Part shown: positions 1 to 64,000 of the stretch, one piece after another
Position numbering within the stretch: the stretch's first letter is position 1
How the letters are laid out: each line of letters starts with the position of its first letter
Assembly (NCBI RefSeq): GCF_009914755.1
Contig: NC_060934.1
DNA length: 64,000 bases
Direction: 5' to 3' (one strand)
Source of the DNA: the human T2T-CHM13v2.0 reference genome, Homo sapiens
Translations under genes and position numbers: made by a program
The notes under the pieces: model-generated
What the model was told of the DNA's origin: nothing
What the model saw: the letters and a program-made list of their open reading frames with translations, nothing else
Database searches by the model: none

Positions 1-169
<169 letters not shown>

Positions 170-478
170 TAAAACCTTCACAGTTGAAAACCTTGTCCTT
201 AAGTGGCTAATTTAAATAAAAAGCAGATTTCCTTAGCAGTATAAGTAATTTCAGCTGCCTAGAAATATTTCCAAAGAATATTTTCCAACTGTGACATCTA
301 CTTGAATATTTGTGTGTTTTTATGCTGCTACTTTATCTACATCAAAAGTCTTACTTTAGCAAATTATATCCACGCTTCCAAACACTGTTATTAGTCATAA
401 TGCTGCCTTATTCCTGAAAAAATAGATTGTGGGTTCAAAAATACCAATACATTATTAACAAGTTGTTATAATTTTGCA

Positions 479-484
479 TTTATT
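479..484 (-). terminator. Candidate HACD1 polyadenylation signal AATAAA (a second one at 792-797)
   Basis: TTTATT on + strand in the AT-rich 3' UTR, ~385 nt after the stop. Confidence 0.5.
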
Positions 485-867
485 TTCATTTATAAATATC
501 ACATAAATATCACTAGCAGGTATAATAGTAAATCGTTAAACTAATTTCTAAATATTGATTTAAAAAGCTTTGAGCATGTTTCAAAAAAAACTTAGCAAAA
601 GTTTTTTTTTCCCCCAGATAATACACCTAATTATTTTCCTAATAATCAATACCTACCCAAAAGTTACTGATATTTGCACAGTTCTTGTAAAAAATAGATC
701 TGGCACAAGAGGAACACAAATACTGGCAAATACCACGTGTCTCAAGTTATATTTTAAGAAACCATACAATCCATGATATTTCACAAAGTTGTTTATTCTT
801 GTTATTAAAACTTGGACTCAGGTAATCTTGGTTATTCTGGAAAAAGCACCTTGTTTGCAGAGATCAT

Positions 868-950
868 TTAATCATCCTTTTCTACAATCACCTCTCCATG
901 AAGCACCTTTCTTCTTTGACGTAACATATGAAAATAGAGTTGTGGAAACA
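868..950 (-). CDS. HACD1: HACD1 exon 7 coding part, 83 nt including TAA stop
   Basis: gaag|TG TTT CCA CAA; encodes [27 protein letters not shown]; all exons sum to 867 nt. Confidence 0.96.
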
Positions 951-1155
951 CTTCATTGAAAAAGAAAACAAAGAAAAACAAGCTATTGCTTTAAAATTAT
1001 TTATACTTGAAACCTGTTAAATGTGGCAATGTTAGAGAGTAAATACATCCCATACCACTGCTGTTCCCTGGATATTTACAGAGCTCAAGACTATAAGAGT
1101 GCAAATGGAAGCCCACATACCACATGCCTAAATATTCTAATGCTGTAACTGTTGA

Positions 1156-1494
<339 letters not shown>

Positions 1495-2480
1495 TAACAA
1501 ACTTAAATACCTTGATAAAAATACCTTCATAATGACCTGGAAGACCATGTTTGAGTTTAGAATTCTGAACTCTTTGGAATGCTGCGCCAGAACATTCCAG
1601 CACAGGGAAAACTGGCCCCACCCAGCCTCCTCTTCTCCATTCTACTGGCTGTATCCTGTACTGCAAGGGGTCTCCTGCACATGTGTGAGGATACCCGGGT
1701 GCATACATCTAAGCTTCATCCATACCCCTCACAAACAGCTGCCCCCTGGCTATCCTGTTTTCTCAGGGGTGCGTATACTGATACATGGTTAACCCTCAGG
1801 ACCATGGATCAACGAAGAAGCCTGGTTAGGGCCCAGATGCATGCTCATTGCCCTCTGGGTAGCAAATTCCATGGTCTCAGGTTTCTAGAATGTGATCTAG
1901 AAGGCAGTGGGGTGCTGTGTGGAGTGACCACAGTAGAGCTACAGCAAGGTCCTCTTAACAGAGCCTAAAGCAGAAGCTCCTCCTGGCTGGGTGTAAGGGT
2001 ATTTAATCCATTATATAATAACACATAAATACATACGTTATTAGGTCAGTTGGACAAATTGTCATCTGTCCAGTCAAATTTGAAGAATATTTTGAACCAA
2101 TTTGAACCAGTGTTTCAAACCAGTGTTTCATAGTATAAATGTTGGTGGATAAACAAATTAATATCAGCTATAAACAATGCCAGTGTAAAAATATTTCTGA
2201 ATATGATGATCAGAATAATCAAACCAATGAACCTTATCACAAAACAAGCTTTGAATATCCTGCTTAGGCAACTTTGGATAAAAAGTCTTTCTATTTAGGT
2301 TCTTCCTAACTTAAGAAAGGTTACCATCACATTATATATACCTAGGGGGCTAAATTTACTCAGGTCATAATTACTTAAACTCACTGACCAATTATTGTAA
2401 ATACTTCCATAAAATTCCGAGTAGCTGAACAGAAGGTATGGGCTTGAGTTCAAACCCTGCCTTAACTCACCAGCTACTGA

Positions 2481-2785
<305 letters not shown>

Positions 2786-3293
2786 ACAAGCTAGTGATTT
2801 TTAAGCAACTCACTTAACCTCTTTCATCTTAATGTAAATGAGAAATAATACTACTACTTTTGAATACTAAGTACTCAAAAAGTACTTTTAATTAGCAAAG
2901 GATTTAATAAGTAAAATTAATTGATTTATTACTAACATTAAGAATGCAGGGGGAGGAGGGAATTAAAAAAAAATGCAGTGGAAAACATGTTCTGGGCTGA
3001 GTGATTCTCTGGCCAGTGGGACTCAGTAGCTGGCAGCATGGTGAACTGGGAAGCTGCTACTGGTACAGGCCAGAGTCTACATCTCCCAGGACAACTGAAA
3101 AAGGTGCTTCAGGCTCTCCATTTCCATGGAGATGCCTCAAAAGCCATGAGGAGGAAGAGAACCCACTGTTTGAACCTGTAACTGTCAGACAGACACCGAA
3201 GCAAGCTCTGGTTCTGTTCAAGTAATGCTACCATTAACCTGCCATTGGGAAAAGAGAGGGATGTGAACCAATAGAGTAGGCATCCCCTCCTTA

Positions 3294-4125
<832 letters not shown>

Positions 4126-4708
4126 TAGCAGCACTGAAATGGAGTAAAGCCTTACCAATTCACTTCAACTGCTGAAAGATGATGAGAAATTAGTGAAGAG
4201 GCTGACTTATTCAAAATCCTTTAAGAAAAGAGGCTTTATTATTTGCAAGTACATAGAGCAACACAAATAAGACTCAAAACTACTCCTAGATGATTTTTCC
4301 AAGTATATGCTTAATGAATAGATAGAAATGATCTGAAATTTTCTTGGACACAGTGTTTATACTCAGACATATAATTCTAAATGCTTGTAAAAAGTGCACT
4401 AATGCTTTAAACATGATTTGTTTTTATCTTTCTTTAAAAAAATCATACTAAGCTGATGTTTAAATGATTTTGAGAAAGCAATAATCCATGCGTTAATTTA
4501 CCTGCCTTTATTCTCATAGCTAATGAACTGTCTTCTGCCTCTATCTCCCTTCACTTTTCCCAAATTATCAGTAAATATGGAGTTAAACCGAAGTTTTAAT
4601 GTATTTGTAAGCAATTATTTCTAATTATTTCCCCTTGCATATTATTATATCCTTTCAAAAATTTCCACATCATATGTCAAATCAAAGTACTAATAAGTAT
4701 ATACTTAC

Positions 4709-4887
4709 AAGGTATATATGATGCCATGGTTATAAGAAGAAAATAATAGTAGTCAAAAGAGACATTGTATTTGTTAGGAAGTCTTATTGAAAACATTCCT
4801 GTTTTCTTCACATGCGGCAAGGCAGCGTATATTGTAAGAAGTTCACCAGCAACTCCAACAGGATATAAGATGATAAAAAAATTATAT
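4709..4887 (-). CDS. HACD1: HACD1 exon 6, 179 nt (catalytic Y-x6-E motif YPVGVAGE)
   Basis: ctccag|A TAT AAT; encodes [59 protein letters not shown]; donor T|GTAAGT. Confidence 0.96.
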
Positions 4888-5134
4888 CTGGAGAAAGAAA
4901 AACCTCAGAGAATTATTTTTCTACAATAATTATTAGACTTTACATTGCAGGTCTATTGCTACTACTAAATTTAAACTTCAAAATTCTCTTTTCTTTACAT
5001 ATTTACAATAACCTTACGTAAGGTTAATAGTTCTACTTTAATCATTTGCTTATTGATTATCATCCTTTTTTTCCTAATACCAGTTTCCATAATAGGCAAT
5101 GTCTTTTTAATAAAATAGTATCAACTTATTTTAG

Positions 5135-5666
<532 letters not shown>

Positions 5667-6274
5667 TAGCTTTAAAAAAAGTATTGTAATGGTAACTTCT
5701 TTGGTGCATAAAATCACAAATGACTGCTTTTGTCCGCGGCAGCTAGTAATTTATTGATCAAACACTGCGTTTAAAAAGACCAGTGATTATCCTAAATTTT
5801 ATATCTAAACCTTGAAATTACCAAGGTAGTTATTTTTAAGAGGCATTTGAAAAAGTCTTTGTGGTTACTAATGAAAACCAATTATTGCAGAAAACTGATA
5901 ATACCACCTGAAGCATGAGTAGCTACTAATGAGTATATTATATTGTCTAAAACTGCTACCGTAACAAAATAAATTGACAAGTTAGTTCCTGAATTCCCAC
6001 ATTAAAAGAAGAGTGAGCTTGTTTAAAGTAGAGTTAAGAAAGTTCTACTCTAAATCCAAAGTCATCATGTGTTCATTTGGTCTGTGGCAAGGTCTGGAAC
6101 ACACAGTAGGCCAGGCATCCTGTATGCTTCCAATTAGGAAACACTCTGTGTTCTACTGGCTGGTCTCCAATAAGAGGGGCCTAAAGGATCCAAGATGATC
6201 ATATTTCTTCATTAAAAAAAAAAATCATTTTTCTCTGACTCAGTCACTATATAACAGTTACCACAGAAAACTTA

Positions 6275-6500
6275 AGAGGCCAGAGTGCAAGACCACTCTG
6301 GGCGATATAGTAAGACCCCGTCTCACAAAAAAAAATTTAATGAGCAGACCACAGTGGTGCATGCCTGTCGCCCCAGCTACTTGGGAGGCTAAGGCAGGAG
6401 GATTGCTTGAGCCTAGGAGGTCAAGGGGGCAGTGAGCCAAGACCGCACCACTGTACTCCAGCCTGGGTGACACAGCGAGACCCTGTCTCAAAAAAAATAA
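6275..6500 (+). mobile_element. Partial AluJ
   Basis: gaggattgcttgagcctaggaggtcaagg. Confidence 0.8.
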
Positions 6501-7664
6501 ATTTAATTTAAAAAAAGAAAAATGTTTTTAATTTAAAACAAAAGGTCAACATTTTGATGGAAAAAGAAATCAAATTAATCTGTATTTTATTTAATCATTT
6601 TGTTGGCATTAGGAAATATCTATAAAGAAAAGTCAAAGTTGTCAGTATTGAAGAAGCTTGGAGACAAATTAAAAATTGCATTATTCCTGTATGTCAAGGA
6701 TATGCGAAGATAAGAGATGGGGAGAAGGGCAGAATTATTTGCCAAAATAGATGAGCTATTCAAGAAAGAAGAATGATTCCTTCACTGTACCTGTTAATCC
6801 CTTCTTGGCCTTGGAGAAACTCCCTGCTTTCTTACCAGTTTTGGGTAGTTATTTGTGTATCATTTAAATCAATCTTTCCCTATTCCTCAATTTATTAAAT
6901 CCCATAACTGGACATTTTATATACCTGTCTCAGTAAAATACCCAAACTGATTAAGTTGCAATTTTTACTTTATGTGGTTTTCAAAAGATTTTTTTTTTTT
7001 TTGGCAGGATTGTTCTTCAATAGAAGAAAAAATTAACACTCCTACAATAAGCTAGTTGAAAGTCTTAAGGGCAATGAAAATTTCTAATGAAATGGGAACA
7101 AATTATATAATTTGACTTTACTTGCACTTCAAAAAGATTGCATGTTACTACTTCTCTAAGTTCTGAGGGCAGTATGGGAGATTTAACTATGGATAGACCA
7201 CATTAAAAAAAAAGATACAATGCTTCTTTGAAGGTTCCCAATTACTATCTAAAATTTTTTTGAAGGGAGTGCATTTTAAATCAATATGAAAAACCTAACT
7301 TAATATATACAATTACCTATTCTGAGGACTTTTCCAAGAACACTTATGACACATAAATAGAATCAAAGTATATTCAAACTGTAACAATAGGCCAAACTAC
7401 TTATAACTAAGAAGCCATTTCTAAAGTGTAGTTTTATTCGAGAATGACAGCTTCAACATCTGAACATAAATACAAATATTATTTTACCTTACTTAATGGA
7501 GTTGGGAAACATATTTAGATGGCTGGGATTTTTAAGATCTTTTTGACATGAAACATAATTATTTATGATTATGATCAACTGACAAAGTATTATGTAACAT
7601 ATGATTTCAAAGCTGAAAGACTGTATAACTTGTTTAACATTAAGGCAATGGATAAACACTTTCT

Positions 7665-8140
<476 letters not shown>

Positions 8141-8456
8141 TGAAAAGAGACTATATGGTAAGTTAGTATTTTCAAAGGTGCCAGAGGTCCAGAACATTGT
8201 CATGCGAAATGATATTGATGTGTTCTAGGATTAGAGTCCAGCTACATTCAAAACTGCCAACCTTTAAAAAGCTCAGTCACTAAAGGTAAACACATTTTCA
8301 TGTACAGTAAGATTAAAACCAACCAAATCCATATAAATGGTAGTACAACCTTCTTATGACAGACAAGACACTTAAGCTCAAATTATAATTTCAAAGTATC
8401 TCATCATATACAAAGTGGTAAGCCGCAAGTGTCTAAAAAAGAGCTAGAGAATATTA

Positions 8457-8807
<351 letters not shown>

Positions 8808-9793
8808 TTAACAGTGGTTATCCTTGGTTAGAGAGATTATAAGTAATTTAAAAGTGGTTTTCCTTCTTTTTGGTTTATATATTCTCATTTATTATATTTG
8901 AACATGTATAATACTTGGGATTAAAAAATAGTAATTGACCAGGCATGGTGGCTCACACCTATAATCCCAGCATTTATCACCACCTGACATATCACATATT
9001 ATTAGTTTATGTTTTGTCTTCATCATAAGACAGAGAATTTGTTTTGTTCATACCTACATCTCAGGCATGCAGTAGGCACACACCATTTGTCATTGTTATT
9101 GCTACCATAAAGTACAATACAAAGAATAAAATGAACAAGTCTATACTGATTTGTGACTTGTTCTCCAAAGAGCAGTTTTGCTTTTATAATAACTTTCTAA
9201 AACGTCAATTGCTCAAAGAATTCAAACTTCAAGAAGAACAGATATCTTTTCCTTTAAAAACTGTTGCTTTAGGATATATTTGGAGCCCTTCAAATATAAA
9301 TTTTATCCACATTCCAAATAATACAATTTTAAGTAAGTGTGACTTTTAAAAATGTCTCTGCAACTTAAAGCAAAGAAAAAAACCAATCGCATTGTGTAAA
9401 TGGTATAAATTGTGGCTGCTAGATTGACTATTAAAATAATTTACATCACAGACAAAAAAAAAACATATTTTTGGTACTGCTTATGTAAGCTAATTCCAAA
9501 AATGTATATTGTGCTTTCCAAAAAAAAATGAATGACTAATTCTGAGGTTAAGGATACCACAATTTGTCTCACATTGATTTCACTCAAAATATTTATTAAT
9601 ACGATTCCTCTCTCATCATTAAGCTTTTAGAATACAAATCATAACTTGTATAATTATTAGTTATACCAGTTATACCTCCTATAACAGCATTCTGGCATCG
9701 TGGGGCTGAAACACGAATTTTAATTCTCTGGCGTTAGCACACAAAATAAGCATGCACAGGACAAGGAGAAACTAAACTGCAAGATATCGCCAC

Positions 9794-9915
9794 CTGGCCC
9801 ATTTAATGAAGTATGGCAAGTGGTCAAGAAGGCTGAATGTGTAGAAGGAATAGCGAGTGATCTCTGTCACAGTCCACGCGACCAGAAAAAGCACCACACT
9901 CTCTTCATTCTGGAT
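9794..9915 (-). CDS. HACD1: HACD1 exon 5, 122 nt
   Basis: ctgcag|ATC CAG AAT GAA GAG; encodes [40 protein letters not shown]; weak donor AG|GTGGCG. Confidence 0.96.
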
Positions 9916-10821
9916 CTGCAGAATTACAGAGAAACCCAGTGTCATTCAACCTAGAACTTACTTTTCAGTGAAGGTACTTACTTTACTTATTTATTGCCTT
10001 TTATTTATAATGGAATGTTAGGGTTAGGCAAATGCAATATAGAAAACTTAATGCAGTCACCATTAACATAATTAATTATAAACGTGGAACTTAAACGTAT
10101 CTTATGCACAGGAATAGTTGAGCATAGACTCGTTTTTCTTCCCTCGTCCTTCACTTCAGGAAATAACGCTATCATCAGAGGACAATGTTACCTTGCTGAA
10201 ACCAAAATCTGACCCTCCTACTTCTAGTAATCATTGAATCACACCTGTTCTACTGTAGGACCAACGCTTGAATTGCTCACTCATCTTTGGCCCTTTTACT
10301 ACTATTTTAATTCAGGGGTTTATCATCTCTCATCTTGACTACTGTAACTGTTTCCTAAATAGTCTTTCCTCCCTTTATTGTCCTCATGAATGCAAGTTGT
10401 CTTTTAAAAAGAAGTCAAAGAAGCAAATACATAAAAAACAAATTGGAATCAGCTAAGTCCTGTGATTTAAAAGTTTCACTGGTCCCACACTTCTTAACAG
10501 AATAAAAGGATGAGCCCTAATACCTGGGCACCATATTCAAGGTTCTTTGCAATCCTTGCTCGGAAATCTCTCCAACTTCATCTACAATTATTCAACCCTT
10601 CTACCTACTTCTCTCTCTGGTGACACTAGATGTTGTTATTTCCAGAATATGCTCTGAACTTGTGCAATTTAACACATGCTATTCACTCTCACTGGAATGT
10701 TACTCTCTTATTCCATAAAAAATCTTTTCCTATCTTTCAAGATTCAGCTAAAACATCTCGCCCTCTAGAAAACTGACTCCAACCCTCTCCTCTCACCCTG
10801 AGCAGTTATTTGCTCACCACC

Positions 10822-12886
<2,065 letters not shown>

Positions 12887-13039
12887 TAAAATGCCCAATA
12901 TCTTGACATAGCAGCATGGTGTCTATCTCGCCTGAAAGGTTTGAATCATTAATTAGATTCAATAATTAGGTCTGTCTCCTGTCATGCCTCAATAAAAATT
13001 GTTTATTTTTCCTAAAGCTCCTTAGCAATTTTTTGACAA

Positions 13040-13300
13040 TTATTTTTAATTGAAAATTTAAATTGCATATATTTATGGTGTACAACATGATGTTCTGAAA
13101 TATGTACGCATTGTGAAATGGCTAAATCAAGCTAACGAACCTATGTATTACCTTATGTACTTATTTATTTGTGGTAAGATCACTATTCTCTTAGCAATTT
13201 TCAAATATACAATACATTGCTATTAACTATAGTCACTACGTTGCATAATAGATCTCTTGAACTTAATTCCTCCTAACTAAAATTTTTATCCTTTGACCCC
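13040..13300 (-). mobile_element. Old L1 (L1MA/MB) 3' fragment
   Basis: atatttatggtgtacaacatgatgtt...ttaactatagtcact...agatctcttgaactta. Confidence 0.7.
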
Positions 13301-13385
13301 TTCTAACTTTCAGTCTTTTCCGTTTGTTCAGATCTACAGAACTGCATTTACTTTTTATGTCTGTTGCTGTAATACTCAATGCTAA

Positions 13386-13691
<306 letters not shown>

Positions 13692-14063
13692 AGAAATAAT
13701 AAATTGTATACTGACAACTTCGATTACATAATCAAAGAGGACAACTTGGATTGAAAAGAAACTTCTATAGAAAAGAACATTTTCTGCAGGTTATTTGACA
13801 GAACCTGAATACTGATTTCAAAAACTGGAAAATATCAAAGGAGAATATATTACGGATCTAAGATGCCAATATTTGGGTTTGTTTGTGTATCAAAGTCATT
13901 CTGCTAAGGCACTAAGTCAATGCACAACATCTAAAACTCAAACCCAACTCCTTTTTGTCCAACACTTCCACCTCCTGAAATATACAAATGTTAATATTTT
14001 AGATTCCTATGAATGGAAAGCTTTCCTGCAGGCTCAAGTAGACAACATGTTTGTGTCACTTAC

Positions 14064-14152
14064 TGGTTTTATACTGTGAGTAATGAGCCACACCATAAAG
14101 ATTCTTGAACTCACTTGGACCCCAGTCACAATCACAGAAGTAGGTACAATTC
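14064..14152 (-). CDS. HACD1: HACD1 exon 4, 89 nt
   Basis: tttttaag|GA ATT GTA CCT...; encodes [29 protein letters not shown]; donor CCA|GTAAGT. Confidence 0.96.
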
Positions 14153-14229
14153 CTTAAAAAGAAAAACAAGTGAACTATTGCCCTAAAGGCAATTTATAAT
14201 AAAAGTATAAAATTGAAGCAAAAACTCAC

Positions 14230-14248
14230 CAATTAAACAGTGAACTAT
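14230..14248 (-). CDS. HACD1: HACD1 exon 3, 19-nt microexon (IVHCLI-G)
   Basis: cag|ATAGTTCACTGTTTAATTG|gtgagt; needed to keep frame between exons 2 and 4; start of the PTP-like HCLIGIVP motif. Confidence 0.95.
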
Positions 14249-14433
14249 CTGTAAGCAAATAGAAAAAAATCATTACGTCAATAATAGAAAACATTAAATA
14301 AACCACTGTCAACATTGGCATTCAGCAAATCCATAGGTGGTATGTAATCAGCAAAATCATATTGATTTTGCACAACAAAAAATGTTCACATAAATATTAC
14401 AGCAATAGAAAAACAGCATGATGGAAAACTTAC

Positions 14434-14551
14434 CTCAAGCAAGGCAAATGTCTGGAAAAATTTAAGTGTCTTCTGAATACTTTTATATAAACCTCTGTGT
14501 GTTCCTTTTTCCATATAAAAACGTACCATGGCAATAGCTAGAACCAACCAC
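14434..14551 (-). CDS. HACD1: HACD1 exon 2, 118 nt
   Basis: Acceptor (T)nAG|G; encodes [39 protein letters not shown]; donor GAG|GTAAGT; phase matches exon 1. Confidence 0.97.
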
Positions 14552-14599
14552 CTAAAAAAAAAAAGTATTTCATAAAGTTCTTTCGAACTTAATACCACT

Positions 14600-16690
<2,091 letters not shown>

Positions 16691-18522
16691 GAGAAAGAAA
16701 AAAGAAAGAAAAAAATACTATATGCCCTCGCTTTTAAACTTACGTTTGCATATAAATATAGCTTATGTTCTGTGAATAATAATCGTGCTTTAAATATAAG
16801 CTAGAGTTGTGGAGACCAGCTTTCTCATACTACTTCTTACTCTTCCTAAAGTCACCAATAAGAAGTTTATTTTTTTCCAGTTTCCCCTGCAATTCCAAAA
16901 GCACGTTTAAGTTTAAGCAACTTACCTCATCTGTAACTTTTTAAAAGCTCTAATAACTCACCCAGGGAAATGAGGAGCTACCCTAGTCTTTTAGATAGTC
17001 TCCAAAGAGTCTAGTAAGTAGATTTATGAAATATAAAATTATCATGCAGTTTTAACTTTTTTAATCAAAGAACACTCATACAGTGGACAAATGGCTTGAA
17101 AAGATTCCTGCAAAGAATCTACTAACTGAATCTGATGAAAATGCATTCTCAAGAGAATAATAAGATGGCAGAATGACACTTCTATTCTTAGAACATAATA
17201 AGGTAAAAGCAATGACTTGTTTATCAGATTGGCAAGAAGTCAAGTAAATATCTGAAAGGACCACAAGGACCTTTGAAATGCAGACATATTCATGATAATA
17301 ACAATGACAATAATAAGTGTATTGTCAGAGTGCTTTCTATGTCTTAGACACTGTTTTCAATTCATAACATATTAACCTCAAATCCTCACAATAACCCTAT
17401 GAGGCGAGGGTCTTCTATTATCCTATTTCACTACTGAGGAAATAGGCAGAGAGGGTCACACAGCCACCACTAAGCTCGGAGTATATGCTCTTAAGCCACT
17501 ATGCTGTGTCGGTCTGGCTCTAAGTATATACTGTGCCCTGAGATACCAGTTAATGATAGCAATTCATATTTACATTATAAATATATTTTTAAAGTTATAT
17601 GGAGAGTCTATGCTCAAATATTTTAATTGATAGTAGCATGCTATCCAAAAAGTTTGAAGGCCACTCTTTTAGATGAGATAATCATCTTCCAGAACATTCA
17701 GTTACTTACCCTGAGTCTTAGAGTAAGTTCATGACTGAGTCTGTAATAGAACCTCTGCAGTCTCTAGACTCCCTAGTCCTGACCCCTTTCCACTCTACCC
17801 CAGCTTCACTGTGGCTACAACTGATGGATCCATCTCATGTGAGCGCCAACACTGAACTGGACTGATCCTACAGCACTCATCGGAATCATGCTTTAGGTAC
17901 CTTCCACAACTAAAGTATTATGATTTCATTATCTTCAATTCAAAGTCCCCATATTTCTTCTACTAAGAAAACAAAAAGTTTATTAAGATATTTTCATTCA
18001 CATTTTCCATACACTTGTCTTTTTTAGGTGAACCCAAATCAGATGTCCACAAAAGATAAGTTTGAGAGGCAGTTATTAACCTACCAATCAAAGGAGTCAT
18101 TTGGATGGCAAGTTTTCTACATTTTTAAACAGCATTGTATAAAAATCCATGCATCGTTAACATTATAACAAGTTCTACTGTTGCTCCATAGGTGGCAGTA
18201 TTGTACCACCTAGCATAGTATCATGATCGTGCCACTCACTAAACTGTGGGAAATAAAAGAAATTGACAGGCTCAGGGATTTGAAAGGACCCATCGAAACA
18301 TCTATTCTAACCTCTTGTCTGTTTTTCCTAAGTAAGGCCAGGAGCCAATTGAATCAGGGTTCACTTCCTAAGCCCTCCATCAGAAAGGGTGACAGTCAAA
18401 GAAAGTCTCTTTAAGGGTCCTATATTGAACTAGTTTTGAACTTCCTTCATCTATCGGTTTAGTAACTATAATAAAACAAACAGAAAATATTTCAAAAGCA
18501 ACTGGAATTTCTGCAATTAGGA

Positions 18523-21800
<3,278 letters not shown>

Positions 21801-22188
21801 CAAGCCCTCTTCTTGATGCCTCAACAGATGTCTTGCAATTTCAGATCTCTGTCCTCTAACTCATGCTGTTTCCCCACTTATGCCTACTTAAGTCCTTCAC
21901 CGCTCAGTTTAAATGCTGTGATCTCTCACAGAAAACTTTCTCTAATTCTCCCTACCTGTCTGTCCTCTGACACATCTGCTTAGCACTTATCTCATTATTT
22001 TATTGCAATTGTTGTTTATATATTAATGCCCCAGGTTACCCTGCTTCAAGGACAGGGCCTAAAGTATTTGAAGGACAATGCATTTATATATACGGGCACA
22101 AAAGTATTTGTCAGAAAGAAAGAGAGAGGGAGGGAGAGAAATGCTCACTTCCCTATTATGAGCAAGTGCCATAAAAATCCTTACATCT

Positions 22189-22634
<446 letters not shown>

Positions 22635-23142
22635 CCCTAAAAAATCCTTACATCCTTTAAAGGTGTAATTCTTCTTCCAGGAATTTATTACACTAAGCCA
22701 CGAATTGAACAGAAACAAATAAAAGCAAAATGTCGTTAGGCGCATGATTTAATCCATTATTGTATAATTAATTCTATACACTCAAATGTAACTGTCAAAA
22801 AGTATAATTATGAAAAACAGATGAAAACCTGACAGACTATTAAGTGAAAATGGAAAAATATACAATACAGCAGATATTATAACAGCAATGCTGTAATACA
22901 TTCACTCATTCATTCATTCAAATATTTATTGAGTACTTCTTGGAGTTTACACTCTAATGGAGATGACAGACAATAAGCATTGCGAATAAGTAAAATATAT
23001 TGTACAATCATATGAAAGAAAGTGGGATGGAGAAAAATAAACAGGCAAGGGAGATAAGGAGTATGTGTTTCACTATTCAAATTAAGATGACCAGGTAAGG
23101 CCTCCTTGAGAATGAAGTTTTGAGTAAAAACTTGGAAGAGGG

Positions 23143-23694
<552 letters not shown>

Positions 23695-24664
23695 TTAAAC
23701 TACTGGACTCAAGCAATCCTCCTGCCTCAGTCTCCTGAGTAGCTGGGATTACAGGTGCATACCACTGTTCCCCACTTGTTTTGAAAATTATTACAAAAAA
23801 ATTAATAAACACGCCAAAGTTCTGTTAACAGAGAAATAAGTTAAATGAACAAAAAGAGCCTCAACTAGTCTTCTGCTGTCCACCCTATAAAACGTGTAAG
23901 TTCTTGTCCCGATTTCAACACTACAACTTCTTCAACCTTATTTACCACTATTCCCCAACAGCACCCTCCAGTTCAATCAAGAGAATACATCAGGCTTGCA
24001 TATCATGCCTATTTCCAGAATTTATATCACCTGAAATGTCTACTCTCTATGTATGCAAATCTTATTCCTTCTTCAAATCTCACCGCCTCTAGAAAGCATC
24101 TGAAGAGTCAGTTACAGAGATTATTCCATTTCAATATCCCTTATTTTTGTAAATATGACAAGGAAACTTCTCAGTAGAGGCAGAAGGAGACAAGTTTAGA
24201 ACAAGCCCTGATTTGCCGGGGAAGGGTCAGAGGGACAGAATGGAGAAAGCATTTAATTCTGCACCAGGTAAGGCAGGAGACCCGGAAAACTTCAAAGAGG
24301 TAGATTTGATTAGAAGTCATGGGAATAACAGGAGAACATTATACAAAAGTGAAAAACCTGAGCACAGAAGCAGAGCGCTGTGAAAATACATGGTGCTTTG
24401 AGGGACGAGTGAGTCAGAGATATCAAATGCAAGTTGACTGGAAAGGGGAATCGGGAGCAGATTGCAAAAAGCCTTGAATGGCAGATAGCCTGAATCCCTT
24501 AGATCAGGGTGGAGGTGGCAGGGAGTCACTGAAGTCTTTAAACTGGAGCTATGCATTGATGTTCATTTTTGAAATATCAGTTGGCTTTCAAGACAGAGAG
24601 TCAACTGAAAAGAGAAAGGACAGACACCCAGTTAACACAAGGCAGATATTTCAAAATGTTCACT

Positions 24665-26869
<2,205 letters not shown>

Positions 26870-27169
26870 TTAAAAGGCAGTGCAATTGAGAAATGGAAAA
26901 GCATTTTCCCAACAGGTTTTGAGAAGCAGTTGACACAAAAGTCACTTTGAGAGCTCTGCGAAGAGCGACAGTCATTGTGTAACCTTAACTTGCAAAGTCA
27001 TACTCAAAGCCAAAAATCAAGGTCCAGCTTATCAGCCACGGAGCCTGAGGCCATAAAGATGCTGGGCAGGAGCTCCACGCTGGGATAAGTGGGGTGGTTA
27101 TTTCAAAATCGTCCCAAGTGACAAGCTCTAGGACGTGCTGTGCTTTAAAAAAAAAAAAAAAAAAAAGTC

Positions 27170-28250
27170 GCGGTGAAATTAACAGGGGCGAAAACTCTGC
27201 CCAGCGATCGCAGCATGAAGCTCTGCGCTCCCGAGACCATCGAGTGGCCAGGGCTGGGCGCTCCTTCAACAGCAGCGAAGGCAGCGGCGCCGGGGCAGCA
27301 GCCACCTCCCCCGCGGGCCGGCACCGCATTCCTGCCCGGTTCTATACTTAACCTCCGGCCAGCGCCCCGCCGTGCACCGTATTAGGCAATGCCAGGCGCG
27401 CAGGGCCCGGCCCCCCCGCCCGCTCCATTCAACCCCGGCGGTGGCCGCGGCGACAGCTCCCTTCCCCCACGGCCGCTGCCCGCACCCCCCGCGCCCCTTA
27501 CACCCCGGCCCGCGCCCCCTGAACCCGGAACCTCCGCGGACCGCGGCGCGGGGAGGGCCCGAGGGTGCCCCGCGGCGCGCGTACCCCGCGGTCATGGCGA
27601 TGTCGTAGAAGGTGAGCCAGGCGGTGGCCAAGAACCCCAGGCGCCTCCGCTTGCCGGGAGCCTCCCGGTCCTCGCCGGCCTCCGAGGCGCCGCCGTTGGT
27701 GCCGTCCTCGTCGCTGGACGCCATGGTGGCCGCGCACCTGGGGGACGTGGGAGACAGCGGCAGGAGCGTGGGAGGGGACCCTGCCCAGCCTGCAGCCCGA
27801 GAGCCGCTGCCCGCTGCCGCCGCTTCCGTCAGGCGCCCCATGTGCAGCGCGCAGGGGGCTCGGCGCAGCCAGCTCTACCGACCGCGAGGGGGAGGAGCGG
27901 ACGCCCCCGGCCACCGCCCGTCACGCCCCCGCCCCGCCCCGCCCCTTGGGAGCGCGCGCCACTCGGGGGCCAGAACGCCTGGCCCTGGCACTGGGGATCC
28001 AGGACCCGCGAGCCCCGGCACGCTTTCCAGGCGGCGCTGTAGTTTCCGCTCCCGAGGAAAGTGCACCCGCCTCGCTAGCTGCGGGCGCCTCTTCATAGAG
28101 AGACGCCCAGACGCCTTGCGCCCTGGCGATGCGCACCCTGCGAGTGCATTTAGTGGGGACACAGGGAACGCACCTGAACTTGGCGTGGCTCTGCCCTGCC
28201 TGGCCTTTTGTAAGGCAGTTTCTCAATACGCAGGCAGGGAGCGGGATCTT
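27170..28250. promoter_or_regulatory. HACD1 CpG-island promoter with tandem GC boxes (27926-27945)
   Basis: GC/CpG-rich tract over exon 1; CCCCGCCCCGCCCCGCCCC Sp/KLF array ~90-100 bp upstream of the ATG; no TATA seen. Confidence 0.85.
27585..27841 (-). CDS. HACD1: HACD1 (PTPLA; very-long-chain 3-hydroxyacyl-CoA dehydratase 1) coding exon 1, 257 nt
   Basis: Translates [31 protein letters not shown]...[11 protein letters not shown], recognised HACD1 N-terminus; donor GG|GTACGC at 27584; in CpG island. Confidence 0.97.
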
Positions 28251-28264
28251 CCCGCCACTCATTC

Positions 28265-29068
<804 letters not shown>

Positions 29069-29579
29069 ACCTACTGAAATACAACCCCCAAATTCCTGAA
29101 TCCTCCCATTTTATTAGCTGTGTGAACTTGGACAACGTAACCTATCCATGCCTCAGTTTCCTTAGTGGAAATAATTTTTAAAAATCGTGAGCAGAGATCG
29201 CCCGTTGCACTCCAGCCTGGACGACAGAGTGAGACTCTGTCTCAAAAAAATAAAAAAAAAAGGAAAGGAAGGCTGGGTGTGGTGGCTCACCCCTGTAATC
29301 CTAGCACTTTGGGAGGCCGAGGTAGGCAGATCACTTGAGGTCAGGAGTTTGAGGCCAGCCTGACTAACATGGTGAAACCCCGTCTCTACTAAAAATACAA
29401 AAATTAGCGGGGCATGGTGGCGGGCGCCTGTAATCCCAGCTACTCAGGAGTTGAGGCAGGAGAATCGCTTGAACCCAGGAGGCACAGGTTGCAGTGATTT
29501 GAGATCGCCCCATTGCACTCCAGCCTGGGTGACAGAGCGAGACTTCTTTTCGAAAAAGAATAAAAATAAAATAAAGGGA

Positions 29580-31990
<2,411 letters not shown>

Positions 31991-33780
31991 AAAATTGATT
32001 TATAAATGCCATGAACACTACATATTTTAACGTGTAGAATTTATAATACTGATATGTTTAACATGAAACCCAAATGTTGTGGCAGAATGCCTTCGTATTT
32101 TGCAGTTAATAGTTTCCCTACCAAATATTCCTTTAAAGCATCGAATCTGCCACAAGATAGAACTCATTTTCACAACAGTAATGCATGTTACAAAGTTCAA
32201 TGTAATAACATTTTGAAAAATAAACTTTTAAATGCCCTAAGAATAAATAATATTTCAACAGATTTATAAAATCGTCCCTATAAAATGTGAATTTACCATG
32301 TACTATGTAGAAATAGGTGATACCAAAATGAGTGAAACATGGAGCCTGTTTTCATGAAGCTAACAATTGTTATAAAATGGATAAGAATTTCATACAAATT
32401 AATATATTCTAAGATATGTTATTAACATGCCACCTCTCATGTGCCAGACACTTCAGCTGATTTAATCCACACAATCTTTTCAGGTATTACTATCCACATT
32501 TTACAAATGAGCTCATTGAAGCCTGGAGAAGTTAAGAAACTTGCCCAAGCTTCTCAGCCAATGGGCGGTGATTTTGAAGGACCACTGACTCCAAAGCCCG
32601 TGTTCTATTATGAATTGCAGAATATAATAAATTTGGAAAGAGGATTACAAAGTGCTTTGGGAGCTAAAGAGCTGTCGAAAAATGTAATTTGTTTGGAGAA
32701 TCAGACAATGACTCATGCAAGAAATCACTTTTAAATGCTTAAAGAATAAGTATGATTTCAACAAATCGCAGAGGGTATTGCAGGCTGAGAGCTGATCATG
32801 AACACGGGGGCGGGAAAAACAAACAAGTTTGAGGAGAAGTGAGTCGTGCAGATTAACGAAATGTTAGAGGTATTAGAGAAGAAGGATAAAATAGATACAC
32901 AGGGAGAACCACTCTATTTTAAAAGGCAGTATGAGCTTCTAAAGATTTTCAGTATGAAAACCACAGCGAAGAAACTCTGTTCTCAAAGATTAATTTGGGC
33001 CGGGCGCTGTGGGTCACCCCTATAATCTCAGCACTTTGGGAGGCTGAGGTGGGCAGATCACCTGAGGTCAGGGATTCAAGACCAGCCTGGCCAACATGGG
33101 AAACCCCGTCTTTACTAAAAATACAAAAATTAGTGAAGCGTGATGGCGTGCACCTATAATCCCAGCTACTCAGGAGGCTGAGGCGGGAGAATCGCTTGAA
33201 TCTAGGAAGGAGAGGTTGCAATGAGCGGAGATGGCACCACTGCACTCCAGCCTGGGTGACAGAGTGAGACTCTGTCTCAAAAAAACAATTAATTTTGCAG
33301 CAGTGTATCAAATAAATTGGTATGAGGGGATGCAAGAAATGAGAGCTGTAGTCTAGGAGATAAGTAAGAAAGACCAGAACTGGGTGGGTGGCAATAGTCG
33401 TTGGAAAGTGGATGGTGAGGAGAACTTCAGTTTCAGCTGAAGAGCAGGATGAATAAGGAGATATCTTAAAAAAATAAAATAAAGGACCGGGCGCAGTGGC
33501 TCACGCCTGTAATCCCAGCACTTTGGGAGGCCTAGGCGGGCGGATCATGAGGTCGGGAGATCGAGACCATCCTGGCTAACACACTGAAACCCCGTCTCTA
33601 CTAAAAATACAAAAAATTAGCTGGGCGTGGTGGCGGGGGCCTGTAATTCCTGCTACTCGGGAGGCTGAGGCAGGAGAATGACGTGAACCCGGAAGGCGGA
33701 GCTTGCAGTGAGCTGAGACTGGGAGACAAGCGAGACTCCGTCTCAAAAATAAATAAACAAATAAATAAAATAAAATAAAA

Positions 33781-34093
33781 TTAGCTTTTGGGGTACAAGT
33801 GGTTTCTGGTTTCATGAATGAAGCATATAGTGGTGAAGTCTGAGATTTTAGTGCACCTGTCACCTGAGTAGTGTACGTTGTACCCAATATGTAGTTTTTT
33901 TTAATCCCTCAACGCCCTCCCCACCTCCCTGCTTCTGAGTCTCCACTGTTCACTACACCACTCTGTGTGCCTTTGCATACCTATAGCTTAGCTCCCAATG
34001 ATGAGTGAGAATATATGGTATTTGGTTTTCCATTCCTGGGTTGCTTCACTTAGAATAATGGCCTCCAGCTCCATCCAAGTTGCTGCAAAAGAC
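33781..34093 (-). mobile_element. 5'-truncated L1PB-like 3' end with an AluY in its tail
   Basis: ttttggggtacaagtggttt...tagtggtgaagtctgagattttagtgcacc; TSD ATGAATAAGGAGATAT at 33449-33464 and 34094-34109. Confidence 0.75.
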
Positions 34094-35130
34094 ATGAATA
34101 AGGAGATATATTAAGATAACAAGAGAATGAAAATAAGATTTTATTCGTTGTTTTTTATTTGCCGAAGGTGTCATGAAAGAGGGAGAGATTGATTATCTAT
34201 TTGGAATGGGCTATTTTATGAAGCAAGATGGCTCCGACAGTGGAATGATGAGGGATTAAGAAGATGGATGAAAAGATTAGGGTTTTGTTTTTGTTTTTGT
34301 TTTTGACACGAAGTCTCACTCGTCTCCAAGGCTGGAGTGCAGTGGCATGATCTCGGCTCACTGCAACATCTGCCTCATGGGTCCAGCGATTCTCCCGATT
34401 AGCTGGGATTCCAGGCACCCACCACCACATCCAGCTAATTTTTGTATTTTTAGTAGAGATGGGTTTTTGCCATGTTGGCCAGATTGGTCTCAAATTCCTG
34501 ATCTCAGGTGATCCACCTGCCTCGCCCTCCCAAAGTGTTAGGATTACAGGCATGAGCCACCACACCTGGCTGGATTAGATTTCAAAAAGAGAAAAAAATC
34601 CTTCTTTCTCAGACAGGAATAAAGAAAATGGAGATAGAGATATTTTGAGGTAGGGAAAAGAAAGTTGAGGTAGGTAGCTCCACTGAGGGTAAGGTGTCCT
34701 GAGGGCAAATAAGGTTTGGAATGGCACCTCATATATAACTTTATTTTACTTCTCAAAACATCATATTATTTTCCCAGTCTAAGGAATAGCCCTTGCCTTT
34801 AGAACAAAGGCATTGAGAGCTCTCTTTTATAACCTAAGCCCATAGAGGCCAATGGAATATTACCTCCTAGTCCATGCCATGGAAATCCTCTGATCCAGCC
34901 AGGCAGGTCTGTTCCCTGTCCAAAAAGTGACCTAGAGAGACTTTAATCCAAATCTCCTTTCTGTTCACCCTCCCTAACCTGTTGTTTTCCCTTCCCAACT
35001 GCTCCCCAAGCTGCTGTTTTCCCTTATACAAACAAGAATGTTTTGAAAATCTCATTCATTCTTCAAAGATGTTTCAAATCCCAATTCTTTTAAGTGTCTT
35101 TCCCTGACCACTTAAATGTACATTAAATTC

Positions 35131-35303
35131 TCCAACAGTTTGTAGTGATAATGTGTCGTTTCTTTTGGCATTTCATTGTACATCATTTTCTGCTTTTCCA
35201 ACAGTTTGTAGTGACACAAATAGTTTGTAGTGATACCAATAGTTTGTAGTGATAATGTATCGTTTCTTTTGGCATTTAATTGTATATCATTTTCTGCTTT
35301 TCC
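35131..35303. repeat. Complex local tandem duplication (66-bp unit plus two 19-bp reiterations)
   Basis: AGTTTGTAGTGA at 35137, 35203, 35222, 35241; downstream ~50 bp repeated. Confidence 0.9.
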
Positions 35304-35722
35304 TTAATTTACACTTGTGTATGTTTTGTCTATGAAGAAGAAATGCATATGAGAGATCACAAACTATATTTTTAAAAATCCTTCTCAAAAACCCATTAGT
35401 GTTTTGCAATTTTGAACAGCTTTGTGGAGTTATAAATGACATAGAACAAACTGCATATATTTAAAGTATACCATTTAATAAGTTTTGACGAATGTGTCCT
35501 CTGTGAAACTTTCACCACAATCAAGACAGAGAACATATCCATCACCTGGAAAAGTGTCCTCCTGCCCTTTTGTAATCCCCACCTCCTCCCCTGGCAACCA
35601 CTCATCTGCTTTCTATCACTGCAGAGTAGTTTGCATTTGCAAGAAGGTTGTATAAATAGAATCATACAAGACGTACTCTTTGTTGACTTTGTTTTTTTGT
35701 TCACTTGGGGTAATTACTCTGA

Positions 35723-36224
<502 letters not shown>

Positions 36225-36419
36225 AAATAGAGATTCATCCATATGTGTGCATAGATTAACAGTTTATTTTGTTTTATTGCTGAGCAGTTATTCCATCGTA
36301 TGGATATCCTACAATTTGTTTATCCATTCATTCACCAAAAGCATTTGGGTTTTTTTCCAGTTACAAATAAAGGATCCATGAACATTTGTGTACCAGCCTA
36401 TATAAAGATATGCTTTCAA

Positions 36420-38385
<1,966 letters not shown>

Positions 38386-38830
38386 GGGAGAATTTTCTTG
38401 ACAGTACTTTTCACAGGGCAGAAGTTATTAATTTCGATGAAGTTCTGTTTGTCAATTTTTTTCTTTGAAGGATTGAGTTTGTATTGTTATATCTAGGAAA
38501 TTATTGCCTAACCCAAGGTAACAAAGGTTTTGTACTATTTTCTTCTGGAAATTTAATATTTGAGGTTTTTATTTGGGTCTATGATCCATTTTGAGTTAAT
38601 TTTTGTATATGATACAAGGTATGAAATGAGGTTCATATTTTTGCTTATAAATATCCAAGTGTTCCAGGGCCATTTGTTGAAAACCTATCTTTTCTCTGCT
38701 GAATTGCTTCTTTACCTTGTCAAAAATCAGTTGTCCATTTACGTATGAATATATTTCTGTTAGGTCTATTCTGTTCTACTGATCTTCTTGTCTGTCTTTA
38801 TGCCAGTACCATGTTGTCTTGATTGCCATA

Positions 38831-38847
38831 GCTTTATAACAAATCTT
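38831..38847 (+). repeat. Left target-site duplication of the HERV-H/SVA insertion (GCTTTATAACAAATC[TT])
   Basis: Identical to 42664-42680; last TT ambiguous with the poly(T). Confidence 0.95.
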
Positions 38848-40499
38848 TTTTTTTTTTTTAATTTATTATTTTATTGATAATTCTTGGGTGTTTCTCACAG
38901 AGGGGGATTTGGCAGGGTCATGGGACAATAGTGGAGGGAAGGTCAGCAGATAAACAAGTGAACAAAGGTCTCTGGTTTTCCTAGGCAGAGGACCCTGCGG
39001 CCTTCCGCAGTGTTTGTGTCCCTGATTACTTGAGATTAGGGATTGTTGATGACTCTTAACGAGCATGCTGCCTTCAAGCATCTGTTTAACAAAGCACATC
39101 TTGCACCGCCCTTAATCCATTTAACTCTGAGTGGACACAGCACATGTTTCAGAGAGAGGGTTGGGGGTAAGGTCACAGATCAACAGGATCCCAAGGCAGA
39201 GGAATTTTTCTTAGTGCAGAACAAAATGAAAAGTCTCCCATGTCTACTTCTTTCTACACAGACACGGCAACCATCCGATTTCTCAATCTTTTCCCCACCT
39301 TTCCCGCCTTTCTATTCCACAAAGCCGCCATTGTCATCCTGGCCCGTTCTCAATGAGCTGTTGGGCACACCTCCCAGACGGGATGGTGGCCGGGCAGAGG
39401 GGCTCCTCACTTCCCAGTAGGGGCGGCCGGGCAGAGGCGCCCCTCACCTCCCGGACGGGGCGGCTGGCCGGGCAGGGGGGCTGACCCCCCCACCTCCCTC
39501 CCGGACGGGGCGGCTGGCCGGGCGGGGGGCTGACCCCCCCACCTCCCTCCCGGACGGGGCGGCTGGCTGGGCAGAGGGGCTCCTCACTTCCCAGTAGGGG
39601 CGGCCGGGCAGAGGCGCCCCTCACCTCCCGGACGGGGCGGCTGGCCGGGCGGGGGGCTGACCCCCCCACCTCCCTCCCGGACGGCACGGCTGGCCGGGCG
39701 GGGGGGCTGACCCCCCACCTCCCTCCCGGATGGGGCGGCTGGCCGGGCGGGGGGCTGACCCCCCCCCCACCTCCCTCCCGGACGGGGTGGCTGCCCGGCG
39801 GAGATGCTCCTCACTTCCCAGATGGGGTGGCTGCTGGGCGGAGAGGCTCCTCACTTCTCAGACGGGGCAGCTGCCGGGCGGAGGGGCTCCTCACTTCTCA
39901 GACGGGGCAGCCGGGCAGAGACGCTCCTCACCTCCCAGACGGGGTCTCGGCCGGGCAGAGGCGCTCCTCACATCCCTGATGGGGCGGCGGGGCAGAGGCG
40001 CTCCCCACATCTCAGACGATGGGCGGCGGGGCAGAGACGCTCCTCACTTCCTAGATGTGATGGCGGCTGGGAAGAGGCGCTCCTCACTTCCTAGATGGGA
40101 TGGCGGCCGGGCGGAGACGCTCCTCACTTTCCAGACTGGGCAGCCAGGCAGAGGGGCTCCTCACATCCCAGACGATGGGCGGCCAGGCAGAGACACTCCT
40201 CACTTCCCAGACGGTGTGGCGGCCGGGCAGAGGCTGCAATCTCGGCACTTTGGGAGGCCAAGGCAGGCGGCTGGGAGGTGTAGGTTGTAGTGAGCCGAGA
40301 TCACGCCACTGCACTCCAGCCTGGGCACCATTGAGCACTGAGTGAACGAGACTCCGTCTGCAATCCCGGCACCTCGAGGTTGGCGGATCACTCGCGGTTA
40401 GGGGCTGGAGACCGGCCCGGCCAACACAGCGAAACCCCGTTTCCACCAAAACCAGTCAGGCGTGGCGGCGCGTGCCTGCAATCGCAGGCATTCGGCAGA
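38846..40499 (-). mobile_element. SVA retrotransposon (SVA_D-like) lacking the CCCTCT hexamer: Alu-like ~40499-40230, VNTR ~40230-39366, SINE-R ~39365-38861, poly(A)
   Basis: Typical SINE-R sequence, GC-rich VNTR units (ccggacggggcggctggccgggc), antisense Alu-like domain, AATAAA at 38875-38870 and T-tract 38846-38859. Confidence 0.95.
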
Positions 40500-40537
40500 C
40501 TGGCACCCTTTATCTATAAAACCGGGTCACTCTGCAG

Positions 40538-42555
40538 CTTCCACTCTGAGAGTTACTCAAAGCTCGGCGTCCGTGATGGCCTATGGGGCTTCCGAGGCGA
40601 TCGGGCAGCATCAGTCTTCAGCCGCTAAGCCGAGAAGGAGTCAGTCAGAGAGCCTTGGGCCAGAGTTGCAGGGGCTCGGGGAGTGGCTGCCAGGTGAGTT
40701 GAACAGTCTAATTTCCAGTAGGGTCCCGCACAGATGGGACACGGCTTAGGAGGAATCCTGGGCTGCAGGCATTCCTTGCCCTGGTGGTCAGATTTCTGGC
40801 ACTTGTAGCAAGCTCCTGGGGGAGGAGGTTCTAGAAGAACGCCTAGCCGCTGCGGTTCAGGCATTTGGAAGTTCTTGTATGCTGGAGATGTGGCTGGGGT
40901 TTGTCTCACAGTGGAGCCAAGGAATTGCAACTTTTTTCTATTATTGTACACCTTGAAGGCAAGGTTAATTAAATCCTGTTGTGGGGTTTGAGGGCCGGAA
41001 TTTAATTTTTGGAGTTTTATTTAATGTCGGGAGCAGATCGGGTAATAAAATGTATATTGAGAATAAGATGGCCTTTTGACCTTTTAGGGTCTAGGGCTGT
41101 AAAGCGTCTCAGGGTTGCTGCCGAACGAGCCATGAACTGGGCTGGGTTTTTATATTTGATGAAAAAGAGCCTAAACGCTATGTGATTTGGGATAAAGAAA
41201 AAGGAGCATTAACCCTGACTATGCCTTTGGCTCCAGCCACCTTTTTAAGAGTAAATTGCTGGGCAGGTGGGGGAGGGCTAGTCACAGAATGAAACTGTAA
41301 GTCGGACCAGGTGTGGGATGAAGGGGGGGGAGGCGCGGAGGCTGAGGAAGAATTGGGACCTAGCTTGGGCTGGCGCGGAGGGGAGAGGTCAGATGGGTCT
41401 GTAGAAGAGGAAGATTAGAAAGACTCAGCGCCGCTTGGGGTTGGGACTGAGGGGACAGGAGGGAGGGAAAGAAGGAAGATTTGGGACGAGTTGCACGGGG
41501 CACAGAGACTAGGAAGGGACTGATGTGTAAAAGAATGCCTGGACGTCAGGCACCTCAGACCATTTGCCCATTTTACGACAAGAATTATTTAGATCTTGTA
41601 GGATGGAAAAATTGAAAGCGCCGTTTTCCAGCTATTTGGAACTACTGTCGAGTTTGTATTGGGGTCAAGCGGCATTGCAGAAGAAAATAAGGCATTTAGG
41701 TTTTAGGTCAGGTGTGAGTTGAAGAGGTTTTAAGTTTTTGAGAACACAGGCTAAGGGAGAACAAGGAGGAATGGAAGGTGGAAGCCTACCCATAGTGAAG
41801 GAGGCAAGCCCAGAGAAAAGAGTAGAGACATGGAGAAGGGGTGGGGAGTTCTTGCCCTCCAGAAAAGCAGAGAAAGGGTTGGGGCACGGAAATAAGGGAT
41901 TGGGGCACAGAGATAAGAGGTTGGGGTGCGGAAATAAGCGATTGGGAGGTTCTTGCCCCTAGGAAAGCGGGACTTGCCTCTAAGGGTGAAGGAGAAGGGG
42001 TTGAGGGGTACTTGCCCCTGCCCCAGGAAAGGCAGAGAAGGGGTAGAGACAAGGAGAGAAGGGGTTGGGGTACTTGCCCCTTCCCCAGAAAAGCAGGACT
42101 TGCCGCTAAGGGTGAAGGACCAAGGCAGGTGTCCCTGCGTGGTCTGACACCCTTGAAACGTGGGTGTATAATCACAGAGGCGTCCCTGCAATGATTAAAC
42201 ACCAAGGGAAGGCTGCCTTCCCAGTCCGTGACCGGCGCCGGAGTTTTGGGTCCACGGATAAAACGTGTCTCTTTTGTCTCTACCAGAAAATGAAAGGAAT
42301 TGAAATTAAGAGAAGGGAGAGATTGAAGTGTAGCGCCAAGATTGAAAGGAGAAAGAGGTTGAGGGATAGTGAGGGAAGTTGGAGAAGAGAGTAAAAAGAG
42401 GCCGCTTACTGGATTTGAAATTGGTGAGATGTTTCTTGGGCTGGTCGGTCTGAGGACCTGAGGTCGTAGGTGGATCTTTCTCACAGAGCAAAGAGCAGGA
42501 GGACAGGGGATTGATCTCCCAAGGGAGGTCCCCCGATCCGAGTCACGACACCAAA
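40538..42555 (-). mobile_element. HERV-H internal 5' region (PBS, leader, pre-gag repeats, degenerate gag, start of pro), co-inserted with the SVA
   Basis: PBS TGGTGTCGTGACTCGGAT; gag zinc knuckles CYKCQKSDHQGKEC and CPICAGPYWKLDC in ORF 40625-40951; HERV-H-type leader repeats at 41840-42130. Confidence 0.93.
42536..42553 (-). other. Retroviral primer-binding site complementary to the tRNA-His 3' end
   Basis: TGGTGTCGTGACTCGGAT, 17/18 match to TGGTGCCGTGACTCGGAT, 2 nt after the LTR end. Confidence 0.9.
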
Positions 42556-42663
42556 TTTCATGTGCGTCCGTGTGAAGAGACCACCAAACAGGCTTTGTGT
42601 GAGCAACATGGCTGTTTATTTCACCTGGGTGCAGGTGGGCTGAGTCCAAACAGAGAGTCAGCC
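42556..42663 (-). mobile_element. LTR7 (HERV-H) R-U5 only; no U3
   Basis: GCTGACTCTCTGTTTGGACTCAGCCCACCTGCACCCAGGTGAAATAAACAGCCATGTTGCTCACACAAAGCCTGTTTGGTGGTCTCTTCACACGGACGCACATGAAA matches the LTR7 3' end. Confidence 0.92.
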
Positions 42664-42680
42664 GCTTTATAACAAATCTT
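42664..42680 (+). repeat. Right target-site duplication of the HERV-H/SVA insertion
   Basis: Identical to 38831-38847; followed by GAAA, giving TCTT/GA, an L1-endonuclease-like site. Confidence 0.95.
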
Positions 42681-42827
42681 GAAATCAAGTCATGATTTGT
42701 GTTTGTGACAGTGACAGGGTTAATGATGTTAGTAATCTGTAATGTGTATGTTCTTAGCACATCATGATAGAATTTGACTAGGCATGGTGTGGTTACTACA
42801 ACAGGATGAGAGCAATGATACCACTAG

Positions 42828-42877
42828 AGAGAAGTGATAGCATTAATTTCAGAGAAGTGATAGCATTAATTTCAGAG
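42828..42877. repeat. Perfect 23-bp tandem duplication
   Basis: (AGAGAAGTGATAGCATTAATTTC)x2 plus AGAG. Confidence 0.9.
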
Positions 42878-44519
42878 GAAAAAAAACACTTTAAAATTTC
42901 ACCAGTTTTTCTATTTGTAGGCATCGCAATAGGAAGGAATGTGAGGAAGAAAGCTGGTGCATTTGGGAGAACACTTGTGAAATGTAGCAGAAGGCCAGGC
43001 GTGGTGGCTCACGCCTGTAATCCCAGCACTTTGTGAGGCCGAGGTGGGTGGATCATTTGAGGTCAAGAGTTCGAGCCCAGCCTGGCCTATATGGCGAAAC
43101 CCCGTCTCTACTAAAAACACAAAAATTAGCCAGGCATGGTGGCGGGCGCCTGTAGTCCCAGCTGCTCAGGAGGCCGAGGCAGGAGAATTGCTTGAAACCG
43201 GGAGGCAGAGATTGCAGTGAGCCGAGATTGTGCTACTGCACTCCAGCCTGGGCAATAGAGCAAGACTGAGTCTCAAATTAAAAAAAAAAAAAAGTAGCAG
43301 AAGTGAGCTGTAGTGGAAACAAATACAAAGAAAGGGAACGAGAACTGAAACATGAAGAGCAAGAAACCTATGAACACAGAGGACTGATCTGGGAATGATA
43401 AGTTGAGCATTGTGGTTTGGAAGGAATATTGGAATTCATTTAACCCAATCTCCTTATTTTTTTGTATTGATGTGAAAACTGAGAGACAAGGAAGTTCCTT
43501 TAGAGCTTATCTATAATCTCCTTTAGAACGGAATCAATCGTGCAAATTTGGTTCTAGGCTGACAGTTGAAAGTCAAGACTTTGTAAGTAAAATCCTTCTG
43601 TTCTGTAGGTATATTATTGTAAATAAGAACTTCATTCTTAAAGAACAATTTCATACCTTACAAAATTGATTATGAAAATAAAACAAAACAGACGCATATG
43701 CGATTTTGAATATTAATTATGTAAGACTAAAAACAGTATAAAAAGTAGTATTTTAAACGCTCCTTTGGGGAATATTTTCTACATTGGCACAGATATAGTC
43801 CAGGGAATTTTAGAATGAAAATAACTTTTTTCCCTTTGTAAATATGTAAATTTCATTTTGTAAATATGTATATGCATATAGAGTAAGCATATGCATTTTT
43901 CATTGTGCTAAATGTTGAATTGCCTTCAAAGCTGGAGTCATCTATTCTGAAAAATCTTTGAACGGTAAATGATGGGAAGGAATAGATTCCTTTGTGAGGT
44001 CTTCAGTTTCAAAGATCCTTACAATGTATCAGCTGCTGAGTCAGCAGAATCAACATCATCCCAGACTAGCTGGTAAGTGTTGCTAATCTAGTTACCTGGT
44101 CTGTGGTAGTTACTAGGTGTTCATAAAAGAAAAAGACATGATCTTTATAATAGTGAAAGGCAAAAGTGGAAGAAGTCATAAATTGAATTATGGTGAATTG
44201 GATGAGTTTATATCATACTATTATTTGTTATGAAAAGGTTATTTATAGACCCTGACATTATATAGATTGGTTCAAACTTCTCCAAATAAGAGACGTCAGA
44301 CTATGATAGAGCAGCTGTTCCAGAATATCCATTAGGAGCAAAAGAGCGACAGGGTTGGGGACAGGCCTGCAGTCTAGCTGCTGGGAAAGGGTCTGACTGA
44401 GGCTGTGGTTTTCAAACATTTTTGCTTTTTTGAAACATATACCTTCTCTCATATTTTTAAGTGATCTACAGTTTTTTTTTTAAATCATAACCCTAAACAG
44501 TTGCAAAGGATATAATTTC

Positions 44520-49280
<4,761 letters not shown>

Positions 49281-49417
49281 GTTTGCCATTTTAATCATAA
49301 TAAATTTTATTTATTTACTGCATTTAACAAACATTTATGGAATATCTACCGTGAAGAGCCCAGAAACAGGGAAAAATGATTCAGACTAATGCTTATACAA
49401 TTAAAAAGTTACAATAT

Positions 49418-50226
<809 letters not shown>

Positions 50227-50859
50227 TACCATACCATTAAGTGCTATATAATAGAGGTAGTCAATTAACAAATGGATTAACAAATATTTATTATGTGCCT
50301 ATTACTAGTCAGGTACTGAGTCAGGAAAGGCTTTTAAGAAGCAAAATCTAAGCGGAAGTTTAGAGGAGATCTAGGACCTAAATAGAGTAAGAGCAGGAAA
50401 AGCAGAAAGAGTTGCTTGTTTGAAGATACAAAAAGCATGGGGGCGAATGCTAGTAGTTCAGAAAGGCTAACGTAGAGGGTAGGAGAAAAAAAACTGCGAA
50501 GAGATGAGTTACTGAGAGGTCAGTTCATTAAGGAGGTAATGCTAAAGAAGGGGGGTTTAATCCTGAAGGTAAGGCTACTCTGCACACTTGTAATCATACA
50601 ATTAATTTAATTTTTTATTTAATGACTATCTTCCCCAAAGGCTGTACTCCAAAAAGGCTAAATCTCACAGAGCTTTTATCCCTATAATTCCAGCATCTAA
50701 AATGTTACCTGGCACACGTGGGAGTTAATACATATTTGCTGAATGACTGAGTAACTGAAGAAACCCTATAAGAATTTTAAGGAAATGATATATAATCAGA
50801 TTTGTGTATTAGAAAAATCATTCTGGCGGTAAGACAGAGAATGGTTTAGAGGTAATAGC

Positions 50860-51233
50860 TGTATTAGCTAGCTTAGGCTGCCATAACAAAATACCAGAGT
50901 GAGTGACTTATACAACAGAAATTAATTTTCTTGCCGTTCTAAAGGTTGGAAGTCTGAGATCAGGGTACCAGCATGGTTGGGTTCTGGCGAGGGCTCTCTT
51001 ACTGGCCTGCAGACAGCTGCCTTCTCGCCACATCCCCACATGGCAGAGAGAGGGAGAGACAGCAAGCAATCCAGTGTCCTTCTTATAAGGGCACTAATCC
51101 CATTAGCAAGGCCGCAGCCTCATGACCTCATCTAACTCTAATTATCTCCCAAAGATTCTGTCTCCAAATACCATCACATTGGGCATAAGGGCTTCAATAT
51201 TTGTATTTTTGAGGATACAATTCAGTCCACAGC
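50860..51233 (-). mobile_element. MLT1A-type MaLR solo LTR
   Basis: tgtattag...ggctgccataacaaaatacc...ccaaataccatcacattggg...attcagtccacagc. Confidence 0.8.
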
Positions 51234-51656
51234 TGTAGGAAAGGAGAAAAGACAGCAGGAGGTGAATGTAGTAACTTGCCTAAGAGATGAGGGTATAAAC
51301 TAAAGTAGTGACAATGCAGAGGAAGAGGAAAGACTGAGAAATAGTAATCATTCCTACTTGGGCTGGAATTATTAAACTGTTAAAAACCTTCCTAGGATAT
51401 TCTTTTTCCTGAATTTGAAAATTATAGACTTTTTCGTGTAGTAACTCTATTTGCACACCAGTTTTTTGTTTTTTGTTTTGTTTTTTTGTTTGTTTTTTTT
51501 GTTTTTTGAGACAGAGTCTCTCTCTGTCGCCCAGGCTGGAGTGAAGTGGCCCGATCTCGGCTCACTGCAACCTCCATACCCCAGGTTCAAGCGATTCTCC
51601 TGCCTCATCCTCCTGAGTAGCTGGGATTACAGCTGCCCACCACCACGCCCAGCTAA

Positions 51657-54400
<2,744 letters not shown>

Positions 54401-54840
54401 CACTCCTGGGGTTGTTAGTAGGCTTCAGCACGCCTGAAGGACCCCGTCCTACGGAGACTCCTAGCCAAGGGAAAAGCAGAAAACACAAGAACTAATTCCA
54501 CTCTTATGTGTGACTAATTAAAAGAGGAGTCAGGCAGAGGGGACTCCCTGTTCAGCCTTTACCGATGGGGCAGGCTCGGGGCAGCTTTGAGACAGGCAGC
54601 GCCAAGGTCGCCCAGATTCCCGACAAGCTCCGCGCGGGGGCTTCCTCGGCTCCTTGCTGTTGCCGCCGCCGCAGCTGCTGCCGCGGTTGGTGGGGTTGGG
54701 TGAGAGGAGGAGCTGTCGCGGACCCTGTAGAGTCGATCTCTGTTGCTCTTTTTGCCTGAGGAGTCTTCCATCCTACGTCGAGCTCTGACTCCCGTGCTGT
54801 CGAGAGGGAGTCCCCGGGGACACCTCGGCACGCAGTGGAG

Positions 54841-54880
54841 ATGCCTCTTTTTGCCACCAATCCCTTCGATCAGGATGTTG
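54841..54880 (+). CDS. STAM: STAM (signal transducing adaptor molecule 1, ESCRT-0) coding exon 1, 40 nt; the rest of the gene lies beyond the window
   Basis: ATG CCT CTT TTT GCC ACC AAT CCC TTC GAT CAG GAT GTT G|GTAAGT = MPLFATNPFDQDV, the recognised STAM1 N-terminus; strong donor. Confidence 0.95.
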
Positions 54881-56681
54881 GTAAGTGTTTTTGCCTCTCC
54901 CTGCCCATTCCTCACCGGACTGCACGCTCACTCTGCCAGCCCCTGCCTGCATTCAGGACCCTCGGGCCAGGGCCAAGGAAGAGCTCGCTCTTCCCCTTTC
55001 CTGAGGCTCCCTCCTTCAGAGCTGGGAGGAGGTTGAGGGCTTGGCGCATCCTCTTTGAAAGAAATGGGACTCATCCTGTGAAATGGGCCTTGAGCTAGGA
55101 CTGTAGGTTGCCAAAGAACTGCTGAATGGGTTGGTGTAAAGGGCCTGGGAGGAGCAGCTGGTGTAGCATCTGGTGCAGGGACTGTGCTTCTGGAAGAACA
55201 GCGAAGGGCTTAAGGCGTATGTTGGCTAGATTAGGATTGTAAACCCTGTACCAAAAGTGCTTGCCTAGACAAATAAATGTTGAGCGTCTGGAACTGGCAG
55301 AATGTTTTAGGTAAGGTTCCTTAGAGGATTTTAAAATCTTTTGTAACGGTAACTGAAGGAGGGAGCTCTGGTTAAGGGTAGACTCTCAAACATGTTAGGA
55401 GCGATGAAGATGAAATACTTGGCAACGACTGAAACCGAATTGAGGACCTGAGCCTTTGGGATGTCTCTCTTAGGCTAGGTCTCTGCACTTTAAAAGGTGT
55501 AAAGAAGTGTGGAAGAAGTTGTTGAATCTGGAAAGAGTTTGAAATGCTACATTTTTGTTGTTTTCTGAATCACTGGTATTAGGTACTGATGATGTCAATT
55601 CAATAGGTTTGCTTTTGGTTTTTAATTTAATTTTATTTTATTTTTTTCTGACTTGAAGATAATAATTATGGGAATTTGAGTTTCCGGGGAGAGAATTTTG
55701 GTTTAATTTGAACGCACGTAGGAACTACCTTGGCACACAAGTGTGGAATGAAAGCAAGCCAAATACCATTTCCAAATCCCTTATGGCAGAATGTAATCAT
55801 TACTGTGAATAAGGACAACCTTATGAATTTACTTGTCTTTGTGTATTTTAATTATGAAAGGTGGATGTTGAATTTTTCTTTTTAAACTCTTCCTTAGAGC
55901 ATGTCACTGAAACTTGGAAGTTTATATAAGAGTAGAAAAAAGTTCACTCCTTACCTCTGCCACTTCTCAGCTCACGGTGAAATCATAGGCAAGTTAAATT
56001 CTTTGAGTTCCAGTGTTCTTGTCTTTAAAGAGGGGAAAACACATCATTCCATTCTGCAGTTAAATAATATGTCTAGAGGGCCTGCTACAGTACCTTTATG
56101 TGGTTGGCACTTACTAGATGCTACCTTTTTTGTTCCACCTTAAATGAGTGTCCTGAATCTTAGCAGTGGACAGAACCTTGGAGATCACCGATTATACTTA
56201 ATGAATTGGAAAATTGCATTTAATTTAATAAGCAGTTAGCACACACTACAGGACACAGCAGCTCAGTGACATAAGAGATACAGTGATGAGCAAGGCCTAG
56301 TTGCTGTTCTCAAGCAGTTTTACATCTCACTACATGAATCTCTAGGGGAAATACTTAAAACAGCTTCTTAATACTTGCTTCTTCTGTTTACAGCACCTTT
56401 GTCTAGTTTTCTTGGTCCTGTATAATTTAGCTAGCAACTACCCAATCACCTTTATATTCTACTGACTTTGTGAACACATATTTGCATTGGATTCAGGTAA
56501 ATTTCTTAATGTCAAACCCGTTCCTAGTAGCTGTACCACCCAGTTCAAACACAGGCACCTTCTTGCCTTTATGCTTTTGTCCTACGCTTATGCTTTCTTT
56601 TATCTTTCAACATATCCTTGTGTGTTAAGGCCAACTCAGAATCCAACTTGTTACACCTGAGTCATTTCCTGATTACTGTAG

Positions 56682-56900
56682 CAAAGGGTTTCTCAGTAGC
56701 AACGTTATTGACGGTTTGGGCCAGGTAAATATCTTTGTCATAGGAGTTTGTCCTGTGCAATGTAGGGTGTTCAGCCTTATCCCTGGCCTTTATCCACTAG
56801 ATGCCGGTGACACCCAGCCCCCACTCATGATTTTAGAAGTCTCAGGACATTGCTAAATGCCCCCTGGAAGGACAAAATACCTCCCAGTTGAGAACCGCTG
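56682..56900. mobile_element. MER20 DNA transposon
   Basis: tgtcctgtgcaatgtagggtgttcagc...atccctggcct..ccactagatgcc...cagttgagaaccgctg. Confidence 0.8.
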
Positions 56901-57759
56901 CACTAGTCCACTCTAATTTCCACCTTCTTACAAAATCCTCTAACTTATTTTAGCATTTTTGCCTTTACCGAATTATTTAGCATTCAAGATAGTTTTATAC
57001 TCCTTAATGAGTGGTTGCTACATAGGAGGTGTTTAATAATGTTTGTTGAGTTGAGAATGTGTCAGTTGAGCCTGCCAGACATTATACTTCTTCAGTGTAG
57101 CAACATTGTTTTGCTCCAGAAAAGCTTACTTTTTAAAGTTGCTCAGGTTTTGGTATTGGACCAATTCTCTTCTCACAATCCTTGTATTGAAATATTACAA
57201 AAGGTTTATCTAAGAAGACCCCTCAGAGATTCCCAGTACATAAGCCTTGCACAGAGTCCAGTAGACTCATATTATTTTTTAATAGTATAACATATAGAAT
57301 ACAGTGTATAGAATACACTTAACAATTTTTTCTTTCACCATATCTACCAATGAATATGTCATAACATTAAAGTAACTCATTTGATACAGTTATTTATCAC
57401 TTAACACTCGTATACATTTGCACATCTTCAAAATTAATTGTCTTCAGTCTTAATCTGAGGCTGAATCAGAAATTCACTGACTGATTTATATAATATAACA
57501 TTTTTTATAAAGAGACACAATGCTGGTGATAGCTTTTCCCTTGGAAGAAACACCGAAAGATGTTACTAGAATGTGAGCTCTGTGAGGACAGGGATTTTTG
57601 TTTGATTTTTTCACTGCTGTATCCCTAGCTGTAGACCAGTTTTTGGCATGCTGAAGAACTTTCAGTAAACATTTATGGAATAAATGAATCTCATTTTGGA
57701 CATTATAATTCAAGAGCTGAATTTAGAAGAAACGTAAAGATAACTTATTTCATCAAGTT

Positions 57760-61626
<3,867 letters not shown>

Positions 61627-63410
61627 TCAGCAGGGCATGTAAGGCCTCTTATATTTGGCTTCTTTGTGACTCTTGAGCCTCACCTTCCACTTTTTTCTTG
61701 CAGGTGTATTTCACTCCTTATTGGTTTTATGCCACTGTGCTCTTCAGGTGTGGATCCTCTGGCTTGACATACCTATTTGTTCATTAATCCTCAGTAGGTT
61801 TGTTTTGAGGAGATGATGCATGTAAAGCACTTAGCATAGCACCTGGCATGTAGTAACCAATGGATACGTTTTAGCTCCTTTTATAATCAAGTTAGAAATA
61901 GATGTGGGGACTATTGGATTCTAAGGTGTGCAATCAGTTACTGTTAAAACATAGGAGAGAAATGTGAAAATTCAGAATACAAGTATGTTAACCATCTGAT
62001 ATCCACTGGATTAAGAACTTGTATTCTTTGGTTCTTCTGTCCCTATTTTACCTCTCCCCTAAGCTGTTTTTTCTAATGCCTTTAGGTTATCATTTCTGTT
62101 TTATGTTCCTCTCTGAAATGCTTCCATGCTGTTCTTTTGATACCTACTTCTTTTTCTGGTTAGCAGAGCTTCAGATTACATTTCTTTGCAGATACAGTTT
62201 CCAGGAGGATCAGGGATATTAGATGAAAGATTTTTGAAGAATTGATTTGCAAAGAGGATAATTTCTTTCAGACTTACTTTTCCATTGGCCATTTTTAATG
62301 AACTGTTACATCTTCGGGCTGACTGAATGACAGTCCTTTCCTCACCACCTAAATGTGATGCGAAGTCATCCTGTCAGCATTTCTTACCTCCCCAGATCTT
62401 TGACAGTCATAAATTTTGAGAAAAATCAAAAGTTGCTGCTTATCAGAAAAAGTTCTCTAATCTTTTGAAAAGACTATTGAAATTCAAATGAGGCTCTGTG
62501 TATGTTTTTTCTGGGTACTGCTGGGCAGATTTCTCAATCTCCTCTTTTTGAGTATTAGTGTAAGGATATTCTCAGGATAAAATGAGATCATTATGAAGCT
62601 TTGAATTCTTTAGAAGCAAGTCTGTTATTTTTGTCACTTTTCCTTTTCCCACAAACCCTGTTTTTGTCTTAGAAAATAAATAGTTTTGACTTCATTTGCT
62701 ATTCACAGAACCATGTTGTAGGTAGTTTATATCCTTCTGATTAAAAAAAAAATACTTGTTCTTTTATAACTGAGAAGAATTGTGCCACTGATTTTGATGA
62801 TTTTGAGGCAGCCTCAATAAATGATGTGAACAATTTTAGATTTCTGAAGTGGGTTGTGTTTCTGATCCATCCATACAAATATGAATCAGATGCTGATTCT
62901 ATTTATGTGTAGGAAAGTAATAAAGTAGTTCATGAGTTTTCAACATAATATCTGCTGATAACTGTATCATATGTTCCTGGATGTATCATTAATCAAGAAC
63001 TGCAAGATAGCACTCAACTATGATAGTAGGCAATTTATATTTGATGAGATAAACTGTTAACTTTTTAATAAGTTTTAATATGCTTAGCTATTATGTTTTT
63101 AAATAAGGTGGCAGGTTTTAGAATTTAAGTGTGTTCTTTTAAAAAATGCACTTAAAAAAAAAACAACCTGCTTGGCTACCAGTCAGTGAGAATGATGAAT
63201 TAATTATTAAAATGCACTACCAGACCAAAGTAATAACATGCTTTCCTTTTCTAAGATGAAGTAAGTGATATTGTTCAGAATGACTCACTCAATATTCTTG
63301 GGCTTTAGAGGGGTTGAGTACCTAGGGAGCAGGCTCTGGGACTCCTCAATCAGAGCACTTCCACTTGGGTTTGCTGTATATATTGGGTTTCTTTTAAGAT
63401 AAAATTCTCT

Positions 63411-64000
63411 TATAGTGTTGAATGATAAATAATTTGACTAGTCTTTGTTTCCTAGGAGACAGCCTCTAAATCCTTGGAATTTTCTGAGTGATAAGAGCAT
63501 CTTTGTTATTTTTGGTGGGCCCCTGGGATAATAGCTTAGTTTATGCTAATAAGATGACTTGGTCTGGGGGCTGGCCACTCCAGAAGGACTAACCATGTGA
63601 TTAAAGGATTTGGGCTTTGAGTCATAGGACCTCCTGGGAAGGATAGGGACCTGGAGATTAAGTTCCACTGTGTGGTCCTGTTTCATAAATCATACCTATA
63701 TAATGACACCCCAATTGTAGAATCCATGAAGGTACATTTCCCAGTCCATCGAAACCTACACTGAAAAACCGAATATTCCGCGATAAAAACTGGAAACAAG
63801 CTATTTGTGAAAATGCTTTGTGATGTGTGGATTCATCTCACAGAGTTAATTGTTTGTTTTGGTAAAACAGGTTGTTTTGATAAAACAGGATAAAAACTCT
63901 GAACACTGAAGCTCAGTTAAGCATTCTGGTAGGTGATACACATTGTGGTGATACACACTGATGTACTTGGAGGGTGATGAAGCTTCCTAGCACAGAAGCT
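63411..64000. mobile_element. MER21-family LTR interrupted by the alphoid insert; runs to the window end
   Basis: gcctctaaatccttggaatt...accatgtgatta...acaccccaat / ataaaaactctgaacactgaagctc matches MER21 as recalled. Confidence 0.7.
63715..63874 (+). repeat. Single ectopic alpha-satellite monomer (divergent monomeric type, no CENP-B box)
   Basis: ttgtagaatc...ataaaaactggaaacaagc...tgctttgtgatgtgtggattcatctcacagagtt matches the 171-bp alphoid consensus. Confidence 0.88.

What the first reader, a model, noticed from the sequence alone, without database searches (positions are those of the whole stretch)
38831..42680. A single retroposed, spliced HERV-H / orphan exon / SVA chimera: an SVA apparently mobilised from a HERV-H LTR7 promoter
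Seen: the TSD GCTTTATAACAAATC[TT] (38831-38847 = 42664-42680) brackets both the SVA and the adjacent HERV-H sequence. Removing the insert rebuilds a continuous old L1 (...gccatagctttataacaaatcttgaaatcaag...) with an L1-EN-like TCTT/GA nick site. On the minus strand the insert reads LTR7 R-U5 (42663-42556), PBS-His, leader/gag (to 40538), 38 nt of non-repeat sequence, SVA Alu-like/VNTR/SINE-R, AATAAA, poly(A). There is no U3, no CCCTCT hexamer, no pol/env and no 3' LTR. Established: SVAs can acquire upstream exons by splicing into their Alu-like domain (e.g. MAST2-SVA / SVA_F1), and LTR7 is a strong promoter in pluripotent and early embryonic cells. Inference: a HERV-H provirus elsewhere drove a transcript that spliced into a downstream SVA and was copied here by L1 machinery, so an LTR retrovirus promoter powered a non-LTR element. 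A repeat annotation would show this as two unrelated neighbours. It may belong to an already catalogued 5'-transducing SVA group; I cannot check that.
Basis: partly seen in the sequence, partly recalled or inferred. Interest (0 to 1): 0.9.

Follow-up and report, generated by a model that had tools for sequence, protein, structure and literature searches.

The report
Retrocopied HERV-H–exon–SVA spliced RNA
This is one L1-made DNA copy of a spliced RNA that started at the promoter of an old retrovirus (HERV-H) on chromosome 20, picked up a tiny 38-base exon and then an SVA element; it is a clear but single, dead-end example of a known way in which SVAs carry upstream exons along.

Summary
A 17-nt target-site duplication (38831-38847 = 42664-42680) brackets one 3,816-nt insert with a poly(A) tail. 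Read on the minus strand it holds an untemplated G, LTR7 R-U5, HERV-H leader/gag, a 38-nt piece, and an SVA without its hexamer.

The source of the 5' half is one provirus at G000:C20:19.80-19.81 Mb. It is 0.8% diverged from the insert; the next best HERV-H copy is 95% identical.
- The insert starts 31 nt after that LTR's TATAAG.
- The HERV-H part ends exactly where genomic copies continue GTAAG (8 of 8 copies).
- The 38-nt piece occurs at only one other place in the genome. That place is 2.6 kb downstream of the donor and is flanked by a pyrimidine tract-CAG and GTAAGT.
- The SVA part starts right after the CCTCAG acceptor of its canonical relatives.

So this is an L1-mediated retrocopy of a capped, twice-spliced, LTR7-initiated RNA.

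There are no sibling copies. No matching SVA lies in cis: the only SVA within 104 kb downstream belongs to another subfamily, and all 49 copies of the right sub-lineage lie elsewhere. The source SVA was probably an allele since lost or not sampled here.

It is a new member of a known kind (exon-trapping SVA 5' transduction). Damert 2009 and Hancks 2009 could not be read and may already list it.

The parts
38831..38847 (.). Target-site duplication, left copy (15 nt certain; the last TT could equally belong to the poly(A))
   Evidence: Identical 17-mer at 42664-42680; the 15-mer occurs only twice in the window
38848..38859 (-). Poly(A) tail of the retrocopy (12 A, up to 14 with the ambiguous TT)
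   Evidence: T run of 14 from 38846 on the + strand
38860..39372 (-). SVA SINE-R domain with two AATAAA signals just before the tail
   Evidence: 99% identical to many genomic SVAs. Against the majority of 22 relatives it has 3 substitutions and one 3-nt deletion, all private. AATAAA read by eye
39373..40224 (-). SVA VNTR (boundaries approximate)
   Evidence: Direct-repeat families with 37-49-nt spacing across 39332-40217. Best other genomic match is 96% over 891 of 921 nt
40225..40499 (-). 3' part of the SVA Alu-like domain; it begins exactly after the CCTCAG acceptor of canonical relatives
   Evidence: 11 of 11 aligned relatives are identical from TCTGCCGAATGCC on, except for 1 substitution and one 8-nt deletion in the insert. 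5 of 5 printed relatives read ctcctgcctcag just upstream
40500..40537 (-). 38-nt exon copied from G000:C20:19803733-19803696
   Evidence: Only two places in the genome at up to 3 mismatches: here and C20 (1 mismatch). At C20 it is flanked by ...ctcttcctttttcag| and |gtaagtgc
40538..42555 (-). HERV-H interior: primer-binding site, leader and decayed gag; it ends at the HERV-H splice donor
   Evidence: Collinear with C20:19808489-19806372, with 17 substitutions and one 7-nt indel over 2,118 aligned nt. 8 of 8 other HERV-H copies continue GTAAG after ...AGTGGA(A/G)(A/G). Weak Pfam hits to Gag_p30 (E 0.0028) and zf-CCHC (E 0.0013), both below the curated cut-off. That the PBS matches tRNA-His is recalled, not tested
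42556..42662 (-). LTR7 R-U5 (107 nt), starting at the transcription start; no U3
   Evidence: The first templated base corresponds to C20:19808489, 31 nt after the first T of TATAAG in the 5' LTR of the C20 provirus
42663..42663 (-). One untemplated G at the 5' end (C on the + strand)
   Evidence: The insert reads GGCTGAC where the C20 LTR reads TGCTGAC. Untemplated 5' G in full-length SVA/L1 insertions is ascribed to reverse transcription of the cap (PMC4859970, passage)
42664..42680 (.). Target-site duplication, right copy

Best explanation
The 3,816-nt insert is a single L1-mediated (target-primed) retrocopy of one capped, spliced, polyadenylated RNA.

Inferred course of events:
1. Transcription began at the start site of the 5' LTR7 of a 4.7-kb HERV-H provirus on chromosome 20 (G000:C20:19808813-19804083, minus strand). 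That LTR carries the AAAAGAAG insertion typical of the stem-cell-active LTR7up/7u1 type.
2. The RNA ran 2.1 kb through leader and gag. It was spliced from the strong HERV-H donor (AAG|GTAAGT), over the rest of the provirus and its 3' LTR, to a 38-nt exon 350 bp past the provirus.
3. From that exon's GTAAGT donor it was spliced into the CCTCAG| acceptor near the start of the Alu-like domain of a sense-oriented SVA. It ended at the SVA's own AATAAA.
4. L1 ORF2p nicked the chr10 target at TCTT/GA, primed on the poly(A), and copied the RNA to its cap.

Shown: the exon boundaries, the source provirus, the source exon, the start site, the TSD and the tail.

Inferred:
- The SVA lay in cis, downstream in the chr20 transcription unit, on an allele that was later lost or is absent from this assembly.
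- The event happened in a germ-line-contributing cell where LTR7 was active.
- The age is roughly 3-6 million years.

The new copy lacks U3 and the SVA hexamer, and it has left no descendants.
For: - TSD, poly(A) and nick site.
- Source provirus: the HERV-H part matches C20:19808489-19806372 at 98.87% over 2,125 columns, with 17 substitutions (8 of them CpG transitions) and one 7-nt indel. Genome-wide this copy scores 3,727 bits at 99%, against 3,393 bits at 95% for the next best (40 of 2,659 candidates were scored).
- Donor: 8 of 8 other HERV-H loci continue GTAAG at the break (a ninth locus, L010, had no anchor match and was dropped).
- Exon: the 38-mer occurs once elsewhere, at C20:19803696-19803733, between a pyrimidine tract-CAG and GTAAGT.
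- Acceptor: 11 of 11 and 5 of 5 canonical relatives have CCTCAG directly before the insert's first SVA base.
- Start site: TATAAG lies at -31 and there is one extra G. The cap explanation comes from a passage of PMC4859970.
- LTR type: both C20 LTRs read ccacAAAAGAAGtaaac. Carter et al. report this 8-bp insertion as unique to 7up/7u1 and needed for promoter activity in iPSCs (PMC8912925, section 11).
- Consistent ages: the SVA part has 4 private substitutions in 791 non-VNTR nt, against 0.8% pairwise divergence for the HERV-H part.
Against: - No source SVA was found in cis. BLAST of the insert against C20:19700001-19820000 found one SVA (19729752-19731700, same strand). It is only 258/293 (88%) identical in the Alu-like part and 506/533 (95%) in SINE-R, and it lacks the lineage's indel pattern.
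- The 30-mer next to the acceptor has 49 places genome-wide at up to 1 mismatch. On C20 these are only at 5.07 and 36.87 Mb, both in the opposite orientation.
- The insert's 8-nt Alu-like deletion is unique in the genome.
- The closest whole SVAs (C11:95.33 Mb, C2:196.05 Mb) differ by 38 and 31 mismatches and about 190 nt of VNTR.
- No ape or other human genome could be examined, so the insertion date and the empty site are untested.
- No RNA data were available for the chr20 locus.
Confidence: 0.9

Rival explanations
1. Trans-splicing. The chr20 HERV-H/38-nt-exon RNA was joined by the spliceosome to an SVA transcript from another chromosome, for example one of the 48 other copies of this sub-lineage. 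The hybrid was then retrotransposed.
For: No SVA of the right sub-lineage lies in cis on C20 in this assembly. Both junctions are exact splice sites, which trans-splicing would also produce.
Against: No existing SVA is a convincing parent: the best differ by about 2% plus about 190 nt of VNTR. Trans-splicing between unrelated Pol II transcripts is rare in humans (established knowledge). [quoted passage not shown]
Confidence: 0.06
2. Template switching by L1 reverse transcriptase. The cDNA was begun on an SVA RNA and jumped to a separate HERV-H lncRNA, giving a bipartite chimera of the U6-L1 type.
For: A single TSD and a single poly(A) would also fit a template-switch chimera.
Against: The switch would have to leave the SVA exactly at an AG acceptor and land exactly on the last base of a 38-nt exon already spliced to HERV-H. 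There is no microhomology beyond the shared CAG. The SVA part does not run to an SVA 5' end.
Confidence: 0.03
3. Two unrelated neighbouring insertions (a HERV-H fragment and an SVA), or a DNA-level segmental copy from chr20.
For: A repeat annotation would show them as neighbours. The NCBI mask has separate blocks at 38836-40493 and from 40852 on (hub annotation).
Against: One TSD encloses both parts, and there is no TSD or A-tract at the inner junction. The 38-nt linker comes from the same chr20 locus as the HERV-H part. Compared with chr20, 2,638 nt of intron including the 3' LTR are missing exactly at GT...AG.
Confidence: 0.01

Closest known systems
SVA_F1 (MAST2 exon 1-SVA_F), human
   Same: An upstream first exon was spliced into the SVA Alu-like domain, replacing the hexamer. 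The product was retrotransposed by L1 with a single TSD (PMC4859970 and PMC12593883, passages).
   Different: SVA_F1 is an amplifying subfamily with its own promoter-bearing CpG exon; this element is a singleton. [quoted passage not shown] Here two splices were used (HERV-H donor, then a 38-nt exon), and the 5' exon is 2.1 kb of retroviral sequence.
pt_SVA_D6 (STK40 exon 1-SVA_D), chimpanzee, with further exon-bearing 5' transductions
   Same: SVAs acquired exons by splicing. Many members carry exons of other genes (PMC6139936, abstract and passage).
   Different: That is a family of 94 members in another species. The donors are protein-coding genes, not an endogenous retrovirus.
HERVH-LTR7-driven chimeric lncRNAs (e.g. 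ESRG, linc-ROR)
   Same: The LTR7 start site and the strong HERV-H splice donor join HERV-H sequence to downstream exons on the same strand (PMC12228294, section 16).
   Different: Those are transcripts at their own loci. Here such a transcript was fixed as DNA elsewhere, with an SVA as its last exon.
Orphan SVA transductions whose source element is missing from the reference
   Same: The source locus is identified from the transduced sequence, but no SVA is present there (PMC12593883, passage).
   Different: That case is a 3' transduction (CKS1BP); this one is a spliced 5' acquisition.

Membership tests
L1-mediated (TPRT) retrocopy | Target-site duplication flanking the whole insert | tested here: met
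   17/17 nt identical; the 15-mer occurs only twice in 64 kb
L1-mediated (TPRT) retrocopy | 3' poly(A) directly abutting the TSD, preceded by AATAAA | tested here: met
   12-14 A; two AATAAA within 25 nt
L1-mediated (TPRT) retrocopy | T-rich/purine nick site resembling TTTT/AA | tested here: met
   TCTT/GA read from the rebuilt empty site. The consensus itself is recalled
L1-mediated (TPRT) retrocopy | Introns of the source locus are absent | tested here: met
   C20:19806371-19803734 is missing exactly between GT and AG. The sequence after the exon's GTAAGT is also missing
SVA (canonical) | 5' (CCCTCT)n hexamer | tested here: not met
   Absent. The SVA part starts about 85 nt into the Alu-like domain of its relatives
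SVA (canonical) | Alu-like, VNTR and SINE-R domains, AATAAA and poly(A) | tested here: met
Spliced (exon-trapping) SVA 5' transduction | The upstream part ends at a genomic 5' splice site and the SVA part begins at an AG acceptor | tested here: met
   HERV-H AAG|GTAAGT (8 of 8 copies). Exon CAG|GTAAGT. SVA CCTCAG| (11 of 11; 5 of 5)
Spliced (exon-trapping) SVA 5' transduction | Source locus holds the exon(s) and an SVA in cis, in the same orientation | tested here: inconclusive
   Provirus and exon found. The only cis SVA within 104 kb belongs to another subfamily. None of the 49 sub-lineage copies lies nearby. Other haplotypes could not be examined
5'-transducing SVA group / subfamily (as SVA_F1) | Several copies share the junction but have different TSDs | tested here: not met
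   The 38-mer occurs only here and at the source. The donor-to-acceptor pattern has 1 place. Only the self-match covers the junction among 40 scored hits
HERV-H provirus | Two LTRs with U3, pol/env interior and a short (4-6 bp) integration TSD | tested here: not met
   The insert has R-U5 only and ends in gag. The C20 source does have both LTRs and a GTGTG duplication (by eye)
LTR7up/7u1 (source LTR) | 8-bp AAAAGAAG insertion (SOX2/3 motif) in block 2b | tested here: met
   The octamer is present in both C20 LTRs. The criterion is from PMC8912925, section 11. No subfamily consensus was at hand, so the rest of the LTR was not classified

The most novel reading that the evidence does not exclude
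The chimera is a natural 'promoter tag'. It records that a heritable L1-mediated SVA mobilisation took place in a cell where a SOX2/3-dependent LTR7up promoter was firing (pluripotent epiblast-like cells). If so, HERVH lncRNA loci could serve as launch pads for SVAs that land in their introns. Because no cis SVA exists in this assembly, the join may even have been made in trans between a HERVH lncRNA and an SVA RNA from another chromosome.
Probability: 0.1. Interest if true: 0.6.

Novelty: new member of a known kind. Interest (0 to 1): 0.4.

Why it matters
- It ties three mobile-element systems together in one event: an LTR-retrovirus promoter and splice donor, an SVA, and the L1 machinery. 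Every junction is resolved to the base.
- It gives a concrete source locus (C20:19.80 Mb) at which to test whether HERVH lncRNAs exonise SVAs in pluripotent cells.
- It shows that some 'HERVH-int/LTR7' annotations are L1-made processed copies rather than retroviral integrations. This matters for counts and dating of HERV-H.
- It is one more case in which the source element of a transduction is missing from a complete assembly.
- It does not change how SVA mobilisation is understood.

Tried and rejected
- The chr20 SVA at 19729752-19731700 as source: rejected. It is 88% (Alu-like) and 95% (SINE-R) identical, has a different indel pattern, and has its own TSD GAATCCTAAAAGAGT.
- Finding a parent by VNTR similarity: the best matches are 96% and on other chromosomes. 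Whole-SVA alignments gave no clear parent.
- Finding a parent by private variants: the 8-nt deletion and the SINE-R variants are unique to the insert.
- Showing that the flanks are one continuous L1: the right flank has no other genomic match. Local paralogues align only with the left flank. A Pfam scan of the left flank failed on stop codons and was not pursued.
- Literature: full-text searches returned no paper whose title or abstract describes a HERV-H-SVA retrocopy or this locus. Term look-ups inside PMC6139936, PMC8219666, PMC10681720 and PMC12593883 found no mention either. Damert et al. 2009 and Hancks et al. 2009, the two catalogues of SVA 5' transductions, are not held, so prior listing cannot be excluded.
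- The SVA subfamily letter (A-F) was not determined, because no consensus library was at hand.
Full report
**1. The observation**

The 17-mer GCTTTATAACAAATCTT stands at 38831-38847 and again at 42664-42680. Its first 15 nt occur nowhere else in the 64-kb window on either strand, and the bases outside the repeat differ. Next to the left copy lies a run of 14 T, which is a poly(A) of 12-14 on the minus strand, preceded by two AATAAA. On the + strand the rebuilt empty site reads ...AAATCTT/GAAATC. This is a T-rich/purine nick of the kind L1 endonuclease makes (read by eye; the consensus is recalled).

No word of 8 nt or more from either flank recurs at the inner HERV-H/SVA junction, and there is no A-tract there.

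**2. Anatomy on the minus strand**

Coordinates follow:
- 42663: one extra G
- 42662-42556: 107 nt of LTR7 R-U5
- 42555-40538: HERV-H interior
- 40537-40500: a 38-nt piece
- 40499-40225: Alu-like domain
- about 40224-39373: VNTR, with direct repeats at 37-49-nt spacing
- 39372-38860: SINE-R
- then the tail

The HERV-H interior holds decayed gag. One open stretch hits Gag_p30 (E 0.0028) and another hits the zinc knuckle (E 0.0013). Both are below Pfam's cut-off, so this is weak support. There is no U3, hexamer, pol/env or 3' LTR.

**3. Source of the 5' half**

A search of the window's own genome with the junction showed that HERV-H homology stops at window 40538 in every copy. In 8 of 8 other HERV-H loci that could be anchored, the genome continues GTAAG at exactly that point (a ninth locus, L010, had no anchor match). 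That is a consensus 5' splice site.

The best non-self match was on C20. The whole 2.1-kb HERV-H part matches C20:19808489-19806372 (minus strand) at 98.87%. The differences are 17 substitutions, 8 of them CpG transitions, and one 7-nt indel over 2,118 aligned nt. Genome-wide the next best copy is 95% identical, scoring 3,393 bits against 3,727 (40 of 2,659 candidates scored).

The C20 element is a 4.7-kb provirus:
- it has two LTRs that differ at 8 of 430 positions;
- it has a GTGTG duplication (by eye).

**4. The 'orphan' 38-mer**

A pattern search allowing 3 mismatches found it at just two places in 3.1 Gb: here, and at C20:19803696-19803733 with 1 mismatch. The C20 site is 2.6 kb downstream of the HERV-H donor and about 350 bp past the 3' LTR. 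There it is flanked by ...ctctcttctcttcctttttcag| and |gtaagtgc, so it is a true internal exon.

**5. The SVA junction**

The SVA part begins TCTGCCGAATGCC. In 11 of 11 aligned canonical relatives, and in 5 of 5 printed ones, this is preceded by ...ctgattctcctgcctcag. That is a pyrimidine tract plus AG, about 85 nt into the Alu-like domain. All three junctions are therefore exact exon boundaries, which only splicing explains simply.

**6. The 5' end**

The first templated base corresponds to C20:19808489, 31 nt after the first T of TATAAG in the 5' LTR. It is preceded by one G that the LTR does not encode. [quoted passage not shown] So the RNA was a full-length, LTR7-initiated transcript.

Both C20 LTRs contain ccacAAAAGAAGtaaac. 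Carter et al. report an 8-bp AAAAGAAG insertion as unique to LTR7up/7u1, coinciding with a SOX2/3 motif, and needed for promoter activity in iPSCs (PMC8912925, section 11). The source LTR thus looks like the stem-cell-active type. I could not classify the rest of the LTR.

**7. What was not found**

- Siblings: none. The 38-mer occurs at two places only. A pattern for the HERV-H donor motif within 60 nt of the SVA acceptor motif has one place. Only the self-match spans the exon/SVA junction among 40 scored hits.
- A cis source SVA: none in this assembly.
  - BLAST of the insert against C20:19700001-19820000 found a single SVA (19729752-19731700, same strand, full length, own TSD). It is 258/293 identical in the Alu-like part and 506/533 in SINE-R, and its indels differ.
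  - The insert's SINE-R is 99% identical to many SVAs elsewhere.
  - The 30-mer beside the acceptor has 49 places genome-wide at up to 1 mismatch, all of them listed. On C20 these are only at 5.07 and 36.87 Mb, both in the opposite orientation.
  - The insert's private changes are one substitution and an 8-nt deletion in the Alu-like part, and three substitutions and a 3-nt deletion in SINE-R. No other copy examined shares them.
  - The closest whole SVAs differ by 31-38 mismatches and about 190 nt of VNTR.

**8. Reading**

The best account is cis-splicing into an SVA that then sat downstream in the chr20 transcription unit and was later lost, or is simply not on this haplotype. A missing source element has precedent for SVA transductions (PMC12593883, passage). 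Trans-splicing and RT template switching remain possible but need more coincidences.

The age is inferred from two figures that agree with each other:
- 0.8% pairwise divergence for the HERV-H part;
- 4 private substitutions in 791 non-VNTR SVA nucleotides.

Against a human-chimpanzee divergence of about 1.2% (recalled), these suggest roughly 3-6 million years. This is untested, because no ape genome was at hand.

**9. Comparison with what is known**

[quoted passage not shown] It gave rise to SVA_F1 (MAST2) in humans and pt_SVA_D6 (STK40) in chimpanzee (PMC4859970 passages; PMC6139936 abstract and passage). HERVH is known for a strong donor that builds chimeric transcripts, and SVAs are known to be taken up through cryptic acceptors (PMC12228294, section 16).

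This element combines the two. It differs from SVA_F1 in four ways:
- it uses a more 5' acceptor;
- it has two splices;
- its 5' exon is retroviral;
- it has no offspring.

The lack of offspring is to be expected, since the copy has neither U3 nor the hexamer. A review passage states that the 5' end, meaning hexamer and Alu-like domain, is required for SVA mobility.

Seven full-text searches returned no paper whose title or abstract describes this chimera. The two 2009 catalogues of SVA 5' transductions could not be opened.

**10. Verdict**

This is a new member of a known kind, of moderate interest.

The weak points are:
- the missing source SVA;
- the untested orthologous sites;
- the flank's L1 identity, which rests on recall and on a short resemblance across the site.

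Noticed in passing
G000:C20:19729752-19731700 (loci L020/L021 tiles): A full-length canonical SVA on the minus strand with CCCTCT hexamers and a 15-nt TSD (GAATCCTAAAAGAGT). It lies about 72 kb downstream of the 38-nt exon, on the same strand as the HERV-H transcript. It belongs to a different subfamily from the insert's SVA, but it has an intact CCTCAG acceptor and could itself be exonised.
   Followed up: partly
G000:C20:19804083-19808813 (locus L015): The source HERV-H provirus is a 4.7-kb deleted form with a GTGTG duplication. Its LTRs differ at only 8 of 430 positions, and both carry the AAAAGAAG octamer. The retrocopy has a 7-nt stretch (GTCCTCA, about window 42451-42457) that the provirus lacks.
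   Followed up: partly
window 42828-42873: A perfect tandem duplication of a 23-mer (AGAGAAGTGATAGCATTAATTTC, two copies) in the unique right flank of the insertion (family D18).
   Followed up: no
window 42664-42985: The right flank of the insertion has no other match in the genome at the sensitivity of the DNA search, whereas the left flank is an old dispersed repeat. The repeat homology seems to fade within about 20 nt of the insertion site.
   Followed up: partly
genome-wide (one search list): The SVA sub-lineage defined by the 30-mer next to the acceptor (TCTGCCGAATGCC...GGCACGC type, lacking a 9-nt stretch in the Alu-like domain that the C20:19.73 Mb SVA carries) has only 49 copies in this assembly. 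The 11 copies aligned were selected as the closest matches to the insert, and they are almost identical to each other in the Alu-like domain.
   Followed up: no

What the first reader, a model, noticed from the sequence alone, without database searches (positions are those of the whole stretch)
40500..40537. 38-nt orphan exon between a HERV-H splice donor and the SVA splice acceptor: a barcode for the source locus
Seen (minus strand): HERV-H ends ...GTAACTCTCAGAGTGGAAG at 40538, then CTGCAGAGTGACCCGGTTTTATAGATAAAGGGTGCCAG (38 nt, unlike HERV-H or SVA), then SVA from TCTGCCGAATGCCTGCGATTGCAGGC. From memory of the consensus sequences, HERV-H continues GTAAGT at exactly this point (a donor at the start of pro), and the SVA sequence here follows ...CTCCTGCCTCAG, a known acceptor in the Alu-like domain. 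Both breakpoints falling on splice sites implies two splicing events and a captured host exon ending in a typical CAG. This would be a molecular fossil of a HERV-H-driven chimeric lncRNA.
Basis: partly seen in the sequence, partly recalled or inferred. Interest (0 to 1): 0.72.

Follow-up and report, generated by a model that had tools for sequence, protein, structure and literature searches.

The report
Retrocopy of spliced HERV-H–exon–SVA RNA
The 38 bases are a real captured exon: they come from a unique spot on chromosome 20 just downstream of a HERV-H provirus, and they show that a spliced HERV-H-driven RNA ending in an SVA element was copied into chromosome 10 by LINE-1, a known kind of event.

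Summary
Window 42680-38831 (minus strand) is one LINE-1-type retrocopy. It has a 17-bp target-site duplication, one extra 5' G, LTR7 R-U5 starting at the likely transcription start, 2.1 kb of HERV-H leader/gag, the 38-mer, an SVA lacking its first part, and a poly(A) tail.

The 38-mer occurs only twice in T2T-CHM13: here and at chr20:19803696-19803733 (-), with 1 mismatch. There it is flanked by a pyrimidine tract plus CAG on one side and GTAAGT on the other. It lies 349 bp downstream of a complete HERV-H provirus.

The first 2118 nt transcribed from that provirus are 99.2% identical to the window copy; the next best genomic copy is 95%. The provirus continues with GTAAGT exactly at the breakpoint. 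Full-length SVAs of the window's subtype read ...CCTCAG immediately before the window's first SVA base.

One piece is missing. The only SVA within 231 kb downstream on chr20 belongs to another subtype (37/776 differences, against 7/776 for the closest relative). The acceptor SVA was therefore probably an allele that is lost or absent from CHM13.

The mechanism is already known (SVA exon-trapping, as in MAST2/SVA_F1). This is a single-copy new example. No paper describing it was found, but Damert 2009 and Hancks 2009 could not be read.

The parts
42664..42680 (-). 5' target-site duplication AAGATTTGTTATAAAGC
   Evidence: the same 17 bases recur at 38847-38831. The two bases before it on the element strand are TC, so the nicked-strand site reads TCTT/GA, a Y4/R2 site of the LINE-1 endonuclease type (the consensus is recalled knowledge).
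42663..42663 (-). one extra G between the TSD and the first LTR7-matching base
   Evidence: the chr20 LTR reads T at this position. Extra 5' G on full-length LINE-1-mediated insertions is ascribed to reverse transcription of the cap (passage in PMC4859970).
42556..42662 (-). LTR7 R-U5 only, with no U3. It starts 31 nt downstream of the first T of the TATAAG box of the chr20 5' LTR.
   Evidence: That this is the start site is inferred from the spacing to the TATA box.
40538..42555 (-). HERV-H primer-binding site, leader and gag remnant, ending at a conserved splice donor (exon 1 of the source RNA)
   Evidence: 99.2% identical to chr20:19808489-19806372. Weak matches, both below Pfam cut-off: Gag_p30 (E 0.0028) and zinc knuckle (E 0.0013). 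The chr20 copy continues GTAAGT after the last base.
40500..40537 (-). 38-nt captured exon (exon 2 of the source RNA)
   Evidence: Its only other genomic place is chr20:19803696-19803733 (-), with 1 mismatch, flanked by a pyrimidine tract plus CAG and by GTAAGT.
40236..40499 (-). SVA Alu-like domain, starting at the base right after a CAG acceptor. The hexamer repeat and the first part of the Alu-like domain are missing.
   Evidence: There is a private 8-bp deletion relative to all nine other SVAs aligned.
39376..40235 (-). SVA VNTR (boundaries approximate)
   Evidence: Tandem arrays of period 37-49 and 156-176 between 39370 and 40270.
38860..39375 (-). SVA SINE-R with AATAAA signals
   Evidence: all 39 scored non-self copies are 99% identical (40 of 1631 candidates scored, the window's own locus being one of the 40).
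38848..38859 (-). poly(A) tail: 12 A, or 14 counting the two A that open the TSD
38831..38847 (-). 3' target-site duplication

Best explanation
Window 42680-38831 (minus strand) is a single LINE-1-mediated retrocopy of a capped, twice-spliced, polyadenylated RNA.

Transcription started in the 5' LTR of the HERV-H provirus at T2T chr20:19804083-19808813 (minus strand), which is probably the locus called HERVH_20p11.23b. The RNA ran 2118 nt to a conserved donor (AAG|GTAAGT) just past the gag zinc knuckles. A 2638-nt intron was then removed; it held the rest of the provirus, its 3' LTR and 349 bp of flank. The RNA joined a 38-nt host exon. From that exon's donor (CAG|GTAAGT) it spliced into a CAG acceptor in the Alu-like domain of a sense-oriented SVA, and it ended at the SVA's own poly(A) signal.

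LINE-1 proteins then copied this RNA into chr10 between HACD1 and STAM. The pairwise divergence suggests roughly 3-8 million years ago. The copy has no U3 promoter and no offspring, so it is an inert fossil.

Shown here: the single-event structure, the source of exons 1 and 2, and all four splice-site sequences. Inferred: the acceptor SVA lay in cis downstream of the exon as an allele that never became fixed or is absent from CHM13. The core reading (a spliced RNA from this chr20 locus, retrotransposed) is at about 0.9. The 'lost cis SVA allele' sub-claim is at about 0.6.
For: (1) Single event. There is one 17-bp TSD pair, one poly(A) tail, no poly(A) at the internal joints, and one extra 5' G.

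(2) The 38-mer has exactly 2 genomic places at up to 3 mismatches, and the reversed control gave 0.

(3) On chr20 the exon is flanked by ...ctcttcctttttcag| and |gtaagtgc.

(4) The HERV-H part against the chr20 provirus shows 17 mismatches in 2118 columns (14 transitions, 8 of them CpG-type, and 3 transversions) plus one 7-bp indel (after dropping the first two columns, which are the TSD and the extra G). The next best of the 40 scored out of 2659 candidates is 95%. The window and chr20 share a G in ...CTCAGAGTGG where 10 of 10 other copies have C.

(5) The donor GTAAGT follows the breakpoint in the chr20 copy. GTAAG is present in 9 of 10 other copies.

(6) Full-length SVAs read ...CTCCTGCCTCAG directly before the window's first SVA base. 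Two of the four fetched (chr11, chr12) carry the window's own TCTGCCGAATGCC. Genome-wide there are 36 exact and 19 one-mismatch copies.

(7) The retrocopy starts 31 nt after the TATAAG of the chr20 5' LTR.

(8) The mechanism is established. [quoted passage not shown] PMC12593883 (passage) describes MAST2 exon 1 spliced into 'a polymorphic SVA_F'.

(9) A HERV-H locus named HERVH_20p11.23b (hg38 chr20:19,752,049-19,756,776, 4728 bp, near the RIN2 promoter) is reported as transcribed in colorectal cancers (PMC12145686, passages). The provirus found here is 4731 bp.
Against: No SVA of the matching subtype lies downstream of the exon in CHM13. The 231.5 kb from chr20:19803695 down to 19572196 hold one SVA (19729770-19731686, same orientation). 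It differs from the window's SVA at 37 of 776 compared positions and by an 11-bp subtype indel (the 11-bp indel also). The chr11:95.3 Mb SVA differs at only 7 of 776.

The subtype signature occurs on chr20 only at 5.07 Mb (+) and 36.87 Mb (+). The second splice therefore cannot be reconstructed on the present genome.

The exon ends in CAG and the SVA acceptor ends in CAG. The joint is thus ambiguous by 3 nt and compatible with a microhomology event.

A further 200 kb could not be fetched.

The equation with HERVH_20p11.23b rests on size and neighbourhood only; no liftover was possible. No RNA data were available to show that the 38-nt exon is used today.
Confidence: 0.85

Rival explanations
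1. The acceptor SVA is the one now at chr20:19729770-19731686, 72 kb downstream of the exon. The differences would have arisen afterwards by mutation or gene conversion.
For: It is the only SVA in the 231 kb downstream. It is full length, in the same orientation, with its own TSD. It has ...CCTCAG at the equivalent point. Its length from that point (1691 nt) is close to the window's (1643 nt).
Against: It differs at 18/264 plus 19/512 positions, against 3/262 plus 4/514 for chr11:95.3 Mb. It carries the 11-bp block that the window and its four closest relatives lack. It groups with another set of SVAs, differing from them at 11-14/283 and 13-16/512-515 positions; in whole-length BLAST its best non-self hit, chr19:61.2 Mb, is 93% identical. 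A source copy must share the subtype states of its offspring.
Confidence: 0.03
2. Cis-splicing into a matching SVA that still exists. It would lie more than 231 kb downstream, or it would have mutated at two or more of the 38 signature bases so that one search missed it.
For: Only 231.5 kb were scanned.
Against: No chr20 hit near 19-20 Mb appears. An RNA spanning more than 231 kb from a HERV-H promoter would be unusual (inference).
Confidence: 0.07
3. Trans-splicing: the donor of the 38-nt exon was joined to the acceptor of an SVA RNA transcribed from another chromosome, and the product was retrotransposed.
For: No matching SVA lies in cis. Matching-subtype SVAs exist at 55 places elsewhere. 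Both joint ends are still exact splice sites.
Against: Trans-splicing is rare in human cells (general knowledge). A lost polymorphic SVA is the simpler explanation and is the accepted one for MAST2/SVA_F1 (PMC12593883 passage).
Confidence: 0.06
4. The exon-SVA joint is not a splice. It arose from a template switch of the LINE-1 reverse transcriptase from a 5'-truncated SVA RNA onto the HERV-H/exon RNA, helped by the shared CAG.
For: There are 3 nt of microhomology (CAG) at the joint, and no cis SVA.
Against: The switch would have to leave the SVA exactly at an AG acceptor and enter the other RNA exactly at an exon end that is followed by GTAAGT in the genome. An RNA ending there is not a normal 3' end. 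The first joint (HERV-H to exon) removes a 2638-nt intron with perfect signals, so the RNA was certainly spliced.
Confidence: 0.03
5. Two separate insertions happened to lie side by side on chr10: an SVA, and a HERV-H/exon retrocopy.
For: None found.
Against: A single TSD pair brackets the whole. There is no poly(A) or TSD at 40500/40499.
Confidence: 0.01

Closest known systems
SVA_F1 (MAST2 exon 1 spliced into an SVA_F, then retrotransposed); chimpanzee pt_SVA_D6 (STK40 exon 1)
   Same: An upstream exon ending at its natural donor is joined to an AG acceptor inside the SVA Alu-like domain. The chimera is mobilised by LINE-1. For MAST2 the acceptor SVA was described as polymorphic. Sources: PMC6139936 passages, PMC12593883 passage, PMC4859970 passages.
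   Different: [quoted passage not shown] Here it is near the 5' part, so most of the Alu-like domain is kept. Here there are two upstream exons, the first being 2.1 kb of HERV-H driven by an LTR7-type promoter rather than a gene's CpG-island first exon. Those chimeras founded subfamilies (94 elements for pt_SVA_D6), whereas this one has no offspring.
HERV-W processed pseudogenes (LINE-1-mobilised retroviral transcripts)
   Same: The retroviral RNA starts at R, lacks U3, and has a poly(A) tail and a LINE-1-type TSD (PMC5537654 abstract; the structural details are recalled).
   Different: [quoted passage not shown] Here the sequence is HERV-H. It is a single event rather than a group, it ends at a splice donor instead of the 3' LTR, and its poly(A) is supplied by an SVA.
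HERV-H-driven chimeric lncRNAs of pluripotent cells
   Same: The LTR7 start site and an internal HERV-H donor are spliced to downstream host exons (PMC12228294 passages).
   Different: Those are RNAs seen today. This is a DNA copy of one such RNA fixed in the genome.
LINE-1 template-switch chimeric retrogenes
   Same: Two unrelated RNAs lie in one insertion with one TSD (recalled knowledge).
   Different: Those joints fall at arbitrary positions. Here both joints fall on splice sites.

Membership tests
LINE-1-mediated retrocopy (target-primed reverse transcription) | Target-site duplication flanking the whole insert | tested here: met
   A 17-bp TSD at 42680-42664 and 38847-38831.
LINE-1-mediated retrocopy (target-primed reverse transcription) | 3' poly(A) tail after a polyadenylation signal | tested here: met
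   12-14 A at 38859-38846, after AATAAA motifs in the SINE-R end.
LINE-1-mediated retrocopy (target-primed reverse transcription) | Introns of the source locus are absent | tested here: met
   A 2638-nt intron between the HERV-H donor and the exon is missing, as is everything after the exon donor.
LINE-1-mediated retrocopy (target-primed reverse transcription) | Endonuclease-type target (TTTT/AA-like) | tested here: inconclusive
   The site reads TCTT/GA on the nicked strand, which is pyrimidine4/purine2 and 4 of 6 consensus bases. The consensus is recalled.
SVA exon-trapping chimera (SVA_F1 type) | The upstream part ends exactly at a splice donor of its source | tested here: met
   CAG|gtaagt at the chr20 exon and AAG|GTAAGT in the chr20 HERV-H.
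SVA exon-trapping chimera (SVA_F1 type) | The SVA part starts right after an AG in intact SVAs | tested here: met
   ...CCTCAG| is present in 5 of 5 full-length SVAs read. The exact subtype junction occurs in 36 copies.
SVA exon-trapping chimera (SVA_F1 type) | An acceptor SVA lies in cis, in sense orientation, downstream of the exon | tested here: not met
   The one sense SVA within 231.5 kb is of another subtype. This is not a bar to membership, since the MAST2 acceptor SVA is likewise described as polymorphic.
SVA exon-trapping chimera (SVA_F1 type) | Amplification into a subfamily | tested here: not met
   The 38-mer is present only at the source and in this one copy.
HERV-H provirus (retroviral integration) | Two LTRs with U3, and a short TSD | tested here: not met
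   The window copy starts in R, has no U3 and no 3' LTR. The chr20 source has both LTRs (8 mismatches in 431) and a 5-bp GTGTG duplication.

The most novel reading that the evidence does not exclude
The SVA half was joined in trans. No matching SVA exists in cis in a complete human genome, so this insertion could be a fixed DNA record of a trans-spliced RNA (a chr20 HERV-H lncRNA donor joined to an SVA RNA from another chromosome) that LINE-1 then copied into the germ line.
Probability: 0.06. Interest if true: 0.7.

Novelty: new member of a known kind. Interest (0 to 1): 0.42.

Why it matters
This fossil names its own source. It shows that the HERV-H provirus at 20p11.23 was already producing a capped RNA, spliced from its gag-end donor to a 38-nt host exon, in cells that contribute to the germ line a few million years ago, and that LINE-1 was active in those cells.

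It is a rare case of HERV-H sequence moved by LINE-1; a review abstract calls HERV-W the only HERV group so mobilised. It also preserves the sequence of an SVA allele that seems no longer to exist at the source locus.

It adds an acceptor near the 5' part of the Alu-like domain to the examples of SVA exon-trapping that ended in retrotransposition.

It does not change the understanding of the mechanism. The copy itself has no promoter, no offspring and no evident function.

Tried and rejected
1. The chr20:19.73 Mb SVA was tested as the acceptor and rejected on sequence.

2. The source SVA was sought by similarity. The Alu-like part, the SINE-R and the whole SVA part each returned only 40 scored copies out of 2880, 1631 and 3901 candidates. 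None lay near chr20:19.6-19.8 Mb. The best whole-length match is chr7:151376223-151377861 (95%, same VNTR length), but it reads CCTGCCGAGTGCC at the junction rather than the window's TCTGCCGAATGCC. SVA copies are too alike for a source to be named from these calls.

3. One search used the wrong locus id (L010 instead of L011) and says nothing about SVAs. It was repeated correctly.

5. Literature. Four full-text searches and passages of PMC6139936, PMC10681720, PMC12593883, PMC3794087, PMC9132208, PMC12228294 and PMC5537654 gave no description of this chr10 element. The three papers most likely to list it are not held: Damert 2009 (PMC2775593), Hancks 2009 (PMC2775590) and the Hancks & Kazazian 2010 review (PMC2945828). 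So 'not in print' cannot be claimed. No supplementary files were opened.

7. 'H10_1' of Damert 2009 was considered as a possible name for this element. It is the SVA_F1 source element, not this one.

Full report
**What is in the window**

Read on the minus strand, the region from 42680 to 38831 is one colinear insert. Its parts, in order, are:
- a 17-bp direct repeat (AAGATTTGTTATAAAGC, 42680-42664);
- one G (42663);
- LTR7-type R-U5 sequence from GCTGACTC... to ...CATGAAA (42662-42556);
- a primer-binding site, leader and gag remnant of HERV-H (to 40538);
- the 38-mer (40537-40500);
- SVA sequence: the Alu-like domain from TCTGCCGAATGCC, tandem arrays between 39370 and 40270, and SINE-R;
- 12-14 A;
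- the same 17-bp repeat (38847-38831).

There is no poly(A) and no repeat at either internal joint.

The gag identity of the last part before the joint is weakly supported. A frame at 40628-41020 carries a zinc knuckle (Pfam zf-CCHC, E 0.0013, 19.1 bits, below the 20.8 cut-off). A frame at 41017-41208 matches Gag_p30 (E 0.0028, below cut-off).

**The 38-mer is unique and has one source**

With up to 3 mismatches it occurs once in the window, with 0 of 100 shuffles matching. It occurs twice in the 3.1-Gb assembly, with the reversed control at 0: the window itself and chr20:19803696-19803733, minus strand, 1 mismatch.

On chr20 it is preceded by ...ctctctcttctcttcctttttcag and followed by gtaagtgc. 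That is a strong acceptor and a consensus donor. It is therefore an exon, not a piece of HERV-H or SVA.

**The HERV-H half comes from the provirus next to that exon**

A complete HERV-H provirus lies 349 bp upstream of the exon on the same strand, at chr20:19804083-19808813 (4731 bp). Its LTRs differ at 8 of 431 positions, and it has a 5-bp GTGTG duplication.

The window's HERV-H part aligns colinearly to chr20:19808489-19806372. There are 17 mismatches in 2118 columns (14 transitions, 8 of them at CpG, and 3 transversions) and one 7-bp indel, giving 99.2% identity. This is; the script's 19/2120 includes two leading columns that are the TSD end and the extra G.

In the genome-wide search the next best copy is 95% (chr4) and the rest are 93% or less. 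That search scored 40 of 2659 candidates.

The window and chr20 share a G in ...CTCAGAGTGG where all 10 other copies examined have C.

**Both ends of exon 1 make sense for an RNA**

The copy begins 31 nt after the first T of TATAAG in the chr20 5' LTR. It carries one extra G there. The review PMC4859970 (passage) ascribes such a G to reverse transcription of the cap.

The copy ends at ...GAGTGGAAG, and the chr20 provirus goes on GTAAGT. GTAAG follows at the same point in 9 of 10 other HERV-H copies; one has ATAAG. The donor is thus a family feature.

The intron removed is 2638 nt. It contains the rest of the provirus and its 3' LTR.

**The SVA half starts at an acceptor**

Four full-length SVAs close to the window's were read, as was the chr20 SVA. 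All five have ...ctgattctcctgcctcag immediately before the base that corresponds to window 40499. Two of them (chr11:95.3 Mb and chr12:119.9 Mb) continue with the window's own TCTGCCGAATGCC.

That exact 38-nt junction occurs 36 times in the genome, and 19 more times with one mismatch.

So all four splice-site sequences needed for two splices were seen in genomic DNA. The exon ends in CAG and the acceptor ends in CAG, so the second joint is ambiguous by 3 nt. That is what splice consensus predicts, but it also allows a microhomology reading.

**The piece that does not fit**

I scanned chr20 from 19815233 down to 19572196, which covers 231.5 kb downstream of the exon.

There is one SVA, at 19729770-19731686. 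It is full length, in sense orientation, with its own 15-bp TSD, and lies 72 kb from the exon. But it is of a different subtype:
- It reads CCTGCGGAGTGCC at the junction.
- It has an 11-bp block that the window and its relatives lack.
- It differs from the window at 18/264 (Alu-like) plus 19/512 (SINE-R) positions.
- By contrast, chr11:95.3 Mb differs at 3/262 plus 4/514.
- Its own nearest relatives are other elements.

A parent must share its offspring's subtype states, so this SVA is rejected.

The window's junction signature occurs on chr20 only at 5.07 and 36.87 Mb, both on the plus strand. Similarity searches with the SVA parts could not name a parent, because only 40 of 1631-3901 candidates were scored per call and copies are 96-99% alike.

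The simplest reading is that the acceptor SVA was a young insertion downstream of the exon that was never fixed, or is absent from CHM13. PMC12593883 (passage) says the same for MAST2/SVA_F1. Three other readings remain open at low odds:
- an SVA further away or with a mutated signature;
- trans-splicing;
- a reverse-transcriptase template switch.

**Mechanism and age**

The structure meets the marks of a LINE-1-mediated retrocopy: a TSD, poly(A), loss of introns, a 5' end at a start site with an extra G, and a pyrimidine/purine nick site (TCTT/GA).

The pairwise divergence from the source is 0.80%. Scaled to human-chimpanzee divergence (about 1.2% for about 6-7 Myr, recalled values), this gives about 4 Myr. 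A slower pedigree rate would double that, and the count of 17 carries about 25% sampling error. I give 3-8 Myr. I cannot say whether the insertion is human-specific.

The copy lacks U3, so it has no LTR promoter. It lacks the SVA hexamer and the first part of the Alu-like domain. It left no offspring, since the 38-mer has only two places.

**What is known**

Splicing of upstream exons into SVA, followed by retrotransposition, is an established class. The sources seen here are PMC4859970 passages, PMC6139936 passages on MAST2/SVA_F1 and STK40/pt_SVA_D6, and PMC12228294 passages on HERV-H donors and SVA acceptors.

This element is another member of that class, with three unusual features:
- Its upstream exons come from a HERV-H-driven RNA.
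- It uses an acceptor near the 5' part of the Alu-like domain instead of its 3' end.
- It is a dead-end single copy.

The abstract of PMC5537654 calls HERV-W the sole HERV group mobilised by LINE-1, so a HERV-H example is uncommon.

The source provirus is probably HERVH_20p11.23b: hg38 chr20:19,752,049-19,756,776, 4728 bp, annotated LTR7B, near the RIN2 promoter, and transcribed in colorectal cancers (PMC12145686 passages). This rests on size and neighbourhood, not on a liftover.

I found no paper describing the chr10 element. The primary catalogues (Damert 2009, Hancks 2009) are not held and no supplements were read, so prior description cannot be excluded.

**Verdict**

The acceptor SVA is unresolved. 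This is a new member of a known kind, of moderate interest.

Noticed in passing
L002/L003, chr20:19804083-19808813 (minus): The source HERV-H provirus is complete in outline: 4731 bp, with a 5-bp GTGTG duplication. Its two LTRs differ at only 8 of 431 positions, which is little for this old family. Either it is a young copy or the LTRs were homogenised.
   Followed up: partly
L027, chr7:151376223-151377861 (+): A full-length SVA whose part after the acceptor has almost the same length as the window's (1639 vs 1637 nt). It is 95% identical right through the VNTR, which suggests a close sibling lineage. It differs at the junction motif (CCTGCCGAGTGCC).
   Followed up: partly
window 40376 region and 39140 region (minus strand): The window's SVA has a private 8-bp deletion in the Alu-like domain and a 3-bp deletion in SINE-R. 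Neither is seen in any of the nine other SVAs aligned.
   Followed up: no
window 42457-42451: A 7-bp indel (GTCCTCA, a local duplication) in the window's HERV-H leader, relative to the chr20 source.
   Followed up: no
window 37599-38015: A tandem array of period 160, 2.6 copies and 89% matches, made of Alu-like sequence, just outside the retrocopy.
   Followed up: no
L011, chr20:19729770-19731686 (minus): A full-length SVA with a long hexamer region and a 15-bp TSD (GAATCCTAAAAGAGT). It sits in sense orientation 72 kb downstream of the HERV-H-linked exon, so it could itself trap transcripts from that promoter today.
   Followed up: no
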